Positions 1 to 64,000 of a stretch of DNA of 64,000 nucleotides are shown here, one piece after another (the first letter of the stretch is position 1; each line of letters opens with the position of its first letter). The DNA lies in contig NZ_CBDCBD010000002.1 of the NCBI RefSeq assembly GCF_965214215.1, forward strand, positions 365,873 through 429,872, in the 5' to 3' direction. A program made the position numbers and the translations under genes. The DNA is from Candidatus Poriferisodalis sp. GTDB lineage: Bacteria; Actinomycetota; Acidimicrobiia; Acidimicrobiales; Poriferisodalaceae. Below the pieces are notes generated by a model. The model did not search any database. It worked only from the letters and a program-made list of their open reading frames with translations, and had not been told where the DNA came from.

Positions 1-1287
1 TCCACTGGGACGACGTCGTAGGTCATGTCGATCTTTCGCCAGTCGAGCAGAGAAGGGGCCACCGGCACCGGCGGGAATCCGGGGCTCGACCGGCGCGGCA
101 GTCCAAGCGACGCGAACATGCCGACCACGCCCAGCGCTGCCGACAGCAAGAACACAATCGTGAACGAGCCCGCGGCGTCGGCCACGAAGCCGCCGAGCTG
201 CGGCGAGATCATCTGGGCCATGCCGAAGCAGAACGTCGTGGCGGCGAACGCCGGTCCATAGTTGTCGGTGGTGGTGTTCTGGACGACGTACACGGTCAGC
301 ACCGTCGGCATGGCTGAGAACAGCAGCCCGATCATCACGCACAACACCAGCGTCGGCACAAACCAGCCCGGCAGGACCAGCGTGGTCACGATCGACCAGC
401 CCGCGAATGAGATCACCAGCGTGGCGCGTGTGCCGATGCGCTCGGACAGAGCGATGAATAGCGGCCCACCGAAGATCATCGCCATGCCGACGAGCGTGAA
501 GGCCAGCGAAGCTCGTGAGCTCGTCCAGCCGCTGTCGTCTTCCAGCCGAGTCGTCAAGAAGGCGATGACCAGCAGATACAGCAGCCCGAACGTCGTGAAC
601 GCGCCTACCAAGGGCACCCATCCAGGCAGGCGCCTCAGCGTGGAGAACCCGCCGATGCCAGTCCCCGACGCCAAGCGCTCTTGGCGATGCCCGATGAACA
701 GCAGAACTGCGGCCGCGATGGCGGCACCGATGAGCAGCTGGATGAGGTACACGTTCCGCCAGGACGCATCGCCCATCGTCGAGCGGACGAAGCCCGAGAG
801 CTGGCCGCCGAACACGACGCCGAGCCCCATGCCTGCGCCGAGCGCAGCCACCGCGAAAGCTCGCTTGTCGGGCGCGAGCGCATCAGCCGTCACCACGGGG
901 GCGGGGATCCACGCGAGCGCTCCGCCCATGCCCATGGTCGCCAGAGCGACCCCCAGCACCAGCGGGCCCGGGGCGATCGCGGCCAGCGCCTGGCCGATGA
1001 CTGCGAGCACCACGCCTACTCGCATCACCCCAAGCAGCCGGAAACGGCTCGACGCCGCCGCGACGACCAGGCTGCCTGCCAAGTACGCCGCCATATTCAC
1101 GGTTGCGAGCGAGCCGGCGACGGTGTTCGACAAACCGAGGTCGTCGCGGACAGCGGGGAGCAGCACCCCGTAGGTGAACCGGCCGAAGGACTGTGCGACG
1201 GCCGCGATGAGCGACATGAGAGCGACCGCTGCGACGCCGGTCAGCGTGCGCCGCCGGGTCTTCAGCTCGTTGTCGTCGTCGATCACA
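1..1287 (-). CDS. MFS transporter, YbfB/YjiJ-like (C-terminus runs off the window)
   Basis: Absent from the ORF track because no stop lies in the window. My reverse-strand translation from GTG at 1287 (preceded by an in-frame TAG) is uninterrupted to position 1 and is polytopic: VIDDDNELKTRRRTLTGVAAVALMSLIAAVAQSFGRFTYGVLLPAVRDDLGLSNTVAGSLATVN... The N-terminus parallels the MFS at 9714-10988 (SQSFGRFTYSLLFADLRDGFSLSNTVAGALGSLN). Plus-strand ORFs 262-1173 and 681-1292 are shadow frames. Confidence 0.75.
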
Positions 1288-1447
1288 AGTGACTATGCAA
1301 CATGCAATCACTCCCGGATGCACGTTCGGGGCGTGGTCTGGATACCGGCGTCGGGTGCGAGACTCGCAAGATGGCGAGGGCACACACGGCCGACCACGAT
1401 GGCGAACGCCGACCGGCGTCGAGCCGGCGTCGGCTGCGAGAACGTCG

Positions 1448-2062
1448 ATGACGCAGGATCAGTTCGCTGTGCTGGTCGCCGGCGTGGCCACCGCAGTGAC
1501 GTTTGTGCAAGTGGTGCCGCAGGTGGTGCGGCTCTTGCGCCTGAAGCGAACCGAAGGCACCTCGCCCTCTTGGGCAGCGATCGGCATGGTGATCAACATC
1601 GGCTGGATCGCGTACGTGATCGCCGAGGAATTCTGGGTCACGATCCCCGCAATCCTCGCGGCGGTCATCAGCTTCGGAGTGGTTCTGTACCTGCTGTGGC
1701 GCAACGGCGCCGACGTACGCCTAGCGGTGATTTCCGGCATCGCCGTGGGCGTGGCTTGCGTGGTCTTGCAGCGTGTCGCCGGCTGGAATGACCTAGGCAC
1801 GGTGCTCGGATTGTCAAACGGTCTCTACCTCGGGCCGTCGGTGTATGCCGCGTGGCGTATGTATGCGCCGGTCGGCGTGGCCCCGCTGACGTGGGTGCTC
1901 ACCGCAGGCGAGGGCATCTTGTGGGGTTACTACGGGGTGCTCGTGGAGGCGGTCCCGATCGTGGTCTACGGAGGCACGGCGTTCCTGCTCGCGGCGCTCA
2001 TCCTCCTGCGACTGTGGATCACCCGGCACAGGATTCGGGCTGAGCTTGCACCACCCGACTGA
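1448..2062 (+). CDS. PQ-loop / SemiSWEET-like multi-pass membrane protein
   Basis: Part of ORF 1289-2062. I start at ATG 1448 (MTQDQFAVLVAGVATAVTFVQVVPQVVRLLRLKRTEGTSPSW...), where the hydrophobic helices begin. It has a PQ motif followed by a basic loop and about 6-7 predicted TM helices. Confidence 0.6.
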   Translation: MTQDQFAVLVAGVATAVTFVQVVPQVVRLLRLKRTEGTSPSWAAIGMVINIGWIAYVIAEEFWVTIPAILAAVISFGVVLYLLWRNGADVRLAVISGIAVGVACVVLQRVAGWNDLGTVLGLSNGLYLGPSVYAAWRMYAPVGVAPLTWVLTAGEGILWGYYGVLVEAVPIVVYGGTAFLLAALILLRLWITRHRIRAELAPPD

Positions 2063-2103
2063 CCGACCGGGCGCTCGACGCTCGACTACGGCGCAGGCCT
2101 CGT

Positions 2104-2637
2104 CTACGACGTGGGAAGCGGGCAGGCGGCGGCCTGATACGTGCGCAGCCGCTTGCGCAGCGTCCACACGAGGAGCGCAAGGGCGGCCAGCCCCACGACG
2201 GGCTGCACTGGCGCCCACCACGACAGCGCCCCCGAGATTCCCACGAGCGCAACGACGGCTTGGTTGCACACCGGACAGCCCACGGCGAGGAACGACACGA
2301 ACCCGCCCCAGATGGTGGAGGTGCCCTGGCGTTCCACCGCCGCTTCGGTCACTGCGTCATTGCCCGCGGCTGGGCGGATCGCAAAGATCAAGCCGATGAA
2401 AGCCGACGTCACCACGAGGATCACGTAGTCGAGCCACCCCGTCTCGACAGGCCTGCCGAAGATCGGCGTGTCGATCACATCTGAGGGGACGCCGATCAAC
2501 ACAGCGGCAACGGCGCCGTACACCACGGCTCTCGGCCACACCGTACGAGGCAGCTCCCCCAGATCCCTCAGCACCAAAGCGACGCTACCCCGCCCCCTGA
2601 CCTGCCCATCCGCGCCCAACTCGGACGCGGTAGTCAC
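2104..2637 (-). CDS. Conserved membrane protein with GCPVCN motif
   Basis: 177-aa ORF with 4-5 hydrophobic helices and the motif FLAVGCPVCNQAVVALVG. The N-terminal RDLGELPRTVWPRAVVYG resembles a recurrent actinobacterial hypothetical family (recalled from memory). Its GTG start overlaps the mazF stop (GTGA at 2634-2637). Confidence 0.7.
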   Translation of the reverse strand: MTTASELGADGQVRGRGSVALVLRDLGELPRTVWPRAVVYGAVAAVLIGVPSDVIDTPIFGRPVETGWLDYVILVVTSAFIGLIFAIRPAAGNDAVTEAAVERQGTSTIWGGFVSFLAVGCPVCNQAVVALVGISGALSWWAPVQPVVGLAALALLVWTLRKRLRTYQAAACPLPTS

Positions 2638-2996
2638 CAGCGCCGCAGTGGGGAAGACAGGCCGAGGGCCAGCAAGAGGCCCTGTTCGATGCGTTCCATA
2701 GTGTCGGCATCGACGTCACCGATCGGCTCAGACAGCGCCGTCTTGTCGATAGTGGTCACTTGGGAGACGTTGACAACGGAGTCGTGAGCCAGACCCGACC
2801 CGTCGGCAGGTAATTCCACGTTGCCAGGTGCGGCAGCAAGCCGAAGATTGCTCGTGATGGCGACGCAAATGACGGTTGCGATTTGACTGCGATTGAAGTT
2901 GTCATCGGAGACGACGACCACCGGTCGAGAGAAACCGGGTTCGGACCCAAGGGGCTCACCGAGATCTGCCCAGCGAATGTCGCCGCGACGCATCAA
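2634..2996 (-). CDS. mazF: Type II toxin, MazF/PemK family endoribonuclease
   Basis: 120 aa. RGDIRWADLGEPLGSEPGFSRPVVVVSDDNFNR...VICVAITSN...SVVNVSQVTTIDKTAL matches the PemK/MazF fold consensus. There is a 4-nt ATGA overlap with the upstream antitoxin ORF. Confidence 0.9.
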   Translation of the reverse strand: MMRRGDIRWADLGEPLGSEPGFSRPVVVVSDDNFNRSQIATVICVAITSNLRLAAAPGNVELPADGSGLAHDSVVNVSQVTTIDKTALSEPIGDVDADTMERIEQGLLLALGLSSPLRRW

Positions 2997-3226
2997 GCAT
3001 CCCCCGACAATGCACGCGCCTGCAACGCGCGCAGCACTGGGTCAAGCTCGGAGGACTCTGCGCTGTACACATCGTTCAGCCGTTCGGTGATTTCGTCACG
3101 CTGAATGTCGGCCAGCAACAGTCTGAGCGCACGCGTGTACAGGCTCGAGCGTGAGCACTGCTCACGTGCAGCCAGCTCCTCAGCGGCTTGGAACACATCG
3201 TCCACAATGGAGACAGCGACCTTCAT
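2993..3226 (-). CDS. Ribbon-helix-helix (CopG-like) antitoxin
   Basis: Internal ATG (codon 50) of ORF 2993-3373: MKVAVSIVDDVFQAAEELAAREQCSRSSLYTRALRLLLADIQRDE... is a typical RHH N-terminal strand plus two helices. Its stop overlaps the mazF start. The upstream 49 codons of the track ORF are Cys/Arg-rich and look non-coding. Confidence 0.75.
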   Translation of the reverse strand: MKVAVSIVDDVFQAAEELAAREQCSRSSLYTRALRLLLADIQRDEITERLNDVYSAESSELDPVLRALQARALSGDA

Positions 3227-3232
3227 ACGCGG

Positions 3233-3260
3233 AGTATAACTCGGTAATACCATTCCTACG
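3233..3260 (-). promoter_or_regulatory. Putative promoter/operator of the antitoxin-toxin operon
   Basis: On the minus strand, TATACT (plus 3233-3238) lies 6 nt upstream of the antitoxin ATG, implying a leaderless or very short leader. A perfect 9-bp palindrome GGTATTACC (3243-3251) lies immediately upstream, where an autoregulating RHH antitoxin would be expected to bind. Confidence 0.4.
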
Positions 3261-3388
3261 TCCCTGGCCACAGGCAGTTGGCGCCGATGTTTCCGGTCAC
3301 GAGCACCCGACCAGATTCCGCTGCCATCGCACATCCCGCAGTCGTGCCTTGCGAGACTCGGGCACCGCGCCACACGGCTCGATCATGC

Positions 3389-3643
3389 TCAGCGTTCGAG
3401 TTCACGGATGGTCTCGAGCAGGGTTGCGGTGTCTCGCAGCCAGGTCACTACCCGGTCGATGCAATCTGGGCGGGTCACGTCGAGCAGCACTGTGGCGACT
3501 GCGACCGTGTCGCCGGCCTCATCATCGGCGACCATCGTGGTGGTCGGCCGCAGACGGGCATCGGACGCCACCAGCACCCCGGCCGCACGGAGTTGGCGTC
3601 GCTGGATCTCACCGCCGTCGTCATTCATGAGATCATCGTTCAT
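3389..3643 (-). CDS. Hypothetical small acidic protein (84 aa)
   Basis: ORF with strong third-position GC bias (coding-like). I recognise no family. It is immediately preceded by an AT-rich island. Confidence 0.5.
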   Translation of the reverse strand: MNDDLMNDDGGEIQRRQLRAAGVLVASDARLRPTTTMVADDEAGDTVAVATVLLDVTRPDCIDRVVTWLRDTATLLETIRELER

Positions 3644-3700
3644 GATATGTCAATGTATTTCTATTTCTTTCATGAAACCAATCATTTTCCGCTACCAGCC
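3644..3700. promoter_or_regulatory. AT-rich island (putative promoter region)
   Basis: atatgtcaatgtatttctatttctttcatgaaaccaatcattttcc is one of only two strongly AT-rich patches in the window. On the minus strand, TACATT (TAnnnT-type -10) lies 8 nt before the ATG at 3643, compatible with a leaderless transcript. Confidence 0.35.
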
Positions 3701-3888
3701 GCTGGGGCGGATCGGCGCCGGTGACCGCTCCGACCTGCTCACGACTCGGCAGCAAACCTGACTTGGCGGCTTGCTTGCCCCAGACCAACACCGACTGCTT
3801 GGAACTCTTCGTCTAGGTCTGTGTGGGACCCGTAGAGTCTCGAACCAACCAAGCCGACGCCATCGACTCGTGGAGGGTGTTCGTTCCT

Positions 3889-4701
3889 ATGGCTGCTGAC
3901 AATCCGGCTGTCGACGACACCAACACCGGCTCGGTCGCGGTCGGGCATCGATTCGCTGACGCATTGCGGGAAGAGGGGCTCTCAGTCATCGCCGAGATCA
4001 AGCGGCGGTCGCCTTCGCGGGGGGCGTTGCGAGCCGATGCTGACGCGGCGGATCTCGCATCGGAGTACAAGTCGGGCGGGGCGGCGTGCCTGTCGGTGTT
4101 GACCGAGCGCGAGCGATTCGGCGGCTCGCCTGAAGACCTGCAGGCTGCGAAGGCGGTGACCGGTCTGCCCGTGCTTCGCAAGGACTTTCTGCGCACGCTC
4201 GACGACGTGCGCGACAGTCACGAGATGGGTGCCGATGCGATGCTCGTCATCCTGGCCGACATCGACCCGGCACGGCTGCCGCCCATGCAGGAACTGGCGC
4301 TGTCGCTCGGCGTGGATGTGCTGACCGAGGTCCGAGACGAAGCTGAGTTCGAGGCGGCCATCGACCTCGGCGCCTACATGATCGCGATCAACCAGCGTGA
4401 CAACCCCGAGTCGACCAAGTTCACCGTCGACTACGAAAAGGCGGTGCGGGTCAGCCGCTACTTCGACAGGTTCACCAGGATCGACCGAGAGATCTTGGTC
4501 GTGGCAGCTTCTGGCATCGGCGTCCAAGGCGGGACACCGATGAGCGCAATTGCCCAGGCCGGCTACGACGCCGCCCTAGTCGGGGAAGCTCTGGTAGTGG
4601 CAGACGACCCCCCGGCGCTCCTGAGGGAACTGCTCACCAATGCCGAGTGCGACCAGCCCACGCCCGCATCAACCGGGGGTGAGGGCGTCGGTCACGACTG
4701 A
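3889..4701 (+). CDS. trpC: Indole-3-glycerol phosphate synthase
   Basis: LSVIAEIKRRSPSRGALR, LSVLTE, PVLRKDF, MLVILADI, VLTEVRDEAE and IAINQRD are the TrpC (IGPS) barrel motifs. Start chosen at ATG 3889 (GGAGG 12 nt upstream); GTG 3823 is the longest alternative. Confidence 0.88.
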   Translation: MAADNPAVDDTNTGSVAVGHRFADALREEGLSVIAEIKRRSPSRGALRADADAADLASEYKSGGAACLSVLTERERFGGSPEDLQAAKAVTGLPVLRKDFLRTLDDVRDSHEMGADAMLVILADIDPARLPPMQELALSLGVDVLTEVRDEAEFEAAIDLGAYMIAINQRDNPESTKFTVDYEKAVRVSRYFDRFTRIDREILVVAASGIGVQGGTPMSAIAQAGYDAALVGEALVVADDPPALLRELLTNAECDQPTPASTGGEGVGHD

Positions 4702-5835
4702 AGCGGGAATTTCGCCACCGCCGGCTTGTTCGGTGCCGTCGGTGCGGATCAGCAGCCAGCGAGGCTGGTAGCTGACGCCATACCTCGTCCACAGATCGCC
4801 CTGCTCATCGGGCAGGTGCGGCATGTTGCCGACCCCGTAGGTGCTCACGAATCCGTTCATTGCGGACTGGGAGTCACGCCCGGGAATGCCGATGAGCACC
4901 AGGTTGTCTCCATGCTGTGTCTTCAGCGCTGCGACCGCAGGCGCTTCCCGCTGGCACGTCGGTCACCACGGCGCCCAGAACCACAGCAGCACATCCCTGC
5001 CGGCCAACGCGCCGACATCGAGGGTCGCTCCGTTCAGCTGGGGGACGGCCAGCGCCAGCACCCGGGGGCGATCTTCGGTCGGCTCGACTTGCGTGGCGGT
5101 GCCTTCTTCATCCTTGGTGGCTTCGTCGTCGCCGGACTCGTCATTCTCCTGGTCGGCTTCCTCTACTTGGCCACTCTCGCCGTCATCGCCTGATTCGCCG
5201 TCGTCGTCGTCGCTGTCGTCATCGTCGTCACCATCGCCCGATTCGTGGCCGTCGCCGGCATCGTCGTCGCTGTCGTCGTCGCTGTCGTCGTCCCGGCTTT
5301 CGTCCCCGCCACCCGACTGGCCCTCGCTGTCGCTGTCGTCGTCGCTGTCGTCGTCCCGGCTTTCGTCCCCGCGACCCGACTGGCCCTCGCTGTCGCTGTC
5401 GTCGTCGTCCCGACCTTCGTCCTTGCCGCCCGACTCGCTGTCGCTGTCGTCGCCGTCGTCACTGTCATCGCCGGATTCACGGTCGTCGCCACCATCGCCG
5501 TCGCGGCTCTCATCTACACCGTCGTCATCGTGATCGTCGGGGTGACGATCGTCCCCATCGACTTCGCCCAGCTCACGGTTGTCGACTGCACCGTCGCGGT
5601 TGTCGTCGTCACGATCGTCTTGCGAGCTACGAGCCGCATCGTTGGTCGTGGCATCCGTCGTCGGCATGATCGCGACGGTGGTTGTCGCCGCGTCCTGGAC
5701 CAGCGTCTGCGGCGTCTCGTCGCTGTCACTGCTGCAACTGGCCACAAGACCTGCACTGGCGAGACAGCAGGCGAAGAGCACCGTCGAACGCTGCAGGAAT
5801 CGGCCCACGGTGGCGAGCGTAATCCGCCTCGGCAT
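4669..5835 (-). CDS. Thioredoxin-fold (TlpA/ResA-like) lipoprotein with an in-frame TGA at the first active-site Cys: candidate selenoprotein (or pseudogene)
   Basis: Track ORFs 4963-5835 and 4669-4899 are in the same frame ((4965-4899) is divisible by 3). Reading through the TGA at 4963-4965 gives ...GRDVLLWFWAPW-[TGA]-PTCQREAPAVAALKTQHGDNLVLIGIPGRD...YGVSYQPRWLLIRTDG..., a complete redoxin domain with the stop at the WCxxC first-Cys position. The N-terminus has a signal peptide plus lipobox (LVASC), followed by a ~200-aa D/S/E/G-rich linker. Confidence 0.7.
4925..4945 (-). promoter_or_regulatory. SECIS-like hairpin downstream of the in-frame TGA
   Basis: Minus-strand RNA is UGA CCG ACG UGC CAG CGG GAA GCG CCU GCG GUC GCA GCG CUG. 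It folds as AGCG(C bulge)CUGC-[GGUC]-GCAGCGCU: 8 bp, one 5'-arm bulge 4 bp below a GGUC apical loop. The loop starts 30 nt after the U of UGA. Confidence 0.45.
5281..5406. repeat. Near-perfect 63-nt tandem duplication inside the acidic linker
   Basis: 5281-5343 and 5344-5406 differ at one base (gctgtcgtcgtcccggctttcgtccccgc[c/g]acccgactggccctcgctgtcgctgtcgtcgtc). A degenerate third unit follows. The unit encodes DDDSDSEGQSG[R/G]GDESRDDDSD. Confidence 0.85.
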
Positions 5836-5872
5836 GGACTTCGATGCCCCGACTGGCCATTAGCTTCACGCC

Positions 5873-6355
5873 GTGCCGCGTCTGTTCGTCGCTGTGTGGC
5901 CACCCGATTCTGTCGTGGAGGACTTGGCGCAACTGCCGCGACAAGCCGCACCAGGTGTCAGCTGGACGAAAGCCCGCCGGCTGCACATCACACTGCGATT
6001 CCTCGGCGAATGCGATCAGGACGAGGTCCTCAGCGCGCTGACGTCCGGCTCGTTTCCCAACGCTCGCGTGACGCTGGGCCCATCCCCGCAGCGACTCGGT
6101 CGAGACGTGCTCATGCTGCCCGCCGAAGGAGTCGACGAACTGGCGGCTTCCGTCGGCGAAGCCACGCGCTTCGTCGGCGATCCGCTCCCCGACCGTCCCT
6201 TCGTCGGCCACATGACGGTGGCCCGATTCCGTAGGCGGCAGCCGTCGGCGGACTGGCCGCAGCTGAACGACGCGTTCGACGTATCGCACATCAGCTTGGT
6301 GGAGTCAACACCGTGGGGCGAGTACGCCGACGTCGCGACGTTCCCGCTCCGCTAA
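5873..6355 (+). CDS. thpR: RNA 2',3'-cyclic phosphodiesterase (2H phosphoesterase, LigT/ThpR)
   Basis: 160 aa. RLFVAVWPP, and two HxT motifs (RLHITLRFLG and VGHMTVARF) at the expected spacing. Confidence 0.85.
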   Translation: MPRLFVAVWPPDSVVEDLAQLPRQAAPGVSWTKARRLHITLRFLGECDQDEVLSALTSGSFPNARVTLGPSPQRLGRDVLMLPAEGVDELAASVGEATRFVGDPLPDRPFVGHMTVARFRRRQPSADWPQLNDAFDVSHISLVESTPWGEYADVATFPLR

Positions 6356-6365
6356 GAGCACGAGC

Positions 6366-6389
6366 GCAGAGGCCCTGCCTCCTCCGCAG
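6366..6389 (+). repeat. Partial copy (right arm) of palindromic repeat family 1
   Basis: gcagaggccctgcctcctccgcag compared with the right end of copy A, gcagagtctcctgccgcctccgcag. Confidence 0.4.
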
Positions 6390-6397
6390 CGGCCACA

Positions 6398-6420
6398 GCT
6401 GTCAGTCGGGATGTGACAGC
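6398..6420 (+). terminator. Hairpin downstream of thpR
   Basis: GCTGTCA-gtcgggatg-TGACAGC: 7-bp stem, ~43 nt after the thpR stop. No U-tract. Confidence 0.3.
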
Positions 6421-6527
6421 CTGAGGCGGCCGCAGTCGCCGATCAAGCAGGCCTGCACACAGACAGCCCGCAAATTGCGAGACTGGCAACCGCCAAGCGA
6501 ACGACGGCAAGGGACACCAGAGCAGCC

Positions 6528-6632
6528 ATGGGACTTCACCACGTCGCATACGCAACCAAGGACTTGGAGGCGACGCACCGCTTCTATGAGGAGTTGATGG
6601 GTTTCCCACTGGTCCACGCCCAAACCGCCTAG
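6528..6632 (+). pseudogene. Truncated VOC/glyoxalase-family N-terminal fragment (34 codons)
   Basis: ATG 6528: MGLHHVAYATKDLEATHRFYEELMGFPLVHAQTA-stop. This is the first beta-alpha-beta unit of a vicinal-oxygen-chelate protein and nothing more. The next gene starts 4 nt later. Confidence 0.4.
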
Positions 6633-6635
6633 AGG

Positions 6636-7412
6636 ATGAGCAAAATGTCGAAGCAGCGCTACACCACCACGGTCGCGGAGGTCGATCTGACCACGGCCGA
6701 CGGCACCATGAACTGCCACGTGATCACGCCCGGGCGTGATGGGCAGCTGCGGGCTGTGATCGTGTACATGCCCGCGTCGGGCATCCGGCCCGAGCTGGTT
6801 GACATCGCGGGACGCATCGCCGCCATGGGCTATGCCGTCGTTCTGCCGAATTCCTTCTACCGGCTGGCGCGACACGTCGACATCGACGCCAACCGGCTCG
6901 GCGACGACGACTATCTGCCCGTGCGCGAATTCATGATGGGCCTGGCGGGCAACATCACCAATCCCCGCATCATCGCCGACACCGGCGTCATGCTCGATTG
7001 GCTGGAATCTCGCGAGGGCATCGACGCCGACCAGGTCGGCGGTGTCGGCTACTGCATGGGCGGGCGACTCGTGATGGCGGCCGCGAGCGCCTACCCGGAT
7101 CGTTTCGCCGCCGCTGCGTCGCTGTACGGCGCAGGCATCGTGACCGATGAAGATGACTCGCCGCACCACAGACTCGCAGACGTGTCGGGCGAGCTGTACT
7201 TCGGCATTGCCGAAAACGACATCTACGTCAGCGACGAGGAAACAGCAGCGCTGAAGGCTCACCTGCCCACGACCGGCGTACGACACACCGTGGAGACCTA
7301 TCCCGGCACGGAGCATGGCTTCGTCTTTCCCGAGCGCTACTGCTTCTCGCCCGAGGGCGCCGAACTGCACTACGAACGGCTCGCTGATCTCTTCGCCCGC
7401 AACCTGGGCTGA
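6636..7412 (+). CDS. Dienelactone hydrolase family protein
   Basis: 258 aa. VIVYMPASG, nucleophile elbow VGGVGYCMGG, and C-terminal YPGTEHGF are typical of the DLH alpha/beta-hydrolase family. Confidence 0.85.
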   Translation: MSKMSKQRYTTTVAEVDLTTADGTMNCHVITPGRDGQLRAVIVYMPASGIRPELVDIAGRIAAMGYAVVLPNSFYRLARHVDIDANRLGDDDYLPVREFMMGLAGNITNPRIIADTGVMLDWLESREGIDADQVGGVGYCMGGRLVMAAASAYPDRFAAAASLYGAGIVTDEDDSPHHRLADVSGELYFGIAENDIYVSDEETAALKAHLPTTGVRHTVETYPGTEHGFVFPERYCFSPEGAELHYERLADLFARNLG

Positions 7413-7433
7413 GCGCGGAAACCCTCGCCGGTC

Positions 7434-8558
7434 ATGCCTGACTTCCTCGACGCCGAGCACACCGAGGTGCTGCGCAACGCCGAGCGCCTTGCCAGCGAGA
7501 TTGCAGCGCTGGTCGATCAGCAGGCGCCAGGAGATCTCGCGGCAGCGATCCGGCAGGCCTCGCGAGCGGCAGGTGTGTTCGGCATGACCCAGCCGAGAGC
7601 CCTCGGCGGCAGCGAAGCCGGTTCGCTGGCGCTGGCCATCGTGCGTGACACGCTCGGCAGCCGCAATGCGGGCCACTTCCAGGGAATCTTCGGCCCCTCA
7701 CCAGGAGTGCTCGCCAACGTCGACGAACCACTGCGCTCGCAGTTTCTGTTGCCGTACCTGGCCGGAGAGATGCGCGGCGGCTTCGGTTTCACCGAGCCCG
7801 CCGATGCGCCACGGCACACCTGGGCAGTGCGCGACGGGGACGAACTGGTGATCAACGGACAGAAGTCGTATGTCACCGGCGGTGCCGATGCCGATTTCAT
7901 CAACGCGCTGGTCGAGGTCGACCAGATCGGCCCGGCGATGGTGCTCATCGAGACCGCTCTGGCTGGCGTGACGCTCGAGAGGCGATTCGGCACGCTCGAC
8001 GGCAGCCACCACGCCGTGTTCACGTTCGCCGACGTTCGAGTACCAGCCGCCCACGTCATCGGCGAGGCAGGGCGCGGCCTGCGACGGGCGCTCAGTCAGA
8101 TCAGCGCCACCCGGATGGCTATTGCAGCCGACTGCATCGGCCAGTGCCGGTTCGCCATCGATCTTGTGGAGCAGTCGCTCGTCGAGCGAGCAAACCGCCG
8201 GGGCGATGCCGACGGCCCAGCACCCCCCGGAACCGACCTTGAGCGGGTGTCGCTCGGCAACATGCGGATCGCCGCCTACGCAGCTCGAAGCGCGCTCTAC
8301 CGCACAGCGCGCCTGCTCGACGCCGGCGAGAACGCCGTCAACGAGGTGATGGCCGCCAAGTCGCTGGCAACCGAGACGTTGAGCCGGATCTGTGACGACG
8401 CAGTGCAGCTCGTCGGTGGAACGGCGTTGGTTGAGGGCCATCCGCTCGCCGACATCCTGCGACGAGTGCGGGCGCTGCGGCTCGCGGAGGGACCCACCGA
8501 GGTACTCGCCACCAACGTTGCACGCGGCCGGTTGGACCTCGGCCTCGGCCGGGTGTGA
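7434..8558 (+). CDS. Acyl-CoA dehydrogenase family protein
   Basis: 374 aa. GGFGFTEP, INGQKSYVTGG and C-terminal LRLAEGPTEV match ACAD domain motifs. Confidence 0.9.
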   Translation: MPDFLDAEHTEVLRNAERLASEIAALVDQQAPGDLAAAIRQASRAAGVFGMTQPRALGGSEAGSLALAIVRDTLGSRNAGHFQGIFGPSPGVLANVDEPLRSQFLLPYLAGEMRGGFGFTEPADAPRHTWAVRDGDELVINGQKSYVTGGADADFINALVEVDQIGPAMVLIETALAGVTLERRFGTLDGSHHAVFTFADVRVPAAHVIGEAGRGLRRALSQISATRMAIAADCIGQCRFAIDLVEQSLVERANRRGDADGPAPPGTDLERVSLGNMRIAAYAARSALYRTARLLDAGENAVNEVMAAKSLATETLSRICDDAVQLVGGTALVEGHPLADILRRVRALRLAEGPTEVLATNVARGRLDLGLGRV

Positions 8559-8595
8559 CTGCTGGCCCGCGTCTGAGAGCGCGAGGCCGTCGAAC

Positions 8596-8940
8596 TCAGT
8601 CCCAGCCGAGCTCGTGCAGGCGGTCGTCGTCGATGCCGAAGTGGTGCGCTATCTCGTGCACGACCGTCACCAGCACTTCTTCGACGACATCGTCGGGCGT
8701 CTCGCACATTTCCAGGATTGGCAGCCGGTAGATGATGATGCTGTCGGGCATCACCAGCCCGCCGTAGTCGTGGCGCTCGGTCAGCGGGATTCCCTCGTAA
8801 ACGCCAAGCAGGTCCGGTTCGTCGCCCCTGTCCTCCACGAAGATGGCGACGTTGTCCATCAACGAGCGCAGCGAGTCGGGAATCTCCTCTAGCGCCTGCT
8901 CCACCAATTCGGCGAAGGGCGCCTCGTCCATTTCGAGCAC
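8596..8940 (-). CDS. Metallopeptidase-like protein (zincin, HExxH; DUF1025-type)
   Basis: 114 aa. FAELVEQALEEIP...VVHEIAHHFGIDDDRLHELG. Confidence 0.8.
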   Translation of the reverse strand: MLEMDEAPFAELVEQALEEIPDSLRSLMDNVAIFVEDRGDEPDLLGVYEGIPLTERHDYGGLVMPDSIIIYRLPILEMCETPDDVVEEVLVTVVHEIAHHFGIDDDRLHELGWD

Positions 8941-9035
8941 GCCTCCATCCTGCCCCCGGGATCGACCCGCAGGGCACCACTCGAGGCCAGCAGCCGGTCT
9001 CGGCGGTGCCCGAAGGCCAGCACTAGGTTTCAGGC

Positions 9036-9647
9036 ATGCACGAGCTCGTCGTCACGGGGAACGATCCGGAGGCCGCTGCGGAAGTAGCGGCCAGCGTCGG
9101 CGGCGTGTGCTACGCGGCCGACCCCGACGACCGCCGCGAACTGCCGTTTCGCACGCTGGTGCGCGCCATGACCGACTCCGCCGACGCGCTCACCCGCGCC
9201 GGCACAGTGGGTACCTACCTGGCGTTCTCACGCATCATCCGCGAGCGCCCCCTGGGGGCCGACCCCGGCGCGCCGTCACCGGGTTTGACCGCCATCTTCC
9301 CGATGGTCCATCACCCCGACTTGACCCACGCCCAGGGTGACAGACACTGGCGCGACACCCACGCCCCGCTGGCGTTGAGGCATCACCCCGGCATGTGGGA
9401 CTACACCCAGCTCAGCGTCGTCGCCACGCTCAACGGGCCGTCCTATGACGGCTTCGCCTTGGTCTCGTTCGCCTCGCAGGAGGACATGCGCGAGCGGTTC
9501 TTCGGCGACGACCACGACCGGGAGGTCATCCGCGCCGACGTCGCGAAGTTCGCGGACATGCAGCGCTCGCCCCGCCGGGTGATCACGACAGAGACGATCT
9601 ACCGCCAGCGGCCCCCGGTTCCCGCCGTCACTTGGCCGCACGACTAG
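9036..9647 (+). CDS. EthD-domain protein
   Basis: 203 aa. The C-terminal half (HPDLTHAQGDRHWRDTHAPLAL...FASQEDMRERFF) resembles the EthD family; the N-terminal ~90 aa are unassigned. Confidence 0.65.
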   Translation: MHELVVTGNDPEAAAEVAASVGGVCYAADPDDRRELPFRTLVRAMTDSADALTRAGTVGTYLAFSRIIRERPLGADPGAPSPGLTAIFPMVHHPDLTHAQGDRHWRDTHAPLALRHHPGMWDYTQLSVVATLNGPSYDGFALVSFASQEDMRERFFGDDHDREVIRADVAKFADMQRSPRRVITTETIYRQRPPVPAVTWPHD

Positions 9648-9713
9648 GTCGCTCGCATCCCCGCGAGCGAGACTCGGCCAGCCGAGCGCCATGAGCCCGC
9701 GAACGAGATCGTC

Positions 9714-10988
9714 ATGACCTCTGCGACCCATGCAGACTCATTCAGTCGCGCGCGACGGATCGTCACCCTGCTGACGCTGGCAGCGGCAGCGGGAGTGTCG
9801 CAGTCATTCGGTCGCTTTACCTACTCGCTGCTCTTCGCCGACCTGCGAGACGGGTTCAGCTTGTCCAACACGGTCGCCGGCGCACTCGGCTCGCTGAATC
9901 TGCTGCTGTATGTCGTGGGCTCGCTGGTCGTGGCGCTGACCGTGGGACGCACCGGCCTGAGCGGCGCTGTGCGCATCGGCGTCGCCGGGAACGTAGCCGG
10001 CTTGGCCCTGCTGGCATGGAGCCCGAACGTGGGTGTCGCTGCCTTCGCGCTGGCGCTGACGGGCTTCTGCGCGGCCGGCGTGTGGGTAGGAACCCCCGGG
10101 CTCGCCGCCGAGCTGCTCGGGCCCGAGCGCCGAGGTGCTGCGGCCGGCTGGATGACGGGCGGCGTCGGCAGCGGCATGGTCGCGGCAGCCGCCATCGACG
10201 GACTTCTGAGCCGTCCCGACAGCGCTGAACCTGGGGCGGCTGTGCCCGCCGCGGCGGATCTCAGCCATGTGCGCAACGTGTACCGGATTGAGTTCATCAT
10301 TGGCGCAGCAGTCTTGGTCGCCCTCGCCGTCGCTGTGCGCAGATGGTCACGCACACCTGGTCGCACGGGATTCGGCGGCGCTCGCGCTGCACTCGCCAAA
10401 GTGCCCCAAGCCGGGCGGCTGATCACCGCCTACACGCTGCACGCCTTCGTGGTCACGACGGTGCTCACGTTGATCGTGGACCACCTCGAGGGCTACGCGG
10501 ATCTCTTCGAAGCTCGGGACGCTGCGATTGCCTTCTCGTCAATCGGCATCGGCAGCATCGCCGGCGGTCCGATCTTCGGGCGCTCAGCCGACCATCTCGG
10601 CAGGCGGCGCACCGCCACCATCGGGTTCGCGGTGTCGTTGATCTCCGTCGTGTTCATGACGGCATATCCCCTGCTCGCATTGGGCGGGCAGGCACTGGCG
10701 TGGGCCTCGGCGTTCATCTTCGGCACGGCGTTCACCGGCATCATCACCTCGATCGCAGCCCGGGTCAGCGACAACCTCTCGGGCGACGAATTCGGTGCCG
10801 CCTACGGGGTCGCCACGATCGTGTTCGGCCTCGGCCTGGCGGCGGGGCCGCCGCTCGGCGGCGCAACAGCAGACTGGTTCGACAGCTTCGGTCCCGCCTT
10901 CGGGCTCGCCGTCGCCGCCTGCGTCGCCGGCATCGCACTTACCGGCTGGGGAGACGACCCCCCTCCGGGCGGCGACGCGTGGATTTGA
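9714..10988 (+). CDS. MFS transporter, YbfB/YjiJ-like
   Basis: 424 aa, ~12 TM helices, SQSFGRFTY motif. Paralogous to the gene at 1-1287. Confidence 0.85.
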   Translation: MTSATHADSFSRARRIVTLLTLAAAAGVSQSFGRFTYSLLFADLRDGFSLSNTVAGALGSLNLLLYVVGSLVVALTVGRTGLSGAVRIGVAGNVAGLALLAWSPNVGVAAFALALTGFCAAGVWVGTPGLAAELLGPERRGAAAGWMTGGVGSGMVAAAAIDGLLSRPDSAEPGAAVPAAADLSHVRNVYRIEFIIGAAVLVALAVAVRRWSRTPGRTGFGGARAALAKVPQAGRLITAYTLHAFVVTTVLTLIVDHLEGYADLFEARDAAIAFSSIGIGSIAGGPIFGRSADHLGRRRTATIGFAVSLISVVFMTAYPLLALGGQALAWASAFIFGTAFTGIITSIAARVSDNLSGDEFGAAYGVATIVFGLGLAAGPPLGGATADWFDSFGPAFGLAVAACVAGIALTGWGDDPPPGGDAWI

Positions 10989-10999
10989 ACAATCTGCAC

Positions 11000-11079
11000 C
11001 CGTCCCCAGTTGTTGCCCGCTCTTGTTCGCTGCGCTCACGGGCCGCTCGAGCCACGGCTTCGCCTGCGGCTCAGCCTCC
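11000..11079 (+). repeat. Repeat family 2, copy F1
   Basis: ccagttgttgcccgctcttgttcgctgcgctcacgggccgctcgagccacggcttcgcctgcggctcagcctc shares blocks CGCTCTTGT, CACGGGCCGCTCGRGCCAYGGCTTCGCCT and CGGCTCAGCCTC with 63341-63412 and 53798-53897 (reverse). It ends 2 nt from the echA stop. Confidence 0.6.
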
Positions 11080-11080
11080 G

Positions 11081-11980
11081 CTAGCTGAATTCGGGCTCGT
11101 CCCACCACGGGAAGTAGTCGGGCAGGTCCTGGGTCGGGCGCAGCGTGAATTCCGGCGGTCGCTTCTCGAGGAACGAGGTCACGCCTTCATGCGCGTCGGC
11201 GCCGCGCCCGAGGTGGTAGATCCCCCGCGAGTCGATCTTGTGAGCCTCCATCGGGTGATCGGCGGCCTGCATCCGCCACAGCATGTGGCGAATCACGGAC
11301 ACGGAAACCGCTGAGGTGTTCTCAGCGATCTCGGCCGCAATCGCCCGGGCCGCGGGCAGCAGATCGTCAGGTTCGTGCAGGCTGCGCACCAGGCCGCCTT
11401 CGAGAGCCTCGTTGGCATCGAAGACGCGGCCGCTGAAGCACCACTCCAGCGCTTTCGACAGCCCGACCACGCGTGGCAAGAAATACGACGAACAGGCCTC
11501 GGGCACCAGTCCCCGCCGGGCGAACACGAAGCCGATGCGGGCTTTCGTGGACGCCAGCCGGATGTCCATCGGCAGCGTCATCGTGACGCCCACACCGACT
11601 GCAGGCCCGTTGATCGCAGCGATCAGCGGCTTGTTGCACTCATACAGGCGCAGCGTCAGCAGCCCCCCGCCGTCGCGCATCCATTCCATGTCGCCGCCGG
11701 AACTGCGTTCGGACGCCCGCACGGCCTTCTGCTCGTCGGTCTGGCTCTCGATGTCGAAGGTGCTGGAACCGCCGCTGAGGTCCGCCCCAGCGCAATACCC
11801 GCGACCCTCGCCGGTGAAGATCACAGCGCGCACGTCGTCGTCGGCATCGACTAGGTCGATGGCGTCCATCACGTCACGAAGCATCTGGCCGTTAAACGCA
11901 TTCAACCGCTCCGGGCGATTGAGCGTGATGGTCGCAACGTGGTCGTCAACTTCGTACAGGATCGTCTCGAACTCCGGCAC
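11081..11980 (-). CDS. Enoyl-CoA hydratase/isomerase (crotonase) family
   Basis: 299 aa. ITLNRPERLNAF, VIFTGEGRGYCAGADL, LIAAINGPAVGVG. Confidence 0.9.
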   Translation of the reverse strand: MPEFETILYEVDDHVATITLNRPERLNAFNGQMLRDVMDAIDLVDADDDVRAVIFTGEGRGYCAGADLSGGSSTFDIESQTDEQKAVRASERSSGGDMEWMRDGGGLLTLRLYECNKPLIAAINGPAVGVGVTMTLPMDIRLASTKARIGFVFARRGLVPEACSSYFLPRVVGLSKALEWCFSGRVFDANEALEGGLVRSLHEPDDLLPAARAIAAEIAENTSAVSVSVIRHMLWRMQAADHPMEAHKIDSRGIYHLGRGADAHEGVTSFLEKRPPEFTLRPTQDLPDYFPWWDEPEFS

Positions 11981-11997
11981 TTCGCCCCCTGTCCTAG

Positions 11998-12023
11998 CTG
12001 CCGCCCTACGAGGCGGGCGGCGG
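11998..12023 (-). terminator. Hairpin just downstream of ftsX
   Basis: GCCGCCC-tacgaggc-GGGCGGC: 7-9 bp stem, 15 nt after the ftsX stop. No U-tract on the minus strand. Confidence 0.35.
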
Positions 12024-12037
12024 TGTAGGCGGCTTTT

Positions 12038-12931
12038 CTACACGTCGAGGAAGCGACTTGCTGCGAACGCTGAGCCGAGAATCCCGACGACGACGCCGGC
12101 GATCACGGTGACGAACACCACGGTCGTGAACTGACTGGACGTGACCACGAACGACCGGAAGAACGCCAAGATCTCCGAACGCGAGAACAGTCCCTCGACA
12201 TGGCCTCGCAGCGCGCCCGCAGCAATCGCGCCGATGATGCCTCCGATGAGTCCATGCAGCATGCCCTCGAGCATGAACGGGAAACGGATGAAGCTGTTCG
12301 TGGCGCCGACCAGCTTCATGACCTCGATCTCGCGCCGCCGGGCGAACATCGCCACGCGGATCGAGTTGAAGATGAGCATGACGCTGGCCCCAGACAGCAC
12401 GATCGACAGCAGCAGAACGATGCCCTGGAACGAGGTGAACCAGGTCCGGATGGCGTCCACCTCTTCTCGACCGGTCTGGACCGACATCACGCCGGGCCGC
12501 TGGCGGAATTGTGCAGCCAGCGACTCGATCAGCTCCGACTCGACCGAGCGGGGCACGACGCGGTACGACGCGGGCAACGCCTCAGGCGACACCTGAGCGA
12601 GCAGCTCGGGCTGGTCGGCCATCTGCTGGGATACCAGCGCGTAGGCCTCTTCAGAGCTGAAGAACTCGATGCGGTCGATCTCGGGATGACTCTGCAGCTC
12701 GATGCCGAGCGCATCGATCTGGCTGGGATCGATCTGGGGGTTCAGAAACACCTCGAATTGGACGCCGCCCTCCCAGCGGTCAAGCGCGTTGCCGCTGGCA
12801 TAGCCCGCCATCAGCCCCATGCCGACCAACATCACACCAACAGCCACGGTGAGAATCGCGGCGAACGTCAGCGTGAGATTGCGCCGGATGTTGGTCCAGG
12901 TCTCCCGCGCGAAGTAGCGGATGCGGCTCAC
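12038..12931 (-). CDS. ftsX: Cell-division ABC transporter permease FtsX
   Basis: 297 aa. N-terminal TM, large extracytoplasmic loop, three C-terminal TMs, [11 protein letters not shown] motif. 4-nt overlap with ftsE. Confidence 0.9.
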
Positions 12932-13662
12932 GAATTGTCCCCATCGGCTGCCTCGAGCGCGGCAGCCTTCGCAGGCGCGGTCTCGGCGCCGTAGGCGCCA
13001 CGCTGCTCATCACGCACAAGTTCGCCGTGCCGCAGCGCCACCACCCGGCGCCGCATGCGGTTCACAATCGCCTGATCATGCGTGGCCATGACCACGGTGG
13101 TGCCGGTGCGATTGATTCGGTCCAGCAGCGACGTAAGTTCCTCTGAGGTGTCAGGGTCGAGGTTTCCGGTGGGCTCGTCGGCCAGCAAGATGAGCGGCCG
13201 GTTCACAAACGCCCGGGCAACGCTGACCCGCTGCTGCTCGCCACCCGAGAGCTCATGGGGAAAGCGCCGGTGCTTATCCTCGAGGCCGACCAGCTCCAAG
13301 ATGGCGGGGACTTGCGTGCGGATGACATTTTCGGGACGACCGATGACTTCGAGGGCGAAGGCCACGTTCTGGTAGACGGTCTTGTTCGGCAGCAGCTTGA
13401 AGTCCTGGAAGACCGAGCCGATGTTTCGTCGCAGGAAGGGCACGCGCCAGCTGTTCAGCTTGGACAAGTCTTTGCCTGCCACGTGAATGTCGCCGTCGGT
13501 GACCTTCTCCTCACACGTCATCAGGCGCAGCATCGTGGACTTGCCCGAGCCCGACGGCCCTACGAGGAAAACGAACTCGCCCTTTTCGATGTTGAGCGTC
13601 ACGGCGTTGACCGCCCGCGTCTCGCCCTTGTAGATCTTCGTGACGTTGTCGAAGCGAATCAT
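12928..13662 (-). CDS. ftsE: Cell-division ATP-binding protein FtsE
   Basis: Internal ATG 13662 ([13 protein letters not shown]..., GAGGG 6 nt upstream) within ORF 12928-13800. Walker [10 protein letters not shown], signature LSGGEQQR, Walker [13 protein letters not shown]. Has a ~25-aa Ala-rich C-terminal tail. Confidence 0.9.
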
Positions 13663-13809
13663 GCGCGCCCTCAGGTAGTGCAGCCGGTTTGTGCCCGCCG
13701 GCATCGCTGCACTGGATGCCGGCGAGTCGAATTTCAGCAGGGCCGTGTGAGAACAAGCTGAATCCAACGGTACGCCAGCAATCCGCCGAAACTCAGGCAC
13801 CCCGAGTAC

Positions 13810-14934
13810 TCAGTCCGCTCCCCGCTGAGAGCGCTGCCAGCGCAGGCACGCCTCCATCAGACCGTTCAGCTCACCGTCAAGCACAGCATCCACGTTGCCG
13901 ATTTCCAATCCAGTTCTCAGGTCCTTGACCTGCTGGTACGGGTGCAGCACGTAGGAACGGATCTGGCTGCCCCACGCCACGTCGCGCTGCTCACCGGCCA
14001 GCGCGGCTACCTCGGCCTCGCGTTCGGTCCGCTGCAGGTCGGCGAGTCTCGCTGCCAGCATCTGCATGGCCCGATCCTTGTTCTGGTGCTGGCTGCGCTC
14101 GTTCTGGCACGCCACGACGATGCCCGTCGGCAGGTGCGTGATGCGCACGGCGGAATCGGTGACGTTCACGTGCTGACCACCCGCCCCCGACGAGCGGTAC
14201 GTGTCGATGCGCAACTCGCTCTCGTCGATCGGCACCTCGTCGGAGACCTCGTCGAAGAACGGAACGACCTTCAGGGAGGCAAACGCCGTGTGCCGACGGG
14301 ACTGCGCATCGAATGGCGAGATGCGCACCAATCGGTGAACACCCCGTTCGGCCGCGAGGAATCCGAAGGCATGCCGCCCCCTGACGAGAAAGGTTGCGGA
14401 GCTGATGCCGGCCTCTCCCCCGTCGGTGGCCTCGGTCAGCTCGACGCTGAAGTCGTTGCGTTCGGCCCAGCGCTGGTACATGCGCAGCAGCATCTCGGCC
14501 CAGTCGCACGCGTCGGTGCCCCCGGCACCCGAGTTGATCTCGCACACCGCGTCGTTGTCATCGTGCTCGCCGCTGAACAGTGCCATCAGCTCGATGTCAG
14601 CAAGCCGGCGCTCGACCGCTTCGACGACCTCGTCGATTTCGGGGAGCAGGTCGGCGTCGTCCTCCTCGGTTGCCAGCTCGACCAGCGCTGCAGCGTCTTC
14701 GACGTCTGCTCGCGCCCGTTCCCATCGCTCGATGTCGTCGCGAACACGCGACAGGCGAGTCGTGACCGCGCGGGCGCGGTCGGGGTCGTCCCACAGCGAC
14801 GGCTCGGAGGCTTCAGTCTCCAGTCCGTCTGCCACGGTGCGCGCCTCGTCGATCCGCAGGTATTGATGTGCCTCGGCCACGCGCCGATCGAGGTCGGCCA
14901 ACGCGTCGGCGAGGTCGCTCAAGGTTCGGCTCAT
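13810..14934 (-). CDS. prfB: Peptide chain release factor 2
   Basis: 374 aa. [26 protein letters not shown] with the GGQ motif, and an SPF-type region. It is a single uninterrupted ORF from its N-terminus (no +1 frameshift site). Confidence 0.95.
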
Positions 14935-14951
14935 CGTGACGGCTCAGCCTC

Positions 14952-17768
<2,817 letters not shown>

Positions 17769-17830
17769 AAGCGCAGGCTACCGCTGCCCCCCGACACCAG
17801 AGCCGAGAGTTTTCTGTCGCAGCCCGGCTC

Positions 17831-18430
17831 TCAGTCGTCGATCTCGATGAGGCCCGCGTCGCCATCTGAGCGCAGATACACCACACCGGGCTTGCCAGTC
17901 TCCGCGTTCACAAAGAGGAAGAAATCGTGATCCAGCAGCTGCATGCGGGTCACGGCTTCGGCGGGATCCATCAGCTCCAAGTCGAACGACTTGCGGCGGA
18001 CGATGCGGGGCACCCACTCGGGATCATCAGGCCGTGGCGCCGCCTCGGGCGCCGCAGCACCGTTGACGAGGTCGTTTTCGAGCCGGGCGAGCGGATGATG
18101 GGTCTCGTCGCGGTGCAGATTGGGACGGTGCCGTCGCACGACGCGGGTCTTGAGCTTGCGCAGCTGTTTGCCGAGCTTGCCCACCGCGAGATCGACCGCC
18201 TGGTGCTGATCGACACCAGCGACCGAGGCGCGCACATGGTGACCGTGACCGAGCAGCGTCACCTCCACCTGCTCCCGCTCAGCGATGCGCGGATTCTTCT
18301 CCTCACGGAATACCACTTCAGCACGATCCAGCCCAGCGACGAATCGATCCAGTGCTCCGATCTTCCGCTCTACCGCAGCCCGTACATCGTCGGGAACCTG
18401 AACCTTGCGACCCGTGATGGTGATTTGCAT
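17831..18430 (-). CDS. hpf: Ribosome hibernation promoting factor (long HPF)
   Basis: 199 aa. MQITITGRKVQVPDDVRAAVERKI N-terminal S30AE domain plus the C-terminal dimerisation domain (FFLFVNAETGKPGVVY). Confidence 0.9.
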   Translation of the reverse strand: MQITITGRKVQVPDDVRAAVERKIGALDRFVAGLDRAEVVFREEKNPRIAEREQVEVTLLGHGHHVRASVAGVDQHQAVDLAVGKLGKQLRKLKTRVVRRHRPNLHRDETHHPLARLENDLVNGAAAPEAAPRPDDPEWVPRIVRRKSFDLELMDPAEAVTRMQLLDHDFFLFVNAETGKPGVVYLRSDGDAGLIEIDD

Positions 18431-18495
18431 CGCCTCGGCTTTCTGAGCAGGCGCACGGCGGTTGTCGCCCCGCTCGAACTGAAGGGAGTGCCATG

Positions 18496-19161
18496 TTAGG
18501 CATCAGCGGGGACGCGGTCACGACCCCGTCGAGCACACGCTGCCACATGGACGGTCTGTGCCCCCGCACCCACCAGCGCAGCCGTCGCCGCTCGCAGCGT
18601 GGCACCCGTGGTAACCACGTCGTCCACGAGCAGGACCCGGCATCCGCCAGCGCGCGAGCGGCCTTCAAAGCGAGGACCTGCCAATCGCACATCGCGGCTG
18701 GCGCCTGACTGCGCTGCCGAGCCGACGCGCCGGAGCAGCTTCGCCGGACGCACTCCCAACGCCCGAGCCGTGCTGCGGGCCAGTGTCTCGGCTTGGTCGA
18801 AGCCGCGCGCGCGGCGATGTGCCGCAGTCGTCGGCGCCCAGGTGACTGTGTCAATCGCCGCGGGGTCAATCGATGCGGGGCCGTCACGCGCGGCGAGATG
18901 TGCCAACGCCAGCGAGTCGCCCAGCCAGCGGGCAATGGCCCGTTCGCCCCGGTACTTGAGCGCATGAACGAATTCGCGCCCGACATCGTCGTGGGAGAAC
19001 AGCAGCGCGACCGATTGCGCACCCGCAATCCACGCCGGCTCAGGATCGGCGAGCGCTGCGATGCACCTCGCACAAGGACACCATCCCAACGCCCCACAGC
19101 CAGCGCACCGAACCTCAAACAGCACCCGCTGGACCATACGGCTGCGGACATCGCCCACCAA
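18496..19161 (-). CDS. ComF-family phosphoribosyltransferase-domain protein
   Basis: 221 aa. N-terminal Cys cluster (CAGCG...CPCARC) and PRTase loop VLLVDDVVTTGATL. Confidence 0.8.
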   Translation of the reverse strand: MVGDVRSRMVQRVLFEVRCAGCGALGWCPCARCIAALADPEPAWIAGAQSVALLFSHDDVGREFVHALKYRGERAIARWLGDSLALAHLAARDGPASIDPAAIDTVTWAPTTAAHRRARGFDQAETLARSTARALGVRPAKLLRRVGSAAQSGASRDVRLAGPRFEGRSRAGGCRVLLVDDVVTTGATLRAATAALVGAGAQTVHVAACARRGRDRVPADA

Positions 19162-19204
19162 GAGAATTAAGAGGCGACAAGGCGAACGAACAGATCACCG
19201 AGCG

Positions 19205-19277
19205 GTGAGGGCGGCAGGGGACTCTGCGACGTTGCGACCTGCCGGATCGCGGGGGCAGAGGTCACTGCCGCCCTCGC
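19205..19277 (-). repeat. Palindromic repeat family 1, copy D (inverted relative to A-C)
   Basis: gtgagggcggcaggggactctgcgacgttgcgacctgccggatcgcgggggcagaggtcactgccgccctcgc. Its reverse complement aligns almost base-for-base with copies A and B. It lies between the ahcY stop and the comF start. Confidence 0.85.
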
Positions 19278-19314
19278 CGCGGGCACGACGACGCTCAATC
19301 GGCTGTAACGGCAC

Positions 19315-20769
19315 TCAGTAGCGGTAACGGTCTGCTTTGTACGGACCGTCGACATCCAGACCGAGGTACGAGGCCTGTCCGGACGTCAGCCGGGTGAGCT
19401 TGGCCCCAAGCTTGTCGAGGTGCAAGCGGGCCACTTCCTCGTCCAGGCGCTTCGGAAGCACATGAACATCGGCGGAAAGCTCTTCCGCGCGTGCATGCAA
19501 TTCGAGCTGAGCAAGCACCTGATTGGTGAAGCTCATCGACATCACGAAGCTCGGATGCCCAGTAGCACAGCCAAGATTCACCAATCGGCCTTCGGCCAGC
19601 ACGATCACCGAGTTCCCGCCCGGGAACACGAACTCGTCGACCTGCGGCTTGATCGACCGTCGCTGGACATCGGACATCGCAGCCAGTCCAGCCATGTCGA
19701 TCTCGTTGTCGAAGTGGCCGATGTTGGCGACAACGGCTTGGTGCTTCATTCGCGACATGTGCTCAGCGGAAATGATGTCGCGGTTGCCCGTGGCAGTGAC
19801 GTAGATGTCAGCAATGCCCAGCACATTCTCGAGCCGATCGACTTCGAAGCCTTCCATGGCGGCCTGCAGGGCATTGATCGGATCGATCTCGGAGACGATG
19901 ACCCGGCAGCCTTGGCCTCGCAGCGCCTGCGCGCACCCCTTGCCGACATCGCCGTAGCCCGCCACGAAGGCCACCTTGCCGCCCAGCATCACGTCGGTCG
20001 CCCGGTTGATGCCGTCGAGCAGCGAGTGTCGGCAGCCGTAGAGGTTGTCGAATTTGGACTTGGTCACCGAGTCGTTGACGCTGTAGGCGGGGAAGGTCAG
20101 CTCCCCGCGCGCTGCCATCTCGTAGAGCCGGTTCACCCCCGTCGTTGTCTCCTCGGAGACCCCGCGGACGCCGGCAGCGATTTCGGTCCACAGGCCTGAG
20201 TGGGTCTGTCGAAGATCAGCGAGCAAGCCGTGCAACACCACCTCGTCGGGCGACGCTGCGTCGGGGCCTTCGGATGGGAGCTCGGGAACGTCGCCGTCGC
20301 TCTCGTAGCGGGCACCGAGCTGAACCATCAATGTCGCATCGCCGCCGTCGTCGACGATCAGCGTGGGCCCGGGTCCGTCCGGCCAATGCAGCGCGCGGTA
20401 GTTGCAGTGCCAGTACTCAGCCAGCGTCTCGCCCTTCCAGGCGAAGACCGGCACGCCTCGCGGCTCGTCGGGCGTGCCGCCGTCCCGCCCGACGACGACT
20501 GCTGCGGCGGCCTCGTCCTGGGTGGAGAAGATGTTGCAGGACGCCCAGCGCACTTGCGCACCGAGGTCAACCAGGGTCTCGATGAGCACAGCGGTCTGGA
20601 CGGTCATGTGCAGTGAGCCGGTGATGCGTGCGCCGCGCAGCGGCTGAGAATCGCAGTGCTGCGCACGCAGGGCCATGAGGCCGGGCATCTCGGTCTCTGC
20701 CAATTCGATCTGCAGGCGGCCTGCTGCCGCGAGGCTGAGATCAGCAACCTCGAAGTCAATGTCGGGCAA
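19315..20769 (-). CDS. ahcY: Adenosylhomocysteinase
   Basis: 484 aa. [28 protein letters not shown]-binding [15 protein letters not shown]. Confidence 0.97.
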
Positions 20770-21841
20770 GGTAATCCTTCAGTTCGGTGAGCACGCCGAT
20801 GGGCCCAGGGTCGCGCTGGGCTGCTGCGGCAATGCGAAGGCTAAGGACGTCAACCTGGAAAATAAGGTCGAACAGCTGCGCCATCTCGCCGTCGCCGTTC
20901 GCGTACAACTCGCAGTACGGCACCGCTGTGCGGGCGCCTTCCAGGACGCGTCGGGCAAAGTCGTAACGTCGCCGGGTCTGGGGGTGCTCGAAGCCGTGCC
21001 GCAGCGCGATCACCGCCAGCGGCGAGCCGTCTTCCGGCGGGCCTGCCAGATCCCATCCTGCGAGCTCGTTGTGGCAGAGCTCGGGCATCGCGCTGGCGTA
21101 GGAAGGGATCTTGACGTTCTCGTTGATCTGGGCCTTGGCTCGACCCGCAGCAACGGCCCCCAGCGCCCCTCCGCCGTAGAAAACCGGCAGCATCTCGCCC
21201 TCGCCGATCGCTCGCACGATGCCTTGGGGAGGGCCAGCATCGCTTCCGGCGCTGTCCCGGCGCACCTGCAGCTGACTCGCCGTGGCGCGCACCCAATCGG
21301 CGACGCCCGTCAGCAGACCAGCGCGCTCGAGCGCCACAAGCGGCGCAACCGAGATGGCGCCCACCGCGGCCCGGGGCATCGGAATGCTGGCGTCCACCTC
21401 GTACAGCGGAGCCCCCCATTGCGCGGCCAGTTCAGACAGCCGACCGCCGGCAGTGACGGCGATCATCGAGGCACCGGCGTTGTGAGCAGTCGTGGCCGCC
21501 TCAAGCGTCTCTTCGGTGTTGCCGCTGAACGAGACCGCGATGGCAAGCGTCTGCGGGCCGACGAACGCAGGGCACTCGTAACCCTTGGCGACAGCTACCG
21601 GGACGCGCATCTGGGGCGCCGCCAGCGCCGAGATGATGTCTCCGGCCACGCCCGATCCGCCCATGCCCATGACGATCACGTTCGAAATCGACGCATCGTC
21701 GCTCGGGCCGCTGCGAGCTAGACCGCTCACGCCTTGCGCCGCGGCCAAGGCGTCTTGCATCTGAGCCGGCAGTCCGGCCACCGCAGCCGCCATCCCCATC
21801 GTGTCGATGCCAGATACCGCTGAACCCGTCGTCGGAGTCAT
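20756..21841 (-). CDS. Bifunctional phosphoglucose/phosphomannose isomerase (SIS domain)
   Basis: Internal ATG 21841 of ORF 20756-21934. [14 protein letters not shown] and [14 protein letters not shown] motifs, plus a C-terminal PGI/PMI domain. Its stop overlaps the ahcY start by 14 nt. Confidence 0.8.
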
Positions 21842-21887
21842 CACAGGCACCTTCCGGTGCCGGCAGTCGGCCACTGCGAGGTGTCGG

Positions 21888-22124
21888 TCATTGGTCGAAC
21901 GTCGGACTGAGCTCATCGCTGGCGATGCGCGCATCCAGCGCTGCGGCAGCGGCAGGATCGACGGCGGAAGCCTCGTCGATCAGCAACACCGGAATCCCGT
22001 CGTTGATGGCGTAAGCACGCGCGAGGCGAGGGTTGTAGAGCAGATCTTGGTCCGCCACGAAATAGAGCGGTCCCTTGTCCTGCGGGCAGGCCAGGAATTG
22101 CGCCAGCGCGGGGTCAAGTCCCAT
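21888..22124 (-). CDS. Trm112-family small protein
   Basis: Internal ATG 22124: MGLDPALAQFLACPQDKGPLYFV...AYAINDGIPVLLIDEA is the typical Trm112/UPF0434 pattern. Confidence 0.7.
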   Translation of the reverse strand: MGLDPALAQFLACPQDKGPLYFVADQDLLYNPRLARAYAINDGIPVLLIDEASAVDPAAAAALDARIASDELSPTFDQ

Positions 22125-22186
22125 GCGGGTCCGCGAGGTGCTCGGAGCGCCAGCCGCGTGGCGTCGGTTGCGAATCCATGCGGCGA

Positions 22187-23545
22187 TCATGCCAGCAGTG
22201 GCCTGATCTCACTCACCCGCTCGTTCACCGCCGCAGTGTCGGGCGCCTCGAGATTCAACCGCAACAGCGGCTCTGTGTTGGAAGGCCGCAGGTTGAACCA
22301 CCAGTCGCCGCCGTCAACCGTCAGACCGTCGAGACGATCCTGCGCGAGACCGGAGAAGTGCTCCGATACCCGACCCACCACCTCGTCGATATCGGCGACA
22401 GGGGTGTTGATCTCGCCCGAGGATGCGTACCGGTCGAGAGGGGCCAGCAGTTCCGACAGCGGCACCGAGACCGTGCTCAACTGCTCGAGCGCAATCAGCG
22501 CAGCGATCAGGCCGGAGTCGGCGCCGAAGTTGTCGGCGAAGTAGTAGTGGCCGCTGTGCTCGCCCCCGAAAGCCGCCCCCGTGCGAGCCATCTCGGACTT
22601 GATGTAGCTGTGCCCGACGCGAGTGCGCAACGGCTGACCGCCCGCCTCGGTGATCGCCTCAGGCACGGCGCGAGAGCAGATCAGGTTGTGAAGGATCGGC
22701 CCCGGCCCGCTGCGACGCAGCATCGCCTGGGCCACCAGCGCCGTGAGGAGCGATCCGCTGACAGCACGGCCGCGTTCGTCCACGAGAAAGACCCTGTCGG
22801 CATCGCCGTCGAACGCAAGCCCGACGTCGGCGCCGGTGCTCAGCACGCGCTCGCTGAGATCGGAAAGATTCTCAGGCTGGATCGGATCGGCGGGATGATT
22901 GGGAAACGTGCCGTCGAGTTCGCCGTACATCAGTTCCCAATCCAACGGCAGCGGCTCGAACACCGCCGGCAGCACATAGCCCCCCATGCCATTGGCCGTA
23001 TCGGCCACCACCCGCAAGGGCGCAAGCGATGCGACGTCGACGAACGAACGGACGTGTGCTGCAAAAGTGTCGAGCAGGTCACCCCTGCCGCGTCGGCCCC
23101 CGCCGACGGGCGAACGGGCACCCCGCGTCGAGCGCACCGCTATCTCGGCGAGCCCGCTGTCGGCACCCACTGGCGCGGCTCGGGGTCCGCACAGCTTGAT
23201 GCCGTTGTAGGCCGCCGGATTGTGCGAAGCGGTGAGCATCGCACCGGGCATGTCCAGGTGGCCGGACGCGAAGTAGAGCAGGTCTGTCGAGGCCAGTCCG
23301 ATGTCGATGACATCGACCCCGGCCGCCAAGACTCCCTCAGCGAACGCGTCGGCCAGGAAAACGCCGCTTGGGCGCATGTCTCGCCCCATCACGATCTGCT
23401 TGGCTGCGGACCATTCAGCGAAGGCGTGTCCGATGCCACGCGCAGCCGACGGACTCAGCTCGTCGGGACAAATGCCACGTATGTCATATGCCTTGAAGAT
23501 CCCACGCAATACGTCCTCGGGCACAGGATCGATACTGTCCGCCAT
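22187..23545 (-). CDS. manB: Phosphomannomutase/phosphoglucomutase
   Basis: Internal ATG 23545 (MADSIDPVPEDVLRGIFKAYDIRG). Active-site TASHNPAAYNG, metal loop FDGDADR, sugar loop GGEHSGH. Confidence 0.9.
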   Translation of the reverse strand: MADSIDPVPEDVLRGIFKAYDIRGICPDELSPSAARGIGHAFAEWSAAKQIVMGRDMRPSGVFLADAFAEGVLAAGVDVIDIGLASTDLLYFASGHLDMPGAMLTASHNPAAYNGIKLCGPRAAPVGADSGLAEIAVRSTRGARSPVGGGRRGRGDLLDTFAAHVRSFVDVASLAPLRVVADTANGMGGYVLPAVFEPLPLDWELMYGELDGTFPNHPADPIQPENLSDLSERVLSTGADVGLAFDGDADRVFLVDERGRAVSGSLLTALVAQAMLRRSGPGPILHNLICSRAVPEAITEAGGQPLRTRVGHSYIKSEMARTGAAFGGEHSGHYYFADNFGADSGLIAALIALEQLSTVSVPLSELLAPLDRYASSGEINTPVADIDEVVGRVSEHFSGLAQDRLDGLTVDGGDWWFNLRPSNTEPLLRLNLEAPDTAAVNERVSEIRPLLA

Positions 23546-23681
23546 AGTGCTGCGGAAGCCTAAGCCGTGCGTCTCGCAACGCTGTCTGCGGCCGTCGCGA
23601 GACCCGTGCTTTCGCCAGATTCTGCGGCTATCGAAGCTCACGTTTCGCGCGCAACTTGGCGGCGCGAAGAGGGTAGTTCCG

Positions 23682-23704
23682 CGCAGCAGTGCGCGGCTGC
23701 TGCG
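23682..23704 (+). promoter_or_regulatory. Stable hairpin in the long upstream region of the KamA-like gene
   Basis: CGCAGCAG-tgcgcgg-CTGCTGCG: 8-bp GC-rich stem, ~90 nt upstream of ATG 23794, inside a 248-nt divergent intergenic region. Confidence 0.3.
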
Positions 23705-23793
23705 GGCAACGCCCTTGCAATTTGCACCTACGTTTCCCTAGGGTGGCTTCAGAGAGTGGGATGCGAACCTGCCTGAAGCGAGCGAGCGAGGCG

Positions 23794-25368
23794 ATGATCA
23801 AGAGGAAATATCAGCCAACAGAACGAGAACAATTGGTACTTGACGAGGTCGAGAACCCCAGGTACGACCGTCAGATAGTTAATGGTCTCGAACCCTTCAT
23901 GAGTGGCTCCGCGCCTGAGGAATTCCGCAATTTCTATAGCAAGGAAGAGCTCAACAACTTAGGCAAATTACGCGGCACTGAACGCGATGTTGAAGCAAGG
24001 ATGCCCGTCAAGCTGACCCGCCACTACTTTGAAATGGCTACGTCAAGCTCAGCAATACAAAAGCTGGTAAAGGCTTCACCAGACGAAACGACAGATCTCG
24101 AAGGCGATCCGGACCCAGCGAACCAACTTGACTACAGCCCAATCGAGGGACTGCTGCACAAGTATGAAATGGCGCTGCTCTACGTTATTTCCACTTGCTC
24201 AGCTCATTGCAGATTCTGTTATCGCGAGGAACTGATCGGGCGCAAGGAGATTGAGCGCTCCGACGGCACAGTCAAGAAGAAAGGCCTCGCACAAGTTGGC
24301 GAGATCACTGAGTACATCCGGTCGCACAATGACGCCGTTGCGGCAAATGGGGGATCTCATCCCGAGACCGGCAGGCCGAAGCTGCGTGAGGTTCTCTTGT
24401 CAGGCGGCGACCCGATGGTGCTGCCGAACTCCAAGCTGGCAGCATGGTTCACGGCCTTGGCAGAGGCGGGCGCCGAAGCCATCCGCGTGGGCACCAAGGA
24501 GTTGGCCTTCTACCCGGACCGCTTCGACGAAGCCTTCTTTGCGATGATCGATCGCTTTCACGAGATCTATCCGGATGTTTCGCTGCGGTTCATGATCCAC
24601 TTCAACCATCCAGACGAATTCCTGCTGAAGGATCCCGACGGTCAGTACATTGCCGATGTCAAGGGGTTCCTTCAGTGGCGTCAGAACACCCGGCGAGCGG
24701 TCGACTCGCTGGTTGAACGCGGCTGGATCAGCGTCGAGAACCAGACTCCGATCATCGCAGGCGTCAACGACGACGCCGACGCATTGCGGATCCTCCAGCG
24801 CACGCTCAAGAGCGTCGGCGTCGAGAACCACTACTTCTTCTGCGGAAGGAACATCGTCGCCTACAAGGCGTTCAACGTGCCCATTGAGACCGCATGGCAG
24901 CTTCTCAACGACTCGCAGCGCGGGCTGTCGGGCGTGGAGTCGCACGCCCGTTTGACCATCGTGCACTACAAGGGCAAGACGGAGGTCTCGGCGGTGACCG
25001 ACGGGCCGATTGCCGGTCTGCGGGGTGCCGAGGACGGCGTGGTGATCTTCAAGGTCCTGCGCAATCCGGCCAGTGCCCCAGACCGAGGCAAAGTCACCAT
25101 CGTCGGCCGGAACCCCGAAGCACTGTGGTTCGACGAGTACGAGGACCGGGTGCTGTTAGATGAAGCCGGCCTGTTCTCTCAGCAGCGCCCCAGCGGCGTG
25201 ACGGTTCCGCGATCTCGCTCTCGGCACCGCGCAGCTCCAAAGGAACGGACACCGGGCTCATCACGGCCCGCTCCGCTCATGGCCGTGGTCGCGAGCAACG
25301 AGCGAAGGCCGCACCCAAAGAGCCTGCCCAGCAGTCCGGCGGCTGAGGTCCAAGACGCCCAGGCCTAA
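23794..25368 (+). CDS. KamA-family radical SAM aminomutase-like protein (divergent)
   Basis: Within ORF 23689-25368. Start at ATG 23794 (GAGG 4 nt upstream); ATG 23761 is the alternative. KamA-type motifs: PVKLTRHYFEM, SPIEGLLHKYEMALLYVISTCSAHCRFCYRE (CxxxCxxC), VLLSGGDPMVL, NQTPIIAGVNDD. Has a Pro/Arg/Ser-rich ~90-aa C-terminal tail. Confidence 0.8.
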   Translation: MIKRKYQPTEREQLVLDEVENPRYDRQIVNGLEPFMSGSAPEEFRNFYSKEELNNLGKLRGTERDVEARMPVKLTRHYFEMATSSSAIQKLVKASPDETTDLEGDPDPANQLDYSPIEGLLHKYEMALLYVISTCSAHCRFCYREELIGRKEIERSDGTVKKKGLAQVGEITEYIRSHNDAVAANGGSHPETGRPKLREVLLSGGDPMVLPNSKLAAWFTALAEAGAEAIRVGTKELAFYPDRFDEAFFAMIDRFHEIYPDVSLRFMIHFNHPDEFLLKDPDGQYIADVKGFLQWRQNTRRAVDSLVERGWISVENQTPIIAGVNDDADALRILQRTLKSVGVENHYFFCGRNIVAYKAFNVPIETAWQLLNDSQRGLSGVESHARLTIVHYKGKTEVSAVTDGPIAGLRGAEDGVVIFKVLRNPASAPDRGKVTIVGRNPEALWFDEYEDRVLLDEAGLFSQQRPSGVTVPRSRSRHRAAPKERTPGSSRPAPLMAVVASNERRPHPKSLPSSPAAEVQDAQA

Positions 25369-28300
25369 GAGGTCAAATCGGGAGTTGTGTCGACGGCCGG
25401 TGCTCGGGGCGTGTCGTAGGCGCCTGCTGCGGCGCGGTGACGGATACGCCAGATATCGGTCACGACCTTGAGCGACTGGGCGACCAGCCGGACAGTGGTG
25501 TCCGCTGAATGGTCGACGGCGACGGGCACCTCGACCGATGTCAGGTCGAGGTGCTCGACGAGGTACAGGACCTCCACGTCGAAGGTGAAGCCGTCGATGA
25601 CGGCACGGCTGAAGATTTCCTGGGCAGCCTCAGCGGTGAAGCCCTTGAAGCCACACTGCGTGTCGCGGTAGCGGCGGAGCAGCACGAGGCGGGTGAATGC
25701 GTTGAACATCCGGCTCGCGATCGCGCGAGCGGGCGCCGCCGGGCTGATGGTGCGCGCTTGCGCATGGCGCCGGTTCCCGAGCGCCACATCGGCCCCGCGG
25801 TCGAGTGCATCGACGAGCTCGGTGAGCTGGCCGGGCGGATAGGCCAGGTCCACGTCGGTGAACAGTCGCAAACGACCGCTCGCTGCGAGCATTCCCGTTC
25901 GCACCGCCGCGCCCTTGCCGCGATTCGCTTCCGACGACACCACGACGTCGGCCCCGGCTCGCCGAGCCGCCTCAGCTGTGCCGTCGGTCGAACCATCGTC
26001 GACGACGACAATCTCCATTCGGCCGTTCAGAGCCTCATTTCGACGTAGAGCGGCGCTGATCTCCGACACGGCGGTACCGACGAGATGCGCAGCTTGGTAG
26101 GCCGGCACAACGACCGACACCTCGGGCGGCGCGGGGCCCAACTCCGCTGCCGGTCGCTCGGGATCGAAGCCGCGCGCCGCGGGCGAGCGACCGAAACGGG
26201 CCGGCGGCCGCACGGCGACCAGCGCGAGAGCGACTGCTCCGAGCAGCGTTGCCAGCCAGGCGAGGTACTCGACCGCCGTGGCGCCATAGGTGAGCTTGAC
26301 GTGTTCGTCGGTGGGAAGCACCACCATCCAGTTGGGAGTCACCCGGTAGGGCCCGTCGGCGCCGCTCACCGACCAGTTCGGGAAGTATGAGACCTTCACC
26401 AGCACCGGCACCTCGGTCCGGTCCACCGAGAACGACAGCCAGTCCTGTCCCGACTCGAAATCGCCGATCTGCACCGGTGGCAGTGCACGCCGTGGTGCTG
26501 CGCTGAATCGAGTCAGTGAAGCGGGAGGCGCTGCGTGAGGATTCGGGGCCGACAGCAGCGACACCCGTGACCAGTGCTGCGGCCCCTCTGCCGCAATCGG
26601 CACATCCCATGCCGTGGGGTCGTTCCACCAAATCGCGGCTGGATCGGTCCATGCCCGTCCGGCCTGTGGCACATCGGGTGCGACTGCCGGCTCGAACCGC
26701 AGCGCCGACACCACATCGCTGTCTGCAACGAGGTAGATCGACCATGGCGCCGCCGAGGCAATGAGCTGCAAGTCTGCCGATTCGTCCGCCGCCGCAGTGG
26801 CCTCGGGGCTGAAGGCTGCGTAGTAACGCACGCCAGACATCTGCAGGTGAGGCACGCCCAGATCGAAATTCAAAGCGTTGTACGGGAGGCCACGCATCGG
26901 ACGTGACGGCGCTGCGGACAGCTCCGACTGCATCAGGAAATGGAACGGCACCGTGGGTGACGATTCGAAGTAGAGGCCCTCCATGGAGGCGATGCAGCCG
27001 TCCGTCCAGTTCGGCAGCAGCATCGGGGCCATCGGGGTGCCGTAGGCGCCCACGATGTCACGGTCGTATTCCCACAGCAGGCGCCCGCAGCCGTAGCCGG
27101 GCGTGGCGCCGACATCGCTCATCGCAGTGACGAACTCGTAGTACTCGGGATATGACGGGCGTCCCTCATAGCCGCGGAAGTTCCACCGCGCCCAGCCGCG
27201 GACGAAGTTGCGGTCGTCTGCGGACACCGTGAACGGGCCCCAACGAGTGTCCCCGCTTGCGTCCAGCCGGGTTCCGGGAAGGTCGCCGAATCGCAGTGCG
27301 AGCAGGCCTGCCCCAGCCCCCAGCGCGACAATCGGAGCCAGCACGCGCACCCAGCGCGCCGCGGCAGCGAGGTGGATCCCGTTGCCGTCAGACCTGTTGG
27401 AGTCTGCACGCGTCAGCCCGTCGATGATGAGCCACAGGCCCATCGCCGCCAGCACGTACACCGCCAAGTACCAGAAGGGCAGGATGCGCGCGTTCCACAG
27501 CCGGTGCTGCGGCCAGTGGATGAAACCCATGGCCATCGTGACAGCGATGGCCGACCACATCATCGCCGGGCGATACCAGCGCGCAAGGCCGACTGCGGCG
27601 CCGACACCTGCCAGCACGAGCAGCCAGGTGATGCTGTGGTGCGTCCCGTCGCCGCTGATCTCGTCGGTGAAGAACAGGTGCTCGCGCACGGACGCGAGCC
27701 GCTCCCAGCCCATGTCGTTGAGGTATGCCCGTCGGACGACGAACGGCACCGTCCAGAAGGCCGACAGCGCCCCGCCGATGCTGCCGATGACGAGCGCATG
27801 AGCAGACCGACGCCATTCCGTGGCCAGCAGCGCCGCGACCACGGCGACGGGCACAGCCAGCCGGGCCGACGGCGCCTCGGTGACATTCCAGACGGCCGCC
27901 CACAGCACGATCGCCACGACCGCCGCGCCCATCGCCGGCAGCCGGCCGATGCGGTCAGGCAGCGCGTGCAGGCCGCGCACGGCCACCATCAAGATGCTGG
28001 CCGTGACGGCGAACACCAGCGGGATGGGATGGCACAGGGCCACGAACGCCAGCAGCAGGCTCGCCCGCGCGCGCCCCGTCCCCCGCTCCAGCGAGCGCCA
28101 GAACATGCCGAGATACACGAGCGTCGCCGAGAGCGCGATCGAGAACGCGAATTCGCCTGCCAGCGTCGATGCTGCATTCCCGCCGTAGATCGTGAAATTC
28201 ACGTCCAAGACGAACAGCAGCAGCGCTGCAGGCAGCAGCGAGCGCAGCATGCGTGGCCAGCCCGCCAGCCGGCCCATCAGCCACGCCGCTGCGGGCATCG

Positions 28301-28658
28301 TGGCGACCCCGCTGATCGCCACCAGCTTGAACGCCACGTTGTAGGAGGGCAGCACCGCGTCGGCGACGACCACCAGCAGGTACGGCACCACCATGTAGAA
28401 ATGCCCCGTCGGCATGCCCGCATACCAGTCGCGCGACCAGCCGCGCAGCGAGCCCGACGGCAGTAGCTCGTCCCGCAGGAACGCCGGACCCCACACGTGA
28501 GCGCCCATGTCCCCACCAGTGGGCGTGGCTGTGGAAACCAACCCGCCGGGGTCGAGCCACACCACCACGGCCACACAGCTCGCCACGACGACCGCAGCTT
28601 CAAGCCACGCCCGCAGCACCGGCCCCGCGCGAGTGGGGCGCACGGTCACCGTCGGCAC
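25365..28658 (-). CDS. Fusion protein: N-terminal polytopic GT-C/YfhO-like membrane domain + extracytoplasmic domain + TM + C-terminal GT2 (polyprenyl-phosphate glycosyltransferase-like)
   Basis: 1097 aa. The N-terminal ~450 aa have many TM helices (GGDMGAHVWGPAFLRDELLP...). A soluble middle region is followed by a single TM (YLAWLATLLGAVALALVAV). The C-terminal domain carries VSVVVPAYQAA...IVVVDDGSTDGT...ANRGKGAAVRTG...FTDVDLAYP, typical of GT2 Dpg/GtrB-like enzymes. Confidence 0.85.
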   Translation of the reverse strand: MPTVTVRPTRAGPVLRAWLEAAVVVASCVAVVVWLDPGGLVSTATPTGGDMGAHVWGPAFLRDELLPSGSLRGWSRDWYAGMPTGHFYMVVPYLLVVVADAVLPSYNVAFKLVAISGVATMPAAAWLMGRLAGWPRMLRSLLPAALLLFVLDVNFTIYGGNAASTLAGEFAFSIALSATLVYLGMFWRSLERGTGRARASLLLAFVALCHPIPLVFAVTASILMVAVRGLHALPDRIGRLPAMGAAVVAIVLWAAVWNVTEAPSARLAVPVAVVAALLATEWRRSAHALVIGSIGGALSAFWTVPFVVRRAYLNDMGWERLASVREHLFFTDEISGDGTHHSITWLLVLAGVGAAVGLARWYRPAMMWSAIAVTMAMGFIHWPQHRLWNARILPFWYLAVYVLAAMGLWLIIDGLTRADSNRSDGNGIHLAAAARWVRVLAPIVALGAGAGLLALRFGDLPGTRLDASGDTRWGPFTVSADDRNFVRGWARWNFRGYEGRPSYPEYYEFVTAMSDVGATPGYGCGRLLWEYDRDIVGAYGTPMAPMLLPNWTDGCIASMEGLYFESSPTVPFHFLMQSELSAAPSRPMRGLPYNALNFDLGVPHLQMSGVRYYAAFSPEATAAADESADLQLIASAAPWSIYLVADSDVVSALRFEPAVAPDVPQAGRAWTDPAAIWWNDPTAWDVPIAAEGPQHWSRVSLLSAPNPHAAPPASLTRFSAAPRRALPPVQIGDFESGQDWLSFSVDRTEVPVLVKVSYFPNWSVSGADGPYRVTPNWMVVLPTDEHVKLTYGATAVEYLAWLATLLGAVALALVAVRPPARFGRSPAARGFDPERPAAELGPAPPEVSVVVPAYQAAHLVGTAVSEISAALRRNEALNGRMEIVVVDDGSTDGTAEAARRAGADVVVSSEANRGKGAAVRTGMLAASGRLRLFTDVDLAYPPGQLTELVDALDRGADVALGNRRHAQARTISPAAPARAIASRMFNAFTRLVLLRRYRDTQCGFKGFTAEAAQEIFSRAVIDGFTFDVEVLYLVEHLDLTSVEVPVAVDHSADTTVRLVAQSLKVVTDIWRIRHRAAAGAYDTPRAPAVDTTPDLTS

Positions 28659-28843
28659 GCGCGCAGGCTAACGATCACGACACGCGCCCTACCGCAGGCG
28701 GCCCATGCCCGCCGCCACGGTTCGTGAATGTCAGCCTGTCGCGGGCTCGGCTGCGGTCTGCTGTTGGCGTTCGGGGGTACCGCTGTCGTGTCGGTGACAC
28801 AGCGCGGCTACTGGTCGATGGAGCGCCGCCATAGCATGAGCAC

Positions 28844-30922
28844 ATGGCATCTGAGGTGCCCTCGGGCGAGCGGCATTCCCGTGCGCGCAAGCCGCGCGTC
28901 GGCGAGTCTCCCGACGCGCCAGTCGAAGACGGCTCGAGCGATCACTCAGCGCAGCCGAACTCGTCGGGAGGAACGGGGACCCGCCGGCGAAACGAACGCT
29001 GGCCCCGCTGGTCGATCTGGCTGCTCGCCATGGTGTTGCTGTCGGTGATGTTCCTGCCAGGACTGCTGCGAAATGAAGATCGCGATCCCGTCGACTACAG
29101 CGGTCTGATCGCGCAGGTATCGGAGGGACGCGTCGACAGCGTCACGATCACCAACGGCACCGGAGAGATCAGCGGCGAGTACATCGACGGCTCGACGTTC
29201 TCTTCCGAAGGTCCCCTCGAGCTGCCCGAGACCGATCTCGCCCTGTTGCGCGAGCGCGGGGTGTCCATCGAGTTCCACACCGACCGACCCAACCTGCTGG
29301 TCAGCCTGCTGCCTTTCCTGCTGCCCTTCGGCCTGATCTTCCTGCTCTTTTGGTGGATGCAGCGACGTGCTCAGGGACAGATGTCGGGGATCATGTCGAT
29401 CGGCCGGAGCAAGGCCAAGACCTACACCACCGAGCGCCCCTCGACGAAGTTCGACGACATTGCCGGGTACGACGGCGTGAAGCAGGAGATCACCGAGGTC
29501 GTCGACTTCCTCAAGACACCGGAGCGCTTCACAGCGATCGGGGCCAAGGTCCCCAAGGGCGTGCTGCTGGTCGGTCCTCCCGGCACCGGCAAGACGCTCA
29601 TTGCCCGGGCTGTGGCAGGAGAGGCCGGGGTGCCCTTCTTGTCCGTGACCGGCTCAGACTTCATGGAAATGTTCGTGGGCGTCGGCGCCAGCCGCGTGCG
29701 CGACCTGTTCCAGAGCGCCCGCAAGATGGGCCGAGCGATCATCTTCATCGACGAGATCGACTCGATTGGCCGCAAACGTGGGGCAGGCCTCGGCGGCGGG
29801 CACGACGAGCGCGAGCAGACGCTCAATCAGATGCTGGCCGAGATGGACGGATTCGAGGAGAGCGGCGGCATCGTGATGATGGCTGCGACCAACCGGCCAG
29901 ACATCTTGGATCCCGCGTTGCTGCGCCCCGGTCGGTTCGACCGCCAGGTCGTTGTGCCGCTGCCCGAGTACTCAGAGCGGCTGGCGATCATGGCTGTGCA
30001 TTCCAAGGACAAGAAGACCGACGACGACGTGTTGTTCGAGGCCCTGGCGAAGGGCACTCCTGGCATGAGCGGTGCCGACCTGGCCAATCTGGTCAACGAA
30101 GCGGCACTGCACGCCGTGCGGCGCGACTCCGAAACGATCGCACAGGCAGACTTTGAGGCAGCGCGCGACAGAGTGCTGATGGGCCAGCGACGCGAGTCGG
30201 TGGCGCTCTCCGAGCGGGAGCGGGAAGTCACCGCCTATCACGAAGGCGGCCATGCACTGATCGCCACGCTGTTCCCCCATGCCGACCCCGTTCACAAGGT
30301 GACCATCCTGCCGACCGGCCAGGCTCTGGGCGTCACCATGCAGCTGCCTGAGGAACGCCACGCCTATAGCCAGGAATACATCGAAGATCGGTTGGCCGTG
30401 CTGTTCGGCGGCCGCATGGCCGAGGAGACAGTGTTCGGCGTGACCTCGACCGGCGCCGCGAACGACCTGGTACAGGGCACAGAGCTGGCCCGCAAGATGG
30501 TCTCGGAATGGGGCATGAGCGACCGTGTGGGGCCCATGGCGTGGGGATCACACGCACAGGTGTTCCTCGGCGAGGACCTCGTGTCGGGGCGTGACTACTC
30601 CGATGAGACCGCCCGGGTCATCGACGAAGAAGTCGAACGGATCCTGCGTACGCAGCAGGATCGTGCGCGCCGAGCGCTCGTCGATCACCGCCCTGCGCTG
30701 GACCGGATCGCGGCTGCCCTGCTCGAACACGAGACCGTCACGGGTTCCCAGATCGGGGCGCTCGTAGCCGAGCCGACGCCCGATGGGTCAGACGGGGCCA
30801 GCAACGGGAAGCTCGAGACCCCAGCCAAATCGGACGCAGACGATCCGGTCGCCGACGACAACGCTGCGCCCGACGTCCCGCTCATCGAGCGAACGGCGCC
30901 CCCGCCTCACGTAGCCGACTAA
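28844..30922 (+). CDS. ftsH: ATP-dependent zinc metalloprotease FtsH
   Basis: 692 aa. Two N-terminal TMs, Walker [10 protein letters not shown], Walker [33 protein letters not shown], zinc site HEGGHAL. Confidence 0.97.
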
Positions 30923-31350
30923 CCCGGCGAGGGCTCAGGGCCGCGCGCCACTTGCGCGAGTGCCGCGGCCAGTGCGGACAGATCCACGCTGCCGACCCAG
31001 CCGTCGATGACCTGACCGGTGACATCGACCACCACCGTCGTGGGCACGGTGTCGATGCCGTGGCGACGATGCAGCTCTCGATCATTGCCGAAGGACACCT
31101 CGGCGACAGGCAGTCCCGCACCCGCGGGGCCGCGCACCACAGCGAGCACTGCCGCACACGTGCGGCAGGTCTCTTCGGTGAAGGCCACCAACGCCGGGCC
31201 GACCGCTATGCCCACCGCACCGAGGTCAACGGCCGAAGGCAGTTCGGACCGTGGCACCGCTGCGCCATGTGCGCCGCGGCGACGCTGGATCAGCCAGGCG
31301 ACTGCGATCGCAGCGACGATCAGCAGCGCAGCGATGATGAAGCGCTCCAT
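30919..31350 (-). CDS. Membrane-anchored thioredoxin-like protein (CxxC)
   Basis: 143 aa. N-terminal TM (IIAALLIVAAIAVAWLI), then VAFTEETCRTCAAV and a cis-Pro-type VPTTVVVD segment. Its stop overlaps the ftsH stop (CTAA). Confidence 0.65.
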   Translation of the reverse strand: MERFIIAALLIVAAIAVAWLIQRRRGAHGAAVPRSELPSAVDLGAVGIAVGPALVAFTEETCRTCAAVLAVVRGPAGAGLPVAEVSFGNDRELHRRHGIDTVPTTVVVDVTGQVIDGWVGSVDLSALAAALAQVARGPEPSPG

Positions 31351-31357
31351 CAGCCCC

Positions 31358-33049
31358 TCACCACACCAGCGGGTGAGCCACGCTCAGCCCCTGAGTCCCG
31401 CTCCGTGCCTGCCACAGCAGCACTGCGAACGGCGTGTCGGAGACGAGCAGACGGGTCGTACCGCTCGCCAGCCGGTGCGTGACCACGCCCGATGCTGGCA
31501 CGTCGATGAAGGCGACGGTCTCGCGGCCCAGCGTTTCGACCACCACGCGGCGATCGCTGTTCGTCGAGACCGATGAATCATCGTCCTGCGAGCCATCCGC
31601 GTCGGCTGCCGCGAGTGGATCGGTCATGATCGTCAGCAGTGCCTCGCCTCCCGATTCGGGAGCGATGACCACGAGCCACCGGTCGCTGGTGCGAACGATG
31701 CCGGGCACGAACGCCAGACCCGACTGTGCTCGGTGCACCGGGGGCAGTATCTCGACTGGCGATTCGTCATCGCCTTCGTCGGATGCAGCGTCGCCCACCG
31801 GCGCGTCAGCACCCTGAGTACCGCCCGTTTGCGCAACCACCGTGGTGGACTCGCCGCCAGAATCGGGAACTTCGGTGTTCCCAGCGGCGGAGACGCTGGC
31901 GGATGCGGCACCGATGTCGGTCAGCGGGCTGGCAGCGCTGCCGACCAGTGTTTCGGCCCACACGACGATGGGAACGCCGTTCTGTGATTCGACAGCGATT
32001 CCGAAGGGGGCACCGGTCGGCGCAAGCAGTGTCGCGAGTCCGGGTGCAAGTTCGCCTGGAGGTTCGACCTGCAGCTCCATGACATCGTGTGATGCAACGG
32101 CAAACGCCACACGGTCGCTGCGAGAGTCGTGAGACGCGACCGACGCCGAGACTTCCGCAACGTCGTCAGAGGGATTGAAGACCCGTAACCACAGATGTGT
32201 CCGGTCATCGATGCCGGCCACGGGCACAAGCCACCGGTCGCCAGAGGCCACAGAGGCCAACTCCGCAGCCAGGCCGCGTCGCCCGACACTCCCGTCGTAG
32301 GCCAAGAACGAATCCACCGCGATGCGGCCGGTACGGGCACTGACTGATGCGGCCACGACGTCTCGGCGACGGGCATGCTCGCCGACATCGACGACAACCG
32401 TGCTCCACGCCGGCACCACCACACCGGTCAACGCGGGCGCCACGAACGGTCCGAACTCCGCTTCCGAAGCAAACGTGACGTCGACGATCGCATCGCGCGG
32501 CAGCGGATTCATGATTGCCAACACGCCCAACGCGTCGGCCTGGGTGTCGCCGACGGGGACAAACCAGTTCGGCGCCAGCGTGCTCGAACAGCGAGCCTCG
32601 TCGACCCCCAGCGGGGAGACCAGTCGCCGCGTCACGGCCAGCCCGCCCGAAGTGGCTTCCACCAAGGCCCCGATGACCTCGTCACGCACGTAATCCGAAG
32701 TGGTGACAACCCCGGTGCTGTGAGGTGCCACGTCTGCGGTCACAAACTGCCGGCCTGTCGTGCGACCACGGAATTCGACCGACACCGATGCCGTCTCGGC
32801 GGTCATGTTCGTCAGCAGTAGCTCTGAGGTGACCTCTCCAAAGCCCTGCACGGGTGCCCGCATGCCGACGACGGCGCAAAACCAGCTCGACGTCAACGCA
32901 TCGGGGGGCGGAACCACCACCTGCGTCAGCGCTTCGGGGTCTTCGACGACGGCTGACAGCGGCGTTCGGTCGTCGAGCGCGTCGATCACCAGCGCCGCCG
33001 CGATTGCCAGCGGGATCAGCAGCCGAGGAAGCCACCGCAAGATGTTCAT
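31358..33049 (-). CDS. Secreted/anchored hypothetical protein (resembles the DUF5719-type partner of large actinobacterial GT2 proteins)
   Basis: Internal ATG 33049 (MNILRWLPRLLIPLAIAAALVIDAL, signal/anchor) of ORF 31358-33130. The remainder is beta-rich and Ala/Val/Thr-rich. The family assignment is from memory of gene neighbourhoods only. Confidence 0.6.
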   Translation of the reverse strand: MNILRWLPRLLIPLAIAAALVIDALDDRTPLSAVVEDPEALTQVVVPPPDALTSSWFCAVVGMRAPVQGFGEVTSELLLTNMTAETASVSVEFRGRTTGRQFVTADVAPHSTGVVTTSDYVRDEVIGALVEATSGGLAVTRRLVSPLGVDEARCSSTLAPNWFVPVGDTQADALGVLAIMNPLPRDAIVDVTFASEAEFGPFVAPALTGVVVPAWSTVVVDVGEHARRRDVVAASVSARTGRIAVDSFLAYDGSVGRRGLAAELASVASGDRWLVPVAGIDDRTHLWLRVFNPSDDVAEVSASVASHDSRSDRVAFAVASHDVMELQVEPPGELAPGLATLLAPTGAPFGIAVESQNGVPIVVWAETLVGSAASPLTDIGAASASVSAAGNTEVPDSGGESTTVVAQTGGTQGADAPVGDAASDEGDDESPVEILPPVHRAQSGLAFVPGIVRTSDRWLVVIAPESGGEALLTIMTDPLAAADADGSQDDDSSVSTNSDRRVVVETLGRETVAFIDVPASGVVTHRLASGTTRLLVSDTPFAVLLWQARSGTQGLSVAHPLVW

Positions 33050-33062
33050 GGCCGCGCCGTCC

Positions 33063-36000
33063 TCATGAGTCGACCACGGTGCCGCCGGAACCGCTGCGCC
33101 GCCCAGACCCCTGCGCCGTCCTTCGCACAAGGGCAGAGAAGCGGTCTGCGAGCGGGGTGGGCTGGCCGATCGCCACCCAGATCAGCGCTAGCCAGATCAG
33201 CACCTGGGCGATGATCCGGGAGGCCGCGGCGCTCGATCGCTCGAAGTGCAATTCGGCCTGGCCGCCCTCGGGTGGGTCGAAGCGCATCGCCCAGCCGAGA
33301 GCCGGGGTCGGCTCAGTCCGCTCACCGGAGATCTCGAGGTGCCATCCCGGGTCGTAGGTCTCGGCAACCAGCACCGGGCCGATGCCCACCGGTCCAAGCT
33401 GACTTGTGACGGACCGGTAATCGGTGAACACGCCGATGCCGTCGGTCAAGTCGCTGACCACGAGGTCCACCGGGTCGGTGGCGAAGCCCGTCGGGATCGG
33501 CATTTCGAACTGTGACCGCGAGGACCACCAGGCCTCATTGCGAAACACCTGGACCGACGGATCTGCTGCCAGCGGGCGCAAATCGATCTGGGAAGCGAGC
33601 GCCTCGGACACCGCAGGCGGCACCGGCCGGTCCCAGCCGTCGGTATAGGAGGGCCCCGAGCGTTCCACCACCACGACATACCTGATGCCGAATGATCCCA
33701 GCAGCCGTCCCAGTCGCAGCGTGTCACCCGCCAGCCCGATCCGAACGGCGTCTGCCAAGCGTTCGCTGCCGAGCGTCTGCGGCGTCGCAAACGCATGCCG
33801 GACATCGGGATAGCCCCGCACTGACGTCGCAGCAGCGAGTCCGGAGACGCCGAGATCGGTACCACGCAGCGGCAAGACCTCCGGAGCGCCGAGCCACAGG
33901 ACCCGGTAGTCAGGTCCGACACCGCGGTCGTCGACGAGTCCCAGCGGCACTCGGTGGTCGAAGCTCGGTGCCGACCAGTTGCCGTCGATCGATGCCCACG
34001 CGGTCGGGAGCACCATGGCGCCCACAGCAATGCCGCTCAGCAAAACCATCGCGCTGCGCGTCCGGGGTGGTGCGTCGCCGCCGGCGGCGAGAGCTGCGGG
34101 ACCCGTCGCCGCTGTCCAGCACAGGCCGACGGCGCCGAACGCCAGCGATACCTCGGCAAGCGAGTGTCGCAGGCTCACACCGTCCGCCAGGGTGTCTGCC
34201 CAACCAGCCACGATGACCCATCCAAAGGCGAAACCGACCAGCGCCACCGCCCAGCCGTGGACCGACGACCACAACCGCCCGCCGCGCGCGACCAGCAGAG
34301 GTATCGCTGCGGCAGCTATCAGACCCCAACTGAGCGGCAATTCGCCGAGTGGGCCCGTCTGGAAACGCAGCAGCTCGGACAGCGATGACGGTGTCGACGG
34401 CGTGCGGCTGCCGAGCGACACATCGAGGTATTCCCGCAGCGAATCGAACTCGATCAGCCAGGGAAGGTGCGCAATTGCGGCGAGCGCCACCGCGACCAGG
34501 ACCTGCAGCAAGCCAGCGACCGGCGCACCGAGCCGCTCGCGGCGTACCGCGCGTCGCACCAACTCGACGACTGCGAGCCCCAGCCCCGCAGCCAACGCCA
34601 GCACCAGCATGAACGGCTCGAATGCTGCCGCCACCGCGAGGAGCAAGGCGAGCGACGCCACCCTGGCGACGGTGGCACGCCGGCTTCCGTCGCGTGGTTG
34701 CGGCGCTTGCGAAGCGCCGACCAGTCGGCTTGCGAGCAGCACGATCGCCGGCGCGGTTCCGTAGGCCAACAACACGTCCCAGCGGCCGCTGGCCAACGCG
34801 TTGTACGGCAGCGGGCACGCGGCGTACAGCACCAGAGCGACCAATCGGCCATTGCGGTTCGGTCCGTCTCGGGGTGACCGAGTGTCACAGAGCCTCCACA
34901 TGCCAATCAGGCCCGTGAGCACCAGACCCCAGATGGCAATGTTCCTCAACAGACCGACTGCGCCCAAGACAACGGTTCCACCGAGGCCCAGCAAGCCCAT
35001 CGCCGGATGACCGATCCCGGCTGCACCGACCCCGCTGTCGCGCCAGCCATCCAGGTACGCCCCGACCATCGTGCCGACATCGGCAAATGCCGTGAACTGG
35101 CCGTATGCGGGAATCCCGCCGGTCAGCAGGTGACGAGAACCGAACGTGATCAGGCCGATCACTCCCAGCCAGACCACCCACACCGTTCGATGCGCGTTGC
35201 GTCGCCAGGTGCCCAGGATGCTCTCATCGATCGTGGTCCGCGCGGCCAGTCCTCCTTCGGGACTCAGGCGGTAGCGGAACCAGTCGGCGACCCGTACCGA
35301 GCCGCCCTGTTGCAGTCGCCGCAGATCCACGTCTCGCACCCGCCGGTACCTCTTGGCGGCGCCTCGCAGCGCGAAGGTGCCCCCGATGTGCCGGGCGTTC
35401 CACAGCCACGCCAGCGCCACGTCGGAGGCCTGAGCGAACCGGCCACGTAGCGCCCCGAACAACACCTCGCCTGCGGCGAGTACGGCTGCGAGCGCCACCG
35501 CTGGCAGCAGGTGCACCCACCCGTAGCACTTCGAGATGGTACGCAGCCGGGCCCGGTGCTCGTGCTGACGTGCCGAGGGCCCATGGCGTTGGACGGTCGG
35601 ACCGGTCCGCAGGGTCCCGGTAGCAGACGGCACGATCCGGACCCGTGCGCCCGAGAGCTGGATGCGCCAGCACAGATCGACCACGGCGCCGTCGCCTTCG
35701 AGCGCCGGATCGAATCCGCCGACGATGCGGAAGATGTCTTCGCGCACGAGCATCGCCTCGGTGGGCGCCACAAACAGGTCACGGGCCTCGTTGTGCTGTT
35801 GCTGATCCAGCTCGTCGAGGCCGGCAACCGGAATCCGGACTCCAAGGCGATCCGCGGTGCCACCGAGATCGCGCAGCGTCAAGCCGTCCTCGGCGTCGAG
35901 CAGCTTGGGGCCGGCGACGCCGACAATCCGTCCCGGGACGTTCTCGGCATCTTCGATGAGCAGACTGACGGCGTCGTGCGCGAGCGCGACGCGACCGGAA

Positions 36001-36353
36001 AGGAAAAGGAGGTAGTCCGCTCCGCGGACCAGCGAAGCTCCCCGATTGTTGACAGCGCCCATGCGCCCGCGTTGGGCTCGGCGACCGCGACCTGTCCGAG
36101 ACGACACCGAATCGGCGATTGCGGCGGTGGGATACAGCTCTCGGACCCGTTCGCGCTGAACACCGTCTGCGTCGCACAGCACCAGAACGGCGAGCCGCGG
36201 GTAGTCCTGAGCGGCCAATGCCCGCAAAGTGAATTCGGTGTCGGACCACTTCGACCCCGCCGTGACGATTGCAGCGACCGCCGGCTGGGGTGCGGGGGCC
36301 ACCGGCTCGGTCGCAGCGGGTGCTGTTGCCTCTTGCGAGGTCGGCGAGCTCAT
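33063..36353 (-). CDS. Fusion protein: N-terminal GT2 glycosyltransferase + large C-terminal polytopic membrane/extracytoplasmic domain
   Basis: 1096 aa. GT2 part: AAIVTAGSKWSDTEFTLRALAAQDYPRLAVLVLCDADG...FVAPTEAMLVREDIFRIVGGFDP. It is followed by about 14 or more TM helices and a C-terminal soluble domain plus a final TM. Confidence 0.85.
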   Translation of the reverse strand: MSSPTSQEATAPAATEPVAPAPQPAVAAIVTAGSKWSDTEFTLRALAAQDYPRLAVLVLCDADGVQRERVRELYPTAAIADSVSSRTGRGRRAQRGRMGAVNNRGASLVRGADYLLFLSGRVALAHDAVSLLIEDAENVPGRIVGVAGPKLLDAEDGLTLRDLGGTADRLGVRIPVAGLDELDQQQHNEARDLFVAPTEAMLVREDIFRIVGGFDPALEGDGAVVDLCWRIQLSGARVRIVPSATGTLRTGPTVQRHGPSARQHEHRARLRTISKCYGWVHLLPAVALAAVLAAGEVLFGALRGRFAQASDVALAWLWNARHIGGTFALRGAAKRYRRVRDVDLRRLQQGGSVRVADWFRYRLSPEGGLAARTTIDESILGTWRRNAHRTVWVVWLGVIGLITFGSRHLLTGGIPAYGQFTAFADVGTMVGAYLDGWRDSGVGAAGIGHPAMGLLGLGGTVVLGAVGLLRNIAIWGLVLTGLIGMWRLCDTRSPRDGPNRNGRLVALVLYAACPLPYNALASGRWDVLLAYGTAPAIVLLASRLVGASQAPQPRDGSRRATVARVASLALLLAVAAAFEPFMLVLALAAGLGLAVVELVRRAVRRERLGAPVAGLLQVLVAVALAAIAHLPWLIEFDSLREYLDVSLGSRTPSTPSSLSELLRFQTGPLGELPLSWGLIAAAAIPLLVARGGRLWSSVHGWAVALVGFAFGWVIVAGWADTLADGVSLRHSLAEVSLAFGAVGLCWTAATGPAALAAGGDAPPRTRSAMVLLSGIAVGAMVLPTAWASIDGNWSAPSFDHRVPLGLVDDRGVGPDYRVLWLGAPEVLPLRGTDLGVSGLAAATSVRGYPDVRHAFATPQTLGSERLADAVRIGLAGDTLRLGRLLGSFGIRYVVVVERSGPSYTDGWDRPVPPAVSEALASQIDLRPLAADPSVQVFRNEAWWSSRSQFEMPIPTGFATDPVDLVVSDLTDGIGVFTDYRSVTSQLGPVGIGPVLVAETYDPGWHLEISGERTEPTPALGWAMRFDPPEGGQAELHFERSSAAASRIIAQVLIWLALIWVAIGQPTPLADRFSALVRRTAQGSGRRSGSGGTVVDS

Positions 36354-36379
36354 GGGCGGGTCACAACTCCCACGATGCT

Positions 36380-39300
36380 CTACTGCACCGAATCAGCGGC
36401 TACGACTCCCGGACCGGCACGGCTCGTGCGGTAATCCGGGGCATCTCCGTAGTTGAAGCTGGTGCCGTCGCTCCACACCAGCCAATAGCCGTCGCCGGTG
36501 CCAGAGGACACCATCGACACCGAATTCAGGCGGTTCGGCTCGTTGCCACGAGAGCCAAGCCGCGACGCCGAGCCAAAAGCTGCAACCTCAGTGGCCGAAC
36601 TCAGGAGCCAGTAACCCTCACCATCAGGCGTGGCGGCCATGCTGACCGCGACCATCTCCGCATCGCCCAGATCGGAGGCGCCTCCCAGCGCCGCCACGTT
36701 GCCGTCTGCGGCGAGCAGCCAATAGCCATCGCCCGACGGGGTCGCCTCGACGTCAACGATGACGGCTGCTTCGCTGATGTTGGTGACGTCGCCGTGATGG
36801 GGCGCGTCGCCGAAGTGCAGCACGTCGCCGCCCGAAGTCGCCAGCCAGTATCCGCCATCCGTCCGGTGCCGAGCCATAGCGACGACGTCGCCCGCGAAAT
36901 CCGTCCCCGCTGTATCGCCATGGTGCCGCGCGTCGCCGTATGCATGCACCGATCCCGACGCGGTGACCAGCCAATAGCCCTTACCGGTCGAGGTTGCCGC
37001 GATGTCGACAAAGTCCGCGTCAAGCTCAAGCTCCGACGCATCGCCGTAGTGGCGGGCCAGCCCATGTGCCCCGACAGTCCCGTCGGCCTTGAGCACCCAC
37101 AGCGGCGCCTCGGCAATCGACGGCGCCGGCTCACGCGGCGACTGGCCGCCGTCGAACTGCGGGAAGCGATACCAGTCCGACAGCACGAGTGCCGGGAATG
37201 CCCTGCGGAACGGATCGCGCGCCCAGCGATCGAATGAGAAGGTGTGCTCGCCGCTCGTGCCCACTACCCGTAGCGCACGCACCCGGCCGCCCCATTCCCC
37301 GTATCCGTTGCGCTCGACCACGTCGATGCTCACAAGCTGACCGAGTTCCTTGCCTGCCGATCGAAACAGCGGCGCGAAGGCCCGCTCAATGTCGACGCGC
37401 CGCAGCGACAGCGTCCACGCGTGGCCCCCATTGCCGCGTTCCGCGTACACCGCATCACCGAGGTCTTTGACCGCAGGAAACGTCGAGGCCGGGGGTCCGG
37501 CGGTCCAGCCGCCGCTGGCGCTGCTGAACTCGGTGAACGCATAGTCACCGGCACTGTTGACCAGCGCCTCGCCGGCGGTATTGCGGATCGCCTCGTTCGA
37601 GTGCGCCAGCTTCGCCCCGAAGTCGTTCGCCTGCAGCACGTTGCGGCGACCGTCGGCCGCGCCATTGTAGAGCTGGCAATTGGGCCAGTCGCAGATGTCT
37701 GTGAAACGGTCACGCCCGACTTGGTAGTCGGACCAGTAGAGCGCGTAGGTACGCGCAGCGATGGCTTGGGCTTCGAGCGCCGCCAGGCCCGTGCCCGCGG
37801 GCCCTTGCGCGGCGCCCCACTCCGGGCGGGACTCCTGGGGCACCACGCCACGCAGGTACTGCTCGAGCGGGAGCCGATTAAACGAGTACGCCCGGCCGGA
37901 CTGCTTGACAATGCCGAGGACGCCCCGGTAGGCGATGCGCATGTTCTCGCTGCCGCCGCGCCCCGCCGAGCAGTAGATCATCGTGAGCATCTGCGCGAGA
38001 TCGTCCACCGCAGGATCGTCGTTCGCAGCCAGCACCTCGACGTAGCGATCACCGTTGCGTCCGACGCTGCCGGCGATGCCTGCGGCCAACTCCACATCGC
38101 CTTCGGGCTCGCATCCGGTGGTGCGGTGGACAGCGAAGGCGTTGTCCCGGATGCTGACACGGGCAATCTCACCGGCCGCGAACGACTGCGATGCCACGCT
38201 GAACGGCGCCGCCGAGGTCACCACCATGTCCTTGCGAGCGTTGCGGGCGAGGTGAACGATGATCTCGCGGTGGTCAGTGTCGACGAGGCGGGTGTTGCCG
38301 TAGTAGTGCAGTGCGATCTGCTCACCGCTGCAGCCGTACTCGGTGGCGTAGCCGAACGCTCCCCATTGGCTCAGGCCGTTGCCATGCCCGAAGCCGCGTC
38401 CTTCCACCACAATCAGGCTTGGTGCGACGGCGCCGCCGGGGACCGCATCGGATCGCGGAATCTGCAGGTTCTTTCCCCCACTGGCACCGTCGTGCGATGC
38501 ATCGTCGATGGGGCAAGACGCCGATCCCGGGGTCGGCGTCGGCGTCGGCGTCGTGCCCGAACCCAGTGCGTCGAGCGCAGCTTGCACTGATGCCCTCGAG
38601 ACCGCCGAGGTGCCGCCCAGAACGGTCAGCCGCACGGCGTCGGGACGCGGTGCGAGTCCGGCCAAGAAGCGTCGCGTGCTCGCGTCGCCGCGGGGCGCCG
38701 TAAGCACCAGGGGCGCCGCACGGTGGCCCAGCAGAGGCCCCGACACGAGCGCATCTGGAAAATTCCAAGCGTCGGCGAGGCCGACGTAATCGGTGTCGAA
38801 GCAGTTCGCGGTGAGCGCCTCGGCAATCGCGACGGCCGTCTCGAACCGGTCATCGCCCCACAGCCGCACCACTGCCAGACCCAGGTCCTGCCGCAGCGTG
38901 TCGGTGACGTGCTCGGAGATTGCAGCGGGGCCGCCAGCGACGATCACCTGGCCGATATCGAGCTCGACCAGCGCACTGCGCGTCTGTTCAGCGAGCGTGT
39001 CCCGTTCGGTGAGCAGCACGGGATGGGGGCCCGAGTAGGCCAGCGGAGAGAGCGCCAAGGCGTCGGCGAAGTTCGACGACGTCGCCAGCAGCGCCGTGCG
39101 CCTGCCGTCGCCGCAGTAGTCGCCGACACGCTCTCGGCCGACGGCACGGGCGGCCGCGGCAACAGTCGCATGACGGTTCGCGCCGGCGTGCCGCCGCACA
39201 GCGACGCCGGTGAGGGCTGCCAGCTCGGCCTCCACATCGGACGACACCGACACCGGGCCCCCGACGATCACCACCTCCGACACGCTGCGGCTGCCGATGA

Positions 39301-39652
39301 AGCCGCGCGCCGCGTCGGACAGCTCGTTCGGTGTCGTCAACAGGATCGGCGCGTTGAGCACTCTCGCCAGCGGGACAGCTGCCAACCCGTCCGCGAACCC
39401 GAGCCCGCCCACCACGATCACTGCGTCGAGTGGGCCCGCTTCGCTCTCGTAGGCCTCGGCAATCTCAGCTGCGGTGGCATATCGATCAGGCCCCCAAAGG
39501 CGTTCGGACGTCGTGGCGGCAGCATCCCCCCCCACGGGAGCGATCAGCACGAGCATCGTGCTGATCAGCAGCACTGTCAACGAGCCGGCGCCAAGACGCA
39601 GACTGGACAAGCGCCGAGGCGCGCAACGCCCCCGACGACCGCAAAGAGCCAC
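36380..39652 (-). CDS. Secreted multidomain protein: 3x cell-wall-binding repeat 2 (CWB2) + SpoIID/LytB-like domain + C-terminal ~40-aa repeats
   Basis: 1090 aa with a signal peptide. Three CWB2 units ([14 protein letters not shown]...[22 protein letters not shown]...[11 protein letters not shown], and two more). SpoIID motifs [40 protein letters not shown]. About six C-terminal repeats GYWL(V/L)xxxGxVxxxGDAxHHGD. Confidence 0.85.
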
Positions 39653-39760
39653 CTATGGCACGGTACCGGTCACTGCCTCGCACACGCGGGCACTCCGCCC
39701 GACTCGACGTACGCTACGACGGCATCACCACGACCGACATCAGCTCCCGGAGCCGCCTCC

Positions 39761-40741
39761 GTGTCTACGGCGCTCATCACTGGCATCACCGGTCAGGACG
39801 GCCAATACCTCGCAGAGACGCTGCACGCCAAGGGCTACCGGGTGGTGGGCGTGGTCACCGGCCAGCGCAACCCGCACGCCGATGCGCTGGCCAGCGGTCT
39901 GCCCTTCGTCGAACTGGTAGGAGGCGACCTGGCCGACCTGCCGTCGCTCATTGCCGCGCTGGAGTACTCCCAGCCCGATGAGGTGTACAACCTCGGTGCG
40001 ATCAGCTACGTGGCGCTCTCGTTCAAGCAAGCCGAGCTGACCGCCAACGTCAACGGCCTCGGCGTGCTGCGCCTGCTGGAAGCGATCCGCCTCGTAGGCG
40101 GCCAGGACAATCCGATCCGCTTCTACCAGGCTTCCTCCAGCGAGATGTTCGGCAAGGTGCGCGAGACGCCGCAGAACGAATTGACGCCGCTGCACCCACG
40201 CAGCCCCTACGGCTCGGCGAAGGTCTTCGGCCACCACACCACGGTGAACTACCGCGAGAGCTACGGGCTCTTCGCCTGCAGCGGAATCCTGTTCAACCAC
40301 GAATCGCCTCGCCGCGGTCTCGAATTCGTGACCCGCAAGGTCACCAACGCGGCTGCCCGCATCGCGCTTGGCCTCCAAGACGAGGTCGCTTTGGGCAACC
40401 TCGAAGCCAAACGTGATTGGGGCTTCGCCGGCGATTATGTGAGAGCGATGCATCTCATGCTGCAACAGGACGAGCCCGACGACTTCGTGATAGCCACCGG
40501 CGAGGCGCGCTCAGTTCGAGAGTTCGTGCAGCTCGCCTTCTCTGCTGCGGGTATCGACGACTGGGAGCGGCATGTGCGCATCGACCCTCGCTTCTTCCGC
40601 CCAGCCGAGGTCGACCTGCTGGTCGGCGACGCATCGAAGGCGCATCGCGTTCTCGGCTGGGCGCCCCAGATGCCCTTTGAAACTCTGGTCACCTCGATGG
40701 TGGCCCACGACCTCGAGATCGAACGCCGCAAACTCGCCTGA
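39761..40741 (+). CDS. gmd: GDP-mannose 4,6-dehydratase
   Basis: GTG 39761 (GGAG 9 nt upstream) within ORF 38723-40741. [46 protein letters not shown] and [15 protein letters not shown] are all Gmd hallmarks. Confidence 0.93.
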
Positions 40742-40791
40742 GCCGACGCGAACCCGGTGACGCCGCAACACCGAGCGGCCGGCGCGATTGC

Positions 40792-41781
40792 GTGTCGGAC
40801 CGCTTAACGTCTCAGCCCGTGCCGAAGGATCATGTGGCAGTTTTGGCCGGCGGTGTGGGGGCAGCCCGGTTCCTGAACGGGCTGCTGCGCGTCCGCCCAG
40901 CGACCGACGTCACAGCGATCGTCAACGTCGGCGACGACTTCACGCTGCATGGTCTGAGCATCAGTCCCGACCTCGACACCGTCACCTACACGCTCGCCGA
41001 CCAGATCAACCCTGAGACCGGCTGGGGGCGGGCAGGCGAGACGTGGCGGGTGCTCATCGAATTGGGGCGACTGGGCGGGCAGGACTGGTTCAAGCTCGGC
41101 GATTTGGACCTTGCCCTGCACCTCTTCCGCACACAGCGCCGCAGCGAGGGCGCATCTCTGTCACAGGTGACCGCTGAGATCGCTGCCAGCTTCGGCCTCG
41201 AGCTGACACTGCTGCCGGTCAGCGACGACGCCATCGCAACCCGAATCACCCCCGCTGAGCCCGACGGGGCCGCCGAGATCGACTTTCAGGAATACTTCGT
41301 CGCCCACCAGCACGGCATCGCTGTGGGCTCGATTCGCTTCGCTGGCATCGACACCGCCAAGCCAGCGCCGGGTGTGCTCGATGCCTTGAAAGACGCAGAG
41401 ACCGTCGTCGTGGCGCCGTCGAACCCCTTCGTCTCGATCGGCCCGGTCGTCGGCGTGCCACAGGTGCGCGAGACGCTCGCCAGCCGCCGTGACCACGTCG
41501 TCGCCGTATCGCCCATCGTGGGCGGCGCATCGATCAAGGGGCCCGCGGGCGCGATGATGAGTGAACTGGGTCACGAACCCAGCGTCGTCGGGGTCGCACG
41601 GCTCTACGCCGGCTTCGCCAGCACCCTGGTGATCGACCACGCTGATGCCTTGCTCGCTGGCGAAGTGGCGCAAGCAGGGATGACGCCGGTCGTCACCGAC
41701 ACCATCATGGCCGACCCGGACCGTGCCGCCTCGCTGGCCCGGGCAACGCTGGACGCCGCCGGCGCGAGGGGAATCACATGA
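40792..41781 (+). CDS. cofD: 2-phospho-L-lactate (EPPG) transferase, F420 biosynthesis
   Basis: 329 aa. VAVLAGGVGAARFLNGL, NVGDDF, SPDLDTVTYTLA, NPFVSIGP. Confidence 0.93.
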   Translation: MSDRLTSQPVPKDHVAVLAGGVGAARFLNGLLRVRPATDVTAIVNVGDDFTLHGLSISPDLDTVTYTLADQINPETGWGRAGETWRVLIELGRLGGQDWFKLGDLDLALHLFRTQRRSEGASLSQVTAEIAASFGLELTLLPVSDDAIATRITPAEPDGAAEIDFQEYFVAHQHGIAVGSIRFAGIDTAKPAPGVLDALKDAETVVVAPSNPFVSIGPVVGVPQVRETLASRRDHVVAVSPIVGGASIKGPAGAMMSELGHEPSVVGVARLYAGFASTLVIDHADALLAGEVAQAGMTPVVTDTIMADPDRAASLARATLDAAGARGIT

Positions 41782-42488
41782 CTATCGAATTGCACCCCGT
41801 CGAAGGCATCGGCGAGATCACGCTCGGCGCCGATCTCGGAGCGGTCATCGCAAGTGCCTGCGAAACGTCACCCGCCGGTCTGGCTGAGGGCGACGTGCTC
41901 GTCGTGACCCAGAAGATCGTCTCCAAGGCCGAGGGAGCAATGGAACAGATCGATCCCGACGATCCGTTGTCGCACAAGCCCCTGGTTGAGCGCGAGTCGG
42001 TTCGCATCCTGCGTCGGCGTGGCGATCTCATCATCAGCGAGACCAAACACGGATTCATCTGCGCCAACGCAGGAATCGACCTGTCCAACGTCGAGCGGGG
42101 CTACGCCGCATTGCTGCCCGACGACAGCGACCGTTCCGCCAACAAGATCCGTGACCGCATCCGGGCATTGTCAGGGTGCAGCGTCGGGGTGATCATTTCC
42201 GACACATTCGGGCGTCCGTGGCGGCGCGGCGTCACCGACGTGGCCATCGGTTGCGCGGGCATCGCTGCGGTCGTCGATCTCAAAGGCACCAACGATGCAC
42301 TGGGACGCGAGCTCATGGTCACCGAAGTGTGCGTGGCCGACGAGATCGCCTCCGCTGCCGATTTGGTGTGCGGCAAGGCTCGGGGTGTGCCAGTTGCGAT
42401 CGTGCGGGGCGTCGACCCGAGCTGGTTGAGGCGCGCTTCGGTGCGGTCGGAGATCATCCGCGAGCCAGCCGAAGACCTGTTCCGCTAG
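41778..42488 (+). CDS. cofE: Coenzyme F420-0:L-glutamate ligase (CofE domain only)
   Basis: 236 aa. DVLVVTQKIVSKAEG, GFICANAGIDLSN, ISDTFGRPWRRGVTDVAIG. ATGA overlap with cofD. There is no C-terminal nitroreductase-like domain. Confidence 0.9.
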   Translation: MTIELHPVEGIGEITLGADLGAVIASACETSPAGLAEGDVLVVTQKIVSKAEGAMEQIDPDDPLSHKPLVERESVRILRRRGDLIISETKHGFICANAGIDLSNVERGYAALLPDDSDRSANKIRDRIRALSGCSVGVIISDTFGRPWRRGVTDVAIGCAGIAAVVDLKGTNDALGRELMVTEVCVADEIASAADLVCGKARGVPVAIVRGVDPSWLRRASVRSEIIREPAEDLFR

Positions 42489-42500
42489 ATAGGCGCGCCC

Positions 42501-42578
42501 GCTGAGGAGGCGGCAGGACCCTCTGCTCCCGCGATCCGGCAGGTCGCAACGTCGCAGAGTCTCCTGCCGCCTCCGCAG
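42501..42578 (+). repeat. Palindromic repeat family 1, copy A
   Basis: gctgaggaggcggcaggaccctctgctcccgcgatccggcaggtcgcaacgtcgcagagtctcctgccgcctccgcag. The 13-bp terminal arms GGAGGCGGCAGGA/TCCTGCCGCCTCC pair perfectly. It lies between convergent cofE and manC. Confidence 0.85.
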
Positions 42579-42600
42579 CTATGACATCTGGTCCTCTCCG

Positions 42601-43644
42601 TTATCGCTCCAGGCCAGGGGGCGGCTGGCGCTGGGCGCGCAGTACGGCACTCGGAGCAACCCGTTCGCCGCTGCCGACCACCGCGAATTCACTGAGCAGG
42701 GCTCCAGCACCGACGACGACATCGGGGCCGAGCACCGAATCGACTACGACGGCTCCAGCGTCGAGGTGGCAGCCGTCTCCCAGGACTGAGCGCTGGACGA
42801 CGGCATCGGGTCCGATCAGGCACCCGGATCCCACGACCGACGTCTGGATGCGCGAAGTCGGATGGACGCCCGCTGATGCCACTGTCGTGCCGTTCGGCAC
42901 CCGGGCATGAGGGCGGCGACCCTCGACGATGTCCAGGCTTGCCGCCAGGTACTGCTGCGGCGTACCTGTGTCGAGCCAGTATGTGTCGGACACCAGCGCA
43001 GCCAATGCTGCGTCCGCGACGATCTGGGGGAAGATCTCCCGCTCGATGGAGACGGACCGGTCGGGCGCGATGCGATCGAGCACCGCTGGAACGAGCACGT
43101 AGCTGCCAGCGCTGATCGTTGGTCGTTCGGAATGCGGCTGCGCGGCGGGCAGCGAGCCCTGGTCCGGTTTTTCGGAGAACGACAGCACCCGCCCTGACGT
43201 ATCGGTCACCACGAGGCCGTACCGCGTCGCATCGGCGACCGGCTGCAGCGCGATGGTGGCTTCGGCTCCCGAACTGCGGTGAAAGCTCGCGAGGGCTCCC
43301 AAGTCCAGGTCGGTCAGGACGTCGCCGTTGAGCACGAAGAACGGTCCCGTTATGCCGCTCGCCTCGGCGGCGAATCGCACAGCTCCCGCCGTGCCGAGCG
43401 GCTCAGGCTCGACTGCCACCTCATATGCGAGCTGGCCGATGCGCCCGTGGGGGTAGGCAGTGGTGAACGCCTCAGCGCGGTAGCCCAGCGAGAGCACCAC
43501 CTCGGAGACGCCATGCCGGTACAGGTGCTCGCAGACCCACTCGATCATCGGACGGCCGCACACCGGCAGCATCTGCTTGGGGGTGTCGTTGGTCAGCGGA
43601 CGCAGCCGGGTGCCGAATCCGCCCAGCAGCAGGATCGCCTTCAT
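42601..43644 (-). CDS. manC: Mannose-1-phosphate guanylyltransferase / NDP-sugar pyrophosphorylase
   Basis: 347 aa. MKAILLLGGFGTRLRPLTNDTPKQMLPV, plus C-terminal left-handed beta-helix hexapeptide repeats. Confidence 0.88.
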   Translation of the reverse strand: MKAILLLGGFGTRLRPLTNDTPKQMLPVCGRPMIEWVCEHLYRHGVSEVVLSLGYRAEAFTTAYPHGRIGQLAYEVAVEPEPLGTAGAVRFAAEASGITGPFFVLNGDVLTDLDLGALASFHRSSGAEATIALQPVADATRYGLVVTDTSGRVLSFSEKPDQGSLPAAQPHSERPTISAGSYVLVPAVLDRIAPDRSVSIEREIFPQIVADAALAALVSDTYWLDTGTPQQYLAASLDIVEGRRPHARVPNGTTVASAGVHPTSRIQTSVVGSGCLIGPDAVVQRSVLGDGCHLDAGAVVVDSVLGPDVVVGAGALLSEFAVVGSGERVAPSAVLRAQRQPPPGLER

Positions 43645-43667
43645 CTGCAGATCCTCGTGCCGGAGAC

Positions 43668-44561
43668 TCAGGATGCGGCGCTCGACTGTTCGTTGCCCAT
43701 CGAGTTCTCCTCGGCAGCGGGCTCGGGGGGTTCGGCCGGCTCGGACGTTTCGGCGGGCTCGGACGTTTCGGGAAGATCGCCCTCGGCTGGCTCGTTCTCG
43801 CCCCCGTCGGGAATCGGTCCCTCTTGGTTCAAGTCGTCGATCAACGGTTGATCTTCCGGAGGCAGATTGAGATAGGCGCGCAGGAAGGCGTCGTCGGGTC
43901 GTGGAACGTCAGCGTTGTCGATGCTCGGGTGGACGAAGGCAAACACGAAGATCTGGCCATCGCCAAGGAAGCGCACGTCGCGCAGATCATCGGTGAACGC
44001 CAGCGCCTTCTCGGCCTGGAGAGTCTCCCAGCGCATGATGCGCAGTTCCGCTCCCGGCTCGGCTATGTCGGGGTCGTCGCTGTTGGGGTCAGGTGAGGCA
44101 CATCCGTCGCCGGACTCATCGAGAATGGTCCCATCGGGAAGCTCGAGCCTCGAGTCGGTCATCTCGACCTCGATCTCGCGCATGAACGCTCCCACGGTGG
44201 CGAACTGGCCTGTCACGCCGGTGTGGAACGGATGAATGTGGATGAGCCCGTCACCATGTGTATGGATGCCCGATTGGTCATCGACGTCGTTGGGGTACAG
44301 GTCGAAGATGAACTCGTCACAGTCGTAGATCGCGTAGAGCGAGTGCCAGTGATCGCCCAAGCGCGGCGGGCCTGCGGGAGCATTCGCAGAGCGTTCGTTG
44401 CGGGCCACCAAAATCAGCACGACACCGAGTGCGACGACGAGGAGCATCGCCGCTGGAAACAGGATGTCGCGCCGGGGGCGAAAGCTCCTACCGCTTCCGC
44501 CAGCGCTCGCTGCTTTGGCAACCTTCTTGGCAGCGGCTGATCTCGCCATACGGGGCGACAA
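43668..44561 (-). CDS. Membrane-anchored His-rich hypothetical protein
   Basis: 297 aa. Basic N-terminus plus one TM (ILFPAAMLLVVALGVVLILV), then GDHWHSLYAIYDCDEF...GIHTHGDGLIHIHPFH, and an acidic Pro/Glu tail with ETSEPA repeats. Confidence 0.65.
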   Translation of the reverse strand: MSPRMARSAAAKKVAKAASAGGSGRSFRPRRDILFPAAMLLVVALGVVLILVARNERSANAPAGPPRLGDHWHSLYAIYDCDEFIFDLYPNDVDDQSGIHTHGDGLIHIHPFHTGVTGQFATVGAFMREIEVEMTDSRLELPDGTILDESGDGCASPDPNSDDPDIAEPGAELRIMRWETLQAEKALAFTDDLRDVRFLGDGQIFVFAFVHPSIDNADVPRPDDAFLRAYLNLPPEDQPLIDDLNQEGPIPDGGENEPAEGDLPETSEPAETSEPAEPPEPAAEENSMGNEQSSAAS

Positions 44562-44610
44562 GCTACCGGCGCTTGGCGACTATGAGTGAGTGCGCTGCGC
44601 GGATGCCGCC

Positions 44611-44688
44611 GCGGCGGGGGCACCAGGGCCCTCTGCTCCAGCGATCCGGCAGGTCGCAACGTCGCAGAGTTCCCTGCCGCCCCCGCAG
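44611..44688 (+). repeat. Palindromic repeat family 1, copy B
   Basis: gcggcgggggcaccagggccctctgctccagcgatccggcaggtcgcaacgtcgcagagttccctgccgcccccgcag. The core is nearly identical to copy A. It lies immediately downstream of the ugd stop. Confidence 0.85.
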
Positions 44689-44719
44689 ATGTGACGCGGG
44701 TGCGCTTTCGCTGTGGCGG

Positions 44720-46093
44720 TCAGCGGCGGCCGAGACCTTCGTAGACGAAGCCCGCTGCGCGCAGCTTGGTTGGATCGAGCAGGTTGCGTGCATCCACGAT
44801 GCGAGCTGCATCCATCACTGAAGCCGCCCGCTCCCAGTCCAGGTCGGCGAATTCGGGCCACTCCGTGAGCACGACGGCCACATCGGCACCCGCGAGGGCG
44901 TCGTACATCGAGCCGCTCACCGTGAGGGTCGCCGGAAGCTGCGCGGCGATGTCGGGACGATTATCGAGATCGGCGAGCGCCGGGTCGTACGCCACGAGAC
45001 GCGCTCCACGAGCACTGAGCCGTTCGGCAACCCGCAGCGCCGGGGAACCGCGCAGGTCATCGGTCCCGGCCTTGAAGGTCAGGCCCAGCACGGCCACGGT
45101 GACCCCGTCGAGATCGCAGGAACGCAGATCCATCTCATCAGCGCCCGGATCGGACCGACCGCCTGGTCCGTCGGCGGCCATGCGAGCGACCTTGTCGGCC
45201 ACACGCTCGAGCTGCTGCTCGTTGACGGTGATGACCCCTTCGAGCAGGTCGAAGACGTACCCCGCGTCATGGGCGACCGACACCAATGCACGAGTGTCCT
45301 TCGGCAGACATGATCCGCCCCAGCCGGGACCGGGCTGGAGGTATGCCGAGCCGATGCGGTGATCGGTGCCTACCCCTGCGAGGACGGTGTCGACATCGGC
45401 GCCAACGGCTTCACAGACCGCTGCGAGCGCATTCACGAATGAGACCTTGGCGGCCAGGAAGGCGTTTGCCGCGTACTTGACGGTTTCGGCTGATGTCGGA
45501 TCGCTGAGGATCACCGGTGCCTCCACACCGGCATACAGCGCCGCCACCCGGCGTGCCACTGAGGTGTCGTCGGCCCCGATGACGATGCGGTCAGGTGCCA
45601 GGAAGTCGTGGACTGCCGACCCCTCTCGCAGAAACTCGGGATTCGACGCCAGCGCCACATCGGTTCGCCCCAGCGCCGCAGCGATCTTGGGAGCGGTGCC
45701 CACCGGCACCGTCGACTTGGTCACCACGACAGAGCCAGGCTGCAGGCGGGAGGCCACCGAATCGAGCGCTGTCAGCAAGTAGCTGAGCTCGGTCTCGCCG
45801 TCGTCCCGCAGCGGCGTCGGCACGCAGATGAAGGCGAAGTCGCATGTGGCCGCGACCGTCTCGGCCGAGATCACGAAGCGGAGGCGCCTCTTGGCGATGC
45901 CTTCAGCAACGAGTCGATCAAGTTCGGCCTCGCGAATCGGCACGACACCCGCCGACAGCGACGCCACCTTGGCACGGTCGATGTCGGCACAGATGACGTC
46001 GTGACCGAGGTGCGCGAAGCACGCAGCCGTCGTGAGGCCGACGTAGCCGGCGCCGACAACGAGGATGCGGTGCTGGGGCGATGCCGCGCTCAC
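44720..46093 (-). CDS. ugd: UDP-glucose 6-dehydrogenase
   Basis: 457 aa. ILVVGAGYVGLTTAACFAHLGHDV, NPEFLREGSAV, GWGGSCLPKD. Confidence 0.93.
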   Translation of the reverse strand: MSAASPQHRILVVGAGYVGLTTAACFAHLGHDVICADIDRAKVASLSAGVVPIREAELDRLVAEGIAKRRLRFVISAETVAATCDFAFICVPTPLRDDGETELSYLLTALDSVASRLQPGSVVVTKSTVPVGTAPKIAAALGRTDVALASNPEFLREGSAVHDFLAPDRIVIGADDTSVARRVAALYAGVEAPVILSDPTSAETVKYAANAFLAAKVSFVNALAAVCEAVGADVDTVLAGVGTDHRIGSAYLQPGPGWGGSCLPKDTRALVSVAHDAGYVFDLLEGVITVNEQQLERVADKVARMAADGPGGRSDPGADEMDLRSCDLDGVTVAVLGLTFKAGTDDLRGSPALRVAERLSARGARLVAYDPALADLDNRPDIAAQLPATLTVSGSMYDALAGADVAVVLTEWPEFADLDWERAASVMDAARIVDARNLLDPTKLRAAGFVYEGLGRR

Positions 46094-47691
46094 GGCACCA
46101 GCTGTTCGGCGGCAGGCACATCGACCCTCCGGTAACCGGGGTCAGTGCGAGGCGGCTCGTCACCGATGTGCAGGATCACCGTGGTTGCGTCGAGCTCGGC
46201 ATAGCCGGCGAATTCTGGCACAGGCAGCAGGTGACTGGCCAGCAGGCCCGCGGCAAGCCGTCCCACCGGGGCCAGGTAGACCACCGTGGTCCCCGGCGGT
46301 TCCGAAATGCCCTCTGGCATCGCCCCAGCAGCCTGCGCGTCGAAGCCGATCTCGGCCAGCTCTGCTGCTAGCCGGTGCCGTCCGGTGCCGGTGACCTGCA
46401 CTGTCACGCGCGACTCGACAATGTCGTCCCAGCCGATGCCTGCGAACACGTCCAGCACGCGCTGGTTGTGCTCGGCGCGCTCGGGGTCCAGCCCGAGCGA
46501 CCACCTCACGGGTTCGTGGACATCCACCAGCCTCAGCTTGTAGTCCTCAACGTCGGCGTCGAAGTCGATGCCGGAGAACTCCGATGCGAGTCTGCGGCCG
46601 TCGCTCACAGTGCCCAGCGTGTCCGACGTCGACACATGGTCAGCCGCTATGTCGAGCACGGAGAGCAACTTGAGCGGGTTTGCAAACAAGGCGGGTGCAA
46701 CCTGCCCAGCCGCGATGCGCATGAACGCCCGCTGGCGGTCGTTGCGGGCCAAATCGTTCCAAGCGCCGTAGCGCTGCCAGGTTCCGTCATCCGACTGGGC
46801 TTCGAGATGCCGACTGCGGACATAGGCGAGTGCCTGCCTGCCGTCGAGGCGATGAGTGCCTGCGGGGGTGAAGAACCCGCTGCGGCTGTCCGCCGGATCA
46901 GTGGCGTCTTCCTTGAGCTGGTCGCGCAGCGGCCGGTCAAAGCTCATGGTGACGCCGCCGACAGCATCGACCAGCCGCAGGAACGCTTGGAAGTCGACTT
47001 CGATGTAGTGCTGCAGCGTGATGCCGAGGTTGTTCTCGACCGTGTCGATCAGACGGGCAGCGCGCGCCGCCGTGGTGGTGTCGCGGTTGTAGGCGCTGTT
47101 GATCTTGGCGACGACGCCGGTTCCGGCAATATCGCTCGTGCCCGCGATCTCCGCCGCTAGGTCACGCGGGATCGACATCATCGCCGCCGTGCCGTCATCT
47201 CGCAAGCGAATCACCATGATCACGTCTGCCAGCCGGCTGAAATCCGAGTGGCCGTTGCGCAGCGGATCGTCGGGCGCGAGTCCCAGGGTGCTGTCGGTAC
47301 CGACCAGCAAGTAGTTCTCCCCAGTCGAGCCGCCCGGCAGAACGGGTTCACCGGCGGAGAGGTCGACGGCGTCAAGCGAGTCCGTAGGTGAATTCGAGTC
47401 GACAACCGAAGTGATGCCGTCGCCTCGGGTGACCTCGCTGTTGCGTTCATCGCCCACGGCTGTCTCGCTGTCAGGATTCGCAGCGATCGAGATCGGCTGG
47501 TCGATCACCACGTCGGCCGCAGTCACGGGCTGGCGGGGGGCGGAGGTCAGCACATCGGCCAACTCGTGCCGCTCGATCCGTCCGAGCTGCAGCAGCACAA
47601 ATGCAGATGCACCAGTCGCGACTGCTCCCATGAGGGTCAGAACTGCCAGCGCGACAAGGACGAGGCGAGTCCGCCGGCTGCGATGGCTCAC
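46090..47691 (-). CDS. LytR-CpsA-Psr (LCP) family glycopolymer ligase with LytR_C domain
   Basis: 533 aa. N-terminal TM, NYLLVGTDS, ADVIMVIRL, SIPRDL, KINSAY, and a C-terminal LytR_C-like region. 4-nt overlaps with both neighbours. Confidence 0.9.
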   Translation of the reverse strand: MSHRSRRTRLVLVALAVLTLMGAVATGASAFVLLQLGRIERHELADVLTSAPRQPVTAADVVIDQPISIAANPDSETAVGDERNSEVTRGDGITSVVDSNSPTDSLDAVDLSAGEPVLPGGSTGENYLLVGTDSTLGLAPDDPLRNGHSDFSRLADVIMVIRLRDDGTAAMMSIPRDLAAEIAGTSDIAGTGVVAKINSAYNRDTTTAARAARLIDTVENNLGITLQHYIEVDFQAFLRLVDAVGGVTMSFDRPLRDQLKEDATDPADSRSGFFTPAGTHRLDGRQALAYVRSRHLEAQSDDGTWQRYGAWNDLARNDRQRAFMRIAAGQVAPALFANPLKLLSVLDIAADHVSTSDTLGTVSDGRRLASEFSGIDFDADVEDYKLRLVDVHEPVRWSLGLDPERAEHNQRVLDVFAGIGWDDIVESRVTVQVTGTGRHRLAAELAEIGFDAQAAGAMPEGISEPPGTTVVYLAPVGRLAAGLLASHLLPVPEFAGYAELDATTVILHIGDEPPRTDPGYRRVDVPAAEQLVP

Positions 47692-49055
47692 TCAGCTGCC
47701 TCGGAAAGGGCCTCGCTCAGGGACGGATACACGAACAAGCTTTCGGCGATGTCCTGGACCCGCAGGTTTGCGCTGACGGCGAGAGCCACCACCGAGATCA
47801 GCTCCGCTGCGTGGCGGCCCACGATGGAGCCGCCCAACACCTGACCGGTCAGCGGGTCCGAGACGATCTTGACGAAGCCGCGGGGATTCTCCTCGATCAG
47901 TGCCTTGGCGTTTGCGCCGAAGGGCACCTTGGTGACGCGGATCTTGCGGCCCGTGGCAAATGCCTCGGCTTCCGCGAGCCCGACATCGGCGATCTCGGGT
48001 TCGGTGAAGATGGCCGATGCCGCCTTGTCGTAGTCGAGATGGCGGTGAGGGCGGGACTCGTGCAGACCCACCGCGTGCTCCACGATCTTGCGGCCCTGCA
48101 TGGCGGCGACCGATGAGAGCGGCAGCTTGCCCGACAGGTCGCCTGCTGCGTAGATGCCGGGCACCGACGAGCACAGGTTGTGGTCGACCTCGACATACCC
48201 CTCGCCGTCGACTCCCACATCGGTGTTCTCCAGCCCCAAGCCGTCGCTATTGGGGATCGATCCGATCGCAATCAGCGCATGCGACGCCTGCACCGTCCGC
48301 CCATCGCTGCAGACGACTTCGACGGCGTCGCCTGAGCGCTCGATGCTCACCGCACGCGCCCCTTTGAGCAGGGCCACGCCGAGGTCGCTGAAGGTCTGCT
48401 CCAGCACCGCAGCGGCTTCGGGGTCCTTATGCGGCAGCACCTGCTGGCGACTCACGATCAGCGTGACCTGCGAGCCCAGCGAGGTGAACATGTGCACGAA
48501 TTCCACGCCGGTCACCCCAGAGCCCACGACGACGAGGTGCTCTGGAAGCTCGGCGGGCGGGTACGCGTCGCGCGTGGTGAGGACTCGCTCCCCGTCGATG
48601 GGCGCCCAGTCGGGGATCCGGGGACGGCTGCCGGTCGACAGCACCACGACGTCGGCCGACAGCTCGATCGCGCCGTCCGCCGTGTCGGCACAGACCTCGT
48701 TGGGCCCCAGCAAGCGACCCGAACCCGACAGGATGCGCACGCCTTGGCTGATCAGCATCTGCCGTGCGACCTCCGCGAGACGTTCCTCGATGTCGCCGAT
48801 GCGCTGGCGAAGGTGTGGCGTGTCGACCGACGTGAACACGTTGGCGAGCCCCAGCTCGTCGAGATGACCAGCAAAACTGAGCGCCGAGCCGGTGGCGATC
48901 ATGGTCTTGGACGGCACGCAGTCGCGAAGGTGCGCGGAGCCGCCCACGATGTCGCGCTCGATAAGCGTGACGTCGGCGCCATAACGGGCTGCGTAGGTGG
49001 CTGCGGAGTGGCCCGCCGGGCCACCGCCGATCACGACGAAGCGCTTCTGGGCCAT
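47688..49055 (-). CDS. Flavoprotein disulfide-reductase-family NAD(P)H oxidoreductase (LpdA/Rv3303c-like, single redox Cys)
   Basis: 455 aa. FVVIGGGPAGHSAA, and GGSAHLRDCVPSK in place of the canonical GGTCLNVGCIPSK. Second dinucleotide site VVVGSGVTGVE. Interface domain present. Confidence 0.85.
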   Translation of the reverse strand: MAQKRFVVIGGGPAGHSAATYAARYGADVTLIERDIVGGSAHLRDCVPSKTMIATGSALSFAGHLDELGLANVFTSVDTPHLRQRIGDIEERLAEVARQMLISQGVRILSGSGRLLGPNEVCADTADGAIELSADVVVLSTGSRPRIPDWAPIDGERVLTTRDAYPPAELPEHLVVVGSGVTGVEFVHMFTSLGSQVTLIVSRQQVLPHKDPEAAAVLEQTFSDLGVALLKGARAVSIERSGDAVEVVCSDGRTVQASHALIAIGSIPNSDGLGLENTDVGVDGEGYVEVDHNLCSSVPGIYAAGDLSGKLPLSSVAAMQGRKIVEHAVGLHESRPHRHLDYDKAASAIFTEPEIADVGLAEAEAFATGRKIRVTKVPFGANAKALIEENPRGFVKIVSDPLTGQVLGGSIVGRHAAELISVVALAVSANLRVQDIAESLFVYPSLSEALSEAAE

Positions 49056-49183
49056 GGATCCGCAGCGTACCGGTGCCCCCCGGCCTCACTTTCGTCGCGG
49101 CACCCAGTGCTTTCCGCTCTGATCCTGAGTCTTCGTGCGATTGGGCCCACGAGCCGGGCGGGCGCGGGGCACAGCCCCTGGGG

Positions 49184-50389
49184 TCAGCTCAGCGTGGGGC
49201 TGCAGAGGCCGTCCAGCTCACTGACGGTGATGCGCTCGCGATTGGCGAAGGTGACCTCGTTGGCGGGGTCGGGCCGCAACCGGAATTCGCGGAAGGTCAT
49301 CTCGAGCGAGTCGAAGGCGACGATGCGGCCCGACAGCGAATCGCCGGTGCCGAGAATCAGCTTGATGGTCTCAAGCGCCTGGATCGAGCCCACGATTCCC
49401 GGCAGCACGCCCAGCACGCCGGCCTCGGCGCACGACGGTGCCAGCTCAGCCGGCGGGGGCTCGGGCAGGTAATCGCGGTAGGTCGGGCCGTTCTTCGGGT
49501 CGAACACGGTGACCTGACCCTCGAAGCGAAAGATCGAGCCGTGCACCACGGGAATGCCCAGCTTCACCGATGCATCGTTGAGCAGGTAACGACTCGGGAA
49601 ATTGTCCGCTCCGTCCACGATCACATCCCAGCCCGAGAGAATCTCGAGCACATTGTCGGCGCCGAGCCGCGTGTCGTAGGTGACCACGTTGACATCGGGA
49701 TTCAACGCGGTCAGGGTCTTCTTGGCCGAGTCGACCTTGCGATCGCCGACACGGTCGACGTTGTGGAGAATCTGGCGCTGCAGATTGGACTCGTCCACCA
49801 CGTCCATGTCGATGATGCCGATGGTGCCGACTCCGGCGGCAGCCAGATACAGCGCGGCGGGCGAGCCGAGGCCGCCTGCGCCAAGCATGAGCACCTTGGC
49901 GTCGAGCAGCTTGAGCTGCCCGGCCTCGCCCACTTCGGGCAGCAGCAGGTGACGCTGGTACCGGTTTCGCTGCTCGGGGCCGAGCGAGGCCGGCGTGGAC
50001 CAGGGGCGGCCCTCGTCCTTCCATCGGCCGAAACCGCCATCCATGGACACAGAGTTGGGATAGCCCAACTCGGCAAGCGTTTTCGCAGCGAATGCCGAAC
50101 GCACGCCGCCGGCGCAATAGATGATGATCTCCGCATCGTGGTCGGGCAGCCGGTTCTCGATCTGAGCCTCGAGGTGCCCGCGCGGAATGTGGATCGCGTC
50201 GGCGAGGGCACCCTGCTCGTACTCGTCGGGCTCGCGCACATCGAGCACGACGGGCTCGCGGTCCGCGATCCACTGCGCCGCTGTGGCGGTGTCGATCTCG
50301 GTGATCTCGCGCTTTGTCGCTGTCAGCAGTTCGCGGAACGAGGGCATCAGAGGCCTCCCAAGTCGTCGCATTCGGGAGCGCCCAGTCAT
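49184..50389 (-). CDS. MoeB/ThiF-type adenylyltransferase with N-terminal rhodanese domain (MoeZ-like, reversed domain order)
   Basis: 401 aa. Rhodanese part VVLDVREPDEYEQG...IIIYCAGGVRS, followed by the ThiF domain YQRHLLLPEVGEAGQLKLLDAKVLMLGAGGLGSPAALYLAAAGVG...DESNLQRQ. Confidence 0.88.
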   Translation of the reverse strand: MTGRSRMRRLGRPLMPSFRELLTATKREITEIDTATAAQWIADREPVVLDVREPDEYEQGALADAIHIPRGHLEAQIENRLPDHDAEIIIYCAGGVRSAFAAKTLAELGYPNSVSMDGGFGRWKDEGRPWSTPASLGPEQRNRYQRHLLLPEVGEAGQLKLLDAKVLMLGAGGLGSPAALYLAAAGVGTIGIIDMDVVDESNLQRQILHNVDRVGDRKVDSAKKTLTALNPDVNVVTYDTRLGADNVLEILSGWDVIVDGADNFPSRYLLNDASVKLGIPVVHGSIFRFEGQVTVFDPKNGPTYRDYLPEPPPAELAPSCAEAGVLGVLPGIVGSIQALETIKLILGTGDSLSGRIVAFDSLEMTFREFRLRPDPANEVTFANRERITVSELDGLCSPTLS

Positions 50390-50436
50390 CAGACCAGACT
50401 CAGGACCTAAATCCTACCTATTTGGTCAGGAATTGG

Positions 50437-51255
50437 TCACACAGCACGCGGTCGGGGCGTGCCGCCGCAGATTCGGGGGAGGACCTCCGAGATGGACTTG
50501 CGCAGAACCATGTCGGCGAGGTGGTCCATCTCGGTGGGCTCGGCGTTGACGATCACCACTCGCGCGCCTGCGGACTTAGCCGTCGGTACCACCGCAGCGA
50601 TCGGATAGACGGCCAGCGTGGTTCCCACGGCCAGCATCAGATCGCAATTCTCGGCTGCGATCTGGGCTCGCAAGAGATCGCGCGCTACGAGCTGTTGGCC
50701 GAAGCTGATCGTGGCGCTCTTGAGAATCCCCCCGCAGTCGGGACAGGGCGGGTCGTCGGCGCCGAGCCGAACCCGGTCGAGCACGGTACCCATCTCTTCG
50801 CGGTAGTCGCACTCCAGGCACGCAACCTCGCGGATCGTGCCGTGCACTTCCACGATCTTGTCCGGATCGGACCCGGCGTCGTGATGCAGCCCGTCCACGT
50901 TCTGCGTCAGCAGCGACACCAGCTTGCGGCGACGCTCCAACTGCACGAGGGCTCGATGACCGTCGTTGGGCTCGGCGCCCCACGCTCGGTGATCCATGCG
51001 GGCCCGCCAGGCCAGCACCCGCACCTCGCGATCGGCCAGATAGTTCTGCAGCGTCGCCTGCTTCTCGGCGGCTGGGTTCTTGGTCCACACGCCATTGGGG
51101 CCGCGGAAGTCTGGGATTCCCGAATCCGTGGAGATCCCGGCGCCGGTGAGCACCGTGATGGCGCTCGCCTCGTCGATCCATCGCGCCACTGTTCGGACGT
51201 CGTCATCGATGTCGGGGCTCGAATCGGACGCTGGGACTTTCTCGTCTGGGCTCAT
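50437..51255 (-). CDS. cobB: NAD-dependent protein deacylase (sirtuin, CobB-like)
   Basis: 272 aa. LTGAGISTDSGIPDFRGPNG, QNVDGLH, zinc ribbon CLECDY...CPDCGG, VIVNAEPT. Confidence 0.9.
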   Translation of the reverse strand: MSPDEKVPASDSSPDIDDDVRTVARWIDEASAITVLTGAGISTDSGIPDFRGPNGVWTKNPAAEKQATLQNYLADREVRVLAWRARMDHRAWGAEPNDGHRALVQLERRRKLVSLLTQNVDGLHHDAGSDPDKIVEVHGTIREVACLECDYREEMGTVLDRVRLGADDPPCPDCGGILKSATISFGQQLVARDLLRAQIAAENCDLMLAVGTTLAVYPIAAVVPTAKSAGARVVIVNAEPTEMDHLADMVLRKSISEVLPRICGGTPRPRAV

Positions 51256-51289
51256 CGATCACAGTCTGACTGATGGCAAGCGACCTGAT

Positions 51290-51375
51290 CTGACGAACGA
51301 TGTGCACTTTACAGCATCTTTCATGTTGTATTAGTATTTTTCGATATACAAGATTGTGTTCGGCAACGAACAACA
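51290..51375. promoter_or_regulatory. AT-rich divergent promoter island with inverted repeat
   Basis: gacgaacgatgtgcactttacagcatctttcatgttgtattagtatttttcgatatacaagattgtgttcggcaacgaac contains the inverted repeat TTGTAT-N14-ATACAA at 51326-51351. It lies between the sirtuin (minus) and the 51418 gene (plus). Confidence 0.4.
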
Positions 51376-51417
51376 ACCGCGGCCCAACGTGGCACGCCGT
51401 CGAGAAGGAGAGCCCCC

Positions 51418-52146
51418 GTGCGAGCTGATGAGATACACGCCGTCCCCCAACGTCGAACGGCGCCTGATCCGTCCGCTGCGGCCGCGTTGAGGCTGGTTGG
51501 CGGCGCCGAGACCGAGCCAAGCCCCGCAGCGTTCGACGATTCGTCAGGTGATCCAGTGCATGTCTTGCGGGTGCGGCCGTGGGACGATCCCAAGCTGCGG
51601 CGTCGAGGCCACGATCCGCGCTCGATCTACGTGGAGCGATTCTGGGTTGCGATTCTCGGCCCGAGCGCCGTGTGGCTGTTGCGGTTGCTCGCTCGCGAAT
51701 TCGACGAGCTGCCGCCCGGCGAGGAGCTCCACCTGGACCTCGACTCCACCGCCCGGCGATTGGGGCTGCAGCACCGCGGCGGCCGTCAGAGCACCTTCAT
51801 GAGAACCATCGAACGCTGCGGCATGTTCGACATGGCGCACTTCGACGACGACGCGGTGCTGATCGTCCGCACGCGGGTGCCACCGGTGCCCCGCCGCCTG
51901 CAGATGCGGATGCCGCCGGAATTGCGCTCGGAAGTCGACCACTGGTCGCGGACCGACGGCCATGCGGATTTCTCCGTCGGCGAGACGCGGCTGCTCGCGA
52001 TCTGCATGCTGACGCTCGGCCACGGTTTGCACGAGTCTGCCGAGCGGCTCGTGACGCTCGGGCTGGCGCCGAGCGCCGCCAACGAGGCGACGGCATGGGC
52101 GTGGGCCGAGCGCTGCGTGCGGCCGCGCGCCCCTCGCCGCGCCTAG
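51418..52146 (+). CDS. Hypothetical protein, possible winged-helix DNA-binding domain
   Basis: GTG 51418 with GAAGGAGAG 5 nt upstream. The disordered N-terminal ~65 aa are followed by RSIYVERFWVAILGPSAVWLLRLLAREFDELP...LDSTARRLGL...TFMRTIERC. The pattern looks familiar from actinobacterial hypotheticals, but I cannot name the family. Confidence 0.6.
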   Translation: MRADEIHAVPQRRTAPDPSAAAALRLVGGAETEPSPAAFDDSSGDPVHVLRVRPWDDPKLRRRGHDPRSIYVERFWVAILGPSAVWLLRLLAREFDELPPGEELHLDLDSTARRLGLQHRGGRQSTFMRTIERCGMFDMAHFDDDAVLIVRTRVPPVPRRLQMRMPPELRSEVDHWSRTDGHADFSVGETRLLAICMLTLGHGLHESAERLVTLGLAPSAANEATAWAWAERCVRPRAPRRA

Positions 52147-52198
52147 CCCCTCCGGCTGTGCGCGCGCCGTCGCCGGCCCAGGGGCCTGGCGGTTCGCG

Positions 52199-53695
52199 TC
52201 ACCAGCCGCAGATCAGCTCCACCAGCGTGCGCACGCCGAAGCCCGATGCTCCCTTGGCCAGTTCGCCGGCGTCGGCATCGGTGCGCACAGGTCCGGCGAT
52301 GTCGAAGTGCACCCATGGTGTCTCGCCTACGAATTCCGACAAGAACAATCCCGCGTGAAGCGTGCCCCCGTAACGGTTCTTGCCGATGTTGCGCAGGTCG
52401 GCGATCGGCGAGTCGAGCTGCTCGCGGTATTCGGGAGGCAGCGGCAGGTGCCAAAGACGCTCTCCAGCAGCGTGCGCCGCAGCCTGGGCGCGTTCGATCG
52501 CCGCCGGGTCATTGCCCATGAGCCCGGCGTACTTGTCGCCCAGCGCCACCATGCAGGCACCCGTCAGCGTGGCGAGGTCCACGACCAGGTCGGGCTCCTC
52601 CTCGACGGCGAGCGACAGTCCGTCAGCGAGGACGAGCCGGCCTTCGGCGTCGGTATTGAGCACTTCGACCGTCTTGCCGTTGCGGATGCGCAGCACGTCC
52701 CCGGGCTTGGTGGCCGTAGGGCCGGGCTGGTTGTCGGTGCAACAGCAGATGCCGGTCACCGCGATGTCGGGTGCCAATCGGACGATGGCACTCATCGCCC
52801 CGATGACCGCAGCGGCGCCTCCCATGTCGATCTTCATCCACTCCATGCCTTCGAAGGATTTGAGGTTGAGCCCGCCGGTGTCGAACGTGATGCCCTTGCC
52901 GACCAGGTGAACCGTGGCGCGCGGCGTGGCAGTCGGCTGCCAGCGCATGCGGATGAGCGCCGGCGGCTCCGTGGAACCCGCATTGACGCCGAGCAGCCCG
53001 CCGCATCGCTCCGACGCCAACCGCTCGCGGTCCCACACCTCGACTGAAGCAGTGCCCGCCGCCGGATCAGTGGCTGCGGAAGCCGACTCGATGGCCTCGA
53101 CGGCAGCATCGGCGAGTCCGCTCGCCGTGAGCGCTCCGGCCGGCTGGTTGACCAAGTCGCGGGCCAGGGCGATACCGCCGGCCACCGCCGCGGCCCGAGC
53201 GAGAGCAGCCGCGGTGTCGGTGCCGTCAGGCACAGCGAGCACGATGCGATCGAGCGCATCATCATCGGGCGGATCGCCCTTGTGCTCGTTGAACCCGTAG
53301 GAGGCGAGGAGCATTCCTTCGGCCACCGCGCTGAGGGCAACATCGGCGCCGAGGTCGTCGGCCGCGACTGCAGCCAACGCCGAAGTCAGCGAGTCGACCT
53401 TCGACGCTGCCCGCCACAGATTCGCCGCCGCTGTGCGGACATCGGCGGCAGTCAGACCTTCAGCGCCGAGCCCAACCGCGATCGGCATCGTGTCGTCTGC
53501 AGTGCCGGCGATGCCGGCCATGAGTGCCGTGCTGCCCGCGGAGCCATCGAAGCCGCTGGCCGCCAAGTAGTTCGGCGTGGCCCCCAGCGTGTCGAGGGCA
53601 TCGCTGCGCACCGGCCGGTCGGCGGCGGCAGTCGGCATCGCAGCGGCGGGGTCGGTGACAACCTCGAAGGCATCAGGCGAAACAGTGAGCGGCAC
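52199..53695 (-). CDS. pepA: Leucyl aminopeptidase (M17)
   Basis: GTG 53695 (GAGGA 4 nt upstream) inside ORF 52199-53944, giving ~498 aa, normal for M17. VGKGITFDTGGLNLK, NTDAEGRLVLAD, DLATLTGA. The 83 codons upstream in the track ORF are Cys/Arg-rich and overlap repeat F3. Confidence 0.9.
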   Translation of the reverse strand: MPLTVSPDAFEVVTDPAAAMPTAAADRPVRSDALDTLGATPNYLAASGFDGSAGSTALMAGIAGTADDTMPIAVGLGAEGLTAADVRTAAANLWRAASKVDSLTSALAAVAADDLGADVALSAVAEGMLLASYGFNEHKGDPPDDDALDRIVLAVPDGTDTAAALARAAAVAGGIALARDLVNQPAGALTASGLADAAVEAIESASAATDPAAGTASVEVWDRERLASERCGGLLGVNAGSTEPPALIRMRWQPTATPRATVHLVGKGITFDTGGLNLKSFEGMEWMKIDMGGAAAVIGAMSAIVRLAPDIAVTGICCCTDNQPGPTATKPGDVLRIRNGKTVEVLNTDAEGRLVLADGLSLAVEEEPDLVVDLATLTGACMVALGDKYAGLMGNDPAAIERAQAAAHAAGERLWHLPLPPEYREQLDSPIADLRNIGKNRYGGTLHAGLFLSEFVGETPWVHFDIAGPVRTDADAGELAKGASGFGVRTLVELICGW

Positions 53696-53797
53696 GGCGT
53701 CCTCGCTTAGTCGGAGATAGGGCGCGGACGGCGGTGAGCAGCGCCCGCAGTGCGGTTCTACCTGACGGCAGCACCCGACGCTGAGGATTCTCGCGAA

Positions 53798-53897
53798 GAG
53801 GCTGAGCCGATAGGCGAAGCCGTGGCCCGAGCGGCCCGTGGCCGCCGAGTCAATGGAAATCGGGAACAAGAGCGGGAAACAACTGGTGCGACAGCGG
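53798..53897 (-). repeat. Repeat family 2, copy F3 (reverse orientation, in the pepA upstream region)
   Basis: Plus strand: gaggctgagccgataggcgaagccgtggcccgagcggcccgtggccgccgagtcaatggaaatcgggaacaagagcgggaaacaactggtgcgacagcgg. It is the reverse complement of the F1/F2 blocks with a ~20-nt insertion. Confidence 0.6.
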
Positions 53898-53906
53898 AAG
53901 GGCTCA

Positions 53907-53937
53907 CCCATCGGCGCTTCGGCGAAGCGCCGATGGG
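53907..53937 (-). terminator. Strong hairpin immediately after the birA stop
   Basis: CCCATCGGCGCTTC/GAAGCGCCGATGGG: a 12-14 bp perfect stem starting 4 nt after the birA TGA, followed on the minus strand by a pyrimidine-rich stretch (CCCUUCC...UUGUUUCCC). Confidence 0.55.
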
Positions 53938-53940
53938 AGA

Positions 53941-54861
53941 TCACTGCGGCCCGGGTGCCGGCCGCAGGTGCACGACGTCGCCGACCGCAACGGTGTGGAT
54001 CGCCCCGGCATCGTCGGTGACCAGCAACCGCCCGTGCGCATCGAGATCGCTCGCAAGCCCCTCGAGGATGGGGGAGCCAGTCTCGAGGTCATCGGTCGCG
54101 GGCCTGTCGGCCGTCGCATCGAACGAGATGCGCACCCGGCGGCCGAGCGTCGCGGAATTCCAGCGCGCCTCGTCCAGCACAGCGGCAGCGCCCGAACCGC
54201 CGCTCAAGCTGTGATCGGCCCTGCACAGCAGCTCGTAGCGGGCCTCGAGGCCCTCGAGCACCCGGCGGGCCAGCGCCGTGCGGTCCACCTCCGCGCCTGC
54301 TTCCAGGTTCAAGCTTGTCGCGACGCCTTCCAGCTCTGGCGGGACCTGCGGCCAGCCGGTGTTGAGGCCCATGCCCACCACGAGCGCGGAGAGCGCTCCG
54401 TGCGTGCTCATCGACTCGGCCAATATGCCCGCCAGCTTTCGATCGCGGCCAGCACTGCTACTGCCAGCACCCTCAGCGATGACGAGGTCGTTGGGCCATT
54501 TCAGCCGCGGCCTGACGCCGCTGGATTGCTCACAGGCGTCAGCGGCGGCCAGCGCAACCGCCAGCGTCACCAAGGCCGCTCGAGTCGGAGGCAGCGGACC
54601 CGGCGGCGGTCGCAGCAGCACCGACATCATCAACGATGTCCCCGGCGGCGCCGTCCAACGCCGACCGCGGCGACCGCGTCCGGCGGTCTGCAAATCGGTG
54701 ATCAGCACCACCCCTTCGGGCGCTCCCCGGCGGGCCCGATCAAGCAGTTCGGTATTGGTCGAACCGATCTCGTCGTACCACTCGATGTGGGTGAAGCGGG
54801 TGCGGGGTACGGAGCTGAAATGCGGGGACTCGATGGCCCTGGCGTCGTGTGAACCAGGCAC
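53941..54861 (-). CDS. birA: Biotin--[acetyl-CoA-carboxylase] ligase (group I, no HTH domain)
   Basis: 306 aa. IGSTNTELL, TDLQTAGRGRRGRRW, KWPNDL. Confidence 0.88.
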   Translation of the reverse strand: MPGSHDARAIESPHFSSVPRTRFTHIEWYDEIGSTNTELLDRARRGAPEGVVLITDLQTAGRGRRGRRWTAPPGTSLMMSVLLRPPPGPLPPTRAALVTLAVALAAADACEQSSGVRPRLKWPNDLVIAEGAGSSSAGRDRKLAGILAESMSTHGALSALVVGMGLNTGWPQVPPELEGVATSLNLEAGAEVDRTALARRVLEGLEARYELLCRADHSLSGGSGAAAVLDEARWNSATLGRRVRISFDATADRPATDDLETGSPILEGLASDLDAHGRLLVTDDAGAIHTVAVGDVVHLRPAPGPQ

Positions 54862-55014
54862 ACACCGAGCGTAGCGGTGGCACTCGCGGCGACAGCCGAC
54901 AGACTTGCCCGCTGCCGGTCGAAAATGAAGTGATGCCGACTGGCCCGACTTGGCAGCGGTCGGCCTGCACCGACAGGCAATTGCGGCCAGGACCTCACAG
55001 TTAGGACTTCATTC

Positions 55015-56778
55015 GTGTTCAGCAAGCTCCTCATCGCCAACCGGGGCGAGATCGCGGTGCGAGTCATCCGGGCCTGCCGCGAGCTGGGCATTCCAACGGT
55101 CGCCGTGTACAGCGAACTGGACCGAGACGCCTTGCATGTGCGCCTCGCGGACGAGGCGTTCGCCCTAGGCGGCCAGACAGCAGCCGAGAGCTACCTCAAC
55201 ACCGAGGCAATTCTGGATGTCATCTCGCGGTGCAGCGCCGATGCAGTTCATCCCGGCTACGGCTTCTATTCCGAGAATGCCGACTTCGCCCGCGCCATCA
55301 CCGAGCGAGGCGTGACCTTTATCGGACCGCCGCCCGAGGCCATTGAGGTGATGGGCGACAAGATCTCCGCACGCCTCGCCGCCGAACGCTCCGGCGTCGC
55401 CGGCGTTCCCGGCACCACCGAGGTCATCGCTTCGACCGATGACGTCGAAGCGTTCGGCGCCGACCACGGCTATCCCATCGCCATCAAGGCGGCCTATGGC
55501 GGCGGCGGCCGCGGCATGAAGGTCGTGAACGGACCCGACGAGATCGAAGCTGCCTTGGCGTCCGCACAGCGTGAAGCCGAAGCCTTCTTCGGACGGGGCG
55601 AGTGCTACATGGAGCGGTACCTCACCTGGCCGCGCCACATCGAGATGCAGATCATCGCCGACAGCCACGGCAACGCCGTGTGGCTGGGCGAGCGCGACTG
55701 CTCCGCGCAGCGCAGGCACCAGAAGCTGGTGGAGGAGAGCCCCGCGCCGCTGCTCGATGACGCCGTACGCAAGGCGATGGGCGATGCCGCGGTGGCGGTG
55801 GCCCGTGGCTGCAGATACACCAACGCCGGCACCGTGGAGTTCCTGTACCAGGACGGCGAGTTCTTCTATCTGGAGATGAACACCCGGCTGCAGGTGGAGC
55901 ACCCGGTCACCGAGATGGTCACCGGCATCGACTTGGTTCGCGAGCAGATCCGCGTTGCGGCCGGAGAGCCGCTGTCGTTCACACAGTCGGAAGTGACCTC
56001 GGTCGGCCACGCGATCGAGGCGCGCATCAATGCCGAGGATCCCGCAGACGGCCGATTCCTGCCGTCGCCGGGCACGCTGACATCGCTGCTTGTGCCCGAC
56101 GGGTTCGGCGTCCGCTGGGACGGCGGGTACGAAGCGGGCGACACCGTCAGCCAGTACTACGACAACCTCATCGGCAAGCTCGTCGTGTGGGGCTCAGATC
56201 GCCCGACCGCCATCGGCCGCATGCAGCGGGCCCTCGGCGAGCTGAGCGTCGGCGGCGTCGCAACGACCGCGGCAGCCCACGTTGAGATCATGGCCTCAGG
56301 CGACTTTCAGGCCGGCACCCACAGCACCAAGTGGGTGGAGGAACGGCTTGATCTGAGCGGCGTGAGCGGCAAGATCGACGCCGAGCCCACCGGGGGGTCC
56401 GACGGCGAAGACGTGCCTCTCGTGCGGCGAGATGTGGTGGTGGAAGTCGACGGCAAGCGATTCTCGGTGAGCGCATGGGTGCCCGATTCAGCACCGCCAG
56501 CCAGCGCCGCCAACACGGCGGCTCGCCCCCGGCGCGCAAGCGGTGCTGCTTCGGCCAGCGCCGGGACGGGCCAGGTGACCGTCCCGATGCAGGGCACGAT
56601 CGTCAAGATCCTCGTCGAGGTCGGCCAAGTGGTGGCGGCCGGTGAGGGCGTGGTCGTGCTCGAAGCCATGAAGATGGAGAACAGCATCAACGCCGACCGC
56701 TCGGGGACCGTGAGCGAGATCAAGGTCGAGCCGGGCGACACCGTCGGCGCCGGCGACGTGGTCGTCGTTATTTCCTGA
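55015..56778 (+). CDS. accA: Acyl-CoA carboxylase alpha subunit (biotin carboxylase + BCCP)
   Basis: 587 aa, GTG start. LLIANRGEIAVRVIRA, GGGGRGMKV, ATP-grasp, EMNTRLQVEHPVTE, and biotinyl motif LEAMKMEN. Confidence 0.95.
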   Translation: MFSKLLIANRGEIAVRVIRACRELGIPTVAVYSELDRDALHVRLADEAFALGGQTAAESYLNTEAILDVISRCSADAVHPGYGFYSENADFARAITERGVTFIGPPPEAIEVMGDKISARLAAERSGVAGVPGTTEVIASTDDVEAFGADHGYPIAIKAAYGGGGRGMKVVNGPDEIEAALASAQREAEAFFGRGECYMERYLTWPRHIEMQIIADSHGNAVWLGERDCSAQRRHQKLVEESPAPLLDDAVRKAMGDAAVAVARGCRYTNAGTVEFLYQDGEFFYLEMNTRLQVEHPVTEMVTGIDLVREQIRVAAGEPLSFTQSEVTSVGHAIEARINAEDPADGRFLPSPGTLTSLLVPDGFGVRWDGGYEAGDTVSQYYDNLIGKLVVWGSDRPTAIGRMQRALGELSVGGVATTAAAHVEIMASGDFQAGTHSTKWVEERLDLSGVSGKIDAEPTGGSDGEDVPLVRRDVVVEVDGKRFSVSAWVPDSAPPASAANTAARPRRASGAASASAGTGQVTVPMQGTIVKILVEVGQVVAAGEGVVVLEAMKMENSINADRSGTVSEIKVEPGDTVGAGDVVVVIS

Positions 56779-56807
56779 ACTCGGCTGGAGCTGGGCGCGC
56801 GCCCGCG

Positions 56808-56880
56808 GTGAGGGCGGCAGGGTCTCCAGCTCCAGCGTGCCGGCGGGTCGCAACGTCGCAGATGCCCCTGCCGCCTTCAC
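56808..56880 (+). repeat. Palindromic repeat family 1, copy C (more divergent core)
   Basis: gtgagggcggcagggtctccagctccagcgtgccggcgggtcgcaacgtcgcagatgcccctgccgccttcac lies between convergent accA and the GT2 gene. Its right flank (cactgctcagtgatctgttc) resembles the flank of copy D (caccgctcggtgatctgttc) and runs into the GT2 stop codon. Confidence 0.8.
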
Positions 56881-56883
56881 TGC

Positions 56884-57900
56884 TCAGTGATCTGTTCCCT
56901 CGCCGGACACGTTCTCGAAGCGTCGTCGTTCCGCCGCCTGTCGCTCATTCAGAAGTGTTCCAACGTCGAGTTCTATGGTGCGGACCCGGCGCAGCGTTCG
57001 CTCGGCGATCACGCGATTGGCGCGCAGCAGGTCTGCCAGGACGCCGAGCATGACGAGTTGCATGGCCACCAGCAGCGAGACGGCACCGATGATGAGCGAC
57101 TGCACGTGACCTGAGCCGTCTGAGGTCACCAGGAACCATCCGAATCGGGCGAACAGGAACACACCGACTGCGGCGAACAGCGCTGCAGGCACTGCGAACA
57201 CCCGCAGCGGTTCGTGCATGGCATAGACGCGGACGATCGTGCCCGCGGCCCTACGCACGTACTGGCGCTTGGACTTGAAGAGGCGGGACGGGCGAGTCGT
57301 GGGATTCACGCGCACCGGCACATCGGTGACTGCGAGGTCTGACTTGCCGGCCTGGATCACCGTCTCAAGCGTGTAGGTGAACCGTGACACGACGTTCGCT
57401 GCGAGCGCTGCCTCCCGGCTGTAGGCACGGAATCCGGAGGTGACGTCGGCCACATCGGTCGCCGAGGCCTGCCGGACCGTCCACGAGCCGAGCCGCTGCA
57501 ACCGCTTCTTGAGCGGCGAGAACTCAGGGTGGTTGCGGATGTCGCGCGAGCCGATCACCAGGTCGGCCCGGCCGGCGACGATCGGCTCGGTGAGCTTGGC
57601 GATGTCGGCCGCGTCGTACTGGTTGTCGCCGTCGGTGTTCACGATCACGTCGGCACCCATGCGCAGCGCGGCGTCGAGGCCGCTGGCGAAGGCCACTGCG
57701 AGTCCCTTGTTCTGCGTGAGGCTGACGACTGCGTCGGCGCCGTGGTCGCGGGCGATTCTTGCCGTGTCGTCAGTTGAGCCGTCATCGACGACCAGCCACA
57801 GGACCTCGCTGAAGCCGGGCACCTCGCGCGGCAGCACACCCAGTGTTTTCCCAAGTGTCTCCGCCTCGTTCAGGCAGGGAATCTGGATGACCAGCCGCAC
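56884..57900 (-). CDS. GT2 glycosyltransferase with C-terminal TM helices (polyprenyl-phosphate sugar synthase-like)
   Basis: 338 aa. LVIQIPCLNEAETL, LVVDDGSTDDT, NKGLAVAFASG, NTDGDNQY, and two C-terminal TMs. Confidence 0.88.
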   Translation of the reverse strand: MRLVIQIPCLNEAETLGKTLGVLPREVPGFSEVLWLVVDDGSTDDTARIARDHGADAVVSLTQNKGLAVAFASGLDAALRMGADVIVNTDGDNQYDAADIAKLTEPIVAGRADLVIGSRDIRNHPEFSPLKKRLQRLGSWTVRQASATDVADVTSGFRAYSREAALAANVVSRFTYTLETVIQAGKSDLAVTDVPVRVNPTTRPSRLFKSKRQYVRRAAGTIVRVYAMHEPLRVFAVPAALFAAVGVFLFARFGWFLVTSDGSGHVQSLIIGAVSLLVAMQLVMLGVLADLLRANRVIAERTLRRVRTIELDVGTLLNERQAAERRRFENVSGEGTDH

Positions 57901-57966
57901 CCGCCCATTGTGTCGGGTATCCCCGACACGCGGGAACTCAGTTTCGGGTTGACCCAGCGAGTGAGG

Positions 57967-58767
57967 TCAGTCCACGTTGAGGCGGCCGAGTCGAACCGTG
58001 GCGAACGCCGTGCTGACCACGGAGACGCCAACGAGCACGGCGATCGCCGTGATGAGCCCGTACGTCGTGAAGCCAAGATCGACATCGGAGATCTGTGCGA
58101 GCACCGAGCGGGCATACCCGCGCAGCGACAGGCGTTCGGCGAAATCGCCGAGGCCCACCGCCAAGCCTTCCCACAGCAGCACATACGCGATCCCCCACAG
58201 GACGGCTTTGCGAAACAGCAGCCCCAGCAGCACGAACAGGCACGAGTAGGAGACGGTCCCCAGCGCCGCCGCGGCCAGCGCACCCAGCGCGACACCCCCT
58301 GAGTCGGCCACGAAGTCAGCCGCGAACCAGCCGCCCAACGCAGTCGGCACGACGCACAGCGGCAGCGAGACCGTCACCGCCGCAGCCGCTGCGGCGATCA
58401 CCAACGGGGCGCGGCCGATGGGGCGCAGCCACAAGTACACGAGGGTGCCGTCGTCGCGAACATCGCCCAGCGCCGCCGAGGCGAAGACCAGCGACACGAT
58501 CGGCACGATGACAATGAGTCCGAAGCCGTCGGCATAGTTGGCGCCGTTGAACAGTGCGCCGGTGCTGGCGGACTCCCCGCCATTCGTCGAATTGCCCACT
58601 ACCCAGCCGACCACGATCATGATCGCGCCGAGCGCGCCGAGCGCCGCCAGGCGACCAACCGAGACGATCTGGCGGATCAGGACCCGGTAGCACAACGCCG
58701 TCGCTGCGACGACGCCCACACGATGCCGCTGCGGCGGGGGCGACGCGGTGTCGAGGGTTGCGCTCAT
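57967..58767 (-). CDS. ABC-2-type transporter permease
   Basis: 266 aa, ~6 TM helices. 4-nt overlap with the upstream ATPase gene. Confidence 0.7.
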   Translation of the reverse strand: MSATLDTASPPPQRHRVGVVAATALCYRVLIRQIVSVGRLAALGALGAIMIVVGWVVGNSTNGGESASTGALFNGANYADGFGLIVIVPIVSLVFASAALGDVRDDGTLVYLWLRPIGRAPLVIAAAAAAVTVSLPLCVVPTALGGWFAADFVADSGGVALGALAAAALGTVSYSCLFVLLGLLFRKAVLWGIAYVLLWEGLAVGLGDFAERLSLRGYARSVLAQISDVDLGFTTYGLITAIAVLVGVSVVSTAFATVRLGRLNVD

Positions 58768-59780
58768 CGTCGTTCCACCAGATAGCGGAAGACCGATTCG
58801 AGGTCTTCGTCCAGCGGGATGACCTGCCGGAGTCGAGCGCCGAGGCCCTTCGCCAGGGGCGCGATCTCGCGCCCCAGCCGGTCCACTTCCAGCGTGTCGG
58901 CTACCACCACATCCCCATCTATGCGCACCCCGACGACAGTGCCCGAGCTGACCAGCGACGCGGCCAGATCGCGTGGCCTGTCGGCCTCAATGCTGATGCG
59001 GTGCGGGCGATCGTCCATCAGCTCTCGCAGTTCGCGGTAGTCGCCGCTGGCGGCGAGGCGGCCCTGCGCAATGACCAGAATTCGCGATCCGAGTCGGGCG
59101 ACCTCTTCGAGCACGTGCGACGACACGAGCACGCAGCGCCCTTGCGCGCCGAGATCTTCGAGCAGGTCGATCATGCGCCGCCGCTGAACGGGATCGAGCC
59201 CGTTGAGCGGTTCGTCCAGAATCAGCACCTCGGGATCGTGGACAAGTGCCGCGGCCAATTTGGTGCGCTGGCGCATGCCCTTGGAGTAGCCCGATACCGG
59301 TCGATCGTCGTCTGGGTCGAGTTCGACGATGCCGAGCGCCGCTCGTGCAGCCGCGCCTGGATCCACGACGCCGTGAGTAGCGGCTGCGATCTTCACGAAA
59401 TCGAGCGCGTCGAGCCGGTCGAACAGGGCGTCCTGCTGGGGCGACAATCCGATCCGGCCCCGAACGTCGCGGTCAGTGCGGGCATCGGCGCCCAGGACAC
59501 GCACGGTGCCCCTCGACGGCGGGGTGAGGCCGCACATCATGCGAAACAGCGTCGACTTGCCTGCACCGTTGGGGCCGAGCAGGGCAGTGACGCCGGCGCG
59601 AACGGTGAACGTCACGCCCGACACCGCCACGACGTCGCCGAAGAACTTTGAGACACCGCGCACCTCGACCATGCCGGACGGTGGCGCAGCGGCCTCGATG
59701 GCCTCAGCACGCGACTCGGCCGCAGCGTCACCGCGCTCGTCGAGACTCGGTGCGGGCACCGGGCGGGGGCGGGCGCTCAT
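58764..59780 (-). CDS. ABC transporter ATP-binding protein
   Basis: Internal ATG 59780 (ATGA overlap with the upstream permease stop) of ORF 58764-60305. Walker A GPNGAGKST, signature YSKGMRQR, Walker B LILDEPLNGLD. Confidence 0.9.
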   Translation of the reverse strand: MSARPRPVPAPSLDERGDAAAESRAEAIEAAAPPSGMVEVRGVSKFFGDVVAVSGVTFTVRAGVTALLGPNGAGKSTLFRMMCGLTPPSRGTVRVLGADARTDRDVRGRIGLSPQQDALFDRLDALDFVKIAAATHGVVDPGAAARAALGIVELDPDDDRPVSGYSKGMRQRTKLAAALVHDPEVLILDEPLNGLDPVQRRRMIDLLEDLGAQGRCVLVSSHVLEEVARLGSRILVIAQGRLAASGDYRELRELMDDRPHRISIEADRPRDLAASLVSSGTVVGVRIDGDVVVADTLEVDRLGREIAPLAKGLGARLRQVIPLDEDLESVFRYLVERR

Positions 59781-60733
59781 TGGCTCGCCTCGATCCGGCG
59801 GTAGCGCCACCACAGCACGGCTCCGCCTACCGCCACCCACGCGGCGTTCACGGCCACCACGAACAACGTTGACAACTCGCCGATGCGCTGCCCCGGCGAC
59901 GACTCGCCGCCGCCCGGCATCGGTGGTCCGACGCCGAAGATCCGATCCTTGAGCGCCCCGCCGATCTCGCCGAGGTTGAACGCATAGATGCGGGGGTCCA
60001 TCTCGGCCACCTCGACGAGCACCCCGGTGACGAGCTGTGAGCCCAAGAGGAGCAGAATGACGCCGATCACGGCGAACGCCCGCCGATCGGTCAGGCTCGA
60101 GATGGCCAGGCTGGCAGCGGTGATGGTGGCGGCGATAGCGATGCCGGAGCCCAAGATGCGTACGAGCACGATCAGCCAGTCGCCCGGCCCAGCAGGGCCG
60201 GATCCCTCGATGGTGTAGGCGACGAGCAGGAACAGCAGCGGCCCGACAGTGATCACTGCCAGCGTCGCCGCGACAGCGGCGGCCTTCGAGGCCAGATAGC
60301 TCCACAATCGCAGCGGGGTGGCCAGATACATCGGCAGCATCCCGTTACGGCGATCAGCGACCAGGATTTCGGGAACAACGATTCCGCAGAAAAAGAACAA
60401 CGCCGCTTGGATGAGGCCGTAGTACTCGTGGTATTCGGGCAGGATGTTCTCAGAGATCAGATCGATGTCGAGCACCGTCGCGATGCCCACGAACACAATT
60501 GCGGGAACCAAGGCGACGACAACGGCCAGCCAAGGCAAGAACTTGTGGCGTGCGGGACGCCCGAAGCCGAGCGTGAATCTGAATGACGAGCCAATCACGG
60601 CCCGCATGGCGCCGCCGAGACCGTGGCGGCTGCCGCTGTAGGGCCGGTAGCGATGGTCGAGTATCTGTGCAGCGCCGTCGTCAGCCTCGGTCACCTGCTC
60701 ACGAAGGTCGGTAGTTCCCGTTGCGTCGCTCAT
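59777..60733 (-). CDS. ABC-2-type transporter permease
   Basis: 318 aa, ~6 TM helices. 4-nt overlaps on both sides. Confidence 0.7.
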   Translation of the reverse strand: MSDATGTTDLREQVTEADDGAAQILDHRYRPYSGSRHGLGGAMRAVIGSSFRFTLGFGRPARHKFLPWLAVVVALVPAIVFVGIATVLDIDLISENILPEYHEYYGLIQAALFFFCGIVVPEILVADRRNGMLPMYLATPLRLWSYLASKAAAVAATLAVITVGPLLFLLVAYTIEGSGPAGPGDWLIVLVRILGSGIAIAATITAASLAISSLTDRRAFAVIGVILLLLGSQLVTGVLVEVAEMDPRIYAFNLGEIGGALKDRIFGVGPPMPGGGESSPGQRIGELSTLFVVAVNAAWVAVGGAVLWWRYRRIEASQ

Positions 60734-61677
60734 ACCGCTGAAACCTCGAACAAGTCGGCCAGCGTGCGCCTGCGGGCTTCAAGGCGCCGGATGCGCGCTC
60801 CCGCATCCGCAACTGCGTCGCGGACCCGATCGCTCAGCTCATCAGGGTCACTGCCGCCGAGCCGGAGCGTGGTGCCCACGCGCTCCACCTCGATGCCGCC
60901 AAGGCGCAGCGTGCTCTCGACCACGTCGACCGTTCCCGCCGGCTCGGCGATGTCGACAAGTTCCAGCGTGATGCCGTCGCCGTCGCCAATGAGCTCTTCG
61001 ATCGGCCCGTCAGCGACTAGGTGACCCGCGTCGAGAGCGACGATGTGATCGCAGACCCGCTCGACCTCTTCAAGCAGGTGCGACGACAGCACGACGCTGA
61101 CGGAGTACTCGCTGCTGATCTCGCCGATCAACGTCAGCATCTCGCTGCGCTGCGTGGGGTCGAGTCCCGATGTCGGCTCGTCGAGCAGCACCAGTTCGGG
61201 GTCGGACGCGATGGCCTGCGCGAGCTTGACCCGCTGGCGCTGACCGGTGGACATCGTGCCGAGCGTGCGTGTGCGCTCCTCGCCGAGCCCGACCAGCCAC
61301 AGGCTGTCCGATGAGCGGGTACGTGCCTCGCTGCGCGGCAGGCCGCGTACTTGAGCCAGGTGGCGAACGAAGTCCACGGCGCGCATCTCGTCGGGAAGCA
61401 CGTCACGCTCGGGGGCAAAACCCACCTTGGCCCGCAGAGCGGCGCCTTGGCTGCGCGGATCGAGTCCAAGCACGGTCGCTGAGCCCGACGTCGGAGGGCG
61501 CAAGCCGAGCAGCGCACTGAGCAGCGTGGTCTTGCCCGCGCCGTTCGCGCCGACGAGGCCGGTAATGCCGGGCCGCATGCACACGTCCAAGGCGTCGATC
61601 GCCACTGTCGACCCGAACCGCTGCGTGAGCGCAACCGTGGAAACGATCGCCGAGGGATCTGCGGCAGCATCGCTCAC
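60730..61677 (-). CDS. ABC transporter ATP-binding protein
   Basis: 315 aa. Walker A GANGAGKTT, signature MSTGQRQR, Walker B VLLDEPTSGLD, and a C-terminal accessory domain. Confidence 0.9.
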   Translation of the reverse strand: MSDAAADPSAIVSTVALTQRFGSTVAIDALDVCMRPGITGLVGANGAGKTTLLSALLGLRPPTSGSATVLGLDPRSQGAALRAKVGFAPERDVLPDEMRAVDFVRHLAQVRGLPRSEARTRSSDSLWLVGLGEERTRTLGTMSTGQRQRVKLAQAIASDPELVLLDEPTSGLDPTQRSEMLTLIGEISSEYSVSVVLSSHLLEEVERVCDHIVALDAGHLVADGPIEELIGDGDGITLELVDIAEPAGTVDVVESTLRLGGIEVERVGTTLRLGGSDPDELSDRVRDAVADAGARIRRLEARRRTLADLFEVSAV

Positions 61678-61860
61678 GCGCTCAACCTAGGCCAACCCCC
61701 GCAGTGTGCAGGCTCGCGCCACGTCGCATGTGATCGCCGCGTTCGTTCGGGGTGCCTACGGGGTGCAGCCTCGCGGGTCGCTGCGCCGCTTGCAGCTCAG
61801 TCGCCCGAGCGCACGCAGCGGCGGTCGCTGCGGTCGCTGCTGGGGCCGTGAGACGGGCCG

Positions 61861-63276
61861 CTAGTGGTCGGCGTCGGCGAGCCCGGCAACAGCCAGGGCC
61901 TTCTGCTTGGCTCCTTCGAGGTCGTAGTGCCGGCGGGTGACGATTCGCTGCGCGTACAAGCCGCCCCCGGCCTGCAGATTGGTCACGAACTTCCAGCCGC
62001 CATAGGAATCGGCGGTGAGGTCGCGAATCGTGTGCATCAGTCGTGCGCGGTACTCGCCCTCGACATCGGCACGGGTGGCCATGTACTTGCGGGCCAGCGG
62101 ACCAACATCGGGGTTCTCGAAGTCGGCCGGCACCGGGGAGGTCAGCACGGCGCCCCCGGCGATGTCGTGGAGGTGGCGCACCATGGCGCTGTAGTTCGCT
62201 GCTGCGTGAAACTTGCCTGCATTGGTGTAGAGCTCGTTGGGGAACGCCGCGCCTTCGGGTCCGATCGAGCAGTGCTCGATGGCAGCTTCCAGCGTGGCCC
62301 TGATGAGCGTCGCGTGGATGATCATCTCGGAGATCTTCTCCTTGACGTGGCCGATGCCAGCAGTGCCGTTGGCCTCGGCGACGAGCTGCGCCAGCCCTAC
62401 TAGCTCATCTGCTTCCTCCACGAAAGCCGACAGTCCGCCGAGACGCTCCCACAGGCCCAGCGCATGGGCGAACACTGCGGCGTAGTGCGTCTCGCCGTCG
62501 AGGAAGACGCGCTCGTGGGGCACGAACACGTCGTCGAAGATCACGAAGCCCTCGGGATAGTGGTGCTCGCCCGAAACGGGAAACGCCCGTGGGTCCTCAT
62601 GGCGGGGCGCATAGGTGGTGTTGATGATCTTGACGCCTGGAGCGTTCACCGGCACTGAGCAGCCGATCGACCAGTCTTCCTCGCCGGGCTTCATGGCCTT
62701 GGTGGGAATGGTCAGCAGCTCGTGACCGAACGAAGCGCCGGTGATGTGCAGCTTCGCTCCCCGGATCACGACGCCGTCTCGCTGGCGGTCCACCACCCGC
62801 ACGTAGGAGTCCAAGTCGTCCTGGCGGGCCGGCGGACGGCTGCGGTCGCCCTTGGCGTCGGTGATGCACTGGGTAATGCGCACGTCGTCACGCTGCGCTT
62901 CGTCGATGAACGCATCGATCCGCTCGATGTTCTCCGGCTTGGTGTCGACCATCCGCCCGGCCGCGGTCTTGAGCGTCTGGATGGAGGTATAGGTGACGTG
63001 GGCCATCATCCCTGCCGAATGCAGCAGGGGGATCATCTCGCGCAGATCGTCCGCGCTGCGCGGAACCGTCATCAGTGGCGAGGACGCATCGGGTGCCGGG
63101 TCATAGAAACGGTCGTAGCCAGCGGCGGTGGCATCCACGGTCTGGCCCAAGATCGGGTGCGTCTCGAGATCGTCGATCTGTTTGCCCTCAAAGTAGGTCA
63201 GGCGTCCGTCTGCGAGCGATTCCTTGTATTGCTGGCCGGTGCGCATTGTGGGCTCCCCCATTGGTCGCGAGTGCAA
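61861..63276 (-). CDS. HpaB/AbfD-family protein (4-hydroxyphenylacetate 3-monooxygenase oxygenase / 4-hydroxybutyryl-CoA dehydratase-like)
   Basis: 471 aa. N-terminal MRTGQQYKESLADGRLTYFEGKQIDDL, with overall length and pattern of the HpaB superfamily. I cannot decide the sub-family from sequence alone. Confidence 0.8.
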   Translation of the reverse strand: MHSRPMGEPTMRTGQQYKESLADGRLTYFEGKQIDDLETHPILGQTVDATAAGYDRFYDPAPDASSPLMTVPRSADDLREMIPLLHSAGMMAHVTYTSIQTLKTAAGRMVDTKPENIERIDAFIDEAQRDDVRITQCITDAKGDRSRPPARQDDLDSYVRVVDRQRDGVVIRGAKLHITGASFGHELLTIPTKAMKPGEEDWSIGCSVPVNAPGVKIINTTYAPRHEDPRAFPVSGEHHYPEGFVIFDDVFVPHERVFLDGETHYAAVFAHALGLWERLGGLSAFVEEADELVGLAQLVAEANGTAGIGHVKEKISEMIIHATLIRATLEAAIEHCSIGPEGAAFPNELYTNAGKFHAAANYSAMVRHLHDIAGGAVLTSPVPADFENPDVGPLARKYMATRADVEGEYRARLMHTIRDLTADSYGGWKFVTNLQAGGGLYAQRIVTRRHYDLEGAKQKALAVAGLADADH

Positions 63277-63340
63277 TGCGAGCGGCAGTCACGCTAGTGG
63301 CGCGCTGCCCCGCAGACCGCGCCGATAGCTGCATCCTCCC

Positions 63341-63412
63341 GTTGTCGCACCAGTCGATTCTCGCTCTTGTGCGCCGTCGCTCACGGCCCGCTTGGGCCAT
63401 GGCTTCGCCTCC
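63341..63412 (+). repeat. Repeat family 2, copy F2 (upstream of the 63466 crotonase gene, sense orientation)
   Basis: gttgtcgcaccagtcgattctcgctcttgtgcgccgtcgctcacggcccgcttgggccatggcttcgcctcc. Confidence 0.6.
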
Positions 63413-63465
63413 GAACGTCCGAAGTCAGCGGTTCCGGCGCGGGCGTGTGCGCTAGAACGGCGTCC

Positions 63466-64000
63466 ATGACGGACCCCTCATACAAAGGCCCTGTACCCGA
63501 CATCTCGAGCCCCGACGCAGCTGCCACCTACCAGCTCGACGGGCACATCGCCACGATCACCTACAACCGGCCCGAGGCGATGAATGCCATCAACGGCGAC
63601 ATGCGCCAGTGCCTGAACGCAGCGTGGATGGAGTTTTACAACGATCCCGACGCGTGGGTGGCGATCATGACCGGGGAGGGCCGGGCGTTCTGCGCCGGCG
63701 CCGATCTGCGCGACCCGACGAAGGGCTCGGCGGGGACGTGGTCGGGGTCGTACTTCGAGATTCCCACCGTCAACAGCCTCGAGAGCGGTCTCGAGCTGTA
63801 CAAGCCGATCATTGCGGCCATCAACGGCGCATGCATCGGCTACGGGCTCACCGGCGCATTGGTTGCCGACTTCCTCATCGCGTCCGACCGCGCCATCTTC
63901 GGCATGCCCGAGGTCAGGATCGGCGTGCCCACCATCGTGGGCTCGATGCGGATGCCGCACAAGATCGGCTGGGCGAACGCCATGGAGATCCTGCTGACCG
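63466..64000 (+). CDS. Enoyl-CoA hydratase/isomerase family protein (3' end outside the window)
   Basis: Not in the ORF track (no stop in the window). From ATG 63466: MTDPSYKGPVPDISSPDAAATYQLDGHIATITYNRPEAMNAINGDM...VAIMTGEGRAFCAGADL...IIAAINGACIGYG. Confidence 0.85.
   Translation, partial: MTDPSYKGPVPDISSPDAAATYQLDGHIATITYNRPEAMNAINGDMRQCLNAAWMEFYNDPDAWVAIMTGEGRAFCAGADLRDPTKGSAGTWSGSYFEIPTVNSLESGLELYKPIIAAINGACIGYGLTGALVADFLIASDRAIFGMPEVRIGVPTIVGSMRMPHKIGWANAMEILLT

Follow-up and report, generated by a model that had tools for sequence, protein, structure and literature searches.

Two open reading frames that annotation lists separately on the minus strand of the window, the 64-kb stretch of Candidatus Poriferisodalis DNA analysed here, are parts of a single frame interrupted by one TGA codon. 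We put at about 0.88 the probability that this apparently broken gene is intact and encodes a TlpA/ResA/DsbE-type thiol:disulfide oxidoreductase, exported and held by a lipid anchor, in which the catalytic cysteine has been replaced, through UGA, by selenocysteine (Sec); the assessment is drawn from comparative sequence analysis. The gene almost certainly belongs to an already known kind of bacterial selenoprotein and has been mis-split by annotation pipelines.

A single reading frame with a conserved TGA codon

The complete read-through gene, which has orthologous read-through frames elsewhere, occupies positions 5835..4669 of the minus strand and has 388 codons (290 codons, a TGA at 4965..4963 that is the predicted codon for Sec at residue 291, and 97 sense codons) followed by a terminal TGA (4671..4669). 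The open reading frame listing divides it into a 290-aa piece (4963..5835) and a 76-aa piece (4669..4899) that begins at an internal GTG. The first-pass annotation had proposed that these were one frame split by a single TGA at 4963-4965; translation of the minus strand bore this out and reproduced exactly the read-through context that it gave, DVLLWFWAPW followed by the TGA. It had also counted 98 more codons downstream: the in-frame domain is indeed intact there, but only 97 of these are sense codons and the last is the stop. On its far side the TGA is flanked by PTCQREAPAVAAL, which places it at the first cysteine of a WCxxC redoxin motif and gives a predicted U-P-T-C redox motif (Sec291...Cys294) at 4954..4965 on the minus strand. 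A scan of the whole window found no other site where one TGA joins two segments with the GC signature of a coding frame.

Six distinct orthologues in syntenic position, all from metagenome assemblies, likewise have TGA at this codon. When GTDB was scanned for WAPW-TGA-PxCQ, 99 hits came back, and in 95 of them the TGA occupies the corresponding codon. Closed chromosomes that carry the gene include OZ220472.1, locally 93% identical to the window, NZ_OZ242363.1, NZ_OZ241968.1 and NZ_OZ242364.1. The TGA-bearing genomes (about 95) belong to two phyla, as members of the Acidimicrobiia (including the sponge-associated Ca. Poriferisodalis, the source clade of the window) and of the Dehalococcoidia. 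Every hit with a complete sequence retains an intact thioredoxin-fold remainder of 96-103 codons after the TGA, and close relatives checked for further disabling mutations in this part had no extra stops or frameshifts; protein identity between clades of these orthologues falls to about 35-40%. Cysteine homologues (P0001-P0006, P0010-P0013 and P0016) have WAPWCPxC, and DsbF of Mycobacterium tuberculosis carries LWFWAPWCPTCQGEAP, containing WAPWCPTC, with its cysteine aligned to the TGA. The alignment upholds the suggestion that the stop sits where the nucleophilic cysteine belongs. In the homologue search every Cys form was at most 50% identical to the window protein; all closer relatives are TGA forms.

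Among 22 distinct sequences, dN/dS has a median of 0.35 in the 96 codons that follow the TGA and of 0.18 upstream, with dS at about 0.63-0.72. The gene presents the comparative-genomic features by which bacterial selenoprotein genes are normally recognised: a UGA conserved in frame across divergent orthologues, Cys homologues aligned to it, an undamaged downstream domain on which purifying selection acts, and, as described below, a SECIS-type hairpin at a suitable distance.

A predicted lipoprotein with a thioredoxin-fold domain

The protein begins with a predicted signal peptide (residues 1-33; 5737..5835, minus strand) in which a positively charged n-region (RR, R12, R16) precedes a hydrophobic core, an arrangement conserved across clades. 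It ends in a lipobox of the form [LVI][ASTVI][GAS]C, V31-A32-S33-C34 (5734..5745, minus strand), of which Cys34 (5734-5736) is the predicted mature N-terminus, lipidation itself being a prediction. A lipobox follows the hydrophobic stretch in 83 of 100 family members, representing all three clades. The next 223 aa form a polyacidic low-complexity linker (5065..5733, minus strand; 44% D+E, 6% K+R) and include an in-frame tandem duplication of 63 nt, or 21 codons, with 2.3 copies that are 98% identical (5266..5407, minus strand). The lipobox and the polyacidic linker, put at about 200 aa, had both been described in the first-pass annotation, which considered the protein unusual. This holds for the long linker, which is found only in the Poriferisodalis clade (170-260 aa, 25-60% D+E), the linkers of other clades having 7-129 aa and 6-28% D+E save for one 10-aa outlier. 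It does not hold for an extracytoplasmic Sec site, since such sites already have precedents in periplasmic FdnG/FdoG and in selenoproteins predicted to resemble DsbA, DsbG and TlpA (PMC13188914 and established knowledge).

The thioredoxin-fold redoxin domain (residues 263-368; 4732..5049, minus strand) spans the TGA and exceeds the Pfam gathering cut-offs for AhpC-TSA (37 vs 26 bits), Redoxin (35.2 vs 26.6) and Thioredoxin_8 (34 vs 27). By sequence the protein is most similar to mycobacterial DsbF and DsbE, which are actinobacterial extracytoplasmic redoxins: the best matches of solved structure are DsbF (Rv1677, PDB 3ios, E 2.4e-23) and DsbE/MPT53 (Rv2878c, PDB 1lu4, E 8.9e-23), over ~110-118 residues. 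Around the active site the sequences agree, as LWFWAPW[C/U]PTCQxEAP, although the mycobacterial proteins have Cys and no acidic linker whereas the window protein has a predicted Sec and the linker. Its active site would read W-U-P-T-C, and the Pro of SYQPRW aligns with that of TQQPAY in DsbF, which points to the cis-Pro loop. Mycobacterial DsbE and DsbF reportedly act as oxidases, and DsbF is annotated as a lipoprotein.

Membership of the NCBIfam equivalogs ResA (NF002854; 39.5 vs 170 bits), TlpA (NF047696; 31 vs 230) and DsbE (TIGR00385; 29.2 vs 123) was rejected on score, and the redoxin is predicted to work like ResA, TlpA and DsbE while standing outside these named groups. It also lies outside NF041054, the WAxxUGC ResA-like selenoproteins (19.6 bits, cut-off 300), having U-P-T-C and not U-G-C; the two have in common a TlpA/ResA-like fold and a Sec that follows a WA motif near the active site, predicted in the case of the window protein.

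The divergent neighbour of the gene encodes a LigT-like 2',5' RNA ligase/phosphoesterase (5873..6355, plus strand) that is a conserved synteny marker and not a functional partner. The convergent neighbour and second synteny marker is trpC, for indole-3-glycerol-phosphate synthase (3823..4701, plus strand), whose 3' end overlaps that of the redoxin gene by 33 nt. No CcdA/DsbD or cytochrome-maturation genes adjoin the redoxin gene.

A SECIS-like hairpin downstream of the TGA

A hairpin, AGCGC-C-UGC[GGUC]GCA-GCGCU, lies at 4925..4945 on the minus strand and consists of 5 bp, a bulged C, 3 bp and a GGUC tetraloop (4933-4936). It agrees with all four bSECIS criteria given in PMC13188914, having a 4-nt loop starting with GG, an 8-bp stem, a UGA-to-loop spacing of 26 nt and a dG of -10.5 kcal/mol. 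The SECIS of E. coli fdhF (from NC_000913.3) likewise lies within the coding region downstream of its UGA and has a GGUC tetraloop, a 3-bp apical stem and a single unpaired 5' base directly beneath it. The two differ in the bulged base (C in the window, U in fdhF), in the lower stem (5 bp, where the minimal 17-nt hairpin of fdhF has 3 bp) and in the start of the loop (26 nt after the UGA as against 18 nt). The match in sequence and fold to the consensus and to fdhF supports the window hairpin as a candidate SelB-binding element of the SECIS type.

Codons +7 to +12 (GCG CCT GCG GTC GCA GCG) are invariant in 22 sequences, and the synonymous difference fraction is 0.075 in the hairpin compared with 0.309 elsewhere. 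Only two hairpin positions vary, both with pairing kept (A-U to G-U and G-C to G-U). Because the hairpin is invariant inside the window's own clade, its support there comes from conservation and not from covariation. In the sister Acidimicrobiia, 90.4% of the alignment cells in the stem are paired, against 26-48% when the stem is slid; three pairs show compensatory changes, and none of 500 shuffles reaches the covariation score. One stem position, columns 34/47, is mispaired in 14 of 26 sequences. The Dehalococcoidia have a different hairpin, CAGCGGG[AGUUG]CCCGCUG, with GC-to-AU compensation. As a single sequence the window hairpin folds unexceptionally for its GC-rich context (z = -0.27). An Rfam scan of the window gave no match; the SECIS models in Rfam reportedly capture the bacterial elements badly.

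UGA decoding and the selenocysteine machinery

TGA terminates 19 of 23 domain-verified genes in the window's genome, and RF2 is encoded in the window. These data rule out a global reassignment of UGA, and since the codon is a normal stop in this genome, any recoding must be local. We found no selA, selB, selD or tRNA-Sec gene in the window or in 107 related loci, a tRNA scan of the window found no tRNA, and Pfam annotation of 20 large open reading frames within it revealed no sel genes. A tblastn search of the window and the 107 loci with E. coli SelA, SelB and SelD produced one match, which is an EF-Tu paralogue and not SelB; the matches listed by a protein search with E. coli SelA were saturated by Enterobacteria and were uninformative for the Poriferisodalis clade. 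Scanning metagenomes with a high-GC back-translated SelA PLP motif yielded 120 genuine sel clusters, none with the composition of Poriferisodalis (tetranucleotide r <=0.95 vs 0.97-0.99 for true relatives), and the best lead for the clade proved to come from the Solirubrobacterales. As sel genes were not located for the Poriferisodalis clade, the evidence for Sec machinery in it is indirect. The selA, selB, selC and selD genes are reported to be universal in the Actinomarinales, another order of the Acidimicrobiia, and Dehalococcoidia metagenome-assembled genomes whose isolate names belong to the same series rank with the bacteria richest in selenoproteins.

No second selenoprotein gene appeared in the window or in the Poriferisodalis-clade loci, and a search for other genes combining a TGA with a hairpin gave nothing convincing. 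When TGA read-through frames were compared all against all for Sec/Cys homology, off-frame artefacts made up most of the matches; coding-frame filtering left only a DUF3179 family from the Dehalococcoidia and nothing from the Poriferisodalis clade. At six Dehalococcoidia loci the redoxin gene adjoins an already accepted selenoprotein gene (DUF3179, UxxC). A search for literature on Poriferisodalis, which is uncultured, returned nothing.

Alternative explanations

Reading the gene as a decaying pseudogene, in which a chance nonsense mutation struck the catalytic cysteine codon and left the downstream part untranslated, would account for its splitting by gene callers, for the lack of a full-length product among the protein databank matches and for the lack of Sec machinery in the window and related loci. 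We regard decay as barely credible given the recurrence of this TGA, codon for codon, in about 95 genomes of two phyla, with 96-103 downstream codons free of stops and frameshifts, a downstream dN/dS of about 0.35 where a value of about 1 would be expected, and synonymous sites frozen over the hairpin in a way that a dead gene would not maintain. That recurrence, with the uniqueness of such a junction in the 64 kb, takes the observation beyond coincidence. A sequencing or assembly error, with TGC or TGT as the real codon, begins with nothing beyond its a-priori possibility, and the finding of the same TGA in about 95 independent assemblies, both short-read and long-read and from many samples and species, excludes it for practical purposes.

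Two further explanations accept the UGA as genuine, and we hold each to be improbable. If the UGA were recoded with a residue other than Sec (Cys, Trp or Gly, via a suppressor or near-cognate tRNA), the hairpin might merely slow termination; the C that follows the UGA and the apparent lack of sel genes in the window and the Poriferisodalis-clade loci fit this proposal, and a hairpin could in principle boost read-through. The site is the nucleophilic cysteine of a CxxC motif, however, where only Cys or Sec preserves the chemistry, and we know of no dedicated UGA-to-Cys system. The hairpin moreover fits the SelB-binding consensus and the fdhF architecture, including the GGUC loop and the 5' bulge, and related lineages are documented Sec users. 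Alternatively, termination might dominate, making the 290-aa acidic lipoprotein the functional product and the downstream 76-97 codons a separate small protein or one that is rarely made. Sec recoding of UGA is known to be incomplete, at 30-40% in E. coli (PMC4513850), and gene callers supply an internal GTG or TTG start for a fragment of 76-82 aa. Yet the truncated product would stop inside strand beta1/helix alpha1 without a catalytic centre, while the 35 codons before the TGA are strongly constrained as part of the thioredoxin fold (dN/dS 0.18). The internal start also varies, being GTG in the window but TTG in the orthologue L001, and the C-terminal fragment alone would have neither a CxxC centre nor a signal peptide.

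Discussion

The reading that we prefer, a lipid-anchored Sec-containing oxidoreductase, places the window protein beside UxxC redoxins that have been catalogued since 2004-2008, and the first-pass annotation was right to treat Sec-for-Cys replacement at the first position of this motif as a recognised class. The catalogued families include 'Prx-like thiol:disulfide oxidoreductase' (PF00578), 'Redoxin family protein' (PF08534) and, from the GOS data, 'Prx-like 1', 'Prx-like 3' and 'Trx-like 1'. They have in common with the window protein its Pfam domains (PF00578, 37 bits; PF08534, 35 bits), a UxxC motif with Sec in first position, a bSECIS-type hairpin and a marine distribution; the representatives WP_010940744.1 and HEU0032618.1 are likened to it by domains, motif and description and not by direct sequence comparison. 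The literature passages searched make no mention of a long polyacidic linker in these families. The Sec thioredoxins of Geobacter and other Deltaproteobacteria (EFWAPW-U-PHCQ; L062, L079 and L085) were caught by the same DNA pattern, but they have a short remainder of the classical thioredoxin type (75-77 residues after Sec in L062 and L085) and hairpins unlike that of the window.

The anatomy of the site suggests how the enzyme might be made. As the ribosome nears UGA-291, the hairpin 26 nt downstream would bind SelB-GTP-Sec-tRNASec, and this complex would outcompete RF2 so that Sec is inserted. The conserved lipobox suggests that the full-length pre-protein would then leave the cytoplasm by way of its signal peptide, receive a lipid at Cys34 and be tethered to the membrane on its outer side; a disordered polyanionic spacer of ~220 aa would, in the Poriferisodalis clade, keep the redoxin domain off the membrane. 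By homology, the U-P-T-C centre would cycle between the selenol/thiol and selenenylsulfide states and act on the disulfides of envelope proteins by reduction, isomerisation or oxidation. Were selenium or the Sec machinery limiting, translation would be expected to stop at the UGA, leaving an acidic lipoprotein of 290 aa that lacks the catalytic centre.

A more elaborate proposal, which we think unlikely on the sequence evidence, is that the Poriferisodalis-clade protein is a distinct selenoprotein subfamily unmatched by the NCBIfam models scanned. It would be a surface-tethered Sec enzyme on a fast-evolving polyanionic spacer of 170-260 aa that projects the selenol centre past the envelope, where it might act on disulfides or oxidants derived from the host or the environment and perhaps bind cations, with selenium supply acting as a switch between the truncated lipoprotein and the full enzyme.

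On the reading that we favour, a lipid-anchored Sec oxidoreductase, an annotation is corrected, and knowledge of how selenoproteins work is unchanged. Two open reading frames, or a pseudogene, become a single gene for a selenoprotein, and about 95 Acidimicrobiia and Dehalococcoidia genomes at species level suffer from the same mis-call. Because every NCBIfam model stayed below its cut-off in the scan that we ran, the family could merit a curated model. The three hairpin types, with their covariation, make up a well-defined SECIS set with which selenoprotein predictors could be trained for high-GC Actinomycetota and Chloroflexota. For the organisms themselves, sponge-associated Acidimicrobiia very probably use Sec in an exported envelope redox enzyme that is related to mycobacterial DsbE and DsbF.

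One reading frame interrupted by a single TGA

The Sec-redoxin gene occupies 5835..4669 on the minus strand, running from an ATG through 290 codons, an in-frame TGA and 97 sense codons to a terminal TGA. The internal TGA lies at 4965..4963 (minus) in the context DVLLWFWAPW-TGA-PTCQREAPAVAAL. A mechanical ORF list of the window gives the two halves as separate entries, and the Pfam domains AhpC-TSA, Redoxin and Thioredoxin_8 extend across the TGA, covering residues 263-368; together with the translation, these data bear out the first-pass annotation, which had described one frame split by a single TGA. It had also placed the TGA and its context correctly, but its count of 98 downstream codons should read 97. 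The gene is mis-annotated by pipelines, and its similarity to the NCBIfam ResA, TlpA, DsbE and WAxxUGC ResA-like selenoprotein models falls under every curated cut-off. A scan of the whole 64 kb found no second site at which two segments with genuine coding-frame GC are joined by a single TGA.

The window has a G+C content of 66.7%. It is 93% identical to the Acidimicrobiales MAG OZ220472.1 across the shared region and 91% identical to one Candidatus Poriferisodalis sp. chromosome, while most other examined members of the sponge-associated Poriferisodalis clade show approximately 76-82% identity.

Conservation of the TGA and selection beyond it

When homologues were compared at the TGA column, as the first-pass annotation had proposed, the full-length proteins found by protein search were Cys forms (WAPWCPxC) of no more than 50% identity. 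The closer relatives (53-84% identical) appeared there only as fragments, namely C-terminal pieces of 77-82 aa and one N-terminal piece ending ...FWAPW. The gene order of the window (LigT-like gene, Sec-redoxin gene, trpC) recurs on the contigs that encode these fragments, and every one of these contigs has an in-frame TGA at the identical codon. A GTDB scan of one genome per species with the pattern TGGGCNCCNTGGTGACCNNNNTGYCA gave 99 matches, four by chance and 95 reading WAPW-U-PxCQ. An intact thioredoxin-fold remainder of 96-103 codons follows in 91 of the 95; the rest comprise two short deltaproteobacterial thioredoxins plus two loci truncated at the locus end. These 91 loci, eight assembly loci and the window make up a 100-sequence family set, with 27 members in the Poriferisodalis clade (18 from the scan), 38 in other Acidimicrobiia and 35 in Dehalococcoidia/SAR202; none of these groups includes the three deltaproteobacterial thioredoxins.

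Such recurrence bears directly on the simpler explanations of the TGA. Sequencing error is ruled out by its presence at the identical codon in the 95 scan matches and the assembly loci, and a lineage-specific nonsense mutation by its spread over three groups with the downstream domain intact. Genome-wide reassignment of UGA is excluded too, since TGA terminates 19 of the 23 domain-verified genes in the window, which also encodes RF2 (487.7 bits; cut-off 370). UGA thus retains its function as a stop codon, and any recoding must be local and signal-dependent. In an ungapped alignment of 22 distinct Poriferisodalis-clade sequences, which makes the estimate conservative, dN/dS has a median of 0.35 over the 96 codons past the TGA, with dS of about 0.63 (about 0.72 without the hairpin codons), and is 0.18 over the 35 codons ahead of it. 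The value past the TGA argues from sequence comparison that the downstream part is translated and functional.

Some family members deserve separate mention. Certain Dehalococcoidia chromosomes carry two paralogous copies, far apart and of different sequence subtypes (L009 and L096 on CBDBDS010000002.1; L068 and L098 on OZ220731.1). In one Acidimicrobiia MAG (isolate jk18x11bins.54), two contigs each carry a copy (L027, L074); the copies differ slightly and may represent heterogeneous strains or a duplicate. Contig CAXMRH010000211.1 (L104), binned as 'Chthoniobacterales', may be mis-binned because its gene copy is typical of the Acidimicrobiales type.

A SECIS-type hairpin downstream of the UGA

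The hairpin AGCGC-C-UGC[GGUC]GCA-GCGCU (4945..4925, minus; dG -10.5 kcal/mol) starts 17 nt past the UGA, with its loop beginning at 26 nt. Its architecture matches that of the E. coli fdhF SECIS (from NC_000913.3): the apical stem has 3 bp, the loop is GGUC, and a single base on the 5' side directly below is unpaired. Folding of the single sequence is unremarkable (z = -0.27) and Rfam has no model matching the hairpin. Across the 22 Poriferisodalis-clade sequences, codons +7 to +12 (GCG CCT GCG GTC GCA GCG), all four-fold degenerate, do not vary, whereas 25-68% of pairs differ at comparable codons outside the hairpin; the synonymous-difference fraction is 0.075 within it and 0.309 outside, and the only two hairpin positions that vary in this clade both keep pairing. 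Sister Acidimicrobiia retain the GGUC loop on covarying stems, for example GCCGGUGC/GCAUCGGU, GCCAGUGC/GCACUGGU and GCCGACGC/GCGUCGGU. There, pairing extends to 90.4% of cells, compared with 26-48% in the slid controls, double changes occur in three pairs, and none of 500 shuffles reached the covariation score, although one stem position is often mispaired. The Dehalococcoidia hairpin is different, CAGCGGG[AGUUG]CCCGCUG at 16 nt past the UGA, with 88% pairing and GC-to-AU compensation in six sequences.

A small Acidimicrobiia subgroup (L047, L066, L090, L093, L103; alignment columns 27-45) keeps the CGGUC pentamer, yet by eye appears to fold as GGAGGCC[AGUUC]GGUCUCC, with GGUC moved into the 3' arm and a loop similar to the Dehalococcoidia AGUUG; this may represent a register shift between SECIS types.

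Search for selenocysteine machinery in the lineage

No tRNA gene was found in the 64-kb window, and no sel gene, tRNA-Sec included, in the window or the 107 related loci. Run on 120 control sel clusters, ARAGORN detected tRNA-Sec in 26, so the negative is genuine for the window and these loci. The single SelB-like match, in L069 (2410..3591, plus), is a protein of about 393 aa that lacks the C-terminal extension of SelB: a divergent paralogue of EF-Tu, encoded some 600 nt away from the Sec-redoxin gene in an Acidimicrobiales MAG. A protein search with E. coli SelA was saturated by Enterobacteria, a metagenome scan with a high-GC SelA motif yielded no contig of Poriferisodalis composition, and its best SelA lead turned out to be from Solirubrobacterales.

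All 84 complete genomes of Actinomarina, a member of the class Acidimicrobiia, are reported to have selA, selB, selC and selD (bioRxiv 10.64898/2026.04.03.716425), and Dehalococcoidia MAGs of the same isolate-naming series have 46-49 selenoprotein genes in BSepDB (PMC13326102). In six Dehalococcoidia loci (L017, TGA at 4413, plus; L023; L025; L096; L098; L099, TGA at 4542, plus) a DUF3179 gene lies just upstream of the redoxin and has TGA in place of the first Cys of CPLC, so that two UxxC selenoprotein genes adjoin in Dehalococcoidia/SAR202; DUF3179 is an already accepted selenoprotein family (PMC13188914). These three observations lend indirect support to Sec use in the lineage. The DUF3179 gene (Pfam E 1.6e-97; motif VVITF-U-PLCNTAF) is on the same strand, approximately 1.1-1.2 kb upstream, and a conserved hairpin, CCGCCU[UCGUGUAC]AGGCGG, follows its UGA.

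Protein architecture and predicted role

Residues 1-33 are a predicted signal peptide, which the lipobox V-A-S-C34 closes; in 83 of 100 family members, drawn from all three clades, a hydrophobic stretch is likewise followed by a lipobox. The family is one of predicted exported lipoproteins. The lipoprotein with a polyacidic linker that had been proposed is borne out by this lipobox and a linker (5065..5733, minus) of 223 aa with 44% D+E. Long acidic linkers (170-260 aa, 25-60% D+E, at most 7% K+R) are confined to the Poriferisodalis clade. Their length and composition vary widely among close relatives, which suggests that the linker expands and contracts rapidly; here it contains an in-frame tandem duplication (5266..5407, minus; 63 nt, 2.3 copies, 98% identity). 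Among solved structures, the nearest is M. tuberculosis DsbF (3ios, E 2.4e-23), which has Cys in an otherwise identical active-site context; DsbE/MPT53 of the same species (1lu4, E 8.9e-23) and then B. subtilis ResA come next.

No hint at function comes from the neighbouring genes (LigT-like, trpC, dienelactone hydrolase, acyl-CoA dehydrogenase), and no CcdA/DsbD or cytochrome-maturation gene lies near. The trpC gene (IGPS, 3823..4701, plus) is convergent with the redoxin gene, their 3' ends overlapping by 33 nt (4669..4701), and a search of 4400..6100 found no terminator-like site. Elsewhere in the window, the ORFs 23689..25368 (plus) and 31358..33130 (minus) encode 559 and 590 aa without matching any Pfam family, and three very large ORFs of approximately 1,090-1,100 aa lie at 25365..28658, 33063..36353 and 36380..39652 (all minus).

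Our comparisons of sequence demonstrate that the UGA at the nucleophile position and the SECIS-type hairpin are both conserved and that the downstream domain is evidently translated, and they identify predicted export and lipidation signals. The conserved UGA, the Cys homologues, purifying selection and the hairpin favour the selenocysteine reading of the first-pass annotation, and we put the probability that this is a genuine selenoprotein gene at about 0.88. Catalogues have listed UxxC selenoproteins with the same Pfam domains ever since the earliest surveys of prokaryotic selenoproteomes, and such forms are abundant in marine metagenomes (GOS: Prx-like 1, n=225; Prx-like 3, n=68; Trx-like 1, n=321); the gene is therefore not novel in kind. 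A Sec site outside the cytoplasm has precedents. SelB and Sec-tRNASec would bind the hairpin and insert Sec at the UGA, and the predicted protein would be exported, lipidated and tethered, where its U-P-T-C centre may carry out thiol-disulfide (selenenylsulfide) exchange on envelope proteins.
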